Below are positions 1-64,000 of a stretch of 64,000 bases of DNA, in pieces; the first letter of the stretch is position 1, and each line of letters begins with the position of its first letter. The stretch is from the IMG/VR virus record IMGVR_UViG_3300022468_000843; one strand, 5' to 3'. The translations under genes were made by a program, and so were the position numbers. The notes below the pieces were generated by a model. The model was not told where the DNA came from. It did no database searches and worked only from the letters and a program-made list of their open reading frames with translations. Source of the stretch: an uncultured virus (IMG/VR IMGVR_UViG_3300022468_000843). Lineage: Duplodnaviria > Heunggongvirae > Uroviricota > Caudoviricetes.

Positions 1-68
1 GGGGCAGACCGGGGCGCGCGGGGACGCGGCGGGCGGCAGGCGGCCATGGGTTGAGGTGTAGGGGGCGG

Positions 69-254
69 TCACAGCAGGCTCCTTGCGGCGCGCTCGATGG
101 CGGCTTTGAGGTCTCGGCGGGCGCGGCGGGCACGGCGCTCGCTGGCCTCGAGCTCGCGCTTGGCGCGCAGGTCAGAGACAGCCATGCGGGCGACGAACAC
201 GCAGAAGGCCACCACAAAGCAGAGCAGCGCGACCTCGATGGCGGCGCGCATCAC
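69..254 (-). CDS. Small membrane protein
   Basis: N-terminal hydrophobic helix, basic tail; 4-nt overlap with the upstream ORF. Confidence 0.6.
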   Translation of the reverse strand: MMRAAIEVALLCFVVAFCVFVARMAVSDLRAKRELEASERRARRARRDLKAAIERAARSLL

Positions 255-577
255 AGCCAGCCCTCGGCTCGCGCAACGACGGCCACCAGCGCCAGCATGG
301 TGAGCAGCAGCAGGATGTAGGCGGCGACGTGCGACTCGGGCTCCAGCGGATCGGCGAAGCGCTCGTCGGCCATGGGCGGCGGTTCGGCGGGCTTGGGCTG
401 CGCGACTCTGGCGACGGGGACGCTGCCGTAGTAGCCGTGGTCGGTGACGCGGCGGCGGTAGGCGGGGCGCGGGGAATGCGGCGGGGCGTCGCTGGACTCG
501 GGCCAGGCGACCTCTGGGAAGTGGACGTGCTCGCCGGGCGGGTGCTCGGCGGGGGTTGGGGCGTCGGGTTCGGTCAT
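251..577 (-). CDS. Pro-rich hypothetical protein with C-terminal TM helix
   Basis: Start trimmed to MTEPDAP; coupled overlap with the next gene. Confidence 0.6.
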   Translation of the reverse strand: MTEPDAPTPAEHPPGEHVHFPEVAWPESSDAPPHSPRPAYRRRVTDHGYYGSVPVARVAQPKPAEPPPMADERFADPLEPESHVAAYILLLLTMLALVAVVARAEGWL

Positions 578-605
578 GGGTGGGGCGCAGTTGGAAAGCG
601 GGGGG

Positions 606-920
606 TCAGGCGGCGCGGGCAGCGCGATCGCGCTCCCACTGTTCGAGCACGGCGGCCTCAAGGCGGCGGCGGACCTCGGCACCGTAGGCGGCGGGGTCAG
701 CGCCCACCGGTGGGGCGGCTGCCGCGGCGGCGGCGACGTTGGCGATGAAGGCTCGGCGGGAATCGCGGTCGTCCAGGCGCAGGATGCGCACGACGCGCAG
801 GTGGCGCTCGTGGCACTCGGCCTGCCACGCGGGGGCGTAGTTGCACGACGGCGCACCGGTGGCCAGCGCCAGGGGCTTGTGCCACTGGTCGGTGGCGCGG
901 CCGCAGTGCTCGCAGGTCAC
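606..920 (-). CDS. Hypothetical protein (N-terminal CxxC)
   Basis: ORF in coupled leftward operon. Confidence 0.6.
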   Translation of the reverse strand: MTCEHCGRATDQWHKPLALATGAPSCNYAPAWQAECHERHLRVVRILRLDDRDSRRAFIANVAAAAAAAPPVGADPAAYGAEVRRRLEAAVLEQWERDRAARAA

Positions 921-1447
921 AGGCGGGCGCCCAGGGCGCGGGCGGCGCCGGTGGTGACGGTGTAGTCGTGGGGCTGCAGGCGGCCGGCCTCGATGTCGCG
1001 GATCCGGCGATCGGTCGCGCGGAAGGCCCGGATGACGGAACGGGCAGGCGCAGCGAGCAGGATGGCAGCCCAGTCCTCGACCATGCCCTCGACCGACGGG
1101 AAGTCGGCGGCGGGCAGGACGACGGGATCACCCGGCGCGCGGGCCGCCTGGGTTGCGCGCTTGAGCGCGTCGAAGCCGTCCTGCAGCAGACCGTCGGGGT
1201 CAGCAGCGAGCCCTTGTTGGAGCATGGTTTCCAGGACGTTGCCCACCATGCAGCACAGCGACCACGCGGTGATGGTTGCCGTTTCGGGCGACCGCATGCG
1301 TACCAGGGCGGAGCGGGCAGCGGCGATGCGGCCTGCGTGCACCTCGGGCGGCGCAGGCTCGTCCGGCGACGCGAGCAGCTCGTCCATCATGGTGAAGCAG
1401 TCGATTTGCGCGACGCTGGAGCGGCGGGAGCGGGGGCGTTGTTTCAT
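917..1447 (-). CDS. Hypothetical phage protein
   Basis: ORF with 4-nt overlap, protein-like composition. Confidence 0.7.
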   Translation of the reverse strand: MKQRPRSRRSSVAQIDCFTMMDELLASPDEPAPPEVHAGRIAAARSALVRMRSPETATITAWSLCCMVGNVLETMLQQGLAADPDGLLQDGFDALKRATQAARAPGDPVVLPAADFPSVEGMVEDWAAILLAAPARSVIRAFRATDRRIRDIEAGRLQPHDYTVTTGAARALGARL

Positions 1448-1474
1448 GCGGCCAACAAAATTAATGAGGCAATT

Positions 1475-2227
1475 TTACACCCAAAGCGGAGACGGCGGTT
1501 CGGCGGCGCGCAGCGTGTGGGCGTCCAGCAACGTGAAGCGGCCCGGCGGGCGCCAGCCCCGGGTGTCGATGAAGTGGACGTTGCCGAGCACGGACGGCGC
1601 ATCGGCCGGGGAGTGGCCGACCACCACGGCGCGAACGCCAGCGACCTCGTCGGTGATCCCCTTGTCGAAGCGGTCGCGCGACCACTGGGCCCGGTCGATC
1701 AGGTTCTCGCGGGCGCCATTCGACAGCGCGGGGCTTTCCAGGGCTTCGACGAACGCGGGCCAGGACAGGCCAGGCACGTCGGCGTGCACGATGCCGACCA
1801 GGCCGCCCGCGGTCTCGATCTGGATTGCCACGGGCAGCGCGGCGAAGGCGGCGGCGAAGTCTCGCTGCACGTCGGGCGGGTTCGAGACATTCCAGGCGCC
1901 GCCGTTGACGACGTAGTGGCCCGGGAACATGAAGCCGAGCGGCCAGCGGATGGCGTAGTCCTCGTGGTTGCCCGAGACGGCGTGGAACCAGGGGCGGGCC
2001 AGCCAGTCGAGCGCCTGGTCGGACTCGGGCCCGCGGTCCACCAGGTCGCCGACGGAGAAAAGGCGGTCGCGCGCGGGGTCGAAGGCGACGGCGTCGAGCG
2101 CGGCCTGCAGGCGGGTGAAGTGGCCGTGCACGTCGCCGACGATGAGGTCACGCCCCAGGGGGTTGCGGGCGAAGCGGGCCACGAGCGGGCCGGTCTGGTT
2201 GATTTTGCTCAAAATTATTGCTCCCAT
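1475..2227 (-). CDS. Ser/Thr protein phosphatase (lambda NinI/PphA-like metallophosphoesterase)
   Basis: GDVHG, GDLVDRG, GNHE motifs; true start may be TTG at 2212 after GGAG. Confidence 0.93.
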   Translation of the reverse strand: MGAIILSKINQTGPLVARFARNPLGRDLIVGDVHGHFTRLQAALDAVAFDPARDRLFSVGDLVDRGPESDQALDWLARPWFHAVSGNHEDYAIRWPLGFMFPGHYVVNGGAWNVSNPPDVQRDFAAAFAALPVAIQIETAGGLVGIVHADVPGLSWPAFVEALESPALSNGARENLIDRAQWSRDRFDKGITDEVAGVRAVVVGHSPADAPSVLGNVHFIDTRGWRPPGRFTLLDAHTLRAAEPPSPLWV

Positions 2228-2321
2228 GCGCCCCGGCAGCGCCCCGACAGCGCCGCTTTAGGCTAAATACTCAATGAAATCAAGCGGTTACGCGCCCTGA
2301 TGACCTGATTACAAATCTGGT
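2227..2321. other. Second att-like site: three arm-type repeats, IHF box, core-type inverted repeat
   Basis: TGCGCCCC-ggc-AGCGCCCC-gac-AGCGCCGC (2227-2256), AATCAAGCGGTTA (2278-2290), ACCTGA-TTACAAA-TCTGGT (2303-2321). Confidence 0.55.
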
Positions 2322-2687
2322 TCAGCCCGGATTCGGCACCTCGGCGGCCACGATGACCGACGGCATGTCGGGCGTGGGCGACGGGTTCACGACGCAGCGA
2401 ATCCCGGCGTCGACCAGCGAGTGGCCAGACTTCGAGCCCTTGGTGGGCCGGCGGATCTTGGTACCGCAGCAGCACAGCGCGTCGGCGGCTTCGGCCACGG
2501 CCTCAAGGCCGCAGTTGGTGCAATGGTAGCGGCGCGAAGCCCCACCAGCGCCCTGGGACACCAGGCGGGAGAAGCAGGCGCGGCAGATGTGGGGTTCGAG
2601 ACGCCAGGAATCCTGCGTCTGGGCTGAGGGCTCGCAGGATTCCTGCGCTGGAGCGGCCTCACGCGCAGGCGCCCGCGCGCGCCCCAT
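2322..2687 (-). CDS. Cys-rich zinc-binding hypothetical protein
   Basis: HICRAC, CTNCG, CCCG motifs; start uncertain. Confidence 0.7.
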   Translation of the reverse strand: MGRARAPAREAAPAQESCEPSAQTQDSWRLEPHICRACFSRLVSQGAGGASRRYHCTNCGLEAVAEAADALCCCGTKIRRPTKGSKSGHSLVDAGIRCVVNPSPTPDMPSVIVAAEVPNPG

Positions 2688-2806
2688 TGACGATTTGCCC
2701 CCGCATTCCGCCTCACCGCTCAAATTCCCTGAACGATCGCCCCCCGCACCTTTCAGATTTTCTGAAGGCTCGTCAAACAGCCGAAGTGAGTGCCCACCAA
2801 CCCCCT

Positions 2807-3334
2807 TCACAGCAGTACCCCCTGCCTCAGCCCACCACCAGCACACCCCCGACCAATCACCACCCGTTTCGTCGAGTCCCGCAAAAGCTCCACCACCAAC
2901 TCATCCGCGCTCGCGGTCAAAGCCCGAGTCAGCACCCGCACCTCGCCATCGCACACATACCGCACCGACCTCCGTACCAGGGGCGGATGCTTCACCGGCG
3001 CTTTGCCCTTCGCGTTCCGGCCCTTCGCCCACTCATACGCGCGGTTCTGGCAGCTCACGCACACATTACCCCCGATCAACCGCAGGTCCGTCCGGTGGCA
3101 CCGGCTGCAGATCGTCGTCCCACGCAACGGGCTCATGCTGGAATCTTCGACCCCCGCGTGCTTCGCCCCCAACGGGCACTGCATGCAGCGAAACAGCCGC
3201 TCCGGCGGAGCCCCGCCGGCGTTCGCCTCGTTCCACATGCCCACGCAGGACGCGACCTGCAGGCTTGCCGACAACCGGTCGCACCGGAACATCGGCTTAC
3301 CCGGCAACAGCGGGTTCTCGAAGTATTCGACCAT
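2807..3334 (-). CDS. Cys-rich zinc-binding hypothetical protein
   Basis: Several CxxC pairs; start trimmed to MVEYFENP. Confidence 0.7.
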   Translation of the reverse strand: MVEYFENPLLPGKPMFRCDRLSASLQVASCVGMWNEANAGGAPPERLFRCMQCPLGAKHAGVEDSSMSPLRGTTICSRCHRTDLRLIGGNVCVSCQNRAYEWAKGRNAKGKAPVKHPPLVRRSVRYVCDGEVRVLTRALTASADELVVELLRDSTKRVVIGRGCAGGGLRQGVLL

Positions 3335-3406
3335 GGCCACCCAGCACAAAAATTTTGCTGAGCGGATTATGTCACGACACCCAAGCAAACGGCCGTGAGG
3401 ACGCGG

Positions 3407-3679
3407 TCACTTCCGTGAGTTGCGCAGGAGATCGATCACGTCGAGCCGCCAGTAGATCCCGCCGCCCCGCACCGTTCGGCACAAGCCCAAGTCCCGCGCA
3501 AACTTGGTCGGCTCAAGCGAGTTGTCCGGCGACACCCTGCCTTGCAGGCTTCGGCGGGTCAGCATGCCATCGACGCTCGACGCCGGGATGCCCATTCGCT
3601 TCGACAGAAACGCCACGTTCGCAAATATGCCGTGGATCACATTGGGACCGACGTCCCGCTTTTTCGGCTTGGTTTTCAT
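3407..3679 (-). CDS. Small basic, possibly DNA-binding protein
   Basis: Start trimmed to MKTKPKK; wHTH-like pattern. Confidence 0.5.
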   Translation of the reverse strand: MKTKPKKRDVGPNVIHGIFANVAFLSKRMGIPASSVDGMLTRRSLQGRVSPDNSLEPTKFARDLGLCRTVRGGGIYWRLDVIDLLRNSRK

Positions 3680-3714
3680 GCCCTGATGTTTGATCAGAAA
3701 CAGCCCAAACGGCG

Positions 3715-4035
3715 GAGGGAACTCGATCTTTGCTGAGTTCCACCCAAGTTCCGCCCAGGTTCCACCAACAAAACAGCTCTTATATATATATTTATAAGGG
3801 TATTTAGTAAGTAGTAGTAGGGAGGGAGGAACCAGTGGAACTTCTTTATTGAGACAAACCCCATACAAGAACCAATTTATTTACAGATCACACACATATG
3901 TTTGTTCGGCGTGTGATATATTTAATTCCCCTTTATACCGTTTTGCGCCCGGGTTACCGGTTCCTCGGTTCCACCCAGCAAAATCAGGGGGTTTCGCGGA
4001 ACCGACCAGTTCCACCCGCCTTCCAGTTCCACCCT
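3715..4035. repeat. Candidate replication origin: AT-rich core with (G/A)GTTCC(A) repeats in both orientations
   Basis: About ten GTTCC/GGAAC boxes around TTATATATATATTTATAAG in a divergent intergenic region. Confidence 0.55.
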
Positions 4036-4046
4036 TTGACACCGAA

Positions 4047-4727
4047 ATGACCGAAAAACACACCGAAGACGACGCGCCGCGCCACATCATGGACCGCGCC
4101 GCGATGATGGACGCCATCGGCGCGATGCGCCCCACCTACACCAAAGCGGGCGGATCAGCCCGCCTCGCCATCGGCGAAAAAGACCTCGAATTCATGATGG
4201 TCCAGATCAAGCAGCGAGCCGCGCTGAAGAAGCTCGACGTGGCCGTGACAGGCCAGCCAGGCGACTACACCGTGACCCTGGCGCCACGGCCGCGCGCGCC
4301 GGTGGGCCGGGTGGCCAGCAGCGCGCGCCAGGCCATCGAGGCGATCAAGCCTGGGTTGTTCGCGTCCTTCCCACTTGATGGGCCGGGCGCGGTCGGACCG
4401 GCGAACGTCAAGATGATGGCCCAGGCGGCACAACGAAAGCTGGGCACCCGGTACACCGTCGCAGTGCTCCAGAGCGAGGGCGTCACCACCGTCACCCGCA
4501 TCGACAGCCTGGACCAGGCGCACCCCGCCGTTCGAGCCGACATCGAGGCCAAGCTGACGCCGCGCTACCCGTTCGCCACCATGGCCATAGGCGACACCCA
4601 CACCACACCGCTGACAGCAGGCGTCGAGAACATCCGCACGATGGCAGCGTACCAAAAGAGCAAGCACGGAAGGCGCTTTACAGTCAGCAAGCGCGATGAC
4701 TGCATAGTTATCACACGGGTCGAATAG
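4047..4727 (+). CDS. Hypothetical protein of tandem small alpha/beta domains, possibly DNA-binding
   Basis: Start MTEKH; internal repeat ending VTRID / ITRVE. Confidence 0.7.
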   Translation: MTEKHTEDDAPRHIMDRAAMMDAIGAMRPTYTKAGGSARLAIGEKDLEFMMVQIKQRAALKKLDVAVTGQPGDYTVTLAPRPRAPVGRVASSARQAIEAIKPGLFASFPLDGPGAVGPANVKMMAQAAQRKLGTRYTVAVLQSEGVTTVTRIDSLDQAHPAVRADIEAKLTPRYPFATMAIGDTHTTPLTAGVENIRTMAAYQKSKHGRRFTVSKRDDCIVITRVE

Positions 4728-4767
4728 GCCGGTTCCGCCTCTGGTTCCACCCCAAGGTTCCACCACA

Positions 4768-4849
4768 ATAACCCCGCACCCAGCTCGGCCTTTGCTAGAT
4801 GCCGCAAAAATTTTGAGGCATGATCCAGTCATACCAACCGAGCAGCACC
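4768..4849 (+). promoter_or_regulatory. Early promoter/operator module copy 1
   Basis: ATAACC box, palindrome ATGCCGCAAAAATTTTGAGGCAT (4799-4821), CATGAT -10-like. Confidence 0.75.
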
Positions 4850-5092
4850 ATGACCAAGACCCAAGCCGCCCTCACCGACCGCATCGCCAAAGCCAAGGCA
4901 GCAGGCCGCAGCAGCATCGACGTCAACGGCAAGCGCGAAGTGGACGCCGCCCGCAAGATCGCAGACGCCGGGGCGGCCACCTTCACCAGCACCAGCGGCA
5001 TGAGCGGCGGCAAGTATTACGTCCACCCGATCACCCGCACCGGCGCAACGACGAAGCCGGTCTTTGTTTTCGCCGGAAGCCTCGAATTCTGA
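4850..5092 (+). CDS. Hypothetical early protein
   Basis: First ORF after module 1. Confidence 0.7.
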   Translation: MTKTQAALTDRIAKAKAAGRSSIDVNGKREVDAARKIADAGAATFTSTSGMSGGKYYVHPITRTGATTKPVFVFAGSLEF

Positions 5093-5115
5093 CCACACCA
5101 CACCAGGAGCCCCAC

Positions 5116-5430
5116 ATGACAGACCGCACCACCCTCGCCCTCGCCGCCTGCGCCGGCCTCAGCGACGCCGAACTCGCCCAGCGCGGCGCCCAGGGCTACG
5201 CCAAGATGATCGAGCGCAAGCGCAAGTACGCCGCGGCCGCCCGGCTGGTGGCCACGGCCAACGAGGTGCTCGCCAAGGAGCTGGCCAAGACCAAGGCCGC
5301 CCTCAAGGCAGCCCAGGCCCAGCTCACCACCCTGGAGCAGCTCGACACCCCGATCAGCGACACCACCCAGGCCATGGGCATGCTCGCCAACATCGCAGCC
5401 AAGCCAGCAGCACCAGGGGCGCAGGCATGA
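5116..5430 (+). CDS. Hypothetical coiled-coil protein
   Basis: AGGAG RBS, start MTDRTT. Confidence 0.75.
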   Translation: MTDRTTLALAACAGLSDAELAQRGAQGYAKMIERKRKYAAAARLVATANEVLAKELAKTKAALKAAQAQLTTLEQLDTPISDTTQAMGMLANIAAKPAAPGAQA

Positions 5431-5666
5431 GCGCAGGCACCCCGCACCAGTGCCAGCATCCGCGCGGCCGCGGCTTTCACCGCAAGATCTGCTGGCCGCC
5501 CATCGCCCAGACCCCCGCCATGGCCGTCGAGACGGACCGAGGCACCGAGCAGCGCCCGATCGACACCGTGCACGGCCAGCTCGTCGTGCCCGCCCTGCGC
5601 CCAGGCGAGGAAGCATTTCACAGCATCGACGGCCGCTGCCACGTCATCAACACCGGCAACCACTAA
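5427..5666 (+). CDS. Hypothetical protein
   Basis: ATGA overlap. Confidence 0.6.
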   Translation: MSAGTPHQCQHPRGRGFHRKICWPPIAQTPAMAVETDRGTEQRPIDTVHGQLVVPALRPGEEAFHSIDGRCHVINTGNH

Positions 5667-5699
5667 CCACCAACAGGCCCGGCGGCACCGGGTGACCGC

Positions 5700-5784
5700 A
5701 TAACCACACGCCCGGCTCAGGCTTGCAACATGCGGCAAAAATTTTGAGGCATACTCAAGCCACACCAACACACCGGAGAGCACC
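5700..5784 (+). promoter_or_regulatory. Early promoter/operator module copy 2
   Basis: ATAACCACACGCC, ATGCGGCAAAAATTTTGAGGCAT (5730-5752), CACACCAAC, GGAGAG. Confidence 0.8.
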
Positions 5785-5997
5785 ATGACCACCACCGCCA
5801 CCACCGCCACCATCGCCGCCACCCGCACCCTGACCGTCTGGATCGACGGCCTCAACCGCGAAGTGAAGACCAACGTGCCCGAAGGCCCACGCCGCGAGAA
5901 GCAGGCCCTCTACGACGTCTGGATGGCGCTGACCGACGACGAGCGCAACGCGGTCACCGAGATGGAAGTCGTCGAAGACGAGCCGATCGCAGCCTAA
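5785..5997 (+). CDS. Hypothetical early protein
   Basis: RBS GGAG; follows module 2. Confidence 0.75.
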   Translation: MTTTATTATIAATRTLTVWIDGLNREVKTNVPEGPRREKQALYDVWMALTDDERNAVTEMEVVEDEPIAA

Positions 5998-6032
5998 CCA
6001 ACACCACGCCCGGCAGCCCCGGGCACACCATC

Positions 6033-6581
6033 ATGACCAGACCTACCCCCCTCACCCTCGCCCAGCTCCAGGGATACGCCACCCCCGTCTTCGCCCAGTC
6101 CATCAAGCCAGTCTTCATCTGCCCGATCTGCGGCAAGCACCACGCCAACCGCACCTCGCTCCAGGATTGCATGGCCAGCACCGAGCAACCCCTTGCCAGC
6201 GTCGGCGACATCGTGGCCATCGGCGGCGGCTACTCATGGCACGACGGCGACAAAGACTGGGTCTGTGACAACGACGGCTACAAGTTCCACGGGAAGAAGA
6301 CGCTGCGGTTTTGGTACGTCATCACCGCGATCACCCAGTACGGCGGCAGCGCGCGCATCCACAACACAGGCCCCGAGGGCGACCGGCAAGCACACCAGCT
6401 TGTCTACCACGTGCAAACCCTCGGACTTTTCCACGGCCACGAGGACGGCCAACACGGATGGACGCGCCCAGGCAGCCACATCGGCTGGAATAAGCCCGAC
6501 CAACCCAAGCGCCCACCACCAGCCAGCGTCATCGAGGCATCCAAGGCCATGATCGGCCGCACCTTCAGCAACCTGCTCTGA
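6033..6581 (+). CDS. Hypothetical protein with zinc-finger-like CPICGKHH
   Basis: ORF with phage-typical codon usage. Confidence 0.7.
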   Translation: MTRPTPLTLAQLQGYATPVFAQSIKPVFICPICGKHHANRTSLQDCMASTEQPLASVGDIVAIGGGYSWHDGDKDWVCDNDGYKFHGKKTLRFWYVITAITQYGGSARIHNTGPEGDRQAHQLVYHVQTLGLFHGHEDGQHGWTRPGSHIGWNKPDQPKRPPPASVIEASKAMIGRTFSNLL

Positions 6582-6586
6582 CCACC

Positions 6587-6799
6587 ATGCCCATCACCGA
6601 CACGCAGCGCCTCGACTGGCTGATGCAGCACACACGGGCCGAGTTCGACCACACATCACAAGGCCACACGCTGATGACCTACGTCACCAGCGGCGACCAA
6701 CACAGCAACGGCGTCTCGGGCCACTTCCTGGCCTCGGGCGACAGCAAGCGCGCGTGCATTGACGCATTCATCACGGGCAACGCCCACCGCATCGACTGA
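6587..6799 (+). CDS. Hypothetical protein (TDTQRLDWL motif)
   Basis: Common phage 'D..RLDWL' motif. Confidence 0.7.
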   Translation: MPITDTQRLDWLMQHTRAEFDHTSQGHTLMTYVTSGDQHSNGVSGHFLASGDSKRACIDAFITGNAHRID

Positions 6800-6804
6800 C
6801 CACC

Positions 6805-7068
6805 ATGCAATACATCCTCACCCAACAAGAATACGACGACTTGCGCCGCGCCCAGGACGTGCTGACCACGACCAAGAAAGCCGAGCTGCAAAAGCTGTGC
6901 ACAGACGCGGCAAACCACATCCCCATCGTGCGCGACTGGGCGCCGAACGCCATGCCCGCCCCGTGGGGCTGCATCCTCGACGAGAGCAGCCCGAACGACG
7001 GCGGCTACTGCGACGAGTGCCCGGCCCAGGCCATCTGCCCGCACGACGGCAAGGAGTTCAGCCAGTGA
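6805..7068 (+). CDS. Hypothetical Cys-containing protein
   Basis: MQYILTQQEY...YCDECP..ICP. Confidence 0.75.
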   Translation: MQYILTQQEYDDLRRAQDVLTTTKKAELQKLCTDAANHIPIVRDWAPNAMPAPWGCILDESSPNDGGYCDECPAQAICPHDGKEFSQ

Positions 7069-7418
7069 CCATCCGCAAACTCATCAGCAGCGACCAGGCT
7101 GTCGTCGGCAAAAAGCAACACACGACAGCGTGCAGCGACTGCCCGTACCGCCGCGATTCGCTCAACGGCTGGCTGGGTGGCAACAGCGTCGCCCAATTCC
7201 TCGCCGTCGCCCACAGCGACACGCGGTACGACTGCCACACGATCAAGAAGCAGCAGTGCGCAGGACTTGCGATCTACCGCAGGAACACCTGCAAGCGCGT
7301 CGACCCGCCGCTGCTCACCTTGCCGGCCGACCACGACACCATCCTGTCCAACCCGATGGAGTTCCAGTCGCACCACGAAGCCAAGTGCGGGACCATCACA
7401 CCACGCAAAAAGCCATGA
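7065..7418 (+). CDS. Cys-rich protein (CxxCPYR...CH...CAG)
   Basis: GTGA overlap; recurrent phage Zn motif. Confidence 0.7.
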   Translation: MTIRKLISSDQAVVGKKQHTTACSDCPYRRDSLNGWLGGNSVAQFLAVAHSDTRYDCHTIKKQQCAGLAIYRRNTCKRVDPPLLTLPADHDTILSNPMEFQSHHEAKCGTITPRKKP

Positions 7419-7924
7419 CCACCCCAGACCACGACCCCCAGAGCGACAGCGCCCGCCTCGCCCGTCACCGCGCCCTGCACAGCCCCGTGCACCCCGACGT
7501 CGCGGCAGCGGCAAAGGCCGCCCAGCGCCAAAACCTCATCGACCAGGGCTGGACGCCACCGCGCAAGCCCGGCTTCCAGCCCCAGGTGCCGACCATGGCC
7601 TACCTGCACCCCACGGCCGACGGCTGCGTCACCACCGACCCAACCGCGTACCAGGCGCCACGCGAGCTGTTGCTCAAGAACGACGTGTACGACTACATCA
7701 CATGGATGGAGGCCGGTATCGACGAGTGGCGCGCCACGGCATTCCAGTGGCGCGACGTTGCGATGAAGGCACAGGACCAGCACCGCCTCGCTCTGCTCAA
7801 AGCCCAGACCGCGATCGGCCACCTGCAGGACATCCTCAACCAGCGCTGCACAGCCACCCAAAGGCTGGAGGCTGAGAACGCAGCCCGCGACTGGCTGCAC
7901 AGCATCGGGAGCAAGCCAGCATGA
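7415..7924 (+). CDS. Hypothetical protein
   Basis: ATGA overlaps at both ends. Confidence 0.7.
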   Translation: MTTPDHDPQSDSARLARHRALHSPVHPDVAAAAKAAQRQNLIDQGWTPPRKPGFQPQVPTMAYLHPTADGCVTTDPTAYQAPRELLLKNDVYDYITWMEAGIDEWRATAFQWRDVAMKAQDQHRLALLKAQTAIGHLQDILNQRCTATQRLEAENAARDWLHSIGSKPA

Positions 7925-8205
7925 ACCTCACCACCTGCCCCGTCTGCAACGGCACCGGCCGCGTCCCCGCAGGTAACACGCCCCACAAAGCTGTCCGCTG
8001 GGGCTACGAAAAAACCACCGACACCCTGGTCTGCAACAACTGCGGCGGCCAGACCATGAGCGGCCAACCCACCGGCAAGGTGCGCACGCGTCCCGACGGC
8101 ACGCCCTGCACGCACGAGTACACCAGCCGCAACGCAGGGCGCTGCATCACAGCATACACATGCCAGCATTGCGGTGACAGCTACACAATCGATAGCAGCG
8201 ACTGA
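7921..8205 (+). CDS. Zinc-finger protein (CPVCNGTG)
   Basis: DnaJ-type CxxCxGxG plus further CxxC. Confidence 0.75.
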   Translation: MNLTTCPVCNGTGRVPAGNTPHKAVRWGYEKTTDTLVCNNCGGQTMSGQPTGKVRTRPDGTPCTHEYTSRNAGRCITAYTCQHCGDSYTIDSSD

Positions 8206-8290
8206 TAACCACACGCCGCGGTCAACATAGCTCATGCCTCAATATTTTTGAGGCATGATCCGTTCACACCAACACCGAACGGAGAGCAGC
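8205..8290 (+). promoter_or_regulatory. Early promoter/operator module copy 3
   Basis: ATGCCTCAATATTTTTGAGGCAT (8234-8256), best palindrome; CACACCAAC; GGAGAGCAGC-ATG. Confidence 0.8.
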
Positions 8291-8488
8291 ATGACCAACA
8301 CCGAACGCCTCATTAGCAGCCTTGAACAGGCGGTCGCCCAGGGCGAGGCAGCGATCACCTTCATGGTTGGCAAGTACACCGGCAACGGCCCCAGCGTGGT
8401 GGCAGCCCTGCGCCGCCGGGGCTACCGCGTTGACCCCATCGGCGGATCGAGCGCCACCTACCGCCTCCACCAGAAAGCAGCAGCATGA
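8291..8488 (+). CDS. Hypothetical early protein
   Basis: RBS; follows module 3. Confidence 0.7.
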   Translation: MTNTERLISSLEQAVAQGEAAITFMVGKYTGNGPSVVAALRRRGYRVDPIGGSSATYRLHQKAAA

Positions 8489-8880
8489 AACTCGGCACCC
8501 AAACCGGCAGCGTCATCAACCACCTGCACTCGCGCGCGGTCATCGGCCAGCCCGACCCCAAACCCGGAATGGGCGCCACCATCCTCGGCTGGACCGACCG
8601 CACCGCAGCGACCATCTTCCGCGTGTTCCAGGTCGGCAAGGCCACGATCATCGAGACGCGCGACGACCACACCACCTGCGTCAGCGGCAGCGCCCACGAC
8701 GGCTCAGCAACCTACGAGCACAAGATCGACGTCAAAGGCCACGCCCGCCACTTCCGCCGCAAGGCAGACGGCATGTGGGAGTGCGTGTATATGAACCAGG
8801 ACACCGGCCGGTGGAACAAGTCCAGCGGCCAAGGCCTGCGCATCGGCGAACGCGACACCTACTACGACCCGAGTTTTTAA
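8485..8880 (+). CDS. Hypothetical phage protein (C-term YYDPSF)
   Basis: ATGA overlap; GMGAT..WTDR..YYDPSF pattern. Confidence 0.8.
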   Translation: MKLGTQTGSVINHLHSRAVIGQPDPKPGMGATILGWTDRTAATIFRVFQVGKATIIETRDDHTTCVSGSAHDGSATYEHKIDVKGHARHFRRKADGMWECVYMNQDTGRWNKSSGQGLRIGERDTYYDPSF

Positions 8881-8892
8881 CCCGCAACCACC

Positions 8893-9414
8893 ATGACCAA
8901 CAACGATCTCGTAGAGGCCACCCGCCCTCGCAAGAACCCCAGCTACAGCCCGAACTTGCACAAGTGGCTGACCATCTGGAGCAAGAACCACCCAGCAAGA
9001 CACACCCCAAGCGTATGGCGCGACGCCCAAGGCATGCTGCGCATCGGATACCAGTCGCGCACCGAGAGCGAGCGCGAGGACTGCGGGTTCATTGGTGTGC
9101 GCCTGAACGCGGTCCTTTGCGTCGGCGGCGGTGCAAACCGCGAGCGCGGATGGTTCACCAACCTGGGTCCAGGCAACATGACGGAGGTCGAGGACTTCTG
9201 GACGCGGTACATCGCCATCGGCCGCTGCGCGATCGACACCGAGCACAACACGCTCTTCATCGGCGACGACGACCGGTACACCACAGCAGGCGACATCAGA
9301 ACTTGCACATGGTGCGGCGCCCAGCACCGCATACGCATCGAAGTGAAGACCTACACAAAAGAGATCGTGCACCACGACCCCATCACCACGCAACCCACCG
9401 CCACCACACCATGA
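8893..9414 (+). CDS. Hypothetical phage protein
   Basis: GRCAID..H, CTWCG. Confidence 0.75.
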   Translation: MTNNDLVEATRPRKNPSYSPNLHKWLTIWSKNHPARHTPSVWRDAQGMLRIGYQSRTESEREDCGFIGVRLNAVLCVGGGANRERGWFTNLGPGNMTEVEDFWTRYIAIGRCAIDTEHNTLFIGDDDRYTTAGDIRTCTWCGAQHRIRIEVKTYTKEIVHHDPITTQPTATTP

Positions 9415-9767
9415 GCCACACGCCCGAACAAGCCCGCACCCTCTGGTGCCCGATGGTGCGCACCGCGCGCCGCGAGGTGGAAGCCGAAGCCGCCATCATC
9501 GACAGGCCGGGCGGCACCACACACATCCACGAGCGCGTCCAAATCGTCGGCGGCTGCAACACCGACGCACTGGGTCGATTGCGCATCCCCGCCTCCTGCC
9601 ACTGCATCGCCGACCAGTGCGCCATGTGGCGCTGGGAGTTCACCACGGCCAGCGTGCCCACCACCACGGAAGGTGCCAGCGGCATGCTGGCCCGCGTCTT
9701 CGAGCAAAAGACCGTGCGCACCCACGGCTACTGCGGCATTGCCGGCCGGCCCGAGGTGTTGGCATGA
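9411..9767 (+). CDS. Hypothetical Cys protein (WCP...CIADQCAMWRW...GYCG)
   Basis: ATGA overlaps; recurrent phage motif. Confidence 0.75.
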   Translation: MSHTPEQARTLWCPMVRTARREVEAEAAIIDRPGGTTHIHERVQIVGGCNTDALGRLRIPASCHCIADQCAMWRWEFTTASVPTTTEGASGMLARVFEQKTVRTHGYCGIAGRPEVLA

Positions 9768-10165
9768 CCCGCCTCACCTACCGCGCCAACGGCGACGCCA
9801 ACAGCTACGCGCTGCTCGATGACACCGGCAACTGGTTCATGAGCCTGCAGCTCAACGGCCAGCAGATGGAAGCCCAGCAGGAAGCAAACCTGCGTCGCCT
9901 CGCCGCCTGCTGGAACATCTGCGAAGGCTTCGACACCGACATGCTCGAGCACATCCTGTTGCTGGGCGAAACCATGCATTCGCGGTTCAAAGCGCGCGAC
10001 CGCGTCGAGGAAGTGCTGATCGCCGACCGCCTGCGGTTCCTGAAGGAGCGCGACGAGGCGCGTCACGTCATCCACCAGATCATGGAGATCGTCGACAAGC
10101 GGCAGGTGGCCGACTTTGTCGAGAAGTTCGGCAAGCTGCCACCGGGCGCACAAAAACCCCTGTAA
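9764..10165 (+). CDS. Hypothetical protein (EANLRRLAACWN motif)
   Basis: ATGA overlap. Confidence 0.75.
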   Translation: MTRLTYRANGDANSYALLDDTGNWFMSLQLNGQQMEAQQEANLRRLAACWNICEGFDTDMLEHILLLGETMHSRFKARDRVEEVLIADRLRFLKERDEARHVIHQIMEIVDKRQVADFVEKFGKLPPGAQKPL

Positions 10166-10241
10166 ATGCTCGGCTTTCCTGGACTGCAACAAAATTGTTG
10201 AGGCATAATCAAGCCACACCAACAGCAACCAGGAGAGCAGC
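10153..10241 (+). promoter_or_regulatory. Early promoter/operator module copy 4
   Basis: CTGCAACAAAATTGTTGAGGCAT (10184-10206), CATAAT, CAAGCCACACCAAC, GGAGAGCAGC-ATG. Confidence 0.78.
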
Positions 10242-10382
10242 ATGATCGAAGCACACGGAGTCAAGGGCCTGAAGAACAAGCCCTGGCGCAAGACCTTCAA
10301 GAGCCAGGCGGCATTCGAGGCCTGGCTCGACAAGAACGCCGGCGACGTCGAGGTGCATGCCACGCGCGAGGTGACGGCATGA
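10242..10382 (+). CDS. 46-aa protein not in ORF track (MIEAHGVKGLKNKPWRKTF...)
   Basis: Strong RBS, ATGA overlap with next ORF. Confidence 0.75.
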   Translation: MIEAHGVKGLKNKPWRKTFKSQAAFEAWLDKNAGDVEVHATREVTA

Positions 10383-10600
10383 CCCTCAACGGCCACATCA
10401 TCAGCACGCGCGGCAAGCGCCTGCACAGCATCGAGATCCCGATGGCCAGCACCGGCCTCACACGCCCGGTGATCCACGCGGCAGAGCAGGCCGCAAAGAC
10501 CTGGGCCCGCGAGAACGGCCACAAGGTCATCAGCGACATCGTGAGCCAGGGCGAGTACCGGGCATGGGTTCAGCCGGCCCGCACCAAGGAGGCAGCATGA
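10379..10600 (+). CDS. Hypothetical protein
   Basis: Coupled overlaps. Confidence 0.65.
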   Translation: MTLNGHIISTRGKRLHSIEIPMASTGLTRPVIHAAEQAAKTWARENGHKVISDIVSQGEYRAWVQPARTKEAA

Positions 10601-10725
10601 CCGCATTCGAGACAACCAACTGCAGCCTCTACGGCACAGCCGGCCTCAATTACGAGGCAACCGACCCGATCGCCTCCTACTACACCGACCGCGCCACGGG
10701 CGCCCACGCAGCAAAAGCACCATGA
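10597..10725 (+). CDS. 42-aa protein not in ORF track (MTAFETTNCSL...)
   Basis: AGGAGG RBS; ATGA overlaps at both ends. Confidence 0.55.
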   Translation: MTAFETTNCSLYGTAGLNYEATDPIASYYTDRATGAHAAKAP

Positions 10726-11117
10726 ACATCGACGCCAGCATCACCATCAGCCGCAACAGCAACGACACGATACGCATCGCCATCAAGGACCGGGCGTCCG
10801 GGGTGCGCTTTGCCGAGGTCGAACTGACACCGCACGACTTCGGCATGGCGGTCACCGGCCTGAGCGAGATCCCGGTGCCTTGCGTCGTTCGCGAACTTGA
10901 TGTGGTTGGAAAGACCAAAATCATGGAGACGCGCACCGTCGCCTGCCCGCTCACAACGCACGAACGGGCACCGCTGCGCGCCTGGGTGGTGGAGCACTGC
11001 CAGGAGCCGGGCTGGCGCGTTTCCTGCCGCCTGGACACCCAGGGCAGCGTCCAGCGATCGCCCTGCGGCGGCCAGCTTCTCCGCTACACCGTCTACCGAT
11101 ACGAGCACCAGGCATGA
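10722..11117 (+). CDS. Hypothetical protein
   Basis: Coupled overlaps. Confidence 0.75.
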   Translation: MNIDASITISRNSNDTIRIAIKDRASGVRFAEVELTPHDFGMAVTGLSEIPVPCVVRELDVVGKTKIMETRTVACPLTTHERAPLRAWVVEHCQEPGWRVSCRLDTQGSVQRSPCGGQLLRYTVYRYEHQA

Positions 11118-11314
11118 AGCGCGCCGATGCCATCGCTTGGATCCGCATCGCCGGGTACCACAACGACAGCAAGGCATTCACCCGCCTACTGATCGAAAAC
11201 CGCGTCTCGCGCGAGGCCGCCAACACGGCCTGGAGCAGCGGCATCAAGGCAAAGGCCGGCGGCATGGGCTGCACCTGCCACCACTGCAAAAAACCACAGG
11301 ACCAGAAAGCATGA
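11114..11314 (+). CDS. Hypothetical protein (C-term CTCHHC)
   Basis: Coupled overlaps. Confidence 0.7.
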   Translation: MKRADAIAWIRIAGYHNDSKAFTRLLIENRVSREAANTAWSSGIKAKAGGMGCTCHHCKKPQDQKA

Positions 11315-11628
11315 CTAGCCCCCTCAATTTTCTCTACGACGTCACCGCCCGCGAAACCGTCCCCTTCCAGGGCAACAGCCGCCTGACGTTCAACGACCGC
11401 CTGCAGCACGGCGTGCCCACCATCGCTGCGTCCTACACCGCCCAGAACAGCGACGGCCAGGACGTCGAGGTGTTCGTGGCCGCGATGCCCGCGCGCTTCT
11501 ACCGCATCAAGGTCGCGCCGCGCGACGACAAGCCGGGCTACACGATCACCACGGGCAGCGGCTGCGCCGACCTCGTGAGTCAAATGGCCGAAGCCATCGC
11601 GGACGGCATGCTGGGCCTTGAGCAATAA
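11311..11628 (+). CDS. Hypothetical protein
   Basis: ATGA overlap, start MTSPLNF. Confidence 0.7.
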   Translation: MTSPLNFLYDVTARETVPFQGNSRLTFNDRLQHGVPTIAASYTAQNSDGQDVEVFVAAMPARFYRIKVAPRDDKPGYTITTGSGCADLVSQMAEAIADGMLGLEQ

Positions 11629-11680
11629 CCCAGCGCCACACTCAACAATCAATTGCAGCAACAAATTCGACGCATACTGC
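11625..11680 (+). promoter_or_regulatory. Early promoter/operator module copy 5 (degenerate)
   Basis: ATAACCCAGCGCC; TTGCAGCAACAAATTCGACGCAT (11653-11675); CATACT. Confidence 0.6.
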
Positions 11681-11719
11681 ACACGTCCAGCAACATTAAT
11701 TTTTTTACCAAAGGCAACC

Positions 11720-12064
11720 ATGAACGCACCACGCGCAGGCCGCACCATCAACAAGCGCCAGACAACCCACCTGGAATTTTTCAAGCTCTGCGAGTGGATC
11801 AAGACGGCCGACATCGCCGGCGTGTACACCTTCACCCGCTGCGCGGAACTGGCCAGCGCGGTGATGAAGTTCCAGGTGCCCGTCACCGCCATCCAGTCCG
11901 CGCTCGAAGCGACAGGCCGCAAGCTCGAACAGCGCCCCGTCGATGTGCCCAAGACCGACGCCCAGCAGGTCATCGCGTCCGAGCTGTGCAAACTTATGGC
12001 CAGCCTCGGCCACGAGCCATCGCCCGAGCTGCGCAGCATCGCCAAGAGCACAGAGCTTTTCTGA
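11720..12064 (+). CDS. Hypothetical protein
   Basis: Start MNAPRAG after AAGG. Confidence 0.7.
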   Translation: MNAPRAGRTINKRQTTHLEFFKLCEWIKTADIAGVYTFTRCAELASAVMKFQVPVTAIQSALEATGRKLEQRPVDVPKTDAQQVIASELCKLMASLGHEPSPELRSIAKSTELF

Positions 12065-13161
12065 TGACCCGCACACCAAAAGGACAGATCGCCCGCGAGG
12101 GCGCCGTCAGCTTCGGCGACGCCAGCGTCAGCGTGTGGGAGGAAAGCATCCCATCGGCCAACAGCGTCGATGGCTTCAAGAAGCGCGACGCCTGGGAGTT
12201 GGCGTTCAAGCGCCAAGTGTTCGCCCGCATCGTGCAGACGTTGAACCGCATCGGGTGGACGGTGGTCATCCCGCCGACAAAACAGGACAGCCCGTCCTTC
12301 ACCCTCGGGTTCCGCGACTGCAGCAAGGGCGACCTCAAGGGCGAGCTGAGCGTCAGCGGCCGATGCATCGACTTCAAGATGTGGCAGGGCTTCAACACAC
12401 CCACCCGCCCAGACCACGGCGGCCGATACGAAAGCAATCTGGAGGGCTGCATGCCCTACCTCCTGCGCCTGGAGATGGAGCGCACGCGCCGGCGGATCCG
12501 CGACTACCTGTGCGCGGTTTTTGCTGGCTACAAATTTGATAGCAAGCATCGCAGCATTTACAAGCGCCCGATGCAGTTCACAGCCATGGAGCTGATCGAG
12601 CAGAGCTACGCCGAGAGCAGCCACTTCAAGGGCGACATGGCGGACTACCTCAAGAAGAACAGATATACCGAGCTGCCGAGCTACAACTGCACCAGCCGCG
12701 ATGGCCAGCGGATCGAGCACGGCGCGCGCGTCTGGTTCCGGGGATGGAATGGCCGCATCGGTGAGGGCATCGCCCACTACCACATCAACAATATGTGGTG
12801 GATCGTCACCGGGCGGTATGACCTGCGCAACGTCAGCACCGGCGATATCTGGGTGGCGCGCCCAGAGAACCCACGCGTCAAGCGCAACGAGCGCCAGCGC
12901 CGCAAGCGCCTGGAGGGCCTGCTGGCCGAAGCCGTCAAGGCCATGGACTTCGACCGCGCGAAGGTGCTCAAGGGCATCTTGTGGCCGACACCCGAGCCGC
13001 TGTTTCACATCCTCAAGGACGGCGCCTACTTCGCGCCCAACTACAGCGGCTACCGGGACAACCCTGTGGACGCCGGCAAGTACACCAAGGCAGAGCTGAA
13101 ACCCTACGCGGCCGAGATCGCGCGCGGTGACCTGAAGGCCATCCCCGTCACCACTGCGTAA
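12064..13161 (+). CDS. Hypothetical phage protein (~365 aa)
   Basis: TGATG overlap; YNINNMWW-like motif. Confidence 0.8.
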   Translation: MTRTPKGQIAREGAVSFGDASVSVWEESIPSANSVDGFKKRDAWELAFKRQVFARIVQTLNRIGWTVVIPPTKQDSPSFTLGFRDCSKGDLKGELSVSGRCIDFKMWQGFNTPTRPDHGGRYESNLEGCMPYLLRLEMERTRRRIRDYLCAVFAGYKFDSKHRSIYKRPMQFTAMELIEQSYAESSHFKGDMADYLKKNRYTELPSYNCTSRDGQRIEHGARVWFRGWNGRIGEGIAHYHINNMWWIVTGRYDLRNVSTGDIWVARPENPRVKRNERQRRKRLEGLLAEAVKAMDFDRAKVLKGILWPTPEPLFHILKDGAYFAPNYSGYRDNPVDAGKYTKAELKPYAAEIARGDLKAIPVTTA

Positions 13162-13176
13162 CCCCAGGAGAACACC

Positions 13177-13353
13177 ATGAAGCACATCCCCATTGCCATT
13201 TTTGCCGTCGGCGCCCTCATGCTGGTGGTGCACCTTTTTCAGAAGCTGGCAACCGGCTTCGGATACGCCGACGCAACCGACGCGATCGCCACCCTGGTGC
13301 TCGCCGGCGTCGCGCATTTTCTCTTTTCGGACAAGCAGAAAACAGCCGGATAA
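13177..13353 (+). CDS. 58-aa two-TM membrane protein not in ORF track
   Basis: AGGAG RBS; MKHIPIAIFAVGALMLVV... Confidence 0.7.
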   Translation: MKHIPIAIFAVGALMLVVHLFQKLATGFGYADATDAIATLVLAGVAHFLFSDKQKTAG

Positions 13354-13388
13354 AAACAATTTTGACCTAGAATCAAGGCCTCACCACC

Positions 13389-13409
13389 AGGGCCCATCGG
13401 GGCCCTTTT
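13389..13409 (+). terminator. Intrinsic terminator-like hairpin
   Basis: GGGCCC-ATCG-GGGCCC then TTTTC. Confidence 0.55.
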
Positions 13410-13422
13410 CTGCACCCGAAGC

Positions 13423-13980
13423 ATGTCCAAATCATACGTCCCACAGCCCGGCACCATCCCTCACCGCGTCATCGAGTACCTGCGTCGCCTCGCACCAGGA
13501 ACCCAGGCCGCAAACGCCGTCCTGGCCGACGAGCTGGACATCACCCAGTCGTCGATCATCATCTGCATGCTGGCCGCCCAGCACCACGGCGTCGTCAAGC
13601 GCGAGCGCCGGGAGGGCGTCATTTACTGGAGCCTTGGTGACGGCGTCCCTCTGGGGCCCGCACCAGATGCCGATGAAGACCCGGAGATGAAGTCCAAGAT
13701 CGTGCTCACACCAGCCGCCGCCGCTACAACCAACGACAAGCTGGCCAAGCGGCTGGAGAAGGCCATCAAGACAGGGGAGATTCCTCAGCCGGCACCGGAT
13801 CCAGATACCGAGCCGTGCCCCATCCAGATCAAGCTGAACCTTCCGCCACCTGAGCCCGTCTTCGGCGCGTTCAGCGACGGCAGCCTGAGCATCGACCACG
13901 GCGGCACGTTCCTGCGCCTCGGCGAGAAGCACGCCCAGGCGCTGCAGGCGTTCATGAGCCGGGCCTGGAAGCGGCCATAA
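13423..13980 (+). CDS. Protein with N-terminal winged HTH
   Basis: NAVLADELDITQSSI...GVVKRERR. Confidence 0.75.
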   Translation: MSKSYVPQPGTIPHRVIEYLRRLAPGTQAANAVLADELDITQSSIIICMLAAQHHGVVKRERREGVIYWSLGDGVPLGPAPDADEDPEMKSKIVLTPAAAATTNDKLAKRLEKAIKTGEIPQPAPDPDTEPCPIQIKLNLPPPEPVFGAFSDGSLSIDHGGTFLRLGEKHAQALQAFMSRAWKRP

Positions 13981-14056
13981 CCCCGCGCCGCGGTCTGGAA
14001 TTGTGCAGCAACAAAATTATTGAGGCAAAATCCAGACATCGCAACCAGGAGCCAAC
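13977..14056 (+). promoter_or_regulatory. Early promoter/operator module copy 6
   Basis: ATAACCCCGCGCC; CAGCAACAAAATTATTGAGGCAA (14006-14028); AGGAG. Confidence 0.72.
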
Positions 14057-14197
14057 ATGCACCGCCAGCACACACAAGACCTCAGCACACCACCAACGCG
14101 GGCAGAGCGCCGCGCGCAGGCCGGCTACGACTTCCTTTGCGCCTTGGTGATCGGCTGCGGGCTGGCGGCTGGACTGGTTTACGGCTGGAGCATTTGA
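14057..14197 (+). CDS. 46-aa single-TM protein not in ORF track
   Basis: AGGAG RBS; MHRQHTQ...FLCALVIGCGLAAGLVYGWSI. Confidence 0.65.
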   Translation: MHRQHTQDLSTPPTRAERRAQAGYDFLCALVIGCGLAAGLVYGWSI

Positions 14198-14265
14198 CAG
14201 CACCAGCTCCTGCCCGGTGACAGGGGGCAGCGGCGGGGATTGTCCCGGCAACACCACAACACACC

Positions 14266-14511
14266 ATGACCAAAAAGAAAATTCTCCCACGCCGCGCAAA
14301 AGACGTGGCCTTCGCAGCTCTGCCACCGGCCATCATTTGCAAGCCCCTGCGGTTCATCCGTGAGCAGACGGCGATCAAGGTCACCGACACCGCGACCGGC
14401 ACCGAGCACTGGGCGCCTGGGCCAGAATTCGAGCGCGCACGCAAGCTGGCCGACGTTGGTGACGGCGGCGCGGTGCAGAGCATGGCCCGCCGCCTTGCAT
14501 TGGCAGCCTGA
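14266..14511 (+). CDS. Hypothetical protein
   Basis: ORF in array. Confidence 0.6.
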   Translation: MTKKKILPRRAKDVAFAALPPAIICKPLRFIREQTAIKVTDTATGTEHWAPGPEFERARKLADVGDGGAVQSMARRLALAA

Positions 14512-14513
14512 CC

Positions 14514-14909
14514 ATGCGCATCGGCAACGGCCCGCGTCTTGCCATTCCCCGGCCCGGCAGCCCTGGCCGCCGGGGCTGGTACGGCCGCTACATAGACCGA
14601 GGCGAAGCCTACGACGAGTGGCGCGCCCTGCGGCTCCGCACGTTGCGCGTCATGCGCCGGCGGGCGGTTGCCGGCGACAAAAAGCCGGAGATCACCATCC
14701 TGCGCAACGTCCCGCTCGGTCGGTGGTGCAGGCAGGTTGACGACCACGGCCGCTGCTTCGGCCCCAGGCTGCAGCGCGAAGCCGACCTGCCAGAGACGAC
14801 GCGCGTGCGCATCGTCCAGCGCCAGGAGGAAGACCTCCACTCCCAGATCAGCCGCATGCTCAAGCGTGCACACCGCCTTTCAACTCGCGACAACACCACC
14901 ACACCATGA
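14514..14909 (+). CDS. Arg-rich hypothetical protein
   Basis: Fills gap, ATGA overlap with next. Confidence 0.5.
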   Translation: MRIGNGPRLAIPRPGSPGRRGWYGRYIDRGEAYDEWRALRLRTLRVMRRRAVAGDKKPEITILRNVPLGRWCRQVDDHGRCFGPRLQREADLPETTRVRIVQRQEEDLHSQISRMLKRAHRLSTRDNTTTP

Positions 14910-15130
14910 ACTTCCTCAGCCACCTGAACCCATTCAAGCAGCCCACCGCAGAGCAGATCCGCCAAGTCCAACTCGAACAAGCTGAGCGCATGGCGCTGGA
15001 GCACGAGTCGGCCGCTGAGCACCACGACGCCCTGGCCACCATGTACCGCGGCCGCATCGAGCGCCTGCGCGCCGCGGCGCCGGACGCCCACCACGCTATC
15101 GAGCTCAAGACCGGCCGCCGCGTCGCCTGA
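14906..15130 (+). CDS. Hypothetical protein
   Basis: FKQPTAE...LEHESAAEHH.ALA.MY..RI.RL pattern. Confidence 0.75.
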   Translation: MNFLSHLNPFKQPTAEQIRQVQLEQAERMALEHESAAEHHDALATMYRGRIERLRAAAPDAHHAIELKTGRRVA

Positions 15131-15154
15131 TCCCCGCAACTACCAACACCCACC

Positions 15155-16090
15155 ATGAAACAACTCATCAAAGCCGCCATCGTCTACAAGGCCGAACTGC
15201 CAGCGGTCGAGCACCTGGAAACGCACCTCCAGGAAAACCCGTTTACCGAGCTGATGAGCCTGCAGCTCCGCAGCGTCGGCTTCACCGCCTTCGACAGCGG
15301 GCTCTACACGTCCCCATTCCCCGGCGGCGTCGCCTTCAAGGTGCGCATCGACGAGAAGATCATCCCGAGCAGCGCCATCGAGCGCGAGTTCAAGCGCATG
15401 GTCGCGGAGACGCAGCGCCTCACCGGCCGCAAGCCCGGCAAGAAGGAATGCAAGGAAATCAAGCGGGCCGCGCTGCTGAGCCTCGCGCCCCAGGCGTTCC
15501 CGCGCACGGCTGAAATCACCGTCTTCTACGAGTACAGCACCCAGTACCTGCTGGTGCCCACCACCAGCAAAAAGCTGTCGGACATGATCACCAGCGCCCT
15601 GGTGCACGCGGTCGCCAGCATGAAGACCACCACGATCAACGTCAGCGGCATCAAGAAGGGCCTGACGGCGCGCATGACGAAGTGGCTGGCCAACGACAGC
15701 GAGGCCTTCGGCCAGTTCAACCCGACAGGCGACGCCGCCCTGGCCAACGACAAGCGCCGCCTGACCGTGAAGATGGCCGGCCTCATGGCAGCCAAGGAAG
15801 GCCTGCAGGAAGCGATCGGCAAGGGCTTCGAGGTCACGTCCCTGGGCTTCACCCACATCGACACCGGCGTCGAGTTCCGCCTGACGGACGCGTTCCACTT
15901 CAAGGGCATCGCGTTCGTGCACGACGGCGGAGAAAGCCAGGACGACGCGTTCACGGCTGACGCGGCGATCGAGGTGGCCGAGCTATCCAAGGTGGTCACC
16001 GAGCTGTGCGACATGATGGGGTACCAGCCCCCGGAGGAAGCCGAGGCAGCCCCGGGCGACGAGCCGGCAGCCGAGGACGCAGCAGAATGA
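15155..16090 (+). CDS. rdgC: Recombination-associated protein RdgC
   Basis: SVGF, EKIIPSSAI, KKECKEIK, LAPQAF motifs, ~310 aa. Confidence 0.85.
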   Translation: MKQLIKAAIVYKAELPAVEHLETHLQENPFTELMSLQLRSVGFTAFDSGLYTSPFPGGVAFKVRIDEKIIPSSAIEREFKRMVAETQRLTGRKPGKKECKEIKRAALLSLAPQAFPRTAEITVFYEYSTQYLLVPTTSKKLSDMITSALVHAVASMKTTTINVSGIKKGLTARMTKWLANDSEAFGQFNPTGDAALANDKRRLTVKMAGLMAAKEGLQEAIGKGFEVTSLGFTHIDTGVEFRLTDAFHFKGIAFVHDGGESQDDAFTADAAIEVAELSKVVTELCDMMGYQPPEEAEAAPGDEPAAEDAAE

Positions 16091-16284
16091 ACAAGCCCGA
16101 CACCCTGCCTGCCTGCGCCGTGCGCGGCAGCCTTCACGGAGGTCGGGCCATGTGCGGCGCCTCCATCATGGGCGGCAAGTGCGGCAGCGACAAACCCTGC
16201 GAGCACAAGGTCGAACCACCCAAAACCTGCCTGGGCTGCGGCGCCAAGGAACAGCCCGACGGCAGCCTGCCGTGCGGGCACTGA
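16087..16284 (+). CDS. Small Cys-rich protein
   Basis: ATGA overlap; CLGCG...LPCGH. Confidence 0.6.
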   Translation: MNKPDTLPACAVRGSLHGGRAMCGASIMGGKCGSDKPCEHKVEPPKTCLGCGAKEQPDGSLPCGH

Positions 16285-16293
16285 AAGGACAGC

Positions 16294-16929
16294 ATGAACG
16301 CTACAAAAGAGATAGCTGCCGACGCATGCCCAGCCGAGCTGGCTGTGCGTTTGGTACTGCGCGGCATCGACCAAGACGAGGCCGAGCACGAGGGCGGCTG
16401 GTGGCCCACGTCTGACGGCGTCGAGATGGGCGCCAAGAAGCTGGCCGAGGTGGTGGCCATCGTGCGCGGCCTGAATTCGCAACTGGAGCACGCCCAGGCC
16501 GCCCTGCGGCCACGCGCCACAGCGCTGGACAGCATCGCCTTGATGCGCGCCGTCATGCAGGCCGACGAGGCGATGGTCGGCCGCTGCTTGCGCGGCACCA
16601 CGAACTGGGCGGCCGCGATCGGGCGGGCGGTGCAGGATGCGGTGCTGGCGGCACAGGCACCCCAGCAGGCAGCGCCCGACGGCTGGCGTGAAGGCGTGGA
16701 AGCGGTCGCCAAGATGCTGACGAAAAAGGCGGACGACTACGCCGCCGAGTACGGCCACGACGACATGGGTGGCCTGTCTTTCGGCAGCGGCGACCTTGCC
16801 AATGATCGGCTGGACTACCACAGCAACTTGCTGGAGCTGGCGGCAGAAGTGCGCGCCATGCCCGCACCCACCACCACCCCCACCATCACCCACCTACCAC
16901 CCGACGACACAGAAGGAGGCTCGACATGA
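16294..16929 (+). CDS. Hypothetical mosaic protein (C-term HLPPDDTEGG)
   Basis: RBS AAGGA; typical phage C-terminal motif. Confidence 0.7.
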   Translation: MNATKEIAADACPAELAVRLVLRGIDQDEAEHEGGWWPTSDGVEMGAKKLAEVVAIVRGLNSQLEHAQAALRPRATALDSIALMRAVMQADEAMVGRCLRGTTNWAAAIGRAVQDAVLAAQAPQQAAPDGWREGVEAVAKMLTKKADDYAAEYGHDDMGGLSFGSGDLANDRLDYHSNLLELAAEVRAMPAPTTTPTITHLPPDDTEGGST

Positions 16930-17321
16930 GCAGGATCGACTATAGCTGGCTGGCCACCAAGCCGCCAAAGCCCGACGTCTACATGACGCGCATCAACACA
17001 TCCAAGGTGCACACCGTGCGCTACTGGGACGGCCAGCGCTGGTTCGACATTTCCACGTCGGGCACCACCAGCCGCGGCGGCAGCACGCCGTTTAAGTGGC
17101 CGAAAAAGCCACGCGTCAGCATCGGCTGGCGCAAGAAATACCCGCTGTCGCTGCGCAAGATCACCAACCAGACCGCCATTCAGTGGGGCACGCCGTACCG
17201 CGTCTATGACAACAAGGAAGTGCTGGCCCACCTGGTGAAAACCGGCGTCCTGCCGGCGTCTTGGCGCATTGCGTACCAGAACGAGATGCGCGCCGCAGAC
17301 CACCGGGAGATCCGGGGTTGA
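16926..17321 (+). CDS. Hypothetical protein
   Basis: GGAGG RBS, ATGA overlap. Confidence 0.7.
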   Translation: MSRIDYSWLATKPPKPDVYMTRINTSKVHTVRYWDGQRWFDISTSGTTSRGGSTPFKWPKKPRVSIGWRKKYPLSLRKITNQTAIQWGTPYRVYDNKEVLAHLVKTGVLPASWRIAYQNEMRAADHREIRG

Positions 17322-17902
17322 GCCGCGCGGCGATCATTTCACTCACGCGCAAGCACGGGCCGATGACAGCGAAACAGCTTGCGTCGGCCCTGTCGCTTCA
17401 GGGCAGCACCTTGCGCACCTGCCTGCGCCGCGCGCGCGCCCACGGCACGAAGTACATCCGCATTGCCGACTGGGCTGGCGGAGTGGCCATGTATGGGCCG
17501 GGGCCCGAGCCGGACGCCGAGGGCGGCAGCACGGGCGAGCGCGTGATGAGCCTCATGGAGGACGGCGGGCGCGCCACCGTGGCCAACATGGCGAAGCGCC
17601 TGGGCGTGACCGTCCTGGCCGTCGATGCCGCCGTGCGGCGTCTGCGCAAGAAGCCCGGCATGCTGCACATCGACGGCTGGGAGCGTCGCATCGGGCAGCC
17701 AGGCGGTCGCGAGGGTGCGATCTACAAGGCCGGACCCGGCAAGGACGCCCCCCGGCCGGACTTCACAAACAGCCAGCTCGAAGCCGAGCGCCGGCGGAAC
17801 GAAAAGCGCCGGATCAAGCACACCATCAACGGCGGCCGCACCAGGGCGCGCAAGGCCGCCAAGGGGCCCACAGCGGGCTTTTTTGACGGCCTCATGAGGT
17901 AG
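17318..17902 (+). CDS. Tandem winged-HTH protein
   Basis: TTGA overlap; two repeats (MTAKQLA...YGPGPEPDA / ATVANMA...YKAGPGKDA). Confidence 0.7.
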   Translation: MSRAAIISLTRKHGPMTAKQLASALSLQGSTLRTCLRRARAHGTKYIRIADWAGGVAMYGPGPEPDAEGGSTGERVMSLMEDGGRATVANMAKRLGVTVLAVDAAVRRLRKKPGMLHIDGWERRIGQPGGREGAIYKAGPGKDAPRPDFTNSQLEAERRRNEKRRIKHTINGGRTRARKAAKGPTAGFFDGLMR

Positions 17903-17915
17903 CCGGCCCAGACGC

Positions 17916-17941
17916 AAAAAAGCCGCCAATGAGGCGGCTTT
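17916..17941. terminator. Bidirectional intrinsic terminator
   Basis: AAAAAAGCCGCC-AATGA-GGCGGCTTT between convergent operons. Confidence 0.85.
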
Positions 17942-17959
17942 CTCGTTGTGGCGCAGGCA

Positions 17960-20722
17960 TCAGATCGGCGGCTCGTCATCGCCCAGGATGTGCGACAGCG
18001 GGATGGCCACCACCTTCGAGGTCACGCCGGCAAACTTGAACGTCTGGTTGCCCGCCACGTTGGCGCCCTGTACGCGCAGGAGCTGCCCGCGAAGGTCGGT
18101 CGCATAGGCCGTGTCCTCGACCAGCTTGCGCAGGCTCTTGCTGCCCGTGCCGAACAGCGCCTCGGTGCCCTTGATGCGAATCCCGTTGCGGCGCAGCACG
18201 TCCACACACAGATCGACCTCCAGCGTGCCAGAGCCGACGGCGCGGCCGGACGCGGCGGCCAGCATTTCGTAGACGGTGATGTCGTTGTTGGACACCCGAA
18301 TCTTGGCCTCCATCACCGAGGCCAGCGCCTTCGCCGGGTCGTCCAGGCCGTCGCCCGAATCCTTGTGGTCCGACCAATCGAAGCTGTCGATCATGGCCAG
18401 GGCCTCCGCCTCGGTGGCCACCTTGCGGCTCGTCAGGCACCAGGCGCCCGCCAGCAGCGTGCCGTACTGGTCGCCCATGCGCTGCGTCCCGAAGCGAAGG
18501 GCGCCGGCTTTGCAGAACACCTCCACGTTCGCGATGATCGTCGGCAGCATGGACAACGAGCGGGCCAGCAGGCGAGCGGGCCAGGTGCCGGCGCGCTTGA
18601 TCTTATGGAGCTCCTCCTCGAGCTGCGCCCACTGGGCATCAACCGTGTCCGTTTTCACCGGCGGGCGCAGCACCAGGGGCGTGATGCGCGAGCGATCGCT
18701 GTCCTTGTCGAGCATCGTGTTGATGGACGCAAGGCAGAACATCGAGCGCACGTGAAAGCGCATGCCGCTGCCCGAGATGGTGCCCTTGGCCGTCTGCGCC
18801 GACGTTTCCGTCGACGACTGGCGCACCGTGGTGAGGATGGACTTCATCCGCTTGCGGTCGGCTTCATCGTTGGGCTCGAACTCGTCGATCAGGATGGGCA
18901 CCGCGTCGGCGCCGACCGATTGACGAATGCCGGGCTCGGTGGAATCGCCGGCCAGCGGCTCGGAGATGCCCTCCAGCAGCGCCTGCGCGTATTCCTCGTA
19001 CAGCGTGGACTTGCCAGAGCCCGCGGCGCCGGTGATCCAGATGTGGGGGCGCCATGGCAGGGCCCCGCAGATGGGCGACAGGAACACCCAGCCGGCCAGC
19101 AGCGGCGCGGATCCAGGGCGGGCCCACTTCGCCAGCTTGGCGACGTTCAGCAGGTGCAGGCCTTCCTCGTCGGTGACGGGGTCCGGTGCTGGCGCTGGCA
19201 TCGACTTCGACATGGGGTACACCCAGGACGAGCCCGTCATGCCGGAGATCTCCACGCGCGCGCCATCGACGGACAGGTGGTCGCCGTGGTGGAAAACCAC
19301 CCGGCCCTTGTCGTTCCAGGCGCCGCGGCCGCGCACCCGGCGCGGGTCGTAGATGCCGCGCGCGTGGGCCAGGGCGATCAGCCACTCGAAGGCCGCCGCC
19401 TTGTTGATGCCGCCAGCCTTGCCCGGGGCGGAGAAATACATTTCCCACCAGTTCATCGGGGCCAGCTCAACGAAGCCGGTATCCGAGCTGAACGTCGAGC
19501 GCGTGCGCGAGATCACCTGCTGCTTCGCCCGGTGAAAGAACCAGTAGTCGTCGCCGTCGTAGCCCAGGACCACGAAGTGCGCGCCGGCATCGATGCTGTC
19601 GAATTCCTCGTTGGGAACAGGCATGGCGGGCTGCTCGTCGAGCGCCGCGTCCTGGTGCTCGGGCTCAGGCTCCGAAGCCGGCGCAGGCGCAGGCGGTTGG
19701 ACGGTGGCGCTGACCAGCGCGAGCTCGATCTGCTCCGCGACAGCGGGAAGACCCTCGGCCACAGCCATATCGTTGAAGTCGCCGCCGGCGGGCGGAAAGG
19801 CCACGAGACAGCCCGACTCCTTCGCTGCCTTGTTGGCCTCGGCGAGCCCCGGGTTGCCCTCGGTGGCGGTGTCGTTGTCGGCGGCCACCACCAGGATGGC
19901 ACCAGGCGCACGCTCGCGGAGCTGGCGCGCGACGTTGCGCAGGTTGCCAGCGTCCACGCACACCATGACCATGTGGCCAGTGGCCTCATGCACGCTCGCG
20001 CCGGTGGCGTAGCCCTCGGCCAGGATGAACACCGGGCGGCCGTCCACTTGCGCCGGCTTCTTGCCGATGACAAAGAAGTTGCCGGACTTACGGCCGCTCT
20101 TGAGCAGAGACTTGCGGCCGTCGGGCTTCGAGCTGAACGCCTGGAGCGTCCAGATTTTCCGGCTGCGATCCATGATCGGCATCAGCAGCGCCTGCAGGCC
20201 GATGACCGTCACCTCGCCAGTCTCGCCGTCCACCTTCTCGATTTCAAAGCGCCCGTAGCGCAGGCCATGCGACTGCACGCCCTTGCGCTCCAGGTAGGCA
20301 TGGTCGTCGCACGGCGCGGCAGCGGCCCACAGCTCCTGCGCCTTCAGGGCTGCGGCCTCTTGGGCGGCCAGCTCCTGCTGCGCGGCCAGCGCATCACGCT
20401 CGGCGCGCGCCTTGCGGCGTTGTTCAATTTCAGCGGCCGACGGCTTCTTGTGGGTGGTGTCGTCCTTCCAGCCCGCCTGCTTTGCGTCGTAGAACAACGA
20501 CGCAATGGTGATGCCCTTGCCGGCCTTTACGGATTTCCAGACATCGCGCGCATCGATGGCGCGGTAGGCTTTACTCAGCGAAGACCACTGGTCCCAGATT
20601 TCAAAGCCATCCTCGCCAAACTCGGATTTGATGGCCATGGCCTGCCGAACCCAGACAGCCCGGGTTTCGGGTGACAGATGGCTGAGGGCAGCACGAACAC
20701 GTTCTGGATTGGCGTCATGCAT
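17960..20722 (-). CDS. Primase-helicase (PriCT-2, TOPRIM, P-loop ATPase)
   Basis: WDQWS..Y..W, AEGYATG, ADND, GDFND, GAAGSGKS, LIDE. Confidence 0.92.
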   Translation of the reverse strand: MHDANPERVRAALSHLSPETRAVWVRQAMAIKSEFGEDGFEIWDQWSSLSKAYRAIDARDVWKSVKAGKGITIASLFYDAKQAGWKDDTTHKKPSAAEIEQRRKARAERDALAAQQELAAQEAAALKAQELWAAAAPCDDHAYLERKGVQSHGLRYGRFEIEKVDGETGEVTVIGLQALLMPIMDRSRKIWTLQAFSSKPDGRKSLLKSGRKSGNFFVIGKKPAQVDGRPVFILAEGYATGASVHEATGHMVMVCVDAGNLRNVARQLRERAPGAILVVAADNDTATEGNPGLAEANKAAKESGCLVAFPPAGGDFNDMAVAEGLPAVAEQIELALVSATVQPPAPAPASEPEPEHQDAALDEQPAMPVPNEEFDSIDAGAHFVVLGYDGDDYWFFHRAKQQVISRTRSTFSSDTGFVELAPMNWWEMYFSAPGKAGGINKAAAFEWLIALAHARGIYDPRRVRGRGAWNDKGRVVFHHGDHLSVDGARVEISGMTGSSWVYPMSKSMPAPAPDPVTDEEGLHLLNVAKLAKWARPGSAPLLAGWVFLSPICGALPWRPHIWITGAAGSGKSTLYEEYAQALLEGISEPLAGDSTEPGIRQSVGADAVPILIDEFEPNDEADRKRMKSILTTVRQSSTETSAQTAKGTISGSGMRFHVRSMFCLASINTMLDKDSDRSRITPLVLRPPVKTDTVDAQWAQLEEELHKIKRAGTWPARLLARSLSMLPTIIANVEVFCKAGALRFGTQRMGDQYGTLLAGAWCLTSRKVATEAEALAMIDSFDWSDHKDSGDGLDDPAKALASVMEAKIRVSNNDITVYEMLAAASGRAVGSGTLEVDLCVDVLRRNGIRIKGTEALFGTGSKSLRKLVEDTAYATDLRGQLLRVQGANVAGNQTFKFAGVTSKVVAIPLSHILGDDEPPI

Positions 20723-20753
20723 AGACGCCCCTGGAAAAATTCAGCAACACAAG

Positions 20754-20857
20754 CCTCCCCCGCTGCGCCTCCCCCGGGTGAAAAAATGGTGGGCGGCGCG
20801 CACAGGGGGGAGGACTGCGCGCGCCTTTTTAGACCGGGAGCTACCCGGTCCTAGCCC
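20754..20857 (-). ncRNA. Putative structured cis-regulatory RNA leader of primase
   Basis: Two hairpins closed by GGGC/GCCC; loop CCTCCCCC complementary to two downstream GGGGGAGG. Confidence 0.6.
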
Positions 20858-20924
20858 TTAACAGGATGGCACCACGGCCGATGAGTCGCGCCGTGATTGC
20901 CGTGCATTTGAGTGAGCTGGCATC

Positions 20925-21380
20925 TTACAGCGGATCCGGCGTCCGGCCGGCGAGCCATGCATCAATAATCTCGTTGGCCTGCGCCTCGGATGCAGCAAAC
21001 CCAGCAATACCGCCGGCTTTTTGCACCTGCTGCACGAAGTTGATCTGGTTCGTGCGCCGGTGGCCACCGCCCGATTCTTTCGTTTCGATGACGGTGAAGA
21101 CGGGCAAGCGCCGGCCGACCATTTCAGGCGTGACCACCACGTCGGTCCACCCAGCCAGGTCAGCGAGGCCTGGTACGGTGTCACCGTTCGTGAGGGCGAG
21201 CCCCAGGGCGACCGGGCGGGCGAAGGGAACGTGCGCGGTGCCGCGGGCGTCCACCTCAACCCGGCCACCGCCGGACAGCCAGGCCTTGCCCGAGTTCGCG
21301 CGGAACAGCGTCACTCGAGCGAGCGCCCGGCGCGCCAGGGCGAGCCAGACGTTGCGCTGGACGGTTGACTCAGCGGCCAT
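20925..21380 (-). CDS. VRR-NUC domain nuclease
   Basis: E..VQ, LFRANSG, GLADL.G, IETK, Q..F, GGIAG. Confidence 0.88.
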   Translation of the reverse strand: MAAESTVQRNVWLALARRALARVTLFRANSGKAWLSGGGRVEVDARGTAHVPFARPVALGLALTNGDTVPGLADLAGWTDVVVTPEMVGRRLPVFTVIETKESGGGHRRTNQINFVQQVQKAGGIAGFAASEAQANEIIDAWLAGRTPDPL

Positions 21381-21876
21381 CGGGCTTTGCGCGGGGCACA
21401 GGGTCCGCGATGGTGAAGTGGCGCGGCGCCTTGTCGGCGTGGCGATCCAGGATCGCGCCAGCAAGCGCGTTCAGGCGCGGGTAGAACTCTGGCGAGCTGG
21501 GGGGGCGGTCATCGGTCAGCATGCCCTGGATCATGGCGTCACGCAGAACCACCAGCGAGGTGATCGCCTTGGTGACGTGGTGCATGCCGGATTCGGGATC
21601 GATATCGACACCCTCCCACCAGTCCATCAGGTGGCGCATGGTGGCGTCGTAGTAGACCGAAGACTGCACGCCCACGGCCCGGTAGTTGTGGCGGCCGTAT
21701 TTGGCTGCGCCCTCCAGCATGGCCACGCCGACCTCCGCCAGGACGGCGGCCGAGACGGTGGACATGGGAGCCTTGCGGATGCCGATGGCGTCCTTTGGGT
21801 TGGACGGCTTGCTCCCATCCGCCGCGGGCGGATGGAATGTGAGCGCGTCGTGGTCGTCGTGGTGCAAGAAGGCCAT
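21370..21876 (-). CDS. dATP/dGTP diphosphohydrolase-like (DUF5664)
   Basis: NPKDAIG..K, GAAKYGRHNYR, RHL..WWEG.DIDPESG.HH. Confidence 0.85.
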   Translation of the reverse strand: MAFLHHDDHDALTFHPPAADGSKPSNPKDAIGIRKAPMSTVSAAVLAEVGVAMLEGAAKYGRHNYRAVGVQSSVYYDATMRHLMDWWEGVDIDPESGMHHVTKAITSLVVLRDAMIQGMLTDDRPPSSPEFYPRLNALAGAILDRHADKAPRHFTIADPVPRAKPDGR

Positions 21877-21878
21877 GA

Positions 21879-22349
21879 TCAGAACGGAATGTCGTCGTCC
21901 ATGTCGTCGAAGCCACCCGCCTGGCGTGGAGCACCAGCAGGCGGGCGGGCAGCGGCAGGGGCAGCAGCGCGCGGTGCAGGAGCAGGAGCAGCGCCAGAGT
22001 CGCCGCCGCCGGATTGCTTGCTGCCCAGCATCTGCATCTGGTCCGCGCGGATCTCGGTGGCGTACTTTTCGACGCCCGCAGCGTCCGTCCACTTGCGCGT
22101 TTTCAGCGAGCCTTCGACATACACCTGCGAGCCCTTGCGCAGGTACTGGCCTGCCACGTCGGCCAGCTTGCCGTTGAAGACGACGCGGTGCCACTCGGTG
22201 GCTTCCTTCATTTCGCCGGACTGCTTGTCCTTCCAGCGGTCGGTGGTGGCGATGGTGACGTTTGCCACCTTGTCACCCGACGGGAAGGTTTTGATTTCGG
22301 GATCGCGGCCGAGATTGCCGACGATGATCACTTTGTTGACGGAAGCCAT
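21879..22349 (-). CDS. ssb: Single-stranded DNA-binding protein
   Basis: [18 protein letters not shown] ... DDDIPF. Confidence 0.98.
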
Positions 22350-22370
22350 GAACTCTCCTGGTGAATTGAA

Positions 22371-22386
22371 ATTGTTGCGTCACGAT
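22371..22386 (-). promoter_or_regulatory. TCGTGA-N4-ANAAT promoter motif before ssb
   Basis: ATCGTGA CGCA ACAAT. Confidence 0.6.
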
Positions 22387-23936
22387 TAGCGGCGTGACAT
22401 TCCCGCGTATTTCTCCCGGGCCTTGGCGCGCGCGTTGAACGTCGCGCGAGCCCATCCGGGCGAGTAGCCGCGCTGCGCGGCGATGCGCTCCAAGTCCTCA
22501 ATGGTCTTGGCGCCCCGCACTTCGGCGTGCCGCTGGTTCTTCATCCGCAGCGCCATGTCGGCGGTGATTTCCGTCAGCTCGCCCTCGGCGTACTCAATCT
22601 TTCGGACCTTGGCCTCGTACACATGCCCGCAGCCAGGGCACGACGGCGCCGGCTCGTGGCACAGGTAGCACTTCGGGCATTGCGCGATCGGCAAGGGCTG
22701 CTCGTCGGCCTTCTTTTTGCCTTTGACCTTGGTGACGCCATCCAGCGACCACTCGCGTTCCTCGTCCGCAAAGCCGTGCTTAAACGTGAGGCCGGCGTGG
22801 TCGAGCACGAAGCACTTCCCACCCTTGGGGCCGGCCGCGATGGCGGCGAAGCGCTGCTCCGCGTTGCCCAGGGGCATGCCGGGCGCGTAGATCGTGCGTA
22901 GGCCGCGCCCGATCACCTGCAGGTAGGACGACAGCGACATGGTGGGGCGTAGCAGTATCACGGCACCAATGGCCGGACAGTCCACGCCTTCCACCAGCAG
23001 CATGGCGAAGGTGATGATCTTGAGGGTGCCCAGCTCCAAGGCCTTGAGCGCGCGGTCGCGGTCGTCGGGCGTGCTGTCGCCGGACAGCGCCAGCGCCGGG
23101 ATGCCGGCCGCGTTGAACTCGTCGGCGACGTGCTTTGCGTGGGCGACGTTCGCGCACCAGGCAACGGCGGGAACACCCGGGCAGATTTTGCGCCAGTGCT
23201 CGATCGCGTTGCCGGTGATTTTCGGCTTGTCCATGACCTTCGCGAGCGCGTCGGAGTCGTAGTCGCCCCCGACCTTTTTCACGCCAGCGAGATCCACCTG
23301 CTCCTTCGAGGCATAGACGGCCGGCTTCACAAGATAGGCCTGCTCGATCAACTGCTTGATGCTGATCCCCTGCACCAGCACCTGGAACATGCCGCCAGCA
23401 CCAGCGCCCAGGCCCTTGCCATCCAGCCGGATGGGAGAGCCCGTGACACCGAGCACCACGGCGTCGGGGAACGCGGCGCGAATGTCCATGTACGACTTGG
23501 CGGCCGACAGGTGGGCCTCGTCGATGATGATCATGTCGAAGGACTCGCCGCGCGCCTCCATCTGCTTGAGACGGCGCACCAGCGTTTGCACGCTGGCCAC
23601 CTGCACCAGACGGCGCGGGCTTGGGGTGAAGCCGGCCATGATGATGCCGTGGGCCACGCCGTAGTCGTTCAGCTTGCGGCTGGCCTGTTTTATCAGGGTA
23701 TCCCGGTGGGCCAGGATCAGAACGCGCTTGCCTTTGGTGGCAGCGCCGCGCGCGATGTAGCTGAACACGACGGTTTTGCCGGCGCCGGTGGCAGCCACCA
23801 GGATGACGGACTTTGCGCCCTCCCGGTAGGCGACGCGCACGTCGTGCACGAAGTCCTCCTGGTAGTCACGCAGGGTGACGACAGGCAGGGCAGCGGCGGC
23901 CGCCGCCGGGCGGTTTGCAGGTTGTTGAATTGTCAT
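22386..23936 (-). CDS. SF2 DEAH helicase with C-terminal zinc ribbon
   Basis: LRDYQ, TGAGKT, DEAH, TGSP, QVIGRGLR, CPKC..CPGC. Confidence 0.93.
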   Translation of the reverse strand: MTIQQPANRPAAAAAALPVVTLRDYQEDFVHDVRVAYREGAKSVILVAATGAGKTVVFSYIARGAATKGKRVLILAHRDTLIKQASRKLNDYGVAHGIIMAGFTPSPRRLVQVASVQTLVRRLKQMEARGESFDMIIIDEAHLSAAKSYMDIRAAFPDAVVLGVTGSPIRLDGKGLGAGAGGMFQVLVQGISIKQLIEQAYLVKPAVYASKEQVDLAGVKKVGGDYDSDALAKVMDKPKITGNAIEHWRKICPGVPAVAWCANVAHAKHVADEFNAAGIPALALSGDSTPDDRDRALKALELGTLKIITFAMLLVEGVDCPAIGAVILLRPTMSLSSYLQVIGRGLRTIYAPGMPLGNAEQRFAAIAAGPKGGKCFVLDHAGLTFKHGFADEEREWSLDGVTKVKGKKKADEQPLPIAQCPKCYLCHEPAPSCPGCGHVYEAKVRKIEYAEGELTEITADMALRMKNQRHAEVRGAKTIEDLERIAAQRGYSPGWARATFNARAKAREKYAGMSRR

Positions 23937-23937
23937 G

Positions 23938-23968
23938 AAAAAAGCCCGGCACGAGTAGGAAGCCGGGC
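23938..23968 (-). terminator. Intrinsic terminator directly upstream of helicase ATG
   Basis: GCCCGGC-loop-GCCGGGC-TTTTTT on minus strand. Confidence 0.6.
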
Positions 23969-23982
23969 CCCGCAGGTTGAGG

Positions 23983-24192
23983 TCAATGGAAGCGGTTGAA
24001 CAGGCGGCGCAGCAGGTACGACCGGACCAGGCTCACCACGGTGAACAGGACGGCGATCAGCATGTTGTCAGCGAGCGGAAGGCTCACTCCGAACAGCGGG
24101 AAGATGGCCACCTGGGCGCCCACGGCGACCCCGTACCCGACCAGCACATTGACGAGCGACTCCACCATGGAGCCGGTACGCGACTGAGACAT
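23983..24192 (-). CDS. Small two-TM phage membrane protein
   Basis: QSR..S.VESLVNV.VGY...RSYLLRRLFN. Confidence 0.8.
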   Translation of the reverse strand: MSQSRTGSMVESLVNVLVGYGVAVGAQVAIFPLFGVSLPLADNMLIAVLFTVVSLVRSYLLRRLFNRFH

Positions 24193-24449
24193 CAGGCGGG
24201 CGCCCCGGGGTTGACCAGGCCCACCTCGGATGCGGGCGGCGTGGCGGCGACAGCCTCCAGGCGCGACACCTCGGCCTCCAGCTCGTCGAGCTTGGTGATC
24301 GTTTGGGGCGACCGTTCAACCCAGCGTTCGTAGGTGGCACGGGCGATGCCGGTGGCCTTGCAGACCTGGGTGATGTTCGAGCCCGCCGCCTTGGCGCGGG
24401 CTTCCAGCGCAGTCAGGCGACGCTTGTGCTCTTGAGCAAAGGTAGTCAT
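24192..24449 (-). CDS. Cro/XRE-like HTH regulator
   Basis: NITQVCKATGIARATYERW; at divergent promoter region. Confidence 0.8.
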   Translation of the reverse strand: MTTFAQEHKRRLTALEARAKAAGSNITQVCKATGIARATYERWVERSPQTITKLDELEAEVSRLEAVAATPPASEVGLVNPGAPA

Positions 24450-24616
24450 TTCGGGTTCCAAAAAAATAATTTCGACAAGTGTACCGCAACAAAAAGCGAT
24501 GCAGCAAAATTATTGTATAGTAAAAGCGTGCAACAGACGGAGGAAGCGGGAGTTTCGCAGCGCCTCTATTGCATACCAACCAAGTTCAAACAAAATTGTT
24601 ATTCAAAGGAGCCACC
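24450..24616. promoter_or_regulatory. AT-rich divergent control region with degenerate operator
   Basis: ATGCAGCAAAATTATTGTATAGT (24499-24521), TATAGT -10-like. Confidence 0.6.
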
Positions 24617-24639
24617 ATGATTCACTCAAGGTGCGGCCG

Positions 24640-25641
24640 ATGACGGCCCAATTTCTCTACCCGGACGCAGAAGGTGTGCTGGTACCGCACGAGGTCGGCA
24701 TGCTCGACCTGACCAACGAGCAGTACCACGAAGGCCCCGGGATCTCGAAGTCCAAGCTCGACGCGATCGCGATCAGCCCGCTCAACTACTGGGACCAGTA
24801 CGAAAACCCAGACCGCGAGCCGCGCGAGTACAAGCACGCGTTTGCAGTCGGCGACGGCACCCACAAGCTGGTGCTGGAGCCCGGGACGTTCGAGCAGACC
24901 TACGCCGTCGGCTTCGACAAGAGCGCCCACCCCGGGGCGCTGAACACGATCGACGACCTCAAGCAGGCACTGAATGCGCGCAACCTGCCCGCCCGCGGCA
25001 GCAAGCCCGAATTGATCCGGTTGCTCCAGGAGGAAGACCCGACGATCCCGATCATGGCGGTGCTGGAGGCGGCGCACAACCAGACGATGGCCGGCAAGAT
25101 CGCCCTGCCCGCCAACGACTACAAGAACATGCTGCGCATGCTGCAGGCGGTGAACAACCACCACACGGCCGGCCCGCTGTTGATGGGCGCCAGCGTCGAG
25201 CAGTCGTTTTTTGTGCCAGGGCCCACCGGCGTCCTGCGCAAGTGCCGCACCGACGCGATCACCTACAACGGCGCGTTCGTGCTGGACCTCAAGACCACCG
25301 ACGACGTCAGCGCCGCGGGCTTCGGGCGCACCATCAGCCAGCGCCGGTACCACGTCCAGGCCGCGTGGTACCTCGACATCCTGCGCGCCCTCTACGGCAG
25401 CGACGCGCCCCGGGGCTTCGCGTTCATCGCGGCGCAGAAGTACCGCCCGTTTGACGTGGCGGTGCACATCCTCAGCGAAGACCAGATCCAGCTCGGGCGG
25501 CTTTTGTACCAGCGCGACGAGACGCTGCTGCTGGAGTGCCTGAGCACCAACACATGGCCCGGCATGGACCGCGGCGCCGTCCTCGACGCCCGGCTGCCGG
25601 ATTTTGAGATGCGCAAACTTTACGAAATGGAGGCGGTATGA
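24640..25641 (+). CDS. RecE/ExoVIII-like PD-(D/E)xK exonuclease (DUF3799-like) with inserted SAP-like motif
   Basis: NEQYH..GISKSKL, G..H.LVLEP, KCRTD, DLKTT, YHVQAAWY. Confidence 0.88.
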   Translation: MTAQFLYPDAEGVLVPHEVGMLDLTNEQYHEGPGISKSKLDAIAISPLNYWDQYENPDREPREYKHAFAVGDGTHKLVLEPGTFEQTYAVGFDKSAHPGALNTIDDLKQALNARNLPARGSKPELIRLLQEEDPTIPIMAVLEAAHNQTMAGKIALPANDYKNMLRMLQAVNNHHTAGPLLMGASVEQSFFVPGPTGVLRKCRTDAITYNGAFVLDLKTTDDVSAAGFGRTISQRRYHVQAAWYLDILRALYGSDAPRGFAFIAAQKYRPFDVAVHILSEDQIQLGRLLYQRDETLLLECLSTNTWPGMDRGAVLDARLPDFEMRKLYEMEAV

Positions 25642-26261
25642 GCGACAACACAAGGCTGGAAACAGGCGTGGAACCGGGCACCACGGTGGTGCTGGGCTTC
25701 GGCCCGCAAGAGATGGACTGGCTCAGCAAGGTGTCCAAGGTTTGCGGCCGGGACGCGGTCATGAACCCGGACGTCGCCCGGATGGCTGGCGCAACGTTTG
25801 CGGTCGGCCCGCGCGAGGCGCTGGACAAGCTGCGCCAGCGGCTGGTGGCCGGCGCGATTGCCCAGGAGAAGGTCACGCGCCCAGGCCTTTCGCAGGACGC
25901 CCAGCGATGGCTCGCGACCGGTGAGCGCGGCATGAGCAGCGAGGCGATGTTCGAGCACCTCACCGGCGTGAAATGCACCAGGGACGGTAGCTGGCCAAAG
26001 GCGAGCACGGCCCACCCGTACGACCCCGACGATTTCCGCCGCTGCCGACTTTTGCTGGAGCAGGTGCCCGAGCTGGCATCCAACCTAGTGAAATTGCGCA
26101 GCCTTTCGGATGCCTGGCGCGGCCTCGTCGATAGCTGGACGGAGATCTGCGACGCCATGGACTGGGAGACGCCTGACTGGCGAAACCCGAAGGGCGGCAG
26201 CCGCGCGCCGATGACCTATCAACTGATCAAAAAAGCCATCGGCAAGGAAACCCAGCAGTGA
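25638..26261 (+). CDS. Hypothetical phage protein
   Basis: WL.TGERGMSS, HPYDPDDFRRC..LL motif. Confidence 0.8.
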   Translation: MSDNTRLETGVEPGTTVVLGFGPQEMDWLSKVSKVCGRDAVMNPDVARMAGATFAVGPREALDKLRQRLVAGAIAQEKVTRPGLSQDAQRWLATGERGMSSEAMFEHLTGVKCTRDGSWPKASTAHPYDPDDFRRCRLLLEQVPELASNLVKLRSLSDAWRGLVDSWTEICDAMDWETPDWRNPKGGSRAPMTYQLIKKAIGKETQQ

Positions 26262-26473
26262 AAACCATCAGGCTGAAAGGCGCTGCTGGCAGCGGCAAAA
26301 CCGAGCGCGCCAACGCACTCTACCGCGAGCACACAAGCCAGGGCCTACACGTGCTGCTCGAAGACGAGGGCGGCATCCGCAACAGCCTGCCGGAGCGCCG
26401 CATGTCGGCCGCCGACCTGCTGATCATCACCCGCCTGACCAGCGGCCCCCTGACCGAAACCACCGAAGACTGA
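26258..26473 (+). CDS. Miniature P-loop protein
   Basis: GAAGSGKT in 71 aa; GTGA overlap. Confidence 0.6.
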   Translation: MKTIRLKGAAGSGKTERANALYREHTSQGLHVLLEDEGGIRNSLPERRMSAADLLIITRLTSGPLTETTED

Positions 26474-26478
26474 CCAAA

Positions 26479-27801
26479 ATGAAAATCTCCTACGTACGCA
26501 TCAGCAACATCCTCGGGCTCGAAGAATTCGAGATGGCCCCAGGCGGCACCCTGACCGAAATCAGCGGCGACAACGGGCTCGGCAAGACCAGCATCCTCGA
26601 AGCCATCAAGGCCGGCACGCAGGGCGGGCACGACGCCACCCTGCTGCGCAAGGGCGCGGACAAGGGCGAGATCGTCCTGGTGCTCGACGATGGCACCGAG
26701 CTGCACAAGCACGTCAGCGCCACCAAGAGCACGCTGGACCTCATCAAAGACGGCAAGAAGGTGCCCCGCCCGTCGGACACCATCAAGGGCCTCACCGACC
26801 TGCTGAGCGTGAACCCGGTCGAATTCCTGAACGCGCCCAAGAAGGACCGCGTGAAGGTGCTGCTGGAGGCCATGCCGATCGAGGTGGACCCCGCGCGCCT
26901 GACCGAAATCAGCGGCATCCCCGTTGACATGCAGCCCGGCGCCCACGGGCTGGCCATGATCGAGATGGTGCACAAGCTGGTCTATGAAGACCGCACCGGC
27001 ACCAACCGCGCGGTCAAGGAAAAGGAAGCCACGATCAACCAGCTCACGCTGGCCATGCCGGAAGTCCCAGGCGGCGTGGATGGCGACGAGGACGTGCTGC
27101 TGCAGCGCGTCGACGAGCTGCGCACCGCGCGCGACGCCGAGACGGCGCGCATCGACGCCAAGCTCAAAGGCGTGCGCGAGGAAAGCAACGCCCGCCAGCA
27201 AAAGATCCGTGAGGAAGCCCAGGCCAAGATCGACGCCATCAAGGCCGAATGCCAGACCGCACTCGACACGGAGAAAGCCGCCCTGGCCGACACCGAGGGC
27301 AAGGCCGGCCGCGTGCGCCAAAAGGCCCTGGACACGTTCACCGAGCAGGCCGGCCCCATCAACGAAACCCTCGCGGCCGTCCGGCTCAACCGGAACGCCT
27401 TCGCGAAGCGCGAGCAGACGAAGGCCACCATCAGCCAGATGGACGCCGAGCTGGAAGATCTGCGCGCCGACGCGGAGCGCCAGACCGCGGCGCTGGCTGG
27501 GCTCGACGCCTACCGATCCGAGCTGCTGGCCAGCCTGCCGATCCCAGGCCTTGAGGTGAAGGACGGCGAAGTGCTGCGCGACGGCGTGCCGTTCGACCGG
27601 CTCAACACCGCACAGCAAGTGGACATCGCGATCGAGATTGCGAAGCTCCGCGCCGGCGACCTCGCCATCTGCTGCGTCGATCGCTTCGAGGCCCTGAGCC
27701 CAGAGACGCTGGCCGAATTCAAGAAGCGCGCAGAGGCCAGCAAACTCCAGCTCATTGTCACGCGAGTAGATCGCGGCGAGCTGACTATTCAGACCCAATA
27801 A
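26479..27801 (+). CDS. Rad50/SbcC-like coiled-coil ABC ATPase
   Basis: GDNGLGKT, coiled coil, LNTAQQ, CCVD. Confidence 0.85.
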   Translation: MKISYVRISNILGLEEFEMAPGGTLTEISGDNGLGKTSILEAIKAGTQGGHDATLLRKGADKGEIVLVLDDGTELHKHVSATKSTLDLIKDGKKVPRPSDTIKGLTDLLSVNPVEFLNAPKKDRVKVLLEAMPIEVDPARLTEISGIPVDMQPGAHGLAMIEMVHKLVYEDRTGTNRAVKEKEATINQLTLAMPEVPGGVDGDEDVLLQRVDELRTARDAETARIDAKLKGVREESNARQQKIREEAQAKIDAIKAECQTALDTEKAALADTEGKAGRVRQKALDTFTEQAGPINETLAAVRLNRNAFAKREQTKATISQMDAELEDLRADAERQTAALAGLDAYRSELLASLPIPGLEVKDGEVLRDGVPFDRLNTAQQVDIAIEIAKLRAGDLAICCVDRFEALSPETLAEFKKRAEASKLQLIVTRVDRGELTIQTQ

Positions 27802-27834
27802 GCCCCATAATCACCAGTCTTTACAGGAGAAACC

Positions 27835-28962
27835 ATGACGCAAGACCTCGTAGTTCATCAGCAAAACCAAGCCGGCTCGCCGGCACCATTCGGCCCGCAA
27901 GGGCGCGCACTCGCGGCCATGGGCACGGCCAACGTCGGCGCGGTCGCGATCGAGCAGGAACGCGCGATTGCGGAAGCCCAGGGCCAGATGACGCTGGCGA
28001 AGCGCTTCCCGCGCAACCTCAACGACGCGCACGCCGAATTGATGGTGGCATGCAAGTCGCCAGCCTTCGCGGCGGTCGCCTTCTACGCCAAGCCCCAGGG
28101 CGGCAGCACGGTCAGCGGGCCCAGCATCCGCATGGCCGAGCAGATCGCCCAGGTGTTCGGCAACTTCCAGTACGGTCACCGCGAGCTGTCGCGCGACAAC
28201 AAAAAGTCCGAGGTGGAAATCTACGCCTGGGACATGGAGAAGAACAACTACAACAAGCGCCAGATCACGGTGATGCACGTGCGCGACACGCGGGAAGGCC
28301 CGAAGCCCCTGCGCGACCAAGCCGACATCGACATGAAGATTAACAACGTCGCCAGCAAGCAGGCCCGCGGTTTGATCCTGGCCATGATGCCGAAATGGCT
28401 GGTGGAAGACGCGGTGCAGGAATGCCGCAAGACCATCGCCGGCAAGAACGACGAGCCGATCGAAGCCCGCGTGCGCAAGATGGCCCAGGCCTTCTCGAAG
28501 TACGGTGTGACCACCGAGCGCCTGGAAAAGCACCTGGGCCACAAGCTGGATCAGGTCACGCTCGACGAGCTGGTGGACCTCGCGGGCATCCACAACAGCC
28601 TGCGCGACGGCACCCCGGCATCCGAGCTGTTCCCCCTGGAGCAGGAAGACGAAGCCGACGGCACCAAGACGGCAGCAGCAGCCCTGGCAGAGACGGCGAA
28701 GCAGGCGGCGGCCACCCAGCGCCAGGCCGCGAAGCCCGCAGCGGCCAAGGAAAAGCCGGCCGCCACCACGGCGCCAGCAGCAACCTCCGCAGAACCGGCG
28801 CCCACGGAACAGGCAGCACCTGCCGCTGAAACGAGCAAGTCTGCAAAAAATGTGAGCAAGAAAACGGACGAACCAGCACAGGCGCCTGAGCCAGAAATGC
28901 AGGCAGGCCCGGCAGACGATTCGCAGCAACCCCAGGCCGAAGCAGACAAGGATTTTTTCTGA
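27835..28962 (+). CDS. Putative single-strand annealing/recombination protein with low-complexity tail
   Basis: AEAQ....AKRFPR, GPSIR.AE; acidic DFF C-terminus; context. Confidence 0.6.
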   Translation: MTQDLVVHQQNQAGSPAPFGPQGRALAAMGTANVGAVAIEQERAIAEAQGQMTLAKRFPRNLNDAHAELMVACKSPAFAAVAFYAKPQGGSTVSGPSIRMAEQIAQVFGNFQYGHRELSRDNKKSEVEIYAWDMEKNNYNKRQITVMHVRDTREGPKPLRDQADIDMKINNVASKQARGLILAMMPKWLVEDAVQECRKTIAGKNDEPIEARVRKMAQAFSKYGVTTERLEKHLGHKLDQVTLDELVDLAGIHNSLRDGTPASELFPLEQEDEADGTKTAAAALAETAKQAAATQRQAAKPAAAKEKPAATTAPAATSAEPAPTEQAAPAAETSKSAKNVSKKTDEPAQAPEPEMQAGPADDSQQPQAEADKDFF

Positions 28963-29184
28963 TTGACCCAGGCTGAGGTGAAAGTCGCGGAGTTCCTGAC
29001 CACCAAGGAACTGTCCGCGCGCTGGGGTGGACGGATCACAGTCCGCACCCTGGAAAACTGGCGGTCCACATCGAACGGGCCGCCGTTCGTGAAGCTCGGA
29101 GGCGCAGTCCTGTACCGCGTCTCCGACATCGACAGGTGGGAAAGCTCGCGCACCGTCAACGGCACGAGCCAGTACCGAAAGTAA
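28963..29184 (+). CDS. Excisionase/AlpA-like winged HTH
   Basis: FLTTKELSARW..TLENWR..GPPFVKLG..VLY..DI..WE. Confidence 0.85.
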   Translation: MTQAEVKVAEFLTTKELSARWGGRITVRTLENWRSTSNGPPFVKLGGAVLYRVSDIDRWESSRTVNGTSQYRK

Positions 29185-29231
29185 AACGCGATCGCCGGCG
29201 CGCGCCCACGCCGGCACCATTGGAGATAGAC

Positions 29232-29504
29232 GTGAACAAAGCAGAACTGATTGCAAGCATCGCCGGCAGCACCGGCAACACAAAGACCACCGTGTCCCAG
29301 GTGCTCGAAGCAATGGAAACCATCGCCTGCAACACCCTGAGCGGCGGCGACGAAGTAACGCTGCCCGGCCTCGGCAAGCTGACACCCGTGAAGAAAGCCG
29401 CTCGCACCGCGCGCAACCCGCGCACCGGCGAGAAGATCGAAAAGCCCGCCACGACGGTGGTGAAGTTCCGCGTCGCGAAGACGCTCAAGGACTTGGTGGC
29501 CTGA
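29232..29504 (+). CDS. hup: HU family DNA-binding protein
   Basis: NKAELI...LPGLGKL...ARTARNPRTGE...KF; GGAG + GTG start. Confidence 0.93.
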   Translation: MNKAELIASIAGSTGNTKTTVSQVLEAMETIACNTLSGGDEVTLPGLGKLTPVKKAARTARNPRTGEKIEKPATTVVKFRVAKTLKDLVA

Positions 29505-29563
29505 TGACGTGGCGGGGCCCAGCGCCCCGCCCACGCGGCGGGAGCCGCAAAGCAAAGGAGCGT

Positions 29564-30682
29564 ATGAGTTGGAGTCCACAACAAGACGCCGCCATCAAGG
29601 CGGTGCAGGAATGGCTGGCTGACAGGCGGGGCCCCCAGGTGTTCCGCCTGTTCGGCTACGCGGGCAGCGGCAAAACCACCCTGGCCAAGAGCATGGCTGA
29701 GGACGTGCGCGGACCAGTGCTGTACGGCGCGTTCACCGGCAAGGCGAGCCTCGTCCTTCGCAAGAAGGGCTGCGACGGCGCCAGCACCATCCACAGCATG
29801 ATCTACAAGCCCGTCGAGGATCCAAAGACGGGGCATACCGAATTCACCCTGAACCAGGACAGCGACGTGGGCATTTCGAGCCTCGTCATCATCGACGAGG
29901 TGTCGATGGTGGGCGAGGAACTGGCCCGCGACCTTCTGAGCTTCGGCACCCGCGTCCTGGTGCTGGGCGACCCTGCGCAGCTCCCGCCCGTGCGCGGCGA
30001 GGGCTTCTTCATCAACGCCCGGCCGGACGTGATGCTCACCGAGGTGCACCGGCAGGCGGCCGAGAACCCGATCATCCGCATGTCGATGGACGTGCGCGAG
30101 GGACGCGGGCTCACCCCAGGCCAGTACGGCAGCAGCCGCGTCATCCGGCGCAGCGACATCGGCCGGGACGAAATGCGCGAGCTGGTGATGGCGGCCGACC
30201 AGCTGCTGTGCGGCACCAACAAAACCCGCCAGTCGTTCAACACGCGGATCCGGCAGCTCAAGGGTATCACCGGCCGGCACGAGCCATGGCACCCGGTGGA
30301 GGGCGACCGCCTCGTCTGCCTGAAGAACAACCGCAACAGGGGGCTGCTGAACGGCGGCCTATGGGAAGCAAAGCGCGTGTCCTACATCAAGGGCAAGCTC
30401 GACATGCTGGTCACGTCGCTGGACGACGAAAGGGCGCCGGCGGTGGACGTGACGGTGGCGCCCGAGTTTTTCATGGGCACCGACAAGGACATGGACTGGC
30501 GCGAGAAAAAGAAGTCCGACGAGTTTTGCCACGGCTACGCCCTGACGGTGCATAAGAGCCAGGGCAGCCAGTGGGACAACGTGTTCCTCTACGACGAGAG
30601 CGCCATCTTCCGGGACGACGCGGCGAAGCACCTGTACACCGGAATCACTCGCGCGGCCGACCGCGTCACGGTGGTGGTATGA
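29564..30682 (+). CDS. SF1B RecD/Dda-like helicase
   Basis: GYAGSGKTT, IDEVSMV, GDPAQLPPV, YALTVHKSQGS. Confidence 0.93.
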   Translation: MSWSPQQDAAIKAVQEWLADRRGPQVFRLFGYAGSGKTTLAKSMAEDVRGPVLYGAFTGKASLVLRKKGCDGASTIHSMIYKPVEDPKTGHTEFTLNQDSDVGISSLVIIDEVSMVGEELARDLLSFGTRVLVLGDPAQLPPVRGEGFFINARPDVMLTEVHRQAAENPIIRMSMDVREGRGLTPGQYGSSRVIRRSDIGRDEMRELVMAADQLLCGTNKTRQSFNTRIRQLKGITGRHEPWHPVEGDRLVCLKNNRNRGLLNGGLWEAKRVSYIKGKLDMLVTSLDDERAPAVDVTVAPEFFMGTDKDMDWREKKKSDEFCHGYALTVHKSQGSQWDNVFLYDESAIFRDDAAKHLYTGITRAADRVTVVV

Positions 30683-30951
30683 CCCCAGGCCCCACCTACA
30701 TCGCAGCCCCACCGGGCGAGCTGTACTGGCGCCACGAGGTATGCCCGCACCCCGGCGCCAAGGTGCTACTGAAGACCATCGGCGGCACGTGCACCACCGG
30801 CCACTGGCAGGGCGCCTACGGCTTCGCGTTCGTGGCGTGGTGCCCACTGCCAAAGGACGGCAAACCGCCCGCAAATATTCGCGAAGCACCGCTGCTCAAG
30901 CGGATCGTTTTTGCCTTAAAATTAATTTTTCAACCAAGCAAACTACCATGA
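30679..30951 (+). CDS. Hypothetical protein (AWCPLP motif)
   Basis: ATGA overlaps. Confidence 0.7.
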   Translation: MTPGPTYIAAPPGELYWRHEVCPHPGAKVLLKTIGGTCTTGHWQGAYGFAFVAWCPLPKDGKPPANIREAPLLKRIVFALKLIFQPSKLP

Positions 30952-31151
30952 GCAAACGCATCTACCTCACCACCGACCAGACCGGCACAGAGCGCCTGAC
31001 CAAGGCCACCACGCCGTCGCAGGCCGTCGCCCACCACGCCCGCAGCACGATCCAGGTGCGCGTCGCCAGCCAAGAAGACCTCGTCCAGATGATCTCGGCG
31101 GGCGCAAAGGTCGAAGAAGCAGGCGTCGAGGCTTCGGGAGCCACGGAATGA
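30948..31151 (+). CDS. Hypothetical protein
   Basis: RIY...RL.KA...QA..H.A..VASQEDLV pattern. Confidence 0.8.
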   Translation: MSKRIYLTTDQTGTERLTKATTPSQAVAHHARSTIQVRVASQEDLVQMISAGAKVEEAGVEASGATE

Positions 31152-31618
31152 AGCTCCTGCTCAAGAGGCTCCACGCGGACGCACAGCAGCCCGTGTACAG
31201 CACTGCCGGCGCGGCCAACTTCGACATCTACTGCATCATCGAGGGCGAGAGCAAGACCGACAAGGCCGGGGTCGCCCAGCCGCCCAGCATCACGGTCAGC
31301 CCAGGCAACCAGGTGATCGTGCGCACCGGCCTCGCCGTCGAGGTGCCGCCAGGGTGGGTGCTGGCTATCTACTCGCGCAGCGGGCACGGCTTCAAGGACA
31401 GTGTTCGCCTGTCCAACAGCGTCGGCCAGATCGATAGCGACTACCGCCAGGAGGTGATGGTGGCCCTACACAACGACAGCCGCAAGCGCTGGACCGTGAA
31501 GCACGGCGACCGCATCGCCCAGGCTCGCCTGGAGCCCGCACCGAAGGTGGAGTTTGAATGGGCTGATGAGCTGAGCCCAACGGCGCGCGCCGGCGGTTTT
31601 GGCAGCACGGGGGCTTGA
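31148..31618 (+). CDS. dut: Trimeric dUTPase
   Basis: SRSG, GQIDSDYR, GDRIAQ, R.GGFGSTG. Confidence 0.95.
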   Translation: MKLLLKRLHADAQQPVYSTAGAANFDIYCIIEGESKTDKAGVAQPPSITVSPGNQVIVRTGLAVEVPPGWVLAIYSRSGHGFKDSVRLSNSVGQIDSDYRQEVMVALHNDSRKRWTVKHGDRIAQARLEPAPKVEFEWADELSPTARAGGFGSTGA

Positions 31619-31905
31619 CCATGAGCCTCACACCAGAACAGCGCGCCAAGCGCTACGCCCTGGCGGCCCAGGAGCTTGCAGACCACGCAGAGCGCGAAGG
31701 CGTCTGCCTGCGCATCGAGCGCGCTCCGCGCTACCCGCTGGCCATGGGCAACGCCGGCCACCGCGTCGAGGCGTGGCCAGCACGGCACCAGCCAGCGCCG
31801 CCGGCGCCCGCTCGGCGCGAGATCAGCGACCGCGAGTGGGCCGCCCAGCCCGCCAACCTGCGCGAAGGCTGCACCACGCACGTTCCCGGGGTGGGCGACC
31901 TGTGA
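31615..31905 (+). CDS. Hypothetical protein
   Basis: PLAMGN motif; overlaps. Confidence 0.65.
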   Translation: MTMSLTPEQRAKRYALAAQELADHAEREGVCLRIERAPRYPLAMGNAGHRVEAWPARHQPAPPAPARREISDREWAAQPANLREGCTTHVPGVGDL

Positions 31906-32198
31906 ACCCGCCCAACGCACCAGGGCAGCGCTGCCGCGTCATCGGGGGCCGTATGGCCTTCAATGGCGAGGGCAAGGGCCCGAACCAGGGCAAGGAGGTG
32001 GTGACCGTCTTCTTGCACGCAGAGCAAGCCGGCCCGGAGCAAGAGAACGTCTGGCGCTGCCGGGCGGCCGAGGGCCAAACGCTGCAGACCTACTACAGCG
32101 CAGGCCAAGAGGCCGACTTCCTCGAATGCTGGCTGGAGGTCATCGAGCCGGACGCCGCGCCGCCGAAGGTCGCGGAGCGCGAGCACGAGATGCACTAG
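31902..32198 (+). CDS. Hypothetical protein
   Basis: GTGA overlap. Confidence 0.65.
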   Translation: MNPPNAPGQRCRVIGGRMAFNGEGKGPNQGKEVVTVFLHAEQAGPEQENVWRCRAAEGQTLQTYYSAGQEADFLECWLEVIEPDAAPPKVAEREHEMH

Positions 32199-32203
32199 CG
32201 GTT

Positions 32204-32496
32204 TGCGCCCCAGGAGCGCCCCAGCTCCAAAACCACACAGACGCGCCGATTCGTTGACTGCAACGGACGGCGCGTTTATCGTTGTGTTTACAGGGGTTTT
32301 TGAGAAGAAAGGATGGCGCGCCCGGAGAGATTCGAACTCCCGACCCCCAGATTCGTAGGCGGGATTTAAGGGCTCACAGAAGTGCACGCGATCACCGGAT
32401 AACGCCTGATTTCAGCGGCTTACCGGACTGACGCACCACCAGCAGATCACACAAACTCACGCCAACAGCCGGATTTCTGCGCCCCAAGAGCGCCCC
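32204..32496. other. attP region with arm-type repeats
   Basis: TGCGCCCC-NNN-AGCGCCCC at 32204-32222 and 32478-32496 flanking the tRNA fragment, directly upstream of int. Confidence 0.8.
32314..32358 (-). other. 3' half of tRNA-Arg(ACG): att identity block, not a full tRNA
   Basis: CTACGAA TCTGG GGGTC GGGAG TTCGAAT CTCTC CGGGCGC G CCA; no D-arm or 5' acceptor strand. Confidence 0.9.
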
Positions 32497-32530
32497 GGAT
32501 GAATAGCGACCAAAAACAAGGACAGCGGGA

Positions 32531-33799
32531 ATGAGCAAGAAAATCACAAAGACGATGGTCGACAAGGCCGAAGCAAACCTGCACAGCGACGTGTGGCTTT
32601 GGGACGGCGAGGTGGAGGGCTTCGGCGTGCGCATTAAGCCCACCGGCCGCAAGACCTACGTGGTCCGGTACCGGGCTGCCGACGGCACCCAGCGCAAGAT
32701 GACGATCGGCCGCTGCAGCGACATGCCGCCCGAGAAGGCGCGCGAGCTGGCCCGCAAGACGTTCACCCAGGTGGCCGAGGGCCAGGATCCCGCCGCGACG
32801 CGCGCGCCCTCCAAGAAGGACAAGGCGATCACGGTGCGCGGCATGTTCGAGGCCTACGTGGCGCACATGCGCAGCAAGGGCCGGGTCAGCGTGATGGAGG
32901 TCGAGCGGGCCCTGCTGCTGGCCAGCAACAACGCAGCGGACGCCCTGGGCGCGGACAAGCACCCAGCGGCCGTCGAGCCCATGGACATCGTGAAGTACCT
33001 CGCGCGCTTCTACAAAGCAGGCCACCGCGGCGCCGCCGACAAGCACCGCAGCTACATCGCCAGCGCGTACAACTGGGCGATGAAGTCGGCAAACGACTAC
33101 ACGGCGGAGCACCGGCAGGACTGGGGCATCACCACGAACCCGGGCGCGCTGGTACCCAAGGACGCCGGCGCGATCGGCACGCGCGACCGCAACCTGTCAG
33201 CCCTGGAGCTGCAGACGGTCTGGGCGGCCACCGCCCCGGGCGCGCCAGGGTTCAGCCCCGAGCTCGCCGTGTGCATCCGCCTGCTCGTCGGCTGCGGCCA
33301 GCGCGTGCAGGAAACCCTGCGCATCGACGGGCGCGACATCAACCTCAAGACGGGCGAGTGGCGCATGCCGGCGGAGAAGACCAAGGGCCGCAAGTTCCCG
33401 CACACCATCCCCCTGCCCAGCGCGGTGCTGCCGAGCCTGGAGCTGCTGATTGCCATACACGGCGACGGCGCCCTGTTTCCGGCCCGTGGAGCCAAGGCGG
33501 ACGAGCGGATGGACCACCGCAGCGTCATGCAGGCGATCGAGCGCCTGTGCGAGCGTGAGAGCCTGCAGGCGTTCCAGAGCCGCGACATCCGCCGCACCTG
33601 GAAGTCCCGGGCGCACGAAGCCGGCGTGGACCGCTTCACGCGCGACCTGATCCAGCAGCATGCTCAGAATGGAAATGCCGGGTCTAAGCATTACGACCGC
33701 GCTGAATATGGACCCCAGATGAAGGAAGCTATGGCAAAGTGGTCGGCATGGCTGGAAGAAAAAGTCACCAACCCAACGCCGCTGGCGAAGGCTGCATGA
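32531..33799 (+). CDS. int: Tyrosine integrase with N-terminal arm-binding domain
   Basis: WD....GFGVR...GRKTY..RYR; GQR..E, K, RDIRRT, QQH, KHYDR. Confidence 0.95.
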   Translation: MSKKITKTMVDKAEANLHSDVWLWDGEVEGFGVRIKPTGRKTYVVRYRAADGTQRKMTIGRCSDMPPEKARELARKTFTQVAEGQDPAATRAPSKKDKAITVRGMFEAYVAHMRSKGRVSVMEVERALLLASNNAADALGADKHPAAVEPMDIVKYLARFYKAGHRGAADKHRSYIASAYNWAMKSANDYTAEHRQDWGITTNPGALVPKDAGAIGTRDRNLSALELQTVWAATAPGAPGFSPELAVCIRLLVGCGQRVQETLRIDGRDINLKTGEWRMPAEKTKGRKFPHTIPLPSAVLPSLELLIAIHGDGALFPARGAKADERMDHRSVMQAIERLCERESLQAFQSRDIRRTWKSRAHEAGVDRFTRDLIQQHAQNGNAGSKHYDRAEYGPQMKEAMAKWSAWLEEKVTNPTPLAKAA

Positions 33800-34524
33800 T
33801 GCGCTTGGCGGCCACATCTAGGGCGGGAGCCAGAGCAATAGGCGCCACACGGTATCAAACCGGGAAGGCGTGCACTCATGGTCACGTGGCTGAGAGATTT
33901 GCATCCACAGGGCAGTGCGTGGAGTGCCTACGCATCCATTCCGAAGATTGGAAAAGCAAAAACCACGAGAAGGTCCTGGCCACGCAGAAAAAATGGAGAT
34001 CGAAGCAGCCTGCGAGCTTCCCAAAACCATCGATCAGCAAAACAAACAGGGAGCGCAATCGAAAGTATCGGCTCAAAAAAATGGGTTTTCCCAATGCGAA
34101 CATGAGCGTCAGATGCATCCCGATCGACCCCAAGGTGCGCTGGTCTATCTACTACGAAGCGAAGCGCGAAGCCATCGCCAAGACCCAAACTGCCTACCGC
34201 AAACGCAATCGCGAGACGCTGAAGGCTGCGTGGTTCGATTGGTATGCAAACAACCGGGTCAGCCAAATCGAAAAGGCGGCCATGCGGAGAAAAAAGGTCC
34301 TGGACGCCACTCCACCATGGCTGACCCGAGATGACCGACTGAAAATCAGCGCGGTTTATTTTGAGTCGATTCAGCTAACCGATGAAACAGGTATCCCGCA
34401 TCACGTGGACCACATTGTCCCCATTGCTGGAAAGACGGTGTGCGGCTTGCACGTCCCGTGGAATCTCCAAGCCATCCCCGCGCTCGACAATATACGCAAG
34501 AGCAACAAACTGCTCGCTGCGTGA
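33796..34524 (+). CDS. HNH endonuclease
   Basis: RY.TGK.C.HGH..ER..CVEC; HVDHIVP..VCGLHVPWNLQ..N..KSN; visibly AT-richer. Confidence 0.9.
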   Translation: MMRLAATSRAGARAIGATRYQTGKACTHGHVAERFASTGQCVECLRIHSEDWKSKNHEKVLATQKKWRSKQPASFPKPSISKTNRERNRKYRLKKMGFPNANMSVRCIPIDPKVRWSIYYEAKREAIAKTQTAYRKRNRETLKAAWFDWYANNRVSQIEKAAMRRKKVLDATPPWLTRDDRLKISAVYFESIQLTDETGIPHHVDHIVPIAGKTVCGLHVPWNLQAIPALDNIRKSNKLLAA

Positions 34525-34533
34525 CGTCACAAT
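34518..34533 (+). promoter_or_regulatory. TCGTGA-N4-ANAAT-like motif before TraR-like gene
   Basis: TGCGTGA CGTC ACAAT. Confidence 0.5.
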
Positions 34534-34562
34534 CCGCAGCAAGAAACACGCATCGGAGAACC

Positions 34563-34775
34563 ATGTCACTCGAAGACAACGCCCAGGAGCACGAAGCCAA
34601 AATCTGGGCCATCAACAACCGACCACGCGAGGTGGTCAGCTACAAGCCGGGAGACGCCGGGTACGGCCCCGAGGAATGCGTGGAATGCGGCGCGGAAATG
34701 CACCCGGTGCGCCGGGCGCATGGCTTCAAGCTGTGCACGCCGTGCGCGTCGGCTACTGAACGCCGGCGTCGTTGA
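34563..34775 (+). CDS. TraR/DksA-type C4 zinc finger protein
   Basis: ED.AQ; CVECGAEM..RRA....CTPC; GGAG RBS. Confidence 0.8.
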   Translation: MSLEDNAQEHEAKIWAINNRPREVVSYKPGDAGYGPEECVECGAEMHPVRRAHGFKLCTPCASATERRRR

Positions 34776-35001
34776 TAGCCTGCACCAGGGCTTTGTGGCG
34801 ATCCGCGCACTCGCGGTACATCTGGGCGGCGCCGACGCCCCAGCGCAGCACCGTGCCCGCCGTGCCGTCCCGCACCTCAGCGAGCGGCGGGCAATTCTGG
34901 CGCAGGGACGCCTGAATCTGCGGCCCCTCGTATCGCGGAGTTAAGGGCGCGCACGCCGTCAGCATCAAGGCAGACGTTGCGATAAACAGGCCGCTCGACA
35001 A
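34753..35001 (-). CDS. o-spanin (Rz1-like lipoprotein)
   Basis: Lipobox LTAC; overlaps i-spanin; start uncertain (TTG). Confidence 0.75.
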   Translation of the reverse strand: MSSGLFIATSALMLTACAPLTPRYEGPQIQASLRQNCPPLAEVRDGTAGTVLRWGVGAAQMYRECADRHKALVQAINDAGVQ

Positions 35002-35233
35002 TACGGTCCACGGTTTCTGTGATGGTTTGAAAGACGACACGCTCGCGCTCCTTGAAAGTTTCGTGGTTGACCGCGGCCGTGTCTACGCGCTTCGCGTCCA
35101 TGCGGCGCAGCTCCACCTCTTGCTCCAGCCGCTCCTTTTCCCTGGCGTCGAACCGCCAATCCTGAATCTGCCACGCGCTGCCAAAGATGAGGCCGGCGGA
35201 CACCGCGGCCGCGGCGACGGTGAGCCAGTTCAC
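34877..35233 (-). CDS. i-spanin (Rz-like)
   Basis: N-terminal TM, VERPVYRNVCLDADG; follows endolysin. Confidence 0.8.
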   Translation of the reverse strand: MNWLTVAAAAVSAGLIFGSAWQIQDWRFDAREKERLEQEVELRRMDAKRVDTAAVNHETFKERERVVFQTITETVDRIVERPVYRNVCLDADGVRALNSAIRGAADSGVPAPELPAAR

Positions 35234-35847
35234 GCGAGCACCTTGCCGGCAAGTGCCGCCAGCTTGGCGCGGTCGTCCAGCCCATGGTGACCACCATTGA
35301 CCAGCTTGGTGACGCGCTTCACGTCGCCCATGGCGCTGTCGGGCACGTTGCGCTCCCACCAGGCGATGCTGGCGCGCAGAGCGATCGCCGGCTGCGCCAG
35401 TAGGTCGGGGTTGGCGGCCAGGTCCATACCCAGCGCCGCGCCCACCACCGTGTAGTTTGCCCGGCCGGTGACCTGCATCAAGCCACGCCCGCGAAACCGC
35501 CAGCCATCACCAGGCTGCACGTTGCCCAGGCGGCCGCCGTACACCTTGTTTGCCAGCGCCTCGGGGCTGCGCGCATACGGGCGCGCGGCGGCCAGCGTGG
35601 GGAATCGGTTGGGCCAGACCACGCACAGGCGCTCGGCGCTGTACGACAGGCCTTCCTCCAGGCGTTCCAGCATCGACGACTCGTGCAGCACCTGGCCGAG
35701 GAAGTCGTCCAGCTCAGCGAGGCCGGCGGAGAAGACACCAGGCCGAATCTCGGCGGCGAAGACAGGCGCCCAGCGCCCAGCCGTTGCCAGCCTGACGCCG
35801 CAGCCGGCCAGAATTTCAGCCCACTTCTGAGTGGTTATCGCGGTCAT
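35230..35847 (-). CDS. Endolysin, glycoside hydrolase family 19
   Basis: FLGQ..HES, GDGWRFRGRGL.Q.TGR.NY, NGG..GL.DR. Confidence 0.93.
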   Translation of the reverse strand: MTAITTQKWAEILAGCGVRLATAGRWAPVFAAEIRPGVFSAGLAELDDFLGQVLHESSMLERLEEGLSYSAERLCVVWPNRFPTLAAARPYARSPEALANKVYGGRLGNVQPGDGWRFRGRGLMQVTGRANYTVVGAALGMDLAANPDLLAQPAIALRASIAWWERNVPDSAMGDVKRVTKLVNGGHHGLDDRAKLAALAGKVLA

Positions 35848-36118
35848 TTACAAAGCTCCCAGGGGCGCCACATCGCCAGAATCTTGAGGTCACGGCCTGG
35901 ACGACGGAGATTGCCAAAAGCAGGACTATGGTCTCGATGGACGGTCGCCAGTTGGGCAGGACGAGCGGCGCAAAAAGCGAGAGGACGGCCGCGACGGTGA
36001 GCAGGTAGAAGGCGGCCAGAATCCCTGCGTGTGTGTTGTTGTCCGTTTTCACCGACCGGCAAAACTGGCTGTAGAGCAACGCCAGGGACAACACGACATG
36101 AATGAATGTGAGGCTCAT
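35816..36118 (-). CDS. Holin-like membrane protein
   Basis: Three hydrophobic segments upstream of endolysin. Confidence 0.65.
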   Translation of the reverse strand: MSLTFIHVVLSLALLYSQFCRSVKTDNNTHAGILAAFYLLTVAAVLSLFAPLVLPNWRPSIETIVLLLAISVVQAVTSRFWRCGAPGSFVNDRDNHSEVG

Positions 36119-36513
36119 CGCTGCTCCTTGTCGGACGCTGCAGCAGCGCCGCCAATGCCCTTTGCCACGACCGCAAGGCCCTGACGCAAAGCGGAAAGCA
36201 CAGGCCCCCATCCATTACCCAGCGCGCCGATGAAGAACGCGACCACGGCCATGCCGTGGACGGCTGGGAACTCGTAGGTCTTCTCAAGGTACCAGGCCGC
36301 AGACGTGGTGAGCACGACGGCGGTCGACACAATGCGCAGAAGGAAGAAGGCCCCGGAAACCCGGGTGGTATTTGGCATCACCGACAGGGGCCACATAGCC
36401 CCCAGCAGCGCGCACATCACAATGACTGCGTAAGGCCCAAAGAAGGGCCCGAGCAGCGCGGTAAGAAAGACCGTGAGCGTAACGCCCGCGGCCGTCGATG
36501 TCGGTTCAGCCAT
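36115..36513 (-). CDS. Holin-like membrane protein (MAEPTST)
   Basis: Multi-TM; first gene of lysis cassette. Confidence 0.7.
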   Translation of the reverse strand: MAEPTSTAAGVTLTVFLTALLGPFFGPYAVIVMCALLGAMWPLSVMPNTTRVSGAFFLLRIVSTAVVLTTSAAWYLEKTYEFPAVHGMAVVAFFIGALGNGWGPVLSALRQGLAVVAKGIGGAAAASDKEQR

Positions 36514-36519
36514 GCCGAC

Positions 36520-36535
36520 ATTCTTCCATCACGAC
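36520..36535 (-). promoter_or_regulatory. Late promoter motif, lysis cassette (leaderless)
   Basis: GTCGTGA TGGA AGAAT + 6 nt + ATG. Confidence 0.7.
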
Positions 36536-36539
36536 GCCG

Positions 36540-37310
36540 CTAGGTCTTGATGAGGTAGTTCACCACGATCGTGGGCTGCACGTTCGAGTGCGATCCGCTG
36601 GATCCAGCAGAACCAGAGGTGTCGCCCGCGCTGCCTGGGACGCCATTCAACGGCGAGTTGTCGTTGAATCCGGTGTACCCGAGCTGCGTGGGTGCAGCGG
36701 GCGCTGTGACGGTGTGGGTGTGCGCCGGGATTTGATCAAGCGACAGCGCGTGCACATGCGAGCCACCAACAGCGCCCAGCGTCGCTCCGTCGACCACGGC
36801 AAAGCGGATGGAGCCAGACCCGGTGGCCGTCGAGTTCACCGACAGCGTCACGGCGGTGCCGCTGGTGATTGCGGTGATGACAGCGCCAGTGCCGATTCCG
36901 GTACCGAAGGCGCGCATGCCGACCGACAGACCAGCGGTGCTCGACAGCCCGGTGATGCTGCCACTTGCGGTGCTGACCCTGGTGCCGGTCAGCGTGACAT
37001 TCAGCCGGTTGGCGGCCGAGCCGCCCATGTCGTCCTTGCCCGCTGGTACGCGGCCGCGCATGTCCGGCAGGTTGAACGTGGTAGACCCATCGCCAACGCC
37101 ATGCGTGACGCCGATCGCCGCAAACAGCGCCGCAAAGGTGGCGCGGCTTACCGCCTGGCCGTGGCAGAACAGCCAATCCGCAGGGGCGGAGGCCCCGCCG
37201 AACGGCACCATGGTGCCAGCAGGCACGGACGCTGGCAGCGCGAGCAGATCCGGGCTGATCGTTGTTCCAGACGCCCCGAACATCGTTGCAATTCTTCTAG
37301 CAAGGCTCAT
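36540..37310 (-). CDS. Tail collar domain protein
   Basis: PAG..VPF.G..AP.DWLFCHGQAVSR.TFAALFA..TTFNLPDMRGR; NVQPT..NYLIK. Confidence 0.88.
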   Translation of the reverse strand: MSLARRIATMFGASGTTISPDLLALPASVPAGTMVPFGGASAPADWLFCHGQAVSRATFAALFAAIGVTHGVGDGSTTFNLPDMRGRVPAGKDDMGGSAANRLNVTLTGTRVSTASGSITGLSSTAGLSVGMRAFGTGIGTGAVITAITSGTAVTLSVNSTATGSGSIRFAVVDGATLGAVGGSHVHALSLDQIPAHTHTVTAPAAPTQLGYTGFNDNSPLNGVPGSAGDTSGSAGSSGSHSNVQPTIVVNYLIKT

Positions 37311-38011
37311 ACACCTCCCTGTTCGACCGTTGGGGTTGCCGGTGCATTCTTGCCCCGGATCAGCGAGAACTTGATCATGACGATGGGCGCGCGGCGGCGC
37401 AGGCCGCCCACGGCCATGGCCAGCTTCACGCCCATGTTGCGGCGGATCACCAGGCCGAAGTGCCAACGCTCCACCGAATAGATCGACCAGTGGCCATCCA
37501 GCTCGTGCACCACCACGCCGGGGTGGCTTCGGTCGGTCGCCTTGTCGCCCCACCACTGCAGGCGAGGGCGCATCTCCGGGGTGATGGCGGGTCCGGTATC
37601 GGACGCCAAGCGGGACGCCATGTTGCGCGTGCCCAGCCAGAGCCAGCGGTGCCACTTGCTGCGTGGGTGGCTCTTGCCGAAGTAGCTGTACTGGCGCGCG
37701 CTGTCGTCCAGCGGGGCGGGCTGCAGCTCGGCGTAGGTGCCCTCCTTATTGTCAGCCCACAACCAGACACCGCGGTCCCCGTTGATCGACACGTCGTTGT
37801 CGTAGTTCTTCCAGCGCTCAGGCAGCGCATCGGCCTCGAACGGCACCTTGCCGGTCAGCAGCAGCCAGCCCACCACCGCCCAGGCGGTCAGCTTGTGGCG
37901 CGCAATCCCGGCGTCGGCGTACTGGCGCTCGCAGTTTTCCATGTAGGCCAGCGCCTCGGCGTGGCGGGCCTCTGGAACACCGGCGGCGATCAGGTAGTCA
38001 AGGTAGTTCAT
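37307..38011 (-). CDS. Hypothetical Trp-rich phage protein
   Basis: D.SINGD.G, RWLWL..RN motif. Confidence 0.7.
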   Translation of the reverse strand: MNYLDYLIAAGVPEARHAEALAYMENCERQYADAGIARHKLTAWAVVGWLLLTGKVPFEADALPERWKNYDNDVSINGDRGVWLWADNKEGTYAELQPAPLDDSARQYSYFGKSHPRSKWHRWLWLGTRNMASRLASDTGPAITPEMRPRLQWWGDKATDRSHPGVVVHELDGHWSIYSVERWHFGLVIRRNMGVKLAMAVGGLRRRAPIVMIKFSLIRGKNAPATPTVEQGGV

Positions 38012-38535
38012 AGCAGGCGGGCGCGGACAACGACGCGCAGGGTTCGTGGATCAAGCAGGTAGGCATCCTCGGCCGGCACGCCGAACATGCGTGCGCACAC
38101 CTCGCTGCACATGCCGCGCGACAGCTTCTGGGGCAGCACCCACAGCAGGAAACGGGCGATGGCTTGCCAGTCGTAGAGGCTGCCGGCGTTTTCGCGCGCC
38201 CACAGCGCGGCGCGCAGCGGGTCGGCGCTGACGTCATCGAGGGCCCAGTGGTCGCCGCTGACAACGATGCGCTTGAAGCGCACACCGCCAAAGCGGCCAG
38301 CACGGCGGAACCCGGGCGGCATGCGCTCAAGGCCCACGCTGGAGCAGCACCAGAGCGCGCCGTTGGCGTCCGGCTCCAGGCTGCCATCGGGCATCAGCGC
38401 GGCGACAGCGGGCCCGTCGCCGGGCTCGAACACCACCTCGCTGTGACTTTCGCGGCCGCCCAGACGCAGGCGGATCAGGATATTGCCCAGGCCCATGATG
38501 CCGGAGCGCGTGCCCACGTAGGAAGCCAGCTTCAT
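38008..38535 (-). CDS. Permuted papain-like (NlpC/P60-related) protein
   Basis: SHSEVV ... YDW ... CSEVC. Confidence 0.7.
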   Translation of the reverse strand: MKLASYVGTRSGIMGLGNILIRLRLGGRESHSEVVFEPGDGPAVAALMPDGSLEPDANGALWCCSSVGLERMPPGFRRAGRFGGVRFKRIVVSGDHWALDDVSADPLRAALWARENAGSLYDWQAIARFLLWVLPQKLSRGMCSEVCARMFGVPAEDAYLLDPRTLRVVVRARLL

Positions 38536-38544
38536 ACAGTCCGA

Positions 38545-38997
38545 TCAGGAAAAGTACAGTTTCCGCAGCGCCAGGTTTTCGGCCAGCGTGACGGGCGTGT
38601 TCAGCACCGCATCGGCCTGCTCTGCGGTCAGCAGGGGCGTCGCCAGCGTGCCCAGGCCCGGCAGCGGCTGGCCGGCCAGATAGCCCACTGTGGCCGCCAC
38701 ACGCGGGTCTTTCAGGTCGATCCACTTGCGGCGCGCGAAGTCGGCGCGGATCGCCACGAAGCCGGCGGCAGTGGACGTGTCGATGGTCACGGTAGCAGCG
38801 CCGCCCAGGCGGTCGGTGAACGGCCCGTGGTCGATGTACCAGGCCCACTCGGGCTCGGGTGGTGTTGGCTCAGGCTGGCTCTGCAGCTCCGCAAGACGCC
38901 AGCGCCCGGGGTGCTGAGCCTCCACGAAAGCAAGGTCGGCCTCGATGATGTTCGCCACCGCGCCGCCAGCATCCAAAATTTCATAACGTGAATACAT
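38545..38997 (-). CDS. Tail fibre-associated/chaperone-like protein
   Basis: Follows Gly-rich fibre gene; F.DR, WIDL motifs. Confidence 0.55.
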   Translation of the reverse strand: MYSRYEILDAGGAVANIIEADLAFVEAQHPGRWRLAELQSQPEPTPPEPEWAWYIDHGPFTDRLGGAATVTIDTSTAAGFVAIRADFARRKWIDLKDPRVAATVGYLAGQPLPGLGTLATPLLTAEQADAVLNTPVTLAENLALRKLYFS

Positions 38998-39000
38998 GGT

Positions 39001-39957
39001 TTATGCCTCTACAAATTCCAAAACCACAAACCCGGAACCGCCGTCGCCGCCCCTGAAGCTGCTGTTCACGGCTGCGGATCCACCACCGCCGCCCCTGCCG
39101 CCGTTCCCACCGTTGCCACCAGCACCACCGCCACCGCCGCCGCCGCCACCAAAGGCTCCAGCAAACCCAAATTGGGCACCACCACCAGCACCACCACCAC
39201 CTGGCAGGATAGGACCACCAGAGTAGGTCGTACTGCCTCGCCCAGACACATTGATGAGCAGCCTGCTGTGTGCGTCTGTCGACAGCGGAAGCGCGAGAGT
39301 GCTCGTGCTCCCGAGCAAATCTGGGCCGGGTACGCTACCCACTGCCGGGCCACCGGCGCCCCCACCTTGTCCGACGTTCACGGAGCTAACGCCGTTGCTG
39401 CCGTTACCGCCTACCCCGGCACCACCGCCGCCGTTCTGTCCGTTATCCCCACCACCGCCGTTGAAACCAGCGCTGACGCCCTCCAGGATGGCCGCTGACC
39501 CACCACCGCACCCGTTCGACTGCCCGTTGAATCCGCCGATGCCGCCGAGCCAGAATTGATCCACGCCGGTCGGTGCAGTGTTGGCGGGTGGGGCCGACGC
39601 CAGTAGGCCGCGCTGACCACCGGGTACGTTCGCATTCAGGCCGTTGGGCCCTGTCACCGTGGTGGCGCCACTGACGGAACCAATCGTACCGTTGGCACCA
39701 GCACCACCCGCTCCAATATTTACAACGATGCTGTCGCCCGCCGTTACGTTGACCTTGACGAAAGCAACCGTGCCACCGTTCCCGCCACTCGCGGCATTGG
39801 TGGAACCGGATGCCCCGCCAGGACCACCCGCCCCCATGATTCGAGCTAGAACGGTTCCGGTGAATGGCGCAACAACCGTCCTGCTGCTGGGACAGAATGC
39901 CAATGCCGTGCGCTTCCCGGCCGCAGAAGATGAACCGCCTCCATTAGAACGTCCCAT
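39001..39957 (-). CDS. Glycine-rich receptor-binding/adhesin-like protein
   Basis: GAGGPGG, GGGGG runs, GGDGGSGFVVLEF end; start MGRSN. Confidence 0.75.
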   Translation of the reverse strand: MGRSNGGGSSSAAGKRTALAFCPSSRTVVAPFTGTVLARIMGAGGPGGASGSTNAASGGNGGTVAFVKVNVTAGDSIVVNIGAGGAGANGTIGSVSGATTVTGPNGLNANVPGGQRGLLASAPPANTAPTGVDQFWLGGIGGFNGQSNGCGGGSAAILEGVSAGFNGGGGDNGQNGGGGAGVGGNGSNGVSSVNVGQGGGAGGPAVGSVPGPDLLGSTSTLALPLSTDAHSRLLINVSGRGSTTYSGGPILPGGGGAGGGAQFGFAGAFGGGGGGGGGAGGNGGNGGRGGGGGSAAVNSSFRGGDGGSGFVVLEFVEA

Positions 39958-39959
39958 GA

Positions 39960-40289
39960 TTAAGCCTCCACGCCTTCGACCTGCACGGTCACGTTGACCA
40001 GATCGCTGCGCGCCCACAGCTTGTCGCCGGCGGACAGCGGGATGCCGCTGCGGATCAGCGGCGTGCCGACCGCCACAACGGCGTCGAACTCCATCCAGTC
40101 GGTTGCAGCAGGCGAAGCGCCGACACCGCGCGCCAGGCGCGCCTTGGCTGCAGCCGTGCCACGGTTGACGAAGGCCACGGTGACGCTCGCGCGCCGGCTC
40201 GCCGGGCAGGTGTAGATGAGCGTGTCGGTGGCGGCAGCAAGGTCGAAACCGCTGACGCCGCCGGTGATTCCAGAAAGTCCGTTCGGCAT
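39960..40289 (-). CDS. Small tail fibre-associated beta protein
   Basis: YTCP...N...LSAGDKL...VEG.E. Confidence 0.65.
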   Translation of the reverse strand: MPNGLSGITGGVSGFDLAAATDTLIYTCPASRRASVTVAFVNRGTAAAKARLARGVGASPAATDWMEFDAVVAVGTPLIRSGIPLSAGDKLWARSDLVNVTVQVEGVEA

Positions 40290-40298
40290 AGTTTTCCC

Positions 40299-41336
40299 TT
40301 ACAAATTCAGCATGAAATGCAGCTCAGGCGAGCCCAGCGCGAGCGCGGCGTCACCACCGGCGCGCGTGTAGCTCACGCACCGCCAGTTGCCGCCGCCCAG
40401 CGACACAAACACCGCCACATCACCGGCGGCCGTGGTGACGTTCAGGCCGCCCGGCAGGATGAGACTGACGGCGTTGTGGGTGAGTGTCAGCGCCCCGGCA
40501 AAGGCCAGCGTGCGCTCGACGCCGGACGCCGCGGTACCGAAGCCGGTGATGGTGGTCGTGCCGGTGATGGTGACGTGGTTGCTCGTGGCGAGGCCGATGT
40601 TCACCGTGGTGGCGCTGGCCACCGAGGTGAAGGGCGCGAAGTTCAGGGCGCCCACCAGGGTGTCGCCGTTCTTGTTCACAGCCTGCGCCTCGGGCAGGTA
40701 GATCCAGCGTCGGAAAATCAGGGTGTCGCCCGCAGATGCGCCCGCCGTCAGCGTGACGGTCGCCCCGTTCGCCGCGGTGTAGTCGTCGCCGTTGCCGGCC
40801 TGGAACACGCCGTTGTGGTAGACGTCGATCTGGCCCGGGGCGTAGCCACCCGACACCGCAAAGACAGTTTGCCCAGCCGTGGCGATCATCACCACATCAC
40901 CGTACACAGGCAGGCCGGAGCCAGGACCGCCGCCAGCAACCGACATCGTGCCATCGGGGCCCATGACCAGACCCGACCCTACCTTGACGCCGCCCAGCGT
41001 GGTCGGGGTGGCTGCAGGCAGTTGGTAGGCCGGCGCAATCTCGGCGTAGGCCGAACCACCCCAACGCCACTGGCGCACGGGGGTGGTGTCAACGGTCACA
41101 TAGATGATCCCGGGCACACCCGTCGCCGGCAAGGCAGCGAAGTTCGCGACCTCCAGCACATCGTCCACATAAGCCGGGAGCTGGCCAGCCGGGATTTTGC
41201 CCCCCACCAGGTCAGCCTTCGCAGGCAGCGCTGCGTCGATCGCCGTCAGCGCCGACCGCAGGCGGGCAATGTCCTCAGTCTGCAAGTCGTTGACGTTGGG
41301 CAGTTGCAGCCCAAGGTTCGGGGTCACATCAGACAT
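40299..41336 (-). CDS. Mosaic tail fibre protein
   Basis: QLPAYVDDVLE, LPAATPTTLGGVKVG, ATAGQTVF, SLILPGG.N.TTAAGD modules. Confidence 0.8.
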   Translation of the reverse strand: MSDVTPNLGLQLPNVNDLQTEDIARLRSALTAIDAALPAKADLVGGKIPAGQLPAYVDDVLEVANFAALPATGVPGIIYVTVDTTPVRQWRWGGSAYAEIAPAYQLPAATPTTLGGVKVGSGLVMGPDGTMSVAGGGPGSGLPVYGDVVMIATAGQTVFAVSGGYAPGQIDVYHNGVFQAGNGDDYTAANGATVTLTAGASAGDTLIFRRWIYLPEAQAVNKNGDTLVGALNFAPFTSVASATTVNIGLATSNHVTITGTTTITGFGTAASGVERTLAFAGALTLTHNAVSLILPGGLNVTTAAGDVAVFVSLGGGNWRCVSYTRAGGDAALALGSPELHFMLNL

Positions 41337-41343
41337 TCAGGCC

Positions 41344-42570
41344 TCACAGCACGATGACGCGCAGGTTGCGAACACGAGGGCGCGCGTTGAGCGTGCCGTT
41401 CAGGGTCAGGCGCACTTTCACGCGGGCCTCCATCACGGCCGTCTTTTGGAAGGCGTACTCGTAGAGGCCGTCCTGGTTGTTGAGCAGGATGGGCGTCCCC
41501 AGCGCCGCCATGCTGGAGAAGGCGTCTCCGCCATCCACGCCGGACACCTCAACGCCCACGGTGGAACCGCTGGGGATGATGGCATCGATGAGCACCTTCA
41601 CCGTGCAGCCGGCGGCGTCCGCGTTGACCGCGTTGGTCACGTAGGTGCCGGTGTTTTGCACGATGCCCTGGATGATCTGCGTTCCAGGGTACAGCGCGGC
41701 GGACCAGTTCTGATCGGCGCGCAGCCGGGCGCGCACGTTGACGACGCCGCTGGTGGGCGCCGCGAACGGGATGCGCTGATTGTCGCCAGACTTGACGATC
41801 GAGCCATCCGGTAGGGTGAGCTCCAGGTCGCCGGTGGCGTTGCTGCTCGGGCTTTCCAGCAGGGTCAGCGCCAGCACCTCGGTGGCGCCGGCAAGGGTGA
41901 CAGTGCCCAGGTCCACCAGCCGCGAGGTTTCGGTGTACTGGCGGACATACAGGCGGAAAGCCAGGTCGCGATCCTGGAACGCGGTCCAGGTGCTGGCATT
42001 CGACGAGGCCAGCAGCACGCCCACGGTGTAGGGCTGGGTTGTCACCCACTGCTGCCGCGTGGCGTCGTACTTGCCCAGCTCGGCCATGCCCAGCGCGGAA
42101 TCGGCGTCGTTACACAGCACGACCAGCGAATACTCGGTACCGGCCTCAAGGCGCGCAGGACTGCGGAAGGTGAGCTTGTTCCATGCGCCAGCGACCAGCG
42201 TTGCTGGGTCGATACGCGCCTCGGCGATCACCGTGCTGGTCGGGAAGCCCACCAGCGTCTCGCGAATCTGCACGGCCACCGTGGTGGCGCCCACCGCCGT
42301 GAAATACAGGTCCACGGCTTCGAGCTGGACGGCCTCGAGCATCGTGAACGTCTGCGCCAGCGGGTCCACGCGCTGCTCCCACATCGTTGTGGTGATCTGC
42401 GTGACGATCTGGCGGACCTCATCGATCCGGGTGCCCTGCCCGAAGAAGCTGGCGCGGCCAAAGCTGCCGTTGGCACCAAGGAAGGTTGCCTCCTTGGTGC
42501 CGGCAGGGATGCCAGCAGGGATCGTGAACTTGCCGGAAACAACGCCGGAAGGGTTTGCGATAACGGTCAT
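41344..42570 (-). CDS. Baseplate/tail structural protein
   Basis: DPLAQTF, SSNASTWT..QD.DL.F. Confidence 0.75.
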   Translation of the reverse strand: MTVIANPSGVVSGKFTIPAGIPAGTKEATFLGANGSFGRASFFGQGTRIDEVRQIVTQITTTMWEQRVDPLAQTFTMLEAVQLEAVDLYFTAVGATTVAVQIRETLVGFPTSTVIAEARIDPATLVAGAWNKLTFRSPARLEAGTEYSLVVLCNDADSALGMAELGKYDATRQQWVTTQPYTVGVLLASSNASTWTAFQDRDLAFRLYVRQYTETSRLVDLGTVTLAGATEVLALTLLESPSSNATGDLELTLPDGSIVKSGDNQRIPFAAPTSGVVNVRARLRADQNWSAALYPGTQIIQGIVQNTGTYVTNAVNADAAGCTVKVLIDAIIPSGSTVGVEVSGVDGGDAFSSMAALGTPILLNNQDGLYEYAFQKTAVMEARVKVRLTLNGTLNARPRVRNLRVIVL

Positions 42571-42584
42571 TGAAGCTCCAGGAA

Positions 42585-44513
42585 TTAGGGGGCGACGGCC
42601 GCAACGGTCAGGCCGTCAAACGTGACGGCGGCGAGCGCCTCGCCAGCGTCGAAGCCTTCAAGCCGGAACGTCACCTCGATCTGCCGCAGGTTTTCAATCA
42701 GCGAGCTGGTCGAGGTCGACAGCGTTTGCGATGTCTGCGTCGTGGATGACGTGTTGCCCCAGCCCATCGTGAACCGTTCGGTGATTGGGCTTGCCCAGGT
42801 CACGTTCGTGGTGGTCCAGCGGTCGATTGCCGGGGTTAGCGTGACGAGCGCAGGCAGCGCGCCGAAGCTCATGTACGGGTTGACCTTCATCGAGCCGGTG
42901 CGCGCTTCCTGCGCCAGCGCCAGGCGCTGTGTGCGGGCGCAGGTTTGAGGCGTGGTGACATCGGCGTTTGGCGTCAGCACCGTGCCGGCGATCGGCAGGA
43001 TCAGCTCGCCGTTGACGATGGCGGCGGTCTGTGGAATGCCCTGGTCGCGCAGGCTGTCGTCCAGAAACGGATCGACGAACAAACCCTTTTTGGCGGCGGC
43101 ATCGCGCTGCGCGGCATCGCCCGCGAGCTTCTGCTGGGCAACCAGGTTGATGACCACATCGAGCCGGCGATTCAGGGCCTCAAGGTCTTGCATTGGAACC
43201 ACGCGCACGCCGTCGTTGATGACGTAGCTTGCAGAGGTCCAGAGCTGCACCACCTGGGCCAGCGGCAGCAGGTTGCTCGGGATGCTGGGGCGCACCGGGT
43301 CGTAGTCGGTGGACGTGCCCTCCACCCAGACGAACTGGCCTTCTTCGTTCAGGCACAAGCGATCGATGCGCGGCAGCTTCGTGTTGTAGCTGGCCTGAAC
43401 CAGGGAGCCAACGACGGCGCCGGTGATCGTGAAGCCGTTGTCGTCCACCAGCGTCGGCACCACGGTGGTGATGTACTGGTAGGTGACCGAGTAGGTCGAG
43501 CCGTTCGCCGGCTCGGCGCCAGCGGGCGTCCAATCCACCTTGCCAGCGGTCAGCAGGTAGTCGGCAGGGCTGTTGTAGGTCGTGCCGCCCTGGGACACCG
43601 AGACGATGGCCACCACGGATGTGTCCGGCAAAGGATCCTGCGATCCGGTCACCGACCCGTGAACGATATTCACCGTCCTCTGCGCAACGATGCGAACTTG
43701 CGTGATGTTGGCGATCGGCGGGCGCGCGACGTTGATTCGCTGGGGGCCAATCGTCGTCGATTGGGTTGGCTCCGAGTCGATGAACTTGGTCACCGGGACG
43801 GCGTTGTAGGGCAGGCGGCGGCTGGTATTCAGGTCCATGCCGAAGCCGTTCACGCGAGCGCGACCGCTGCCGACCGAGTACACCTGGTAGCCGTCGAGGC
43901 GGTCAGCCAAGCGCGTAACCACCAGGCCGGACACAACGTAGCTGCCACCCGCGCTGTCGCGGTCGTAGCGGGCCAGGGCCTGCGTAACGCTGTCTAGCTG
44001 GGGTGGCGGCTCCTTGGCGTCCAGAATGCCGTCAGTGACGGTGTAGACGGGGAAGAACTCGCCAGGCTGGGTATCGCCACTCCAGGCCCACACGGGCAGC
44101 AGCTTGGTGCGCTCTGCGCCCAGTTGGTTGTAGGCGCGCGTTCCAGGCGCTGGATCCAGAAGCGCTGGGTCTTCGAGCGCTGTGACGATCGACTCCTGCA
44201 GGCGGATGCCGATGGCCACGGTACCGACGATGGGCACCGTGATGGTGGCGGGCAGCACGCCGCGCACCGCGCCGCGCAGGTATACGGCGCCAGCTTCGCA
44301 ATTGGCGACGCCGGTGTCCGGATTCACCACAATCCCGGCATCGCGAATGATGTTGCCATCCTTGAGCAGCGCGTCCGCCACGCCTTTCAGCTTGTAGCGC
44401 GACCGCGATTGCAGCTCGTTAAGCTCGGCGGACTGCAACGGGCGACCGGGGACGAACCGGTGGTCTTCGTAGTCCTTGGACGGATCGAAGCGGTTGTAAA
44501 TCGTGGAGGTCAT
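42585..44513 (-). CDS. DUF4815-like baseplate/tail protein
   Basis: F.PGRPLQSAELNELQ; GLFVDPF. Confidence 0.8.
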   Translation of the reverse strand: MTSTIYNRFDPSKDYEDHRFVPGRPLQSAELNELQSRSRYKLKGVADALLKDGNIIRDAGIVVNPDTGVANCEAGAVYLRGAVRGVLPATITVPIVGTVAIGIRLQESIVTALEDPALLDPAPGTRAYNQLGAERTKLLPVWAWSGDTQPGEFFPVYTVTDGILDAKEPPPQLDSVTQALARYDRDSAGGSYVVSGLVVTRLADRLDGYQVYSVGSGRARVNGFGMDLNTSRRLPYNAVPVTKFIDSEPTQSTTIGPQRINVARPPIANITQVRIVAQRTVNIVHGSVTGSQDPLPDTSVVAIVSVSQGGTTYNSPADYLLTAGKVDWTPAGAEPANGSTYSVTYQYITTVVPTLVDDNGFTITGAVVGSLVQASYNTKLPRIDRLCLNEEGQFVWVEGTSTDYDPVRPSIPSNLLPLAQVVQLWTSASYVINDGVRVVPMQDLEALNRRLDVVINLVAQQKLAGDAAQRDAAAKKGLFVDPFLDDSLRDQGIPQTAAIVNGELILPIAGTVLTPNADVTTPQTCARTQRLALAQEARTGSMKVNPYMSFGALPALVTLTPAIDRWTTTNVTWASPITERFTMGWGNTSSTTQTSQTLSTSTSSLIENLRQIEVTFRLEGFDAGEALAAVTFDGLTVAAVAP

Positions 44514-44518
44514 CGCGC

Positions 44519-45004
44519 TCAGAAGGTAATGACAACCGAGAAATTCTCAGTCGTCTGGGGGTTGCGGAAGATCGGCACCAGGTTCTCGCTGTAGACCATC
44601 AGGCCGGGGTTCGTGACTTCGCCCGGCGTGAAATACGCCTGCCCGGGAGGTAGCCCCGCCTGCACGACGGTGTCCGAGAAAATGGCCACCTCGCGAACCA
44701 CCGAGCTGCCAGCCTCGGTGTAATCAAAGTCCACCGACACAAACAGATGCCGGGTGGGCGCATTGCCTGGCGAAGGGTTGTACTTGCCAGACGAGACGCT
44801 GATAGAGCCGTCGGCGGCCGGGACCACGAAAAGCCACTGCGTGGCAGTGCGGCGGCCAAGCTCAGCGATCAGCGAAGTGGCGGTCGAAGACTCGGGCGGC
44901 GGCACGAGCCACGCACCGTCGCCGGAACCCCAGGCGACATGCAGCGGGAGCTTGGAAATGGCGCTGGCAATCGCCGCGCGCCCGGACATCGGAAGGGTTG
45001 CCAT
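44519..45004 (-). CDS. Baseplate/fibre-attachment protein
   Basis: AWGSGD..W, PTRHL, VREVAIF. Confidence 0.7.
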   Translation of the reverse strand: MATLPMSGRAAIASAISKLPLHVAWGSGDGAWLVPPPESSTATSLIAELGRRTATQWLFVVPAADGSISVSSGKYNPSPGNAPTRHLFVSVDFDYTEAGSSVVREVAIFSDTVVQAGLPPGQAYFTPGEVTNPGLMVYSENLVPIFRNPQTTENFSVVITF

Positions 45005-45022
45005 TGTGTACCTCTGGCAACG

Positions 45023-45038
45023 ATTGTGGCGTCACGAC
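45023..45038 (-). promoter_or_regulatory. Late promoter motif
   Basis: GTCGTGA CGCC ACAAT. Confidence 0.7.
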
Positions 45039-46108
45039 GAGCTGGTGTGACTTGAGCCGAGGACGGCGTTCTGGCTGGCCCAGGTTTCGTCCCGCCAGTA
45101 CAACGCGTTCCAATATTGCCCGGTGTACTCGACCGCGATCTCGTTGCGCACCCGACGGCGGCGCTCGAATGGGTCGTTGACCACCGACGTGTCCTCGATG
45201 TCCGAGAAGTCCAGCAAGGCCACATCCTCGATGACCGCAACGCCGGTGTGGCGGCGCCGCACAGCAAACTCCGCGGTGTACTCGCCAGGCACCTCGATCG
45301 ACGTGCCGATGCGCGCCATAGGCGGCAACACCAGCACGCCGGCAGGTCTGTTGCGCTCGATGATCGGCATCACGTCCGACCAGTCGATAGGCACCTCCGA
45401 GTATGGCTGGATGTAGAACGGACCCACGCGCGCGCCGTCCTGGAACTTGTCGCCCCCGCTGAGCACCGATTGATCCAGCCGGAACACCGAAGTCCAGGGC
45501 TCAAGTATCTGCACCACCTTGCCGGTGAGCTGCAGGATAGCCAGCTCTATCGCCAGGGCGTTGACTCGGATGCGGAAGGCCTCCTGCGGGATTCGAACGC
45601 GGTAGGCCACGTCCGACTCACCGGACAGCCGACCAACGCTGTAGAGCGAGCCCCAGAGGTCCAGCCACTCGCCTTCAGCCGTGGCGATCACCATCTGCAG
45701 CAGCGCCTGCCGGACCTGCTCGCTCGCAGCATTCACCTCGCCGGCGTAAGCTGTGAACAGCACCCACAGCAACGACGTAAAGGCGGTTACATGGTCGCCG
45801 TTGCTCTCGTTCTGAGCGCCCGAGCCCTCGGTCAGCACCAGGGCGGAGAAGCCGTCGAAACGCGAGCTGGTGTGCGCAACCGTGAACCCGTCGGCACGCA
45901 GCGCGGCGATCAGGCCCGACACTGTGAGGGTCCGCAGGTTGTAGGTGCGCACCAGCGCCCCGGCGCGCGCCGTCATGACGCCATCGCCGATCGACCAGGA
46001 CGCCCCGGCGCCATGGGTCAGGCGGAAGACGAGCTCGTCGGCGGCGCCTTTCTCGAAGACGGCGCGGTGCGGGTGGTCGAGCAGCCGCTGCAGCGTGGTT
46101 TGCGTCAT
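45032..46108 (-). CDS. Baseplate wedge protein
   Basis: TAEGEWLDLWG..R..ESD..YR.RI; RPAGV. Confidence 0.75.
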   Translation of the reverse strand: MTQTTLQRLLDHPHRAVFEKGAADELVFRLTHGAGASWSIGDGVMTARAGALVRTYNLRTLTVSGLIAALRADGFTVAHTSSRFDGFSALVLTEGSGAQNESNGDHVTAFTSLLWVLFTAYAGEVNAASEQVRQALLQMVIATAEGEWLDLWGSLYSVGRLSGESDVAYRVRIPQEAFRIRVNALAIELAILQLTGKVVQILEPWTSVFRLDQSVLSGGDKFQDGARVGPFYIQPYSEVPIDWSDVMPIIERNRPAGVLVLPPMARIGTSIEVPGEYTAEFAVRRRHTGVAVIEDVALLDFSDIEDTSVVNDPFERRRRVRNEIAVEYTGQYWNALYWRDETWASQNAVLGSSHTSSS

Positions 46109-47193
46109 AGCGGCTGAATGGTGAGTAGGCCGGGCACCAGCGCCTCGCTGGGCGAGCAGGCAACGTTTTCATTGCTGTCGGGCACGATGGCGCGCACACC
46201 ATCCACGGCCAACAAATTCTCCACGATGGTTTTCAAGAACATGGTGGTGCCGGGTGCGATCGAGCGGATCGTGCTGGCGTAAATGTCGGAAATCGACTGC
46301 TGCACCGCAGTATTGAGCACATACCCGCTGAACATCGAAACCCGGATAGATAGGGGCACGGCACGCTCGGCCATGGCCAGCACCTCGACCTGAACGCCGG
46401 CCGGCCGGTACCCGGGCACGATGGTGCCGTCGTCTTTGCGGTAGCCGTCAATTAGGCGCTGCGCCAGCGCCACAAGCTCGGGCGATGCCACGCCGGTGCT
46501 GCCGTACAGCCAGAAACGCACGTAGCCGCGGTCCTCAAGCTCGCCCACGCGCGTGACGTACTGGTTCACGTTGCCGTCCGTATCCAGCGTGGTGGCCAGC
46601 GAAACCGCGTAGCGGCAGGCCTCCATGGTGCCGCGCGAAAGCGAGCGGATGAAGGATGCGAAGCGCGCGCGGCGCTCGTCGTCTGTCTCCAGGTCGCGGC
46701 CGCTGGTGATCGCCGAATTGCTCACCACAAACGCGCCACCGGTCAGCGCGGTGGCGTTGATGGCCCCGGATGCGACGTTGCCCTGGGCGCCGATTACGGC
46801 GGCCTGTACGGGCACGCGCACCACCGGCACACCGGCAGCCCAGATCCTCGCCTCGGTGGAGGTGTAGACCCGGCCATCCGAGGTGGTGAACGCCGTACCA
46901 AACGGAACGGTGATGGGCTCCACGGGCGCCGGCGACAGCGACAGGCTGACGAACCCGAAGGCCCGAGCCGGCTGCAGGCGGTCGAAGTTGAACGAACGGT
47001 AGGTGGCCTCGGGGATGGCTTCGAGCAGACCCTGCAGCATCTGCAGGTACAGCTCCTCCATTTCCGCGGCTGGCGCCTCCATGAGCGTGCGCGCGACCGA
47101 CCCGGGCTGGAAGTCCGTGATTTTGTCGGTGATGCCGCGCGCGACGTTGATCTCGGCAGCGACGATGGAGACAAAGTTTTTAATCTGGAACAT
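46105..47193 (-). CDS. Baseplate J-like protein
   Basis: TDF..GSVARTL.EA; G..GNV; G.DLETD.E.R.RF..LSRGT. Confidence 0.9.
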   Translation of the reverse strand: MFQIKNFVSIVAAEINVARGITDKITDFQPGSVARTLMEAPAAEMEELYLQMLQGLLEAIPEATYRSFNFDRLQPARAFGFVSLSLSPAPVEPITVPFGTAFTTSDGRVYTSTEARIWAAGVPVVRVPVQAAVIGAQGNVASGAINATALTGGAFVVSNSAITSGRDLETDDERRARFASFIRSLSRGTMEACRYAVSLATTLDTDGNVNQYVTRVGELEDRGYVRFWLYGSTGVASPELVALAQRLIDGYRKDDGTIVPGYRPAGVQVEVLAMAERAVPLSIRVSMFSGYVLNTAVQQSISDIYASTIRSIAPGTTMFLKTIVENLLAVDGVRAIVPDSNENVACSPSEALVPGLLTIQPL

Positions 47194-47195
47194 GG

Positions 47196-47810
47196 CTACC
47201 CGATTTTGAGATCCACCACGCCGCCGGCGATGGTTGTTGCGCGCGACGTGACCGCCACTTGATCGCCTACCACCTTGGCATCGGCGGAATCGACAGAGCG
47301 GATGCGGTAGTCGGCCCGCACCGCAGACTTTGTGTATTCGGCCGCCAGAAGGCTTGCAGCGGGCCCGTTCATGCGGCCGATGACGCGATAGAGCAGCGAG
47401 CCGTAGGTGGGGTGGCGCATAGCCTGCCCGCGCGGTGTGACGAGGCGGTGCTGCAGTTGCTGCACCAGGTTCGCAGACCCCGACACCACGAGGAAGTCGC
47501 CGGTACCGTCATCGGCCAGCATGCGGCCGGCCATTTTGCAGTCGCGCTCGAAGACCTGGCCGGTTTCGGCGCGATCGGAGAGCACGCCGGCCGGCGCAGG
47601 GATCTTGATGAACTGCCCGGACAGCAGCACACCCTCGCCGGCGCGCGCCTCGTCGTCGGTGATGTAGGGCCACACCAGGGCGTTGAGCCACACCAGCTCG
47701 GGCCAGCGGTTCGCATCCCCCAGCTCGCGGGCCGCGATCAGTTTGACCGTATCGCCGTGCTCGGTGGCCGCGATCCGGTAGCTGGGCATTTCCTTCGAGA
47801 AGGCCGTCAC
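47196..47810 (-). CDS. LysM-like plus gp25-like baseplate protein
   Basis: GDT...IAARELGDA.RW; NL.Q....RL.TPRG...HP.YGS. Confidence 0.75.
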   Translation of the reverse strand: MTAFSKEMPSYRIAATEHGDTVKLIAARELGDANRWPELVWLNALVWPYITDDEARAGEGVLLSGQFIKIPAPAGVLSDRAETGQVFERDCKMAGRMLADDGTGDFLVVSGSANLVQQLQHRLVTPRGQAMRHPTYGSLLYRVIGRMNGPAASLLAAEYTKSAVRADYRIRSVDSADAKVVGDQVAVTSRATTIAGGVVDLKIG

Positions 47811-48937
47811 AGCGACACCCCCGCGACGATGTCCAACAGGTTGCGGTCGATTTCTTCCATGGGCAGCGGGGCCAGCACGGGATCGGCGTTCTTGATCGCG
47901 TTGATGGCCGTCAGCGCGCCGCTGGTGACCCCGACGGCTGCGGCGCCGGCTTGCACCAGGCTGAACACGCCCTGCCCAGCGTAGCGGCTCGCAGGGCTGC
48001 CGCCGGTGGTGCTGGAGCAGTTCGACGAGCCATACAGGCCCGAGTATTCCTCGTAGGGCTTGCGCGGCCGCAAGGCGTTCTGGAAGATGCACGCTACGGT
48101 GTTGAACGCAGCCGCCACGCGCGCAGCCCTGGCCTTGATGCTGAGCGGGAGATTCAGCAGCGCGGACACCGAGCGGAACACGCTCACACCAACCTTTGCC
48201 AGGTCGCCAGCGAGCGTCAGTAGTTGGTTCACGTAGGCCGCACCCAGGTTCGAAACGTTGTTGATCGCCGCGGTGACGGCATCAAACACGCCGGTGACGG
48301 TATCGAGGAAGTCGCCGAAGCCCGACCCCATGCCGAAGTCGCCGCCCTCTTCGCCGATCACGTCAGTGGCGTCCGAAAGCGCGCTCATGCCCAGGCCGTT
48401 GTTGCCGTAGTTCGGAATATCGACATTCGGTATGTCGATGGTGGTGGAGAGCGCCTGCAGCGTGATGTTGTACTGGAACAGGAGCGGGCGCGACTTCGAG
48501 CGGCGCAGCACGAACTGCGTGGGCACCACAGACCAGGCGAAGTGGTCCAGCACATCGACAAACAACAGCTTGACGCCCGCGGGATCCCGGCCGGCGTCGA
48601 TCGATGCCTGCTTGGCGGCGTGGTACTTGTGGGTGACCAGGTTGTTCAAGTCCTCGAACGACTGAAAGCCGTCGCGCTCGATGCCGGCGGCGTAGCGCCA
48701 ACCGGTGTTACCGGAGATCGTGCACGTTGGCAGCGCGGCGCCAAAGCTGTCCACCCAACCGGCGGTGTCCTGCCCCAGCGTCTGGTGCACGGTCGAGCGC
48801 GAGCTCTCCATCCGGCTGAGGTCTTCCGGGCGGATTGGGAGCGTTACAGCCTCCAGCGACTGCCCATCGTCCAAAACGAACACGATGGGCCGAACGCCGG
48901 CGCGCTGATCTGTCGGCGCAGGTCCGGGACTATACAT
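47807..48937 (-). CDS. Tail/baseplate structural protein
   Basis: Position; RPE, ISGNTG, RS.SRPLL.QY.I. Confidence 0.65.
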   Translation of the reverse strand: MYSPGPAPTDQRAGVRPIVFVLDDGQSLEAVTLPIRPEDLSRMESSRSTVHQTLGQDTAGWVDSFGAALPTCTISGNTGWRYAAGIERDGFQSFEDLNNLVTHKYHAAKQASIDAGRDPAGVKLLFVDVLDHFAWSVVPTQFVLRRSKSRPLLFQYNITLQALSTTIDIPNVDIPNYGNNGLGMSALSDATDVIGEEGGDFGMGSGFGDFLDTVTGVFDAVTAAINNVSNLGAAYVNQLLTLAGDLAKVGVSVFRSVSALLNLPLSIKARAARVAAAFNTVACIFQNALRPRKPYEEYSGLYGSSNCSSTTGGSPASRYAGQGVFSLVQAGAAAVGVTSGALTAINAIKNADPVLAPLPMEEIDRNLLDIVAGVSL

Positions 48938-48943
48938 GCGCCG

Positions 48944-48959
48944 ATTCTGGCATCACGAC
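48944..48959 (-). promoter_or_regulatory. Late promoter motif (leaderless)
   Basis: GTCGTGA TGCC AGAAT + 6 nt + ATG. Confidence 0.7.
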
Positions 48960-50023
48960 GGAGCGGGCGGCGCCTTGTTCCCGTTGTCGGGGAGAGGGTC
49001 GCCATCCGGTACGGTTTGCGCAATGATCGTATCCGGGCTCTGCTGCAGGCGGCCGTTGCTGTCGATGTAAACGCTATTCGAGCCAGAGATGGTGACGTAT
49101 GGCAGCACGTTGCCGCTCGGGTCCGTGTAGATGCGATCGCCTTCTGGGGTAAACGTGGTGATGACACCGTCGCCAAGGTCGATGCCCACTGGGCGCTGGT
49201 TTTGAATGTAGTAGTTGCCGTTGCCGTCGTACATCACCAGGTTTCCGTGGCTGTCATAGGTGGGCGTGAAGGTGCTACCACCGCCACCGCCAGACCCGCC
49301 GTCACCACCACCGCCGCCACCGCCGGACTTCGTGCCACCCGGCGGGCCAGACATATCAGGGCCGGCCTTGACACCGGTGTGTGCGTGGCGCCGCAGGCTG
49401 ATGCCGCTGGCCACCACGTCGCCACCAGGCACCTCCAGCAGCGGCGTGTTGCAGGTGATTTTTGATGACGCATTGATCGTAACGGTGCCATCCTCGTGAA
49501 TGGTGATCGACGACTTGCCGCCAGAAGCCTGCACATGGATGCTGACCTTCTTGTCCTTGTTCCGGTCCAGGGTCAGGCTTTCGTCGAAGTTCTTTTTTTC
49601 CAGATCCTCGTGCCCGGTGCTTTCAGCGATGCGCACGTAGGCACCGCTTGGGTGGTAGAACTCGGTGTTCCCGGAGCCATCGGTGGTGTGATACACATCC
49701 GACTGGTGGCGGCTGAAGCGCCGCTTCTTGTCCTCGAACGTCATCTGGCTGATCTGCGGATAGATGAAGCCGACAACGATCGGGTTGCCGCGCCCCATGA
49801 CCGCCACCAGGGCCTCCATGTCCTGCCCGTGGCGCTTGGTTACGTCCCACTTTTCCTCGCCGGCAGAGTTCGGCATTTCAGGCATGTCCACACTGCCGCT
49901 GCGCGCGCTGCCGCTCTGGGACATCACGGGCACGCCGCTGAGCCGGGCGCCGTCGTCGCACATCACAAGATCCACCGAGTGGTCTTCTGGGTGGCTGGCC
50001 ACCACGATTCCTTTGCGGAGCAT
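48953..50023 (-). CDS. Central tail spike (gpV-like) with C-terminal extension
   Basis: OB-fold-like N-terminus, GDVVA.GISL..HAH.GV, then Gly linker and extra domain. Confidence 0.8.
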   Translation of the reverse strand: MLRKGIVVASHPEDHSVDLVMCDDGARLSGVPVMSQSGSARSGSVDMPEMPNSAGEEKWDVTKRHGQDMEALVAVMGRGNPIVVGFIYPQISQMTFEDKKRRFSRHQSDVYHTTDGSGNTEFYHPSGAYVRIAESTGHEDLEKKNFDESLTLDRNKDKKVSIHVQASGGKSSITIHEDGTVTINASSKITCNTPLLEVPGGDVVASGISLRRHAHTGVKAGPDMSGPPGGTKSGGGGGGGDGGSGGGGGSTFTPTYDSHGNLVMYDGNGNYYIQNQRPVGIDLGDGVITTFTPEGDRIYTDPSGNVLPYVTISGSNSVYIDSNGRLQQSPDTIIAQTVPDGDPLPDNGNKAPPAPS

Positions 50024-51543
50024 TACAGCACCCCCAGGTTGTCATCCGCGCGGCGCGAGATCTCAGCCAGGTACGGCGAGCCCTCCATGGAAGCGCGCGT
50101 CGCAAATCCCTCGCCGCGGTCGAACTGCAGCGTGGTGGTGTAGGACTGGAACGGCAGGAACTCGTGCACCACCTGGTGGACATAGGCGAGGTAGCGCATG
50201 GTTCCCTGGATGAATAAGGCGTAGTCGCCGGCTTTGATGAGGTCGTTTTCACCATCGACACGCACCGGGCCGCCCTTCACGACGGCGGTACCGCTTTCGT
50301 ACAACACGTTGTCCTTGTTCATTTCGGCCATGGCTTTCCGGCGCTTGTCGAGCCAGGCCATCTGCTTGGTAGAGCGTTCTTCGTGCTCGGCCGCCCGCTG
50401 ACCGCCGGTCATGCTGGTGATCGTATCCTCGCCCTGCTGCGTTTCCGCGTACATGGGCCGCACGCCGTAGAACTTCTCCGCGGCGTTCGGATAGTCCTTG
50501 ATCGACACGGTGCCATCCTGCAGCGCGTAGAGCTTGCGGACGATATCGTCGATCAGGTCGAACTTGCTGTTGTTCACCCAGAAGAAGTTCGCCACGTTGG
50601 CATCGCTGCGCGAGGCCACCAGCGACTTGATGCCGTAGTCCTTGATCAGCGACACACCAGGCGTGGGCGCGTCGTCCTGAATCTTCGCCGACTCGCGACC
50701 CTCCGGCGTGGAGAGCAGGAAGTACGGCACCGGCCGGTACACCAGGTGCACGCCGTCCTCGCGGTCCTCGGTGTAGAGCTCGTTCCAGATGCCGACATCG
50801 CCATAGGTCCGCATCACGTCGTAGACCGAGCCCTGCGCATTTTGGTAGTTGTTGTTGACCACGCCGTGCTTTACCGCCACCCCATCCCCCACGGTGATCT
50901 GCCGCGGGATTGGCATGTTTTCCGGCATGAGCGTGTTCATGTAGGGGTTGATGACCTTCTCGACCATCTCCTTGGCGAAGTCGGCTGCCGACAGCGTGTT
51001 GCGAGCCTGAATGCCGAACAGCTCCCAGAGCGAGAAATTGGTCAGCAGCGTTTTCCCGGCCGCGTACGCGGGCATGTACAGCACCTGGTAGGTCTGCCAG
51101 AACTTGCCGTAGTCCTGCCCGGACACCGACACGATGCGCTGCGGTCTGCCGTCCTCGCCCATGGCCTGCGAGCGCGTGATTTGAGAGACGACGCCGCGCA
51201 TGACGATGGGCAGCAGCAGGGGCCGCGGGCCCATTCCGCCCCACATGCGAATCTCGATGATGTCCATGGGTTCGATCAGGCCGTAGACAGTCTCCAGGTC
51301 GCCGTAGCCCCAGGAGGCCTGCGGCTTGTCGGCAAACGTGAGATTGAAGCCGCCTGCAGCCTCGCGGACGGACTTCTGCGTGCGCACCGACGACCCAAGG
51401 TTCAGGAACGGCGTGAGGTCGATGTACTCGTCCTTGCCCTCGTACCGACCGGACACCGCCCAGTTCCCATCCAGCGTGTTGCGGCCGATGGTTTTGAAAA
51501 GCCAGATGTCGATTTCTGGCCGGGCGTCGATGGCGTGGGTCAT
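50023..51543 (-). CDS. Baseplate hub protein
   Basis: Follows tape measure; G.DYGK, WNELY.EDRE. Confidence 0.7.
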   Translation of the reverse strand: MTHAIDARPEIDIWLFKTIGRNTLDGNWAVSGRYEGKDEYIDLTPFLNLGSSVRTQKSVREAAGGFNLTFADKPQASWGYGDLETVYGLIEPMDIIEIRMWGGMGPRPLLLPIVMRGVVSQITRSQAMGEDGRPQRIVSVSGQDYGKFWQTYQVLYMPAYAAGKTLLTNFSLWELFGIQARNTLSAADFAKEMVEKVINPYMNTLMPENMPIPRQITVGDGVAVKHGVVNNNYQNAQGSVYDVMRTYGDVGIWNELYTEDREDGVHLVYRPVPYFLLSTPEGRESAKIQDDAPTPGVSLIKDYGIKSLVASRSDANVANFFWVNNSKFDLIDDIVRKLYALQDGTVSIKDYPNAAEKFYGVRPMYAETQQGEDTITSMTGGQRAAEHEERSTKQMAWLDKRRKAMAEMNKDNVLYESGTAVVKGGPVRVDGENDLIKAGDYALFIQGTMRYLAYVHQVVHEFLPFQSYTTTLQFDRGEGFATRASMEGSPYLAEISRRADDNLGVL

Positions 51544-51545
51544 GG

Positions 51546-54353
51546 TTAGTTTGCTCGAGCGCCACCAGCATACGGGCTGGCGGGCTTGACGGTGGTGTTG
51601 ATGGTTTGATCGGGCATCACCTGGCGCCCATCGCTGCCGGGGTATTTTACGATCAGGGGATCGAAGCTGACGCTCATGCCACGCCCGCCGCCGGCATCGC
51701 TGGGCTTCACACCTTCAGGCATTGGCGTGGCCGCCCGCGCGCGCGCCGCCATTGCCGCAGCGTTCACGCCGCTGCTTACGTAGTTGGGGTCTTCGGCATA
51801 CCCGCCTTTTTTCAGCGCCGAGAAGTAGTCTCGCGCATTGTCCGTGCCTTGGGCGCCGGCATAACGCTTCTTATCCAGCAGTTTTTTGAAGTCTTCGCCG
51901 AAGGCGTCCGGGGTGGCGTACGCGCGGTAGGAATCCACGCTGCCCGTCATGTTGTCCTTTGCCTTCGGGCCCGCGCCAGAGAAGTCCTTGATGTTCCCCA
52001 GGTTGTTCGTGCCGGGAATGATGCTCTTGCCCCACCCTGTCTCCAGGCCCCACTGCCCCAGGACGGCATCGACAGGGACGTTTTTTTCCTTCGCGATTTT
52101 TTCAGCGAGCGGGCCGTATTCCTTGACGAAGGCCGCCACGTTCGACGGCGGCTTTTTGCCATCAACGGCACCAGCAGCCGCGGCGCCGCCAGCGCCCGCA
52201 CCAGCACCAGCCCCGGCGCCAGGCTTGGGCGTGCTCTCGGGCGTTTGCAACGCCGCATCGCGCTCGGCGCCGATCCCGCGAATTTGAGAGTTCACGGTGT
52301 TGATTTGGGCGTCGATGGCCGCGTCCTGCTCCTTGAATTCTTCGCGCGTAATTTGCCCGGAGTTCAGCTTTTTTCGCAGCTCGCGCTTACTTTCGAGCAG
52401 CTTGTCACGGTCGGATTTGAGCCCGTCCTCCTTGTTGGCGTATTGCTCCTTGATGCCTTTGACGCGGTCCTTTTCCTCGCCGGCGGCGATTTCCTTCATG
52501 ATTTCGCCGGGCGTCTTCCGGCCCTTGTCGCCAGCCATGTACAGCAGGGCCTTCCGCATGTCCTGCTGGATGGTGATCATGTCCGCGGCTTTGACCTTGA
52601 GGTTGTCCAGCGCAGCCCGGCTGTCGCGAATGTCCGACCCCTGGGTTCGCTCCTGCTCGTACTGCGCAGACAGCACGGCAAGCGTGCGCTTCTGTTCCTC
52701 CGGGTTCATTGAACCCAGGCCCTCCAGCGTGGAGCGGTCCTCCCTTTTCAGGTCTTCGCGCTTGAGCAAGCCGTCACGGATGCTGGCGCGCTGCTCGTCG
52801 GTGCCCTGGAGCGCCATGGCCGCGTTGTTGATGCCGGAGGCGTTCATGCTCAGCGTCGTATTGCCAAGCACCTTTTGCAGTTCGCCCATCTCATTCGGCT
52901 GCAGCGACAGCATAGCCATGGCCTGATTCATGTTCAGGCCAGTGTGGTTGCCGAAGGCCTGCGCGCGCATCAGCTTGTCGGTGCGCTCATCCGTGGAGAA
53001 CCGCTGCTTGTCCATGCGCTCGCGCGTGGCGGAATAAAGCGTCTGGTTGCCATCTGGGCCGCTCTCGCCCATGTACCGGGTGTACGCGCTGCCCACGCCA
53101 AAGGCGCCCCTCTTGGTGGCGAACATGCCATTCTCGCGCAGCACCTGCATCTGCAAGGGATCGAGCCCCATGTCGTTGCCGACCATGCTGGTGAAAAACT
53201 GCGATGCCTCGCCCTTGGCGCCACCGGCCCCAAGGTTGGAATTTACTTTAGACAAGATGGCCGCAGCATTCGTCGGGTCCATGCCAGCCATGCCGCTGCC
53301 GACCATGCTGGAGAACATGCCCGCGTAGCCGCTCACGTTGGCGGCCGCCAGGCTCTGGCGCGTTTGCGCCGTGGCGAAACCAGCGATGGCCTCCATGACC
53401 TCGTCGGCCTTCGAGAAGGCGTCGGACTTGGCGATGGTCTCGCCGATCAGCAGCGCCAGGCGACGGCTGTCCTGCACGTCCTTGGTGACGCCCAGGCCGC
53501 GCATCTGCCCCATGAAGCCGACACCCTGGGACGGGTCCAGGCCGTAGGCGCGCGACATACCCGCACCCAGGCCAATCTCCTGCGGCAGGGCCTGGTAGCC
53601 AGCGCGGCCGCTGACCTTGCCCGACTTCGCGAACTGCGAAAACAGGCCCTCGGTTTCGTCGTACTTGAGGTTCAAGCCCTCGCCGGTGGACGTCACGGCC
53701 TTCTTGAGCCCGACAAACGAGACGTTCACATCGCCCAGCGTGCGCTTGAGCCGGTCATAGGCGATGTTGTTGTTTTCGGCCTGGTCGATCTTCTCGGCAA
53801 CCGCGCCTACCAGCTTGCCAACGCCAAGGGCCGCCATGCCGCCCACAAGCCCCATGAGGCCCGCTCCGAAGCCCGCGGACATGCCAGTACCCATGGCGTT
53901 GGCTGCGACGCCCCCAACAGGCCCTGCGGAGCGCATGCCAGCCTGCGCAACACCCGCGGCGGTCTGGCGCCAGCCGCCACCACCACCGCCACCTCCGCCA
54001 TGCCCCGCACCAGGGTGGGTGAAGTCCTCGCCGTTTTCGGCGAAGAACTTCTGCATCTGCTGCAGCTTGCGCGCCCGCTGGCGGGAGTTGGAGTTCGGGT
54101 ACGCCCGGTCGAGGTTGATGTTTTCCGGCGAGACGCTGGACTGGTCCGAATCCTTGAGGCGCCGGGCCATTTCGCGGTCCAGCTTCAAGTACGCCTGGAA
54201 CAGCGCATCGATCTTGCGGATGGCGCCATCCGGCACCGGGTCGATCTTGCGTTTACCGACACGACCGAGCACGTCATCGATCTTCTTGGCGCCCTGCTCC
54301 ACGCCCGTTGTGCTGAGCGTGGCGGATACCGGAATTTCAATTTTTTGCGTCAT
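51546..54353 (-). CDS. Tape measure protein with C-terminal GH73 glucosaminidase domain
   Basis: Ala/Gly-rich helical body; QWGLETGWG, NNLGNIK, YAEDPNY. Confidence 0.88.
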   Translation of the reverse strand: MTQKIEIPVSATLSTTGVEQGAKKIDDVLGRVGKRKIDPVPDGAIRKIDALFQAYLKLDREMARRLKDSDQSSVSPENINLDRAYPNSNSRQRARKLQQMQKFFAENGEDFTHPGAGHGGGGGGGGGWRQTAAGVAQAGMRSAGPVGGVAANAMGTGMSAGFGAGLMGLVGGMAALGVGKLVGAVAEKIDQAENNNIAYDRLKRTLGDVNVSFVGLKKAVTSTGEGLNLKYDETEGLFSQFAKSGKVSGRAGYQALPQEIGLGAGMSRAYGLDPSQGVGFMGQMRGLGVTKDVQDSRRLALLIGETIAKSDAFSKADEVMEAIAGFATAQTRQSLAAANVSGYAGMFSSMVGSGMAGMDPTNAAAILSKVNSNLGAGGAKGEASQFFTSMVGNDMGLDPLQMQVLRENGMFATKRGAFGVGSAYTRYMGESGPDGNQTLYSATRERMDKQRFSTDERTDKLMRAQAFGNHTGLNMNQAMAMLSLQPNEMGELQKVLGNTTLSMNASGINNAAMALQGTDEQRASIRDGLLKREDLKREDRSTLEGLGSMNPEEQKRTLAVLSAQYEQERTQGSDIRDSRAALDNLKVKAADMITIQQDMRKALLYMAGDKGRKTPGEIMKEIAAGEEKDRVKGIKEQYANKEDGLKSDRDKLLESKRELRKKLNSGQITREEFKEQDAAIDAQINTVNSQIRGIGAERDAALQTPESTPKPGAGAGAGAGAGGAAAAGAVDGKKPPSNVAAFVKEYGPLAEKIAKEKNVPVDAVLGQWGLETGWGKSIIPGTNNLGNIKDFSGAGPKAKDNMTGSVDSYRAYATPDAFGEDFKKLLDKKRYAGAQGTDNARDYFSALKKGGYAEDPNYVSSGVNAAAMAARARAATPMPEGVKPSDAGGGRGMSVSFDPLIVKYPGSDGRQVMPDQTINTTVKPASPYAGGARAN

Positions 54354-54354
54354 A

Positions 54355-54651
54355 TCAGCTCAGTTCTTCAAAATCGTTTGGCAACTGCGGCTGCTGCTTT
54401 TGCTGCCGGGCAAGCAGCCTTTCAGCGACCGATTCCTCGTCGAATTCGTCATCCTCGACGGTCTTCGTTACAGCCTCTGGGTCGTCGTAGTACGTGTGCA
54501 TCCACAGGTCTTCGAGCATGTCCTCGACGGTTGCTTCAAGGAACCGAGGATCGGTGCGCGTGAGGTTGTACTTGCGGCGGAACCAGAACTCGACCGACCC
54601 AAAGCCATCACGCGCTAGTTCCTTCGCCCGCTGGTTTCTGTCCGCCTCGAA
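54355..54651 (-). CDS. Tail chaperone frameshift extension (gpT-like)
   Basis: WFRRKYNL...DPRFL; overlaps upstream chaperone in +1 frame. Confidence 0.65.
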   Translation of the reverse strand, partial: FEADRNQRAKELARDGFGSVEFWFRRKYNLTRTDPRFLEATVEDMLEDLWMHTYYDDPEAVTKTVEDDEFDEESVAERLLARQQKQQPQLPNDFEELS

Positions 54652-54964
54652 ACGAGCGCTCCTGGGTACGGAGCTCCTCATAAACGAGGTTCAGGTTGGC
54701 GTAGGTTTTCTCGTCCAGCGGATCCAGCTCGTCCAGATCCCAGCCGTCAGGCGCGGACACCGTCAGCACGCGCAGCGCGGACAGCCAGCCACCCATCGTG
54801 TCCAGCCACACCGTCGGCCGCTCGACGCCCTGGATGATGTCGGCGTACTCGCGCTGAATGGCCAGCTCGTCGGCCATGGTGCGCTTGCCAAAGACAAAGC
54901 GGCCGACGCCCTCAACAGTGACGGCAAAATCGGTCGGCTTGGGCGCGCGTGGTTTCTTGATCAT
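54608..54964 (-). CDS. Tail assembly chaperone (gpG-like)
   Basis: Between tube and tape measure; APDGW; ends ..E.SFR. Confidence 0.75.
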   Translation of the reverse strand: MIKKPRAPKPTDFAVTVEGVGRFVFGKRTMADELAIQREYADIIQGVERPTVWLDTMGGWLSALRVLTVSAPDGWDLDELDPLDEKTYANLNLVYEELRTQERSFRGGQKPAGEGTSA

Positions 54965-54985
54965 GATGCGAATTCCTTGGGTGTT

Positions 54986-55020
54986 AAAAAGCCGCCTCGA
55001 TCCACAGCGGATCGGGCGGC
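54986..55020 (-). terminator. Intrinsic terminator after tail tube
   Basis: GCCGCCCGATCC-GCTGT-GGATCGAGGCGGC-TTTTT. Confidence 0.75.
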
Positions 55021-55024
55021 CCCT

Positions 55025-55040
55025 ATTATTGCGGCACGAC
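55025..55040 (-). promoter_or_regulatory. Late promoter motif
   Basis: GTCGTGC CGCA ATAAT. Confidence 0.6.
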
Positions 55041-55463
55041 TTAGGCGCCGGTGCCCGTCACGTCGAGCGCGTTGAACTGACCGGAAGCCACCACGATCTG
55101 GTGCGCCTGAATGTCGATATCGCCGCTGGCGTACGACACGCCCACGTACTTGCGAAGCAGCTTGCCGTCACGCTTTGCATAGACCTCCAGATCGAACACC
55201 AGGCCCTGCAGCATGGCGTCGCCGTTTTCAGGCGTGATTCCAGCGCCCATCATGTTGTCCTTGATGAGGACCATGCCCGACACGCTGATCGTGTGGCGAG
55301 CCATGGTGGGCACGTACTCCTGCACGTGGATATCGCCGATGCCAGAAGCCGGATCCGGGCCGTAGTCGTCGCTTCCGCGCACCGACCGGATCATCCCGAC
55401 CTGGCGGCCGTCGAGCAGCACGATGATCTCGTTGCCGGACTGGACTTTTCGATTTTGCTTCAT
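55041..55463 (-). CDS. Tail tube protein
   Basis: 140 aa after sheath; SGN, GIGD....EYVP. Confidence 0.85.
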   Translation of the reverse strand: MKQNRKVQSGNEIIVLLDGRQVGMIRSVRGSDDYGPDPASGIGDIHVQEYVPTMARHTISVSGMVLIKDNMMGAGITPENGDAMLQGLVFDLEVYAKRDGKLLRKYVGVSYASGDIDIQAHQIVVASGQFNALDVTGTGA

Positions 55464-55475
55464 TCCTAAGCTCCT

Positions 55476-57194
55476 TTAAGACGCCGACGCCGCGCCGCTG
55501 TACGGGACAGCGAAGATCGACACGAGCACGTAGTTGACGGGGATTGCGGGCGAGCACTCGAACTGCACGCGCAGCACGTCGCCGGCCAGCTCGGCGCTGA
55601 TATTGCGGTACGCGGGGCTCTGCGCATCGCCGACCAGCACACCCGGACCCTGGGGCTCGGCCTTCGCCAGCTCGCGCAGCGCAGACTCGGTGATGCTGAT
55701 AGCGCGCTGCAGGCTGATAGGCCCACCCTTGGCGCCGCGCAGCACGTCCAGAGCCTCGCGCACGCGGCGGGCGGTGAAGTCCAGCGCCCAGCCGGTGGAT
55801 TGCTCCACCTTCGCGTAGTTGCGATCGTTCAGCCAGGTGCTGATCGACTTGACCACCTTGTAGGCGTCGTCGGTCTTTTCGACGCAGAACACGCCGCCGT
55901 TGATCAGCACATCGGTGTCGGTCGGGTTGCGCAGATTGCGCTCCAGGCCGCGCACCTTGATGGCCTTGTTGGTCAGCGGGGTGCCAGGGTTTACACCGGA
56001 GAAGGCGCCCGAAATCAGGGCTGCCGTCATGTAGGCGGGATACAGCACCAGCTTGCCAAGCGGGTCGAAGTTGTAGTGCCCGATGTGCACCAGCGACGTG
56101 CGCTTGCTGTTCAGCGCCTTGGCGGCGTCAACGGCCTGCAGGTCGGTGGTGTTCAGCCCCGTGCCGCAGATCACCCGGCGCTCGCGCAGAGCTACATCGC
56201 TCATGTACGAGGCATGCGTGTCGGCCAGGGCGTGGATTGCCGGGTCGCCGCTGATCGGGGTGACCCACTGCACGTCCACGGTCTGCAGCACTTCAAACGC
56301 AGCAGCCCAGTCGCTGAACGTGGTCAGGCCGTCGGTACCGGCGGACATGAATGTCCAGTCCACCAGGGTCGGGGGCTTGCCGGCGCCGTTGACGCGGGTT
56401 GCGCGCACAAAGTCTTGCGTGGGGCCATTGAGCCAGTCCACCACAGCCTGCAGGTCCGCCTTGGCCGTGTAGGGGGCGGTCTTGACATCCACCGCGGTCA
56501 CGAAGTCCAAGCCGTTCAGCGCGGGCGAGTTGTAGCTGGAGTCCAGCACCGACGCCTCGAAGCCCGGAACCACGTTGATGCGGTCAACCAGGTCAACGAT
56601 CGTTCCGTACTGGGTCAGGTCCAGCGTGGCCACCGTGGTGCCAGAAGGCGCGGCCAGGACGACCGTGGTGCCAGTGACCGTCATGGTGGCCGAGGCCAGG
56701 GCGCCGGTGTACTGGACCGAGAAAGCGCGACGCTCGATGTTGTCCTTGCTGTAGTAGTCGTTGCCGCGCTTCGTGGTGACGCGCAGGCCCGCCACGCTGC
56801 CAGCTTCAACCTTGAATTGAATCTGGTTCTCGCGAATACCGTAGTTCACCGACGTCAGCGTGATGACGTTGGCGGCGGCGTTGTCCTTGAGGACGCCAGT
56901 CGACTGCAGCGCGTTGTCCACGCGGATGACTACGATGGTCTGCGGGCCGCCAGTTTCGGGGCTGGGGTCGAAGGCTGCGCGAACGGCGTCCAGCAGCTCA
57001 CCAGACACCAGGTCGCGAGCGGCTTCTTGCGGGCTGCCATAGCGCAGGGGCGTCTTCGGCTTGCCGCCGGCGGCACGGCCGATCAGCGCAACCACGTTGC
57101 CCACGGATGCGTTCTGCGGCTGCAGGGCGCTGTCATTGATGACCGACGCCGTTGCAGGCGAAACGATCAGCCGACCATTAAAAAATACAGACAT
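55476..57194 (-). CDS. Tail sheath protein
   Basis: IG.A.GG.P, LTNK, L...GV, P..PVNYV; 572 aa. Confidence 0.9.
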   Translation of the reverse strand: MSVFFNGRLIVSPATASVINDSALQPQNASVGNVVALIGRAAGGKPKTPLRYGSPQEAARDLVSGELLDAVRAAFDPSPETGGPQTIVVIRVDNALQSTGVLKDNAAANVITLTSVNYGIRENQIQFKVEAGSVAGLRVTTKRGNDYYSKDNIERRAFSVQYTGALASATMTVTGTTVVLAAPSGTTVATLDLTQYGTIVDLVDRINVVPGFEASVLDSSYNSPALNGLDFVTAVDVKTAPYTAKADLQAVVDWLNGPTQDFVRATRVNGAGKPPTLVDWTFMSAGTDGLTTFSDWAAAFEVLQTVDVQWVTPISGDPAIHALADTHASYMSDVALRERRVICGTGLNTTDLQAVDAAKALNSKRTSLVHIGHYNFDPLGKLVLYPAYMTAALISGAFSGVNPGTPLTNKAIKVRGLERNLRNPTDTDVLINGGVFCVEKTDDAYKVVKSISTWLNDRNYAKVEQSTGWALDFTARRVREALDVLRGAKGGPISLQRAISITESALRELAKAEPQGPGVLVGDAQSPAYRNISAELAGDVLRVQFECSPAIPVNYVLVSIFAVPYSGAASAS

Positions 57195-57206
57195 GAAACG
57201 CCTCGC

Positions 57207-57419
57207 TTAAACAGGGGTGGTGACGAAAGTGTCGAAACGCGCCCGGTACGAGGCCTCGGTGTCCTTGAGGCGTCCAGCGCGGCGCTCCACGAACTCGAAG
57301 CCACCCAGCAGCTCGGGGCGGCTCACCGTTTCGGAAAGGCGCGTGCAGAATTCCGCCAGCGTCAGCCGGGGCTCTTGCGTGATTTCCACGGCTTCGTCCG
57401 TGGGGTTTTGCTTAGCCAT
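57207..57419 (-). CDS. Small pre-sheath protein
   Basis: AGGAG RBS, start MAKQNP. Confidence 0.7.
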   Translation of the reverse strand: MAKQNPTDEAVEITQEPRLTLAEFCTRLSETVSRPELLGGFEFVERRAGRLKDTEASYRARFDTFVTTPV

Positions 57420-58251
57420 TGATGCTCCTTGAAATGACAGACGAAATAGCGTCAACGTTTCCGCCCACGCGAACTGGTGCCAGGCAGGTGAAGGTGTTCA
57501 CCGTCTGGAACATGCCTGGCACGCCGTACTCGCCATTCAGCGAGTCCACATCGGACTGCTCCAGGACGACCAGGTCCAAACCCTCGGCGGCAAAGACGCC
57601 CAGGTTGCCGATGATGATGCGGCGTAGCGCCTTCCGCAGCGCCGAGCGCTCGTCTGCATTCAGGCACCAGCCGATGATTTGCAGGTTCACATCAGCGAGC
57701 CAGCCGTCGGTTTCCTCCCAGCCGTAGCTCGTCATGTCGAACTCATCGCCGCCGATGTACTCGCCAATCGCGCGCTCCGCGGGCTTTTCGGATTCGAGGT
57801 GGATGGTCACGGCCGGGAAGCTGGTTGTTTCAGCGATCGGCGGCGCGGTGAAAACCTGCACGTAGCCGAGATCGGAGACAACCGCGCCGCGTTCGACCTC
57901 GATTTTCAGCCCGGCCTCCAGGCGGTCGCGGAGCAGCGTCATCACATCGGTTGACAGATCCGCGTAGCTCGCGCGAGGTGTTGCGCTTACGGCGCCGCCA
58001 GGGGTCCATGTGGCCCCGTGGTCGAAGCTGTAGTAGGGCTTGTAGAAATAGGGGACATCGTTCTCGATGAACTGGGTATCGACGAACGAATCCAGCGTAC
58101 CCTCGAAGACCAGGAAAGCCCCGGTGTCGGCCGGGCCGGTGAACGTGTTGGAACCGCGGCGAAGAACTCGCCAGGCGACAGCGCCCGCAGGCGGCTCCAG
58201 AAGGAGGCGCACAGCATTTCCGATTGGAAGCGGCTGGGCCAGTGAAATCAT
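57412..58251 (-). CDS. Tail completion/terminator-like protein
   Basis: Position before sheath; FPAVTIHL. Confidence 0.6.
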   Translation of the reverse strand: MISLAQPLPIGNAVRLLLEPPAGAVAWRVLRRGSNTFTGPADTGAFLVFEGTLDSFVDTQFIENDVPYFYKPYYSFDHGATWTPGGAVSATPRASYADLSTDVMTLLRDRLEAGLKIEVERGAVVSDLGYVQVFTAPPIAETTSFPAVTIHLESEKPAERAIGEYIGGDEFDMTSYGWEETDGWLADVNLQIIGWCLNADERSALRKALRRIIIGNLGVFAAEGLDLVVLEQSDVDSLNGEYGVPGMFQTVNTFTCLAPVRVGGNVDAISSVISRSING

Positions 58252-58258
58252 GGCCTCA

Positions 58259-58296
58259 ATGATCGCGTCACGACCAAAGGCTCGTGATGCAACAAT
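58259..58296. promoter_or_regulatory. Back-to-back divergent late promoters, both leaderless
   Basis: Minus GTCGTGA CGCG ATCAT (58259-58274); plus CTCGTGA TGCA ACAAT (58281-58296). Confidence 0.72.
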
Positions 58297-58301
58297 GGGG
58301 A

Positions 58302-59171
58302 ATGGCTGGAATAAATTATGGCGTCACGTTCAGCATTGCCGGAAAGCTCGATGCCGTCGGCATCGTGAACAAGGAAGTGCTGCCACTCCTGCACCAGGCG
58401 GTGAAGGGCGTCGCCAAGCACGGCGCCCAGAATTGGCAAGAGGCCGTGCTCAAGCAGCGCGGCATCTGGTCAAAGGAAAAGGATGACTACGCGGCATCCA
58501 TCACCTGGAAGATGACGGGCGACTTCAGCGCGGTCATCGAGTCGGACTACCAATACGCCGCGGACATCGAAACCGGCCGCCCAGCGCGCGACCTCAAGCG
58601 CATGCTGGACACCAGCGGGAAGGTGCGGCGCACCAACGACGGGCGCAGGTTCCTGGTGATCCCGTTCCGCCACAACACCCCAGGCAACAGCGCCCACGGG
58701 CAGGAAATGCCATCAGGCGTGCACGGGTTGGCCAAGGCGATGAAGGAATCCCAGGTCACGGGCGGCGGGCAGCGCCCATCCGGCCAGGTGGTGCACCTCT
58801 CGCCGAAAAGCGGCATGTCGCCAGCGGCGAAACAAACGCCGTTCCTCAGCTCCACCACGACCAAGAAGGCCTCCACCGTCGAGGCGCGCAGCTACGCCTG
58901 GGGCGGGCGCCTCACCAACGGTGCCATGAAGCAGGCCGGGCTGGACGCGGCCACGCGCAAGCGGTACGCGGGCATGGTCAAGATGGACACCAGCACGCCG
59001 GGCGGCGCAAAGTCCTCGGCTTACATGACCTTCCGCATCATGATCGAGGGCAGCCAGGGGTGGGTGGTTCCGGCGCAGCCGGGCCGCTACATCGCCAAGA
59101 AGGTGGCGGAAGATCTTCAACCCAAGGCAGAGGCCGCATTTGCAGCCGCAGCCAAGGCCGCCATCAAGTAG
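58302..59171 (+). CDS. Virion morphogenesis/neck-type protein, inverted orientation
   Basis: Y..SI, A.DIE.G...DLK..L, FLVIPFRH, YMTFR...GW..P. Confidence 0.65.
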   Translation: MAGINYGVTFSIAGKLDAVGIVNKEVLPLLHQAVKGVAKHGAQNWQEAVLKQRGIWSKEKDDYAASITWKMTGDFSAVIESDYQYAADIETGRPARDLKRMLDTSGKVRRTNDGRRFLVIPFRHNTPGNSAHGQEMPSGVHGLAKAMKESQVTGGGQRPSGQVVHLSPKSGMSPAAKQTPFLSSTTTKKASTVEARSYAWGGRLTNGAMKQAGLDAATRKRYAGMVKMDTSTPGGAKSSAYMTFRIMIEGSQGWVVPAQPGRYIAKKVAEDLQPKAEAAFAAAAKAAIK

Positions 59172-59811
59172 CGCTGCGGCGCCCCAGGAGGTCGAAGCGG
59201 CGCAGCACCACCCGCCGCGGGAGCGGCGCACCGCTGTGCTCGTTGCGGCTTGAGGGCATTTCCACCAGGCAGTAATACTCCGGCAGGCGCTGGCCCGTGA
59301 TCGAGTAGGTGACACCAGGCGGCGGGGCATCCGCACCCCAAACCGGGCGGCCGTCCGCGCCCAGCGATGGCAGCGGGCCCTCGACGAGCGCCTTGGTGAC
59401 GGCATCGATCCAGAACACGCGGTCGATGCCGCTGGCCTGGAACATCAGGCGCTCGGTCGGCGCGCTGCGCGTGAGGCTCGTAGAGAAGCGTTCGGCCCCG
59501 TTGAGCATGGTGACGCGGTCAAACGGGCCAACGGCCCACATGGGGCTGTCTCCGGGCACGGTGACGACAATATCGCCATCCGTCCACATGCCCGAGCCGA
59601 TCCACTGCTGCTGGGTCTTCTGGCTGGCCACGCCGCACACGCAGAGCTGCGACGCCGACCACAGATGCCCCTTGCCGAGGCAGTGGGGGCAGCGCGGATC
59701 CGGCTGCCCGCTGTCGCGCTTGACGCACGGGCACGCGAAGGATTGCGACCACTTCACCTGTTGCCCTATGTGGGCCAGGTGTCGATTGAAGGCGCCGGCG
59801 TTGAGTTGCAT
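59164..59811 (-). CDS. Head closure/neck protein
   Basis: GQ.V.W....CPC...C..C.G.G; position. Confidence 0.65.
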   Translation of the reverse strand: MQLNAGAFNRHLAHIGQQVKWSQSFACPCVKRDSGQPDPRCPHCLGKGHLWSASQLCVCGVASQKTQQQWIGSGMWTDGDIVVTVPGDSPMWAVGPFDRVTMLNGAERFSTSLTRSAPTERLMFQASGIDRVFWIDAVTKALVEGPLPSLGADGRPVWGADAPPPGVTYSITGQRLPEYYCLVEMPSSRNEHSGAPLPRRVVLRRFDLLGRRSAT

Positions 59812-60917
59812 CAGAACACCATCGAGCGGATGCCGTGGATGCGCGTCATCAGGCCGCCATTCGTGCCCTTCGGCCCGTTGATGATGTCGTCGATCGCATC
59901 GCTGTACTTGCTGATATCCATGCTCATGCTCTGGCTCAGGCCGTCAGCAGAGATGGAGCCCGACTGCGGGATGTACGAATCCGCCAACACGTTCAGGACG
60001 GCCTTTTTCTTGATCACATCCAGAATCTCCGGGTACTCGGTCTGGATGTTTTGCAGGCCCGCCGTGTAGGCCACCTGCACCATGTCCGGGATGCTCCGGC
60101 GGTTGATCATGGAGGTCATCGCGAAGCCGGCCGTGCCCATCAGCAGCGCGGAGTTGCTGGGCACGATGCGGACATGGCCAGGGCGGCTGTCGATGCGCAG
60201 CCAGTCGAGCGGCACGTTGAAAAAGCCCTGGTTTTGCGTGGGGTACGCGAAGCGGATGTACTCCACCGAGATGACCGGGCGGTGCCGCGTGACCAGGTAG
60301 CCCCACTTGTCGCGCTCGAACATTTCCGGCACGTAGTCATACCCGGCGTCGATCTGCCATGGCATGCCGCCCAGGGCGGCCAGATCGTCGGCCGTGGGCT
60401 GGATGGGAAAGTACCGCGTCGGCACCAGGGGCACGCGCAGCAGGCCGGCGACATACGCCTCGGCGGCGATCAGCTTCTCCCAGAGGTAGTCGTCACTGAC
60501 CGCGATGCCGGGCATGAGGTTGGCGGCCATCAGTGCGAGGCGGTCCTGGCGCAGGCGAGCCACGGCAACGATCCGGTTCGGAAACAGCGCGCTGCCGGCG
60601 TTCAGGGGCGCCTTGACGTTCAACAGGCAGACCCGCGCATCGCGCCGGCCAGCCGCCGTGACAATCGAGTTTTCGAGCACGTACCAGTCGGGCGTGATTC
60701 CGACGGGCGCCTCGATCCAGATGGAGGTGGACGTGCCAGAAGTCAGCGAATCCGTCAGGATGGGGCCTGGGGCGCTTACGGTCCAGGTGCTGGAGACGAT
60801 CGTGTCCCCGCCAGCTTTCGCCAGCCAGTCGGACCAGTCGAGGCCGTAGTCCAGCCTCGAGCCCGCCCGCTGCTCGCCGGTGAACCCGCTGTCGGATTCC
60901 GTGAATAGCGTGGTCAT
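59811..60917 (-). CDS. Head-tail adaptor fused to N-terminal fibre-adaptor-like domain
   Basis: N-term DYGLDWSDWL...DTIVSSTW; C-term YTAG, S.S.DGLSQS; start MTTLF. Confidence 0.65.
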   Translation of the reverse strand: MTTLFTESDSGFTGEQRAGSRLDYGLDWSDWLAKAGGDTIVSSTWTVSAPGPILTDSLTSGTSTSIWIEAPVGITPDWYVLENSIVTAAGRRDARVCLLNVKAPLNAGSALFPNRIVAVARLRQDRLALMAANLMPGIAVSDDYLWEKLIAAEAYVAGLLRVPLVPTRYFPIQPTADDLAALGGMPWQIDAGYDYVPEMFERDKWGYLVTRHRPVISVEYIRFAYPTQNQGFFNVPLDWLRIDSRPGHVRIVPSNSALLMGTAGFAMTSMINRRSIPDMVQVAYTAGLQNIQTEYPEILDVIKKKAVLNVLADSYIPQSGSISADGLSQSMSMDISKYSDAIDDIINGPKGTNGGLMTRIHGIRSMVF

Positions 60918-60918
60918 G

Positions 60919-62832
60919 TCATGCCTTGAAAATTCTGCCGGATTCGATGATACGCTCACGACGCCCGGCGACGACCACGCCCTGGGCGCGCGCTGTGGCT
61001 GATACATTGCCGCGGCTCACGCGCTGTTTCGCCTGCGCCGGCCGGCCTTCCGCTTGGGTTTTTGGCACTTGAGCGACCGCAAGACGCCCCGGACTTGGCA
61101 TCTTTCCAACGACGCTGTAGGAGCCAGGCATGGAGGCCGCCGCAATCCCGGTGATGTCGAAGCCGTCCAGCAGATCCGCCCAGACGGAAGCCTCCACCGC
61201 GTACTCGCCATCCATGCCCGAGCCAACAGCGATCAGGGTATCAAACCCACCGTCCAGATCCCGGGCGACGGCCTGCAGGACAGAGAACTCTCCGGCAAGC
61301 GCGCTACCGACCTCGGTCTGCACGCCATAACCGCCCGACAGGTCCGCCGACACGGCGCTGGCGATGGTGTGCGAAAGGGAGGTGCTGGCGCCGACGGCGC
61401 TGAGGATGGGGTACGACAGCGCGAGGTTGGCGCCCACGCCACCCTCAAGGATGTAGCCACCCGCCAGGCTGGCACCCACGAGCCCGCTGACGCTGTACGC
61501 CCCAGGCTGCGAGGCCTCCACCCCAACCAGGACGGAATAAGCACCCGGAACGGATGCAGCGACCTGCTGCAGCACGGCGTGCGCGCCGGCCAGCGAGGCG
61601 GATGCGCTCTGCAAGACGGCGTAGCCACCAGCATGATCCGACACCAGCACCCCGGCGATGCCGAAGGACAGCGCCAGGCTGGCCGGTACCGAGGTCAGGA
61701 CAGCGTAGGAGCCAGGGCGATCAGCGGCAACGCCCTGCGCAATCCCGTGCGACCCGGCAAAGTCAGCCACCACGACGCTCGCGATCGTGAAGGTGCTCGG
61801 CAGATCGGCCGACACCCCGGATGCCACCGGGTAGGCGCCCGCGTGGTCCGCAAGCACGGCGGCCGAGACGCCATATGCCCCGGCCAGCGATTCCGCCACG
61901 CCCTGCCGCACCTGGTGCTCGCCATTGAAGGCGGCCGCCGCGCCCACAAGCACTGCATACGCACCAGGCGCATCAGCCCGAACCCCGGAAAGGACCGTGT
62001 AGGCGCCTGGGGCATCGGATGACGCTACCCCAGCGACACCGTACGAATCGGCCAGGCTGGACCCCGCCGTGGCCCGCACAGCGTACGCGCCGGCGACGTT
62101 GGCGGCCACGGAAGCCAGCACGGCATGGGCGCCGGGATGATCGGCCGAAACCGCGCTGGCGATGCCGTACGCGCCCGGGGCGTTTGCGGCGACGCCGGAC
62201 AGCACCAGGTAGGCGCCTGTCGCGCTGGCTGCCACCGAGGACGCGACGCCGTAGGCGCCTGGGGCATCCGCAGCGACCGAGGAAATGATGGCGTAAGCGC
62301 CCGAGCCGTCCGCTGAGGTGGTGCCGGCAACCCCATAGCCGGTCGCCAGATCGGCGGCGACGCCGGACAGGATGCCGTAGGCGCCAGGACCGTCGGCTTG
62401 GGCGCCGGACAGCACGGCGAACGTGCCGGCGTGGTCCGCGGAAACGCTGGCCAGCGCGGCGTGCGCGCCCGCAAGGTCCGCGGACACGGCGGACAGCACG
62501 GCATATGCCCCAGGCTGGCCAGCCAGGACGGACGAGAGGACGCTGTAGGCCCCGGGTTGGTCTTGCGCGACCGAGGACAGGATCGCAAACGACCCGGTCA
62601 TGTCGGCGGCCACGCCGGCGAGGATGGCGTGGCTACCGCTGGCGCTGGCGGCCACGACCTGAAGCACGCCATAGGCGCCCGCCAGGTCGGCGCCCACCAC
62701 GGACGTGCCAGCCGTCGCCGCGCCCGTCTCGAAGACGGCCGGGTCGAAAACATCAGGGCCGTCGAACAGTTCGGCGCTGCCACCGAACAGCGCGCTGTCG
62801 AATACCCCGCTATCAAAGACGGGGGTCGCCAT
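60919..62832 (-). CDS. Repeat protein, 38 x 14 aa (putative fibre ruler)
   Basis: Consensus VAAD(L/A)(P/A)GAY(G/A)VLS(G/A), no indels. Confidence 0.85.
   Translation of the reverse strand: MATPVFDSGVFDSALFGGSAELFDGPDVFDPAVFETGAATAGTSVVGADLAGAYGVLQVVAASASGSHAILAGVAADMTGSFAILSSVAQDQPGAYSVLSSVLAGQPGAYAVLSAVSADLAGAHAALASVSADHAGTFAVLSGAQADGPGAYGILSGVAADLATGYGVAGTTSADGSGAYAIISSVAADAPGAYGVASSVAASATGAYLVLSGVAANAPGAYGIASAVSADHPGAHAVLASVAANVAGAYAVRATAGSSLADSYGVAGVASSDAPGAYTVLSGVRADAPGAYAVLVGAAAAFNGEHQVRQGVAESLAGAYGVSAAVLADHAGAYPVASGVSADLPSTFTIASVVVADFAGSHGIAQGVAADRPGSYAVLTSVPASLALSFGIAGVLVSDHAGGYAVLQSASASLAGAHAVLQQVAASVPGAYSVLVGVEASQPGAYSVSGLVGASLAGGYILEGGVGANLALSYPILSAVGASTSLSHTIASAVSADLSGGYGVQTEVGSALAGEFSVLQAVARDLDGGFDTLIAVGSGMDGEYAVEASVWADLLDGFDITGIAAASMPGSYSVVGKMPSPGRLAVAQVPKTQAEGRPAQAKQRVSRGNVSATARAQGVVVAGRRERIIESGRIFKA
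60947..60962 (-). promoter_or_regulatory. Late promoter motif
   Basis: GTCGTGA GCGT ATCAT. Confidence 0.6.
61102..62697 (-). repeat. 42-bp-period degenerate tandem repeat (38 units)
   Basis: Counted by hand from the translation. Confidence 0.85.
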
Positions 62833-62834
62833 GG

Positions 62835-63773
62835 TCAGTAATCAGTCTCGATGTAGATGCCGCAGACATCGAGGCCAACAGCCGCGGCTGTTGCATTGTT
62901 CGTGCGCCAGAGCTGGTGGCACAGCAGCGTGGTGCCGGCGGGGCACACCAGGGCCGCCAGGAACCCGGAGGCCTTGGCACCGGTGTTGAGGCGGGTGACC
63001 TCGTAGTAGCAACCACCAGAAGTCGGCGAGAAAAGCGTCAGCTCATAGACGTCCTGCGACGCCGTGTTTGCCGGAAAGCCAGCCCCAAGGTCGATCGGCG
63101 CTTGCGCGACACTGCCGCCATAGACGATCTGCAGGTTTGCAGAAGTGGATAGCTGCGCCACGCCGATGACGTTGACCAATGTGGATGGCTCGACGTTCGT
63201 TGGCGCGCCGGTTGAGGCGGCGAGGCCGACAAACATGCGAGCACCGGCCACGTTCGCGGCATCCGATGTTGCGAACCGGTAGCGGGCAAAGAAGCCGCCC
63301 AGGCCAGCGCCGGCGCCGGTCGTGTACTTGGCGACGGCCTCGCGGGCGCCGGCAAGCGCTGCAGCCGTTGCGGCGGACACGTACGCCAGCCGCGTCATGC
63401 GGGTCAGCATGTTGGTCGTGGCCACGTTGCGCGCCGTAGCCGTTCCGGTACCGGTCAGCGCGGCCATGCCGAATACGCCGGGCGCCGTGGTGCTGTTTCC
63501 CGGCGGCATCCACAGCGCTACCTTGTTGCCGCCAAGGTTCGGCTGCAGGGTCGTATCGAGGCCGGACGGCCCCATCTGCGACAGCATCGTGCGGCCGCCG
63601 ATCTTCTTGCCGTACAGGGTAAGAAAACCATCGGCTGGCGCCGCCGGGTCGGAGGTCAGCACCGGAATATCCACCTCGGAATCGATAACGTGGCCATCGT
63701 TCCAGCGATCGACGGAAACCTGCTTGGCGCCATCGTTGACGCCGGTCGCCTGGTAGTTATGGCGGATTGGCAT
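62835..63773 (-). CDS. Putative fibre tip / beta-sandwich virion protein
   Basis: WN..H, P.AP..G.L.LY, beta-rich C-terminus. Confidence 0.6.
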   Translation of the reverse strand: MPIRHNYQATGVNDGAKQVSVDRWNDGHVIDSEVDIPVLTSDPAAPADGFLTLYGKKIGGRTMLSQMGPSGLDTTLQPNLGGNKVALWMPPGNSTTAPGVFGMAALTGTGTATARNVATTNMLTRMTRLAYVSAATAAALAGAREAVAKYTTGAGAGLGGFFARYRFATSDAANVAGARMFVGLAASTGAPTNVEPSTLVNVIGVAQLSTSANLQIVYGGSVAQAPIDLGAGFPANTASQDVYELTLFSPTSGGCYYEVTRLNTGAKASGFLAALVCPAGTTLLCHQLWRTNNATAAAVGLDVCGIYIETDY

Positions 63774-63785
63774 GGGGCAGACCTA

Positions 63786-64000
63786 TCAAGCAGCCGTATC
63801 GCACTCGACGCGCAGCGTGTACGTGTCGTTCGCGGCGGGTGTCGCGGCGCCGATCGTCCGGCGAACCCAGACGGCACGGTGCTGTCCTGCGGGGATGTTG
63901 CCCAGCGCCAGGCCTGCGCCCTTTGTGGCGGGCTGGCTGAACGTCACGCCGGCGGGAGCGGTGTTTTCGTCGGCCACGGCCGTTTCGGTGGCGTTGACAG
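63786..64000 (-). CDS. 3' end of putative fibre subunit (truncated by window)
   Basis: LALGNIPAGQHRAVWVRRT...TLRVECDT. Confidence 0.6.
   Translation of the reverse strand, partial: VNATETAVADENTAPAGVTFSQPATKGAGLALGNIPAGQHRAVWVRRTIGAATPAANDTYTLRVECDTAA

What the first reader, a model, noticed from the sequence alone, without database searches (positions are those of the whole stretch)
2227..2321. A second att-like site 30 kb from attP, apparently for the same integrase
Seen: the doublet TGCGCCCC-NNN-AGCGCCCC (11-bp period) flanks the tRNA fragment at 32204 and 32478 and recurs exactly at 2227-2245, with a third unit at 2249. It is followed by a perfect IHF consensus (WATCAANNNNTTR; AATCAAGCGGTTA, 2278-2290) and an inverted repeat around a 7-bp spacer (2303-2321). 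Read on the minus strand this core is CCAGA-TTTGTAA-TCAGG, versus CCAGA-TTCGTAG at attP on the plus strand. TTTGTAA also looks like a tRNA-Thr(UGU) anticodon loop, but no tRNA 3' half follows. Known: lambda-family att sites are built from arm repeats, IHF sites and a core with a 7-bp overlap. Inference: one integrase has two phage sites. This could allow an alternative integration target, inversion/resolution of the 30-kb early-replication segment, or a split (bipartite) prophage.
Basis: partly seen in the sequence, partly recalled or inferred. Interest (0 to 1): 0.85.

Follow-up and report, generated by a model that had tools for sequence, protein, structure and literature searches.

The report
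Dispersed integrase docking sites in phage
The flagged 95-base gap between two phage genes looks like a real docking site for the phage's own integrase, but it is one copy of a repeated element that related 90-kb phages carry several times between their accessory genes, not a second integration site.

Summary
TGCGCCCC-N3-AGCGCCCC occurs exactly three times in the window: at 2227 and on both sides of the tRNA-Arg attP core.

Positions 2227-2321 fill the gap between a Zn-ribbon-like ORF and a NinI-like phosphatase gene. They form one ~92-bp composite element:
- an inverted repeat CCWGA-N7-TCWGG directly after the upstream stop codon;
- a spacer of 57-60 bp;
- two or three arm-type units with an 11-bp period, directly before the next gene.

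Related ~90-kb temperate myoviruses (Dolphis, Jeremy, PHB04, Touem01, IMG/VR contigs, a Microvirga prophage) carry about 2-9 such elements in their early or accessory operons. The doublet matches each phage's own attP arm motif (GCGCCC versus GGGCCCC). The inverted repeat follows the attP core (tRNA-Arg/His versus tRNA-Gly type). The P4-type integrase is therefore the likely binder.

The elements lie inside a prophage whose ends are the tRNA att sites. The 7-bp spacers all differ, and the one here differs from attP's at 2 of 7 positions. Alternative integration, inversion or a split prophage is unsupported.

The function is open. I favour overlap-addressed module-exchange joints, with a transcriptional roadblock as runner-up. 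I found no description in print.

The parts
2227..2256 (+). Three arm-type units with an 11-bp period: TGCGCCCC (2227-2234), AGCGCCCC (2238-2245) and AGCGCCGC (2249-2256). On the gene-sense (minus) strand they read GGGGCGC and abut the phosphatase start codon and RBS.
   Evidence: The same doublet occurs at both attP arms. The corresponding doublets in relatives match each phage's own arm motif.
2257..2303 (-). Variable central spacer of the element. It includes an exact IHF-consensus match (2278-2290 on +), a TTGATT hexamer that could be a -35 box, and the conserved TCA block next to the core.
   Evidence: only exact match in the window; the orthologous elements L172 and L176 carry an exact IHF consensus in the same orientation and 45 nt from the doublet, as here. 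Across the family only 4 of 61 have one.
2304..2320 (-). Core-type inverted repeat CCAGA-TTTGTAA-TCAGG (minus strand). It has two 5-bp half-sites around a 7-bp spacer and starts 1 nt after the stop codon of the upstream ORF.
   Evidence: It has the same form as the tRNA anticodon-arm cores of attP in relatives. In Dolphis one pattern finds the 7 elements plus the attP core and nothing else.
1475..2227 (-). Downstream gene: NinI-like Ser/Thr phosphatase (metallophosphoesterase).
   Evidence: phrog_246, 1.3e-59. (PF00149, 1.1e-13).
2322..2690 (-). Upstream gene: small Cys-rich (Zn-ribbon-like) ORF with stop codon at 2322-2324. Its homologues in relatives are also followed by an element.
   Evidence: translation; GC3 0.83; homology to the left flanks of L164, L169, L172, L176, L191, L197, L201. 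No Pfam or PHROG hit.
32204..32222 (+). attP left arm-type doublet, 124 nt from the core.
32314..32363 (+). attP core region. It comprises a 45-nt tRNA-Arg(ACG) 3' fragment (tRNA sense is on the minus strand) and the core CCAGA-TTCGTAG-GCGGG at 32347-32363.
   Evidence: The same fragment lies next to int in Dolphis, Touem01, G014 and the Microvirga prophage.
32478..32496 (+). attP right arm-type doublet, 35 nt upstream of the int start codon.
32531..33799 (+). P4-type tyrosine integrase with an N-terminal arm-binding domain. It is the proposed binder of all three doublets and of the core-type repeat.
   Evidence: PF13356 Arm-DNA-bind_3, 1.6e-17; PF00589, 2e-13. (phrog_1).
29136..29504 (+). Phage-encoded HU/IHF-family DNA-bending protein, a possible accessory factor for the elements and attP.
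   Evidence: PF00216, 3.2e-27. Any role at the element is inference only.

Best explanation
Positions 2227-2321 are one copy of a dispersed, ~92-bp 'pseudo-att' element of a lineage of ~90-kb temperate myoviruses. In layout it resembles an attL: a core plus one arm.

Proposed mechanism (inferred, not shown):
- The integrase's N-terminal arm-binding domain binds the two or three WGCGCCCC units.
- Its core-binding and catalytic domains bind the two CCWGA half-sites 57-60 bp away.
- A bend in the A+T-rich middle, made by IHF or the phage's HU-like protein, lets one Int assembly bridge both.
- The result is a fixed nucleoprotein joint exactly between the stop codon of one gene module and the ribosome-binding site of the next.

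It is not a second attP and is not used for integration.

My odds:
- The phage's own Int is the protein that recognises these elements: about 0.7. The confidence given for this explanation refers to this core claim.
- Given that, exchange joints: about 0.4. Int would swap the downstream module only with a partner element carrying the same 7-bp spacer, such as the cognate element of a co-infecting relative or a resident prophage. The unique spacers would prevent deletions within one genome.
- Given that, an Int-dependent transcriptional roadblock or insulator: about 0.3.
- The rest is open.
For: SHOWN

1. The doublet is non-random and, within the window, confined to attP and this site.

2. In relatives the attP arms carry the same kind of 11-bp doublets on both sides of a tRNA-derived core. 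Dolphis has TGCGCCCGA nine times, PHB04 has TGYGCCCTA, and Touem01 has TGGGGCCCGA. The Microvirga prophage, G014, G007 and G010 show the same.

3. The same doublets recur away from attP in intergenic gaps. Dolphis has 7 and PHB04 has 6 (positions checked against annotation). Jeremy has 7, Touem01 has 4 and G008 has 5.

4. Arm covariation. Touem01 and G008, whose arms are of the GGGCCCC type, have GGGCCCC-type dispersed doublets. Touem01 has 0 GCGCCC doublets. The GCGCCC-arm phages have GCGCCC-type dispersed doublets.

5. Core covariation. I count only the 29 elements that were found through their doublets. The right half-site is GCTGT in 6 of 11 elements of the three phages whose attP core is a tRNA-Gly-like arm (ACAGC-N7-GCTGK). 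It is GCTGT in 0 of 18 elements of the tRNA-Arg/His-targeting phages, which have TCWGG-like halves.

6. In Dolphis the pattern MCWGAYN5RTCWKK hits the 7 elements and the attP core and nothing else, with 0 control hits.

7. Fixed geometry. All 61 IMG/VR matches have an arm-to-core gap of 57-60 nt, although 52-64 was allowed. The window has 59.

8. The repeat behaves as two protein half-sites and not as a hairpin. The W positions are complementary in 31 elements and not in 30.

9. Link to int. Genomes with an int carry 2-9 copies. Two complete int-less phages have 1 each. Int-less Mecenats66 has the core pattern only at control level.

10. Exchange-joint reading.
- Of 39 homologous element pairs from different contigs, 28 share homology on only one side of the core.
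- In Dolphis versus Jeremy, a 99.8%-identical block ends within 4 nt of one core. Homology then resumes inside the next core.
- G012 versus G013 show two further junctions at cores.
- No 7-bp spacer is repeated within a contig, and 43 of 58 spacers are distinct.
Against: - No binding or recombination data exist. Int as the binder rests on sequence covariation among related phages, which are not independent samples. The GGGCCCC type is seen in one lineage only (Touem01 and G008).
- PHB04 half-sites are mixed (ACAGA, TCAGT and others), so core covariation is not clean. G007 has TCTGT and not GCTGT.
- G011, a 49.9-kb phage with the closest integrase (64%) and the same TGCGCCCC arms, has no dispersed copies. 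The elements therefore belong to the ~90-kb lineage and not to the integrase as such.
- Two complete phages without any PF00589 gene still hold one element each.
- G012 and G013 keep int and 5 elements but have no recognisable attP. That fits a second job for Int but leaves its specificity there untested.
- Against the exchange reading: in Dolphis versus Jeremy, breakpoints fall at 2 of 7 element-bearing gene boundaries and at roughly 9 of 36 others by my hand count. There is thus no clear enrichment.
- One junction (G012 66057) also changes the 7-bp spacer, which a simple Int exchange would not do.
- Spacers of deep orthologues differ.
- Only one copy lies in this window, and the remaining ~28 kb of this phage could not be read.
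Confidence: 0.68

Rival explanations
1. The element is Int-bound as above, but its job is purely regulatory. Int assemblies at gene boundaries would block or insulate transcription of the early and accessory operon, for example in the lysogen. This would resemble the oriented 'stoperator' sites of mycobacteriophage L5 (recalled).
For: - Every element is oriented with transcription, also where PHB04, G007 and G010 have operons in both directions.
- The doublet lies 0-30 nt before the next RBS or start codon.
- The middle holds terminator-like hairpins in 9 of 58 elements or extended -10 promoters (L161, L183, L194, L205). A bound protein would therefore sit on transcription signals.
- Arm-type sites that overlap an int promoter and repress it are known for KplE1 IntS (PMC2951348; I saw only the listing and the start of the abstract).
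Against: - The middle is heterogeneous: a promoter, a terminator or neither. The doublet is upstream of the promoter in some copies and downstream in others, so there is no uniform regulatory geometry.
- A roadblock would not need two inverted half-sites with an exact 7-bp spacer.
- The window's switch region uses a different repeat, GTTCCACCC.
Confidence: 0.3
2. A different phage protein binds the doublets both at attP and at the dispersed sites. Candidates are a Cox/Apl-like excisionase-regulator or another factor that recognises direct repeats one helical turn apart. Int would not be involved at the dispersed sites.
For: - Direct repeats with a spacing of about 11 bp are the binding mode of P2 Cox and 186 Apl, which act at attP and at promoters (recalled).
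- The window encodes a weak HTH_17/excisionase-like ORF at 28963-29184.
- It also encodes an unassigned 91-aa ORF at the head of the leftward operon.
Against: - The doublets flank the core on both sides in all relatives examined, which is typical of Int arm sites.
- The dispersed elements also carry a core-type repeat that follows the attP core. An excisionase would not explain that.
- Int-less phages have 0-1 copies.
Confidence: 0.12
3. The elements are inert scars, hybrid att sites left by past Int-mediated insertion of gene cassettes into the phage genome (tandem accretion). They would have no present function.
For: - Rows of cassettes bounded by att scars were noted in other genomes of this scan (e1-3023385, e1-4383620, e1-707880; AI notes, unchecked).
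- The elements bound small accessory gene modules.
Against: - Accretion at one site leaves scars that share a core. Here 43 of 58 spacers are distinct and none is repeated within a contig.
- No tRNA-derived sequence extends beyond the stem-like repeat.
- Half-sites, arm units and a 57-60-nt spacing are kept across phages whose flanking genes are only ~70% identical. That implies selection.
Confidence: 0.08
4. One reading: a second attP-like site that the same Int uses for alternative integration, for inversion or resolution of the 30-kb segment between the two sites, or for a split prophage.
For: The site has the same arm doublet as attP, a core-like repeat and an IHF consensus between them.
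Against: - Arm units lie on one side only, 58 nt from the core. In attP they lie about 120 nt away on both sides.
- The spacer TTTGTAA differs from attP's TTCGTAG at 2 of 7 positions.
- Relatives carry about 2-9 copies per genome.
- The 94.2-kb Microvirga prophage is bounded by the tRNA-Arg repeats, with all 6 composite elements inside it. All 5 TGCGCCC-N5-GCGCCC matches of the 4.9-Mb genome lie in that prophage.
- No tRNA 3' half follows the site.
Confidence: 0.04
5. An RNA-level or plain promoter-terminator element: a stem-loop plus leader acting in the transcript, or a sigma-54-like GG-N10-GC promoter, with no integrase involved.
For: - The element is oriented with transcription.
- The repeat could fold as a 5-bp stem with a 7-nt loop.
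- GGGCGC-N5-GGGCGC loosely resembles a -24/-12 promoter (recalled consensus).
Against: - The central stem position is complementary in only 31 of 61 elements.
- There is no Rfam match at E<=1.
- The start codon lies 0-13 nt after the doublet in several copies, which leaves no room for a leader.
- This reading does not explain why both motifs follow attP.
Confidence: 0.04

Closest known systems
Lambda-type attL (core C/C', IHF site H', arm sites P'1-P'3) and the complex attP sites of P4/P2-type integrases (details recalled, not from a call)
   Same: A core of two inverted half-sites around a 7-bp overlap. A bend site lies in the middle. Two or three direct arm-type units with a period of about 11 bp lie roughly 60 bp to one side. 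The integrase is heterobivalent, with an arm-binding N-domain (PF13356).
   Different: The element is present in about 2-9 copies inside the phage's own genome, each with a different 7-bp spacer. It is not at a phage-host junction, not next to int, and not derived from the tRNA target. The true attP of these phages has arms on both sides at about 120 nt.
Integron cassette arrays (attC sites between promoterless cassettes; recalled)
   Same: Recombination-type sites sit exactly at gene-module borders in one orientation along an array of small accessory genes. The neighbours on either side of a site assort independently.
   Different: The integrase is a P4-type phage integrase and not an IntI. 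The sites have arm units. The repeat is not kept complementary (31 against 30), so no folded single-strand attC is implied. There are no repeated spacers and no attI.
Stoperators of cluster A mycobacteriophages (L5 gp71; I saw only the listing of PMC6550527, other details recalled)
   Same: Asymmetric protein-binding sites are dispersed in short intergenic gaps and oriented with transcription.
   Different: Stoperators share sequence with the immunity operator and bind the repressor. Here the motif equals the att arm and core sites. The window's switch region carries another repeat, GTTCCACCC.
Start-associated sequences (SAS/ESAS) of cluster K mycobacteriophages (PMC3203893; listing and start of abstract only)
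   Same: A conserved repeat sits just before many start codons, with a partner inverted repeat upstream. Its function is unknown.
   Different: No link to att sites or integrase has been reported for SAS. Lengths and spacing differ.
Heterospecific lox/FRT cassette exchange (an engineered method) and the R64 shufflon sfx sites of recombinase Rci (both recalled)
   Same: One tyrosine recombinase acts on several sites whose spacer or arm differences decide which pairs may recombine.
   Different: Those systems have no arm-type sites. The shufflon inverts segments within one locus. Natural exchange between phage genomes addressed by the spacer is a proposal here and has not been shown.

Membership tests
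Functional attP of a heterobivalent tyrosine integrase | Core of two inverted core-type half-sites around a 6-8-bp overlap | tested here: met
   2304-2320 reads CCAGA-TTTGTAA-TCAGG on the minus strand.
Functional attP of a heterobivalent tyrosine integrase | Arm-type sites on both sides of the core | tested here: not met
   Units occur only at 2227-2256. No GCGCCC doublet lies on the other side of the core.
Functional attP of a heterobivalent tyrosine integrase | Overlap identical to that of a partner site (attB or attP) | tested here: not met
   TTTGTAA against attP's TTCGTAG differs at 2 of 7 positions. No host genome was available in which to look for another partner.
Functional attP of a heterobivalent tyrosine integrase | Forms the prophage-host junctions after integration | tested here: not met
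   Tested in a relative only. The Microvirga prophage ends are the tRNA-Arg repeats at 680804 and 774969, and the elements at 706-723 kb are internal.
attL-like Int-binding site (core plus one arm) | Core, bend site and direct arm units on one side at a fixed, helically phased distance | tested here: met
   The gap is 59 nt here and 57-60 nt in all 61 IMG/VR copies. The extra unit here and the shorter G012 copy differ by about one helical turn.
attL-like Int-binding site (core plus one arm) | Bound by the cognate integrase | not testable with these tools
   There is only covariation of arm and core motifs with each phage's attP.
Integron attC | Associated IntI-type integrase, and an imperfect palindrome that folds as single-stranded DNA | tested here: not met
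   Int carries PF13356 plus PF00589, the P4 type. The stem position is complementary in 31 of 61 elements.
Stoperator-type repressor sites | Dispersed, intergenic, oriented with transcription | tested here: met
Stoperator-type repressor sites | Same sequence as the operator of the immunity switch | tested here: not met
   The switch region 3700-4020 carries GTTCCACCC repeats and not GCGCCCC. These are operators by my reading only.
IHF binding site | Match to WATCAANNNNTTR | tested here: met
   2278-2290 is the only exact match in the window. It is conserved in place and orientation in orthologues L172 and L176, but present in only 4 of 61 family members. Binding was not tested.
Known RNA family (Rfam 15) | Covariance-model match | tested here: not met
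   No match at E<=1 in 1900-2700.

The most novel reading that the evidence does not exclude
These phages run a natural form of recombinase-mediated cassette exchange.

- The integrase that inserts the phage into a tRNA gene also recognises up to about 9 attL-like joints placed between accessory and anti-defence gene modules.
- Each joint is addressed by its own 7-bp overlap.
- Int can therefore swap a module only with the cognate joint of a co-infecting relative or a resident prophage, and it never deletes within one genome.

This would be a site-specific engine of phage mosaicism. It would be integron-like in outcome but built from a lambda/P4-type att architecture. G012 and G013 keep int and the joints after losing attP, which would then make sense.
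Probability: 0.25. Interest if true: 0.9.

Novelty: new variant of a known kind. Interest (0 to 1): 0.78.

Why it matters
Integrase arm and core sites are textbook parts of a single attP. Here the same parts appear as a conserved, multi-copy element inside the phage genome, placed exactly at gene-module borders, and their sequence follows each phage's own attP.

If Int binds them, a phage integrase has a second, genome-wide job. One possibility is a site-specific route to the mosaic exchange of accessory and anti-defence genes. The other is a new kind of prophage silencing.

Both ideas can be tested directly with Int, a few 100-bp DNA fragments and cultured phages (Dolphis, Jeremy, Touem01, PHB04).

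There is also a practical lesson. Arm-type repeats found away from int should not be read as extra attachment sites.

Tried and rejected
- Own genome: not held. G001 and a 22-kb contig are 100% identical fragments of the same phage and do not reach site 2. The other ~28 kb of this phage could not be scanned.
- Phosphatase relatives: 11 loci in IMG/VR and 77 loci in metagenomes. All are at most 60% identical, apart from one 56-residue piece. None has the doublet upstream. This route gave no syntenic relatives.
- Integrase as a single query in genome contigs found nothing.
- The doublet pattern in IMG/VR gave 47 loci. By BLAST against the window, 45 are unrelated chance hits.
- A sigma-70 scan of 1900-2900 found no promoter and only two weak terminator-like hairpins.
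- Rfam: nothing.
- Pfam and PHROGs gave nothing for the flanking small ORFs. Pfam showed no stand-alone arm-binding-domain protein among the window ORFs scanned.
- The composite pattern in bacterial genomes gave 94 loci. Their gaps spread over 52-64 nt, so most are chance or an unrelated repeat of one Anaerolineae MAG. Only some are prophages.
- Dolphis versus G012 is too diverged at DNA level to serve as a breakpoint control.
- A mis-spaced tRNA pattern was corrected.
- Paper searches and passages of PMC9503643 showed no description of these elements. The primary papers on PHB04 and Touem01 were not in the library hits. Dolphis is described there as unpublished.
- Considered and dropped: sigma-54 promoter, iterons or a partition site, and an RNA hairpin. 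The reasons are given under the rival explanations.
Full report
WHAT THE WINDOW IS

The window is phage DNA throughout.
- PHROG and Pfam scans of my ORF calls give a replication and recombination block: primase, helicases, exonucleases, RdgC and dUTPase.
- They also give a P4-type integrase (32531-33799; PF13356 Arm-DNA-bind_3 plus PF00589), a lysis cassette and myovirus tail genes.
- The nearest held record, G001, is a 49.7-kb fragment. The 3-5-kb stretches compared were 100% identical to the window, and CheckV rates G001 54% complete, so the phage is about 90 kb.
- tblastn places it with Pseudomonas phages Dolphis, Jeremy and Touem01, and Bordetella phage PHB04. Integrase identity is 55-61%. 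Primase identity is 45-52%, including Aeromonas phage ST4.
- Beside int lies an unintegrated attP. A 45-nt 3' fragment of tRNA-Arg(ACG) (my reading; ARAGORN finds no whole tRNA) sits between two copies of the doublet.

THE OBSERVATION

- TGCGCCCC-N3-AGCGCCCC is exact at 2227, 32204 and 32478, and nowhere else. The overlapping third unit at 2249 has one mismatch in its 8 bases (AGCGCCGC). The tally is 4 matches at up to 2 mismatches against 0.58 expected, and 0 of 100 shuffles reached 4.
- The heptamer alone is common, so the 11-bp pairing is the signal.
- The IHF consensus at 2278-2290 is the only exact match in 64 kb.
- The inverted repeat is at 2304-2320 and is imperfect.
- Its 12-mer likeness to the attP core is at chance level by itself.

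LOCAL ANATOMY

GC3 profiles and translations show a leftward operon. It starts at an A+T-rich switch region near 3700-3960. Site 2 is the whole 94-bp gap between two genes:
- a Cys-rich ORF with its stop codon at 2322-2324;
- the NinI-like phosphatase gene, whose start is at 2227 or a TTG 15 nt further on.

On the gene-sense strand the order is: stop codon, CCAGA-TTTGTAA-TCAGG, a spacer, three GGGGCGC units, then the RBS and start codon.

RELATIVES: THE ARMS

Upstream of each related int lies a tRNA-derived core flanked on both sides by direct doublets with an 11-bp period.
- Dolphis has TGCGCCCGA, 7 on the left and 2 on the right.
- PHB04 has TGYGCCCTA around what I read as a tRNA-His fragment.
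- Touem01 has TGGGGCCCGA.
- Further cases appear in IMG/VR contigs and in a Microvirga lupini prophage.

This is the layout expected of arm-type sites of an integrase with an arm-binding domain.

RELATIVES: THE DISPERSED COPIES

A search for GCGCCC-N5/6-GCGCCC found 7 further doublets in Dolphis and 6 in PHB04 outside attP. All lie in gaps between annotated genes of the long early or accessory operons. The one exception is PHB04 44635, which overlaps the last bases of an annotated CDS.

When 18 such sites are laid in register on the doublet (7 Dolphis, 6 PHB04, 4 Touem01, 1 window), they align without gaps. The shared order is:
- the upstream stop codon;
- A-CCWGAY-N5-RTCWGG;
- a short conserved TCA block;
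- a variable middle;
- TT(C/A)-GGGCGC-N5-GGGCGC(A);
- the next RBS.

A composite pattern (doublet, a gap of 52-64, then the repeat) found 61 copies in 25 IMG/VR contigs, most of them 80-96 kb.
- Every gap is 57-60 nt: 13, 34, 12 and 2 copies respectively. The window's gap is 59.
- The same pattern in 596 Gb of bacterial genomes gives gaps spread over the whole allowed range, apart from prophages such as the Microvirga one.

The window's copy has orthologues. The Zn-ribbon gene to its left is homologous to the left flanks of seven IMG/VR elements. Two of these (L172, L176) carry an exact IHF consensus in the same orientation and at the same 45-nt distance from the doublet.

WHO BINDS: TWO COVARIATION TESTS

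Arms.
- Touem01 and its relative G008 have GGGCCCC-type arms. Their dispersed doublets are of the GGGCCCC type: 4 and 5 copies, with one odd GCGCCC doublet in G008.
- Touem01 has no GCGCCC doublet at all.
- Phages with GCGCCC arms have GCGCCC dispersed doublets.
- The window's own variant, with a fourth C and A/T in front, is shared by its attP and by site 2.

Core.
- PHB04 targets a different tRNA whose anticodon stem I infer to be the same CCAGA/TCTGG, from the phage-borne half.
- G007, G009 and G010 target a tRNA-Gly(CCC)-like arm, ACAGC-N7-GCTGK.
- In those three phages the right half-site of the dispersed repeat is GCTGT in 6 of 11 elements and TCTGT in 5. Their left half is mostly ACWGA (8 of 11).
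- None of the 18 elements of the Arg/His class has GCTGT. All 29 were found through their doublets only, so the repeat was not preselected.
- In Dolphis one degenerate core pattern finds the 7 elements plus the attP core and nothing else, with 0 hits for the reversed control.

The repeat is not kept as a hairpin. The variable W positions of the two halves are complementary in 31 of 61 elements. Two protein half-sites fit better than an RNA or cruciform stem, and Rfam finds nothing.

These results make the phage's own integrase the most economical binder, at about 0.7. Nothing here shows binding. The phages compared are relatives and not independent samples.

LINK TO INT

Counts of dispersed copies in genomes that carry an int:

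| Genome | Dispersed copies |
|---|---|
| Dolphis | 7 |
| Jeremy | 7 |
| PHB04 | 6 |
| Touem01 | 4 |
| G008 | 5 |
| G014 | 5 |
| G012 | 5 |
| G013 | 5 |
| G007 | 4 |
| G010 | 5 |
| G016 | 6 |
| G015 | 3 |
| G017 | 3 |
| G019 | 2-3 |
| Microvirga prophage | 6 (composite hits) |

- For G015-G019 I counted doublets and checked the core only in the composite hits. For G012 and G013 the core was seen at 5 and at 4-5 of the counted copies.
- Two complete phages without any PF00589 gene (G018, G021) have one copy each.
- Int-less Mecenats66 has the core pattern only at control level.
- Against a simple link: G011, a 49.9-kb phage with the closest integrase (64%) and TGCGCCCC arms, has none.
- G012 and G013, both complete with terminal repeats, keep an open int (62-63%) and 5 elements. 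They have no tRNA-Arg core anywhere and no arm doublets near int. The positive control G014 was found.

WHY IT IS NOT A SECOND ATTACHMENT SITE

- Arm units lie on one side only, 58 nt from the core. In attP they lie about 120 nt away on both sides.
- The spacer TTTGTAA differs from attP's TTCGTAG at 2 of 7 positions.
- Relatives have many copies.
- In the integrated Microvirga prophage the ends are the 30-nt tRNA-Arg repeats, 94.2 kb apart. All 5 TGCGCCC-N5-GCGCCC matches of the 4.9-Mb genome lie inside it on one strand, and the 6 composite elements are internal.

WHAT IT DOES (INFERENCE)

The layout is a core, a bendable middle, and two or three arm units about 60 bp away in helical phase. 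One copy is shorter by about 10 nt, and the window has an extra unit 11 nt nearer. As I recall it, this is the layout of lambda attL, where Int bridges the core and the P' arm over an IHF bend. I see two possible roles.

(a) Exchange joints.
- The 7-bp spacers are nearly all different: 43 distinct of 58, and none repeated within a contig. Recombination within a genome would therefore be barred, while cognate joints of related genomes could recombine.
- Of 39 homologous element pairs from different contigs, 11 share both flanks, 17 share only the left and 11 only the right.
- In Dolphis versus Jeremy an 11-kb block of 99.8% identity ends within 4 nt after the core of element 79593. Divergence then jumps to about 12% and homology is lost. 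It returns exactly at the spacer of the next element, where the left half-site differs, CCTGA against CCAGA.
- G012 versus G013 show two more junctions at cores.
- The variable middle often brings its own promoter or terminator, as a module head would.
- Against this role: by my hand count Dolphis and Jeremy break at 2 of 7 element borders and at about 9 of 36 other gene borders. One junction also changes the spacer. A conserved intergenic element would mark homology edges under any recombination mechanism.

(b) Roadblock or insulator.
- Orientation always follows transcription, the doublet abuts the RBS, and the middle holds transcription signals.
- However, those signals are placed inconsistently.

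I put (a) at about 0.4 and (b) at about 0.3, given that Int binds.

COMPARISON WITH WHAT IS KNOWN

The parts are textbook att parts. The deployment was not found in print: multi-copy, inside the phage, at module borders, each copy with its own spacer, and co-varying with attP.
- Searches gave nothing.
- Passages of PMC9503643, the only library paper that names PHB04, mention neither integrase nor intergenic repeats.
- The nearest analogues are lambda attL, integron attC arrays, L5 stoperators, cluster K start-associated sequences and the R64 shufflon. All but the listings were recalled from memory.
- Earlier notes of this scan describe att scars that bound cassettes in other genomes. The differing spacers argue against that origin here.

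LIMITS

- Only one copy lies in the window, and the rest of this phage was unreadable.
- The tRNA identities (Arg, His, Gly) are my readings of fragments.
- There is no control for breakpoint rates at element-free borders beyond one hand count.
- Supplements of the papers were not opened.
- No experiment or read-level evidence was available.

Noticed in passing
window 3700-4020: The A+T-rich divergent switch region carries a different direct repeat, GTTCCACCC/GTTCCGCCC. Three copies with an 11-bp period lie at about 3730-3762, and further copies lie near 3965-4015. It also has a palindrome CCTGATGTTTGATCAGA (3682-3698) abutting the start of a 91-aa ORF (3407-3682, minus strand) that has no family hit. 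These are probably the operators of the lysis-lysogeny switch.
   Followed up: partly
window 28963-29504: A weak HTH_17/excisionase-like ORF (28963-29184) directly precedes a phage-encoded HU/IHF-family protein (29136-29504; PF00216, 3.2e-27). They are candidate accessory factors for attP and the elements.
   Followed up: no
G012 (IMG/VR 93.5 kb) 20081-21355 and G013: Two complete relatives keep an intact integrase and its TGATCA-palindrome promoter region. They have no tRNA-derived core and no arm doublets next to int, and no tRNA-Arg core anywhere, yet they retain 5 dispersed elements each.
   Followed up: partly
L140 2320-2345; L143 2318-2340; L303; L142 2340-2365: A conserved palindrome TGATCATTTATGATCA lies between the attP core and the int-proximal arm in Dolphis, Touem01, PHB04, the Microvirga prophage, G010 and G012. 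It is likely an int promoter or operator. It is absent from the window's attP.
   Followed up: no
window 32241-32285: A perfect 8-bp hairpin, ACGCGCCG...CGGCGCGT, followed by TTTAT lies inside the left arm of attP. It is probably the terminator of the operon that ends at 32198.
   Followed up: no
Genome-contig loci L214, L222, L223, L227, L232-L234 and others (one Anaerolineae MAG, CANJQH01): The composite pattern hit at least 20 contigs of a single MAG, often at contig ends, with gaps of 53 or 64 nt. This is an unrelated high-copy repeat of that genome.
   Followed up: no
Aeromonas phage ST4 (OR261032) 33296-33610: A 448-aa open frame matches only the N-terminal arm-binding part of the window's integrase (53% over residues 3-110). 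The rest is unlike it.
   Followed up: no
window 1-2200: The left end is markedly richer in G+C (0.70-0.75) than the rest (about 0.65). It encodes minus-strand ORFs downstream of the phosphatase that have no Pfam or PHROG hit.
   Followed up: partly
Touem01 (PP179325) 13272-14215: A long gap after one element holds several tRNA-like T-arm motifs (my reading), so it may be a small tRNA cluster. It was not scanned with ARAGORN.
   Followed up: no
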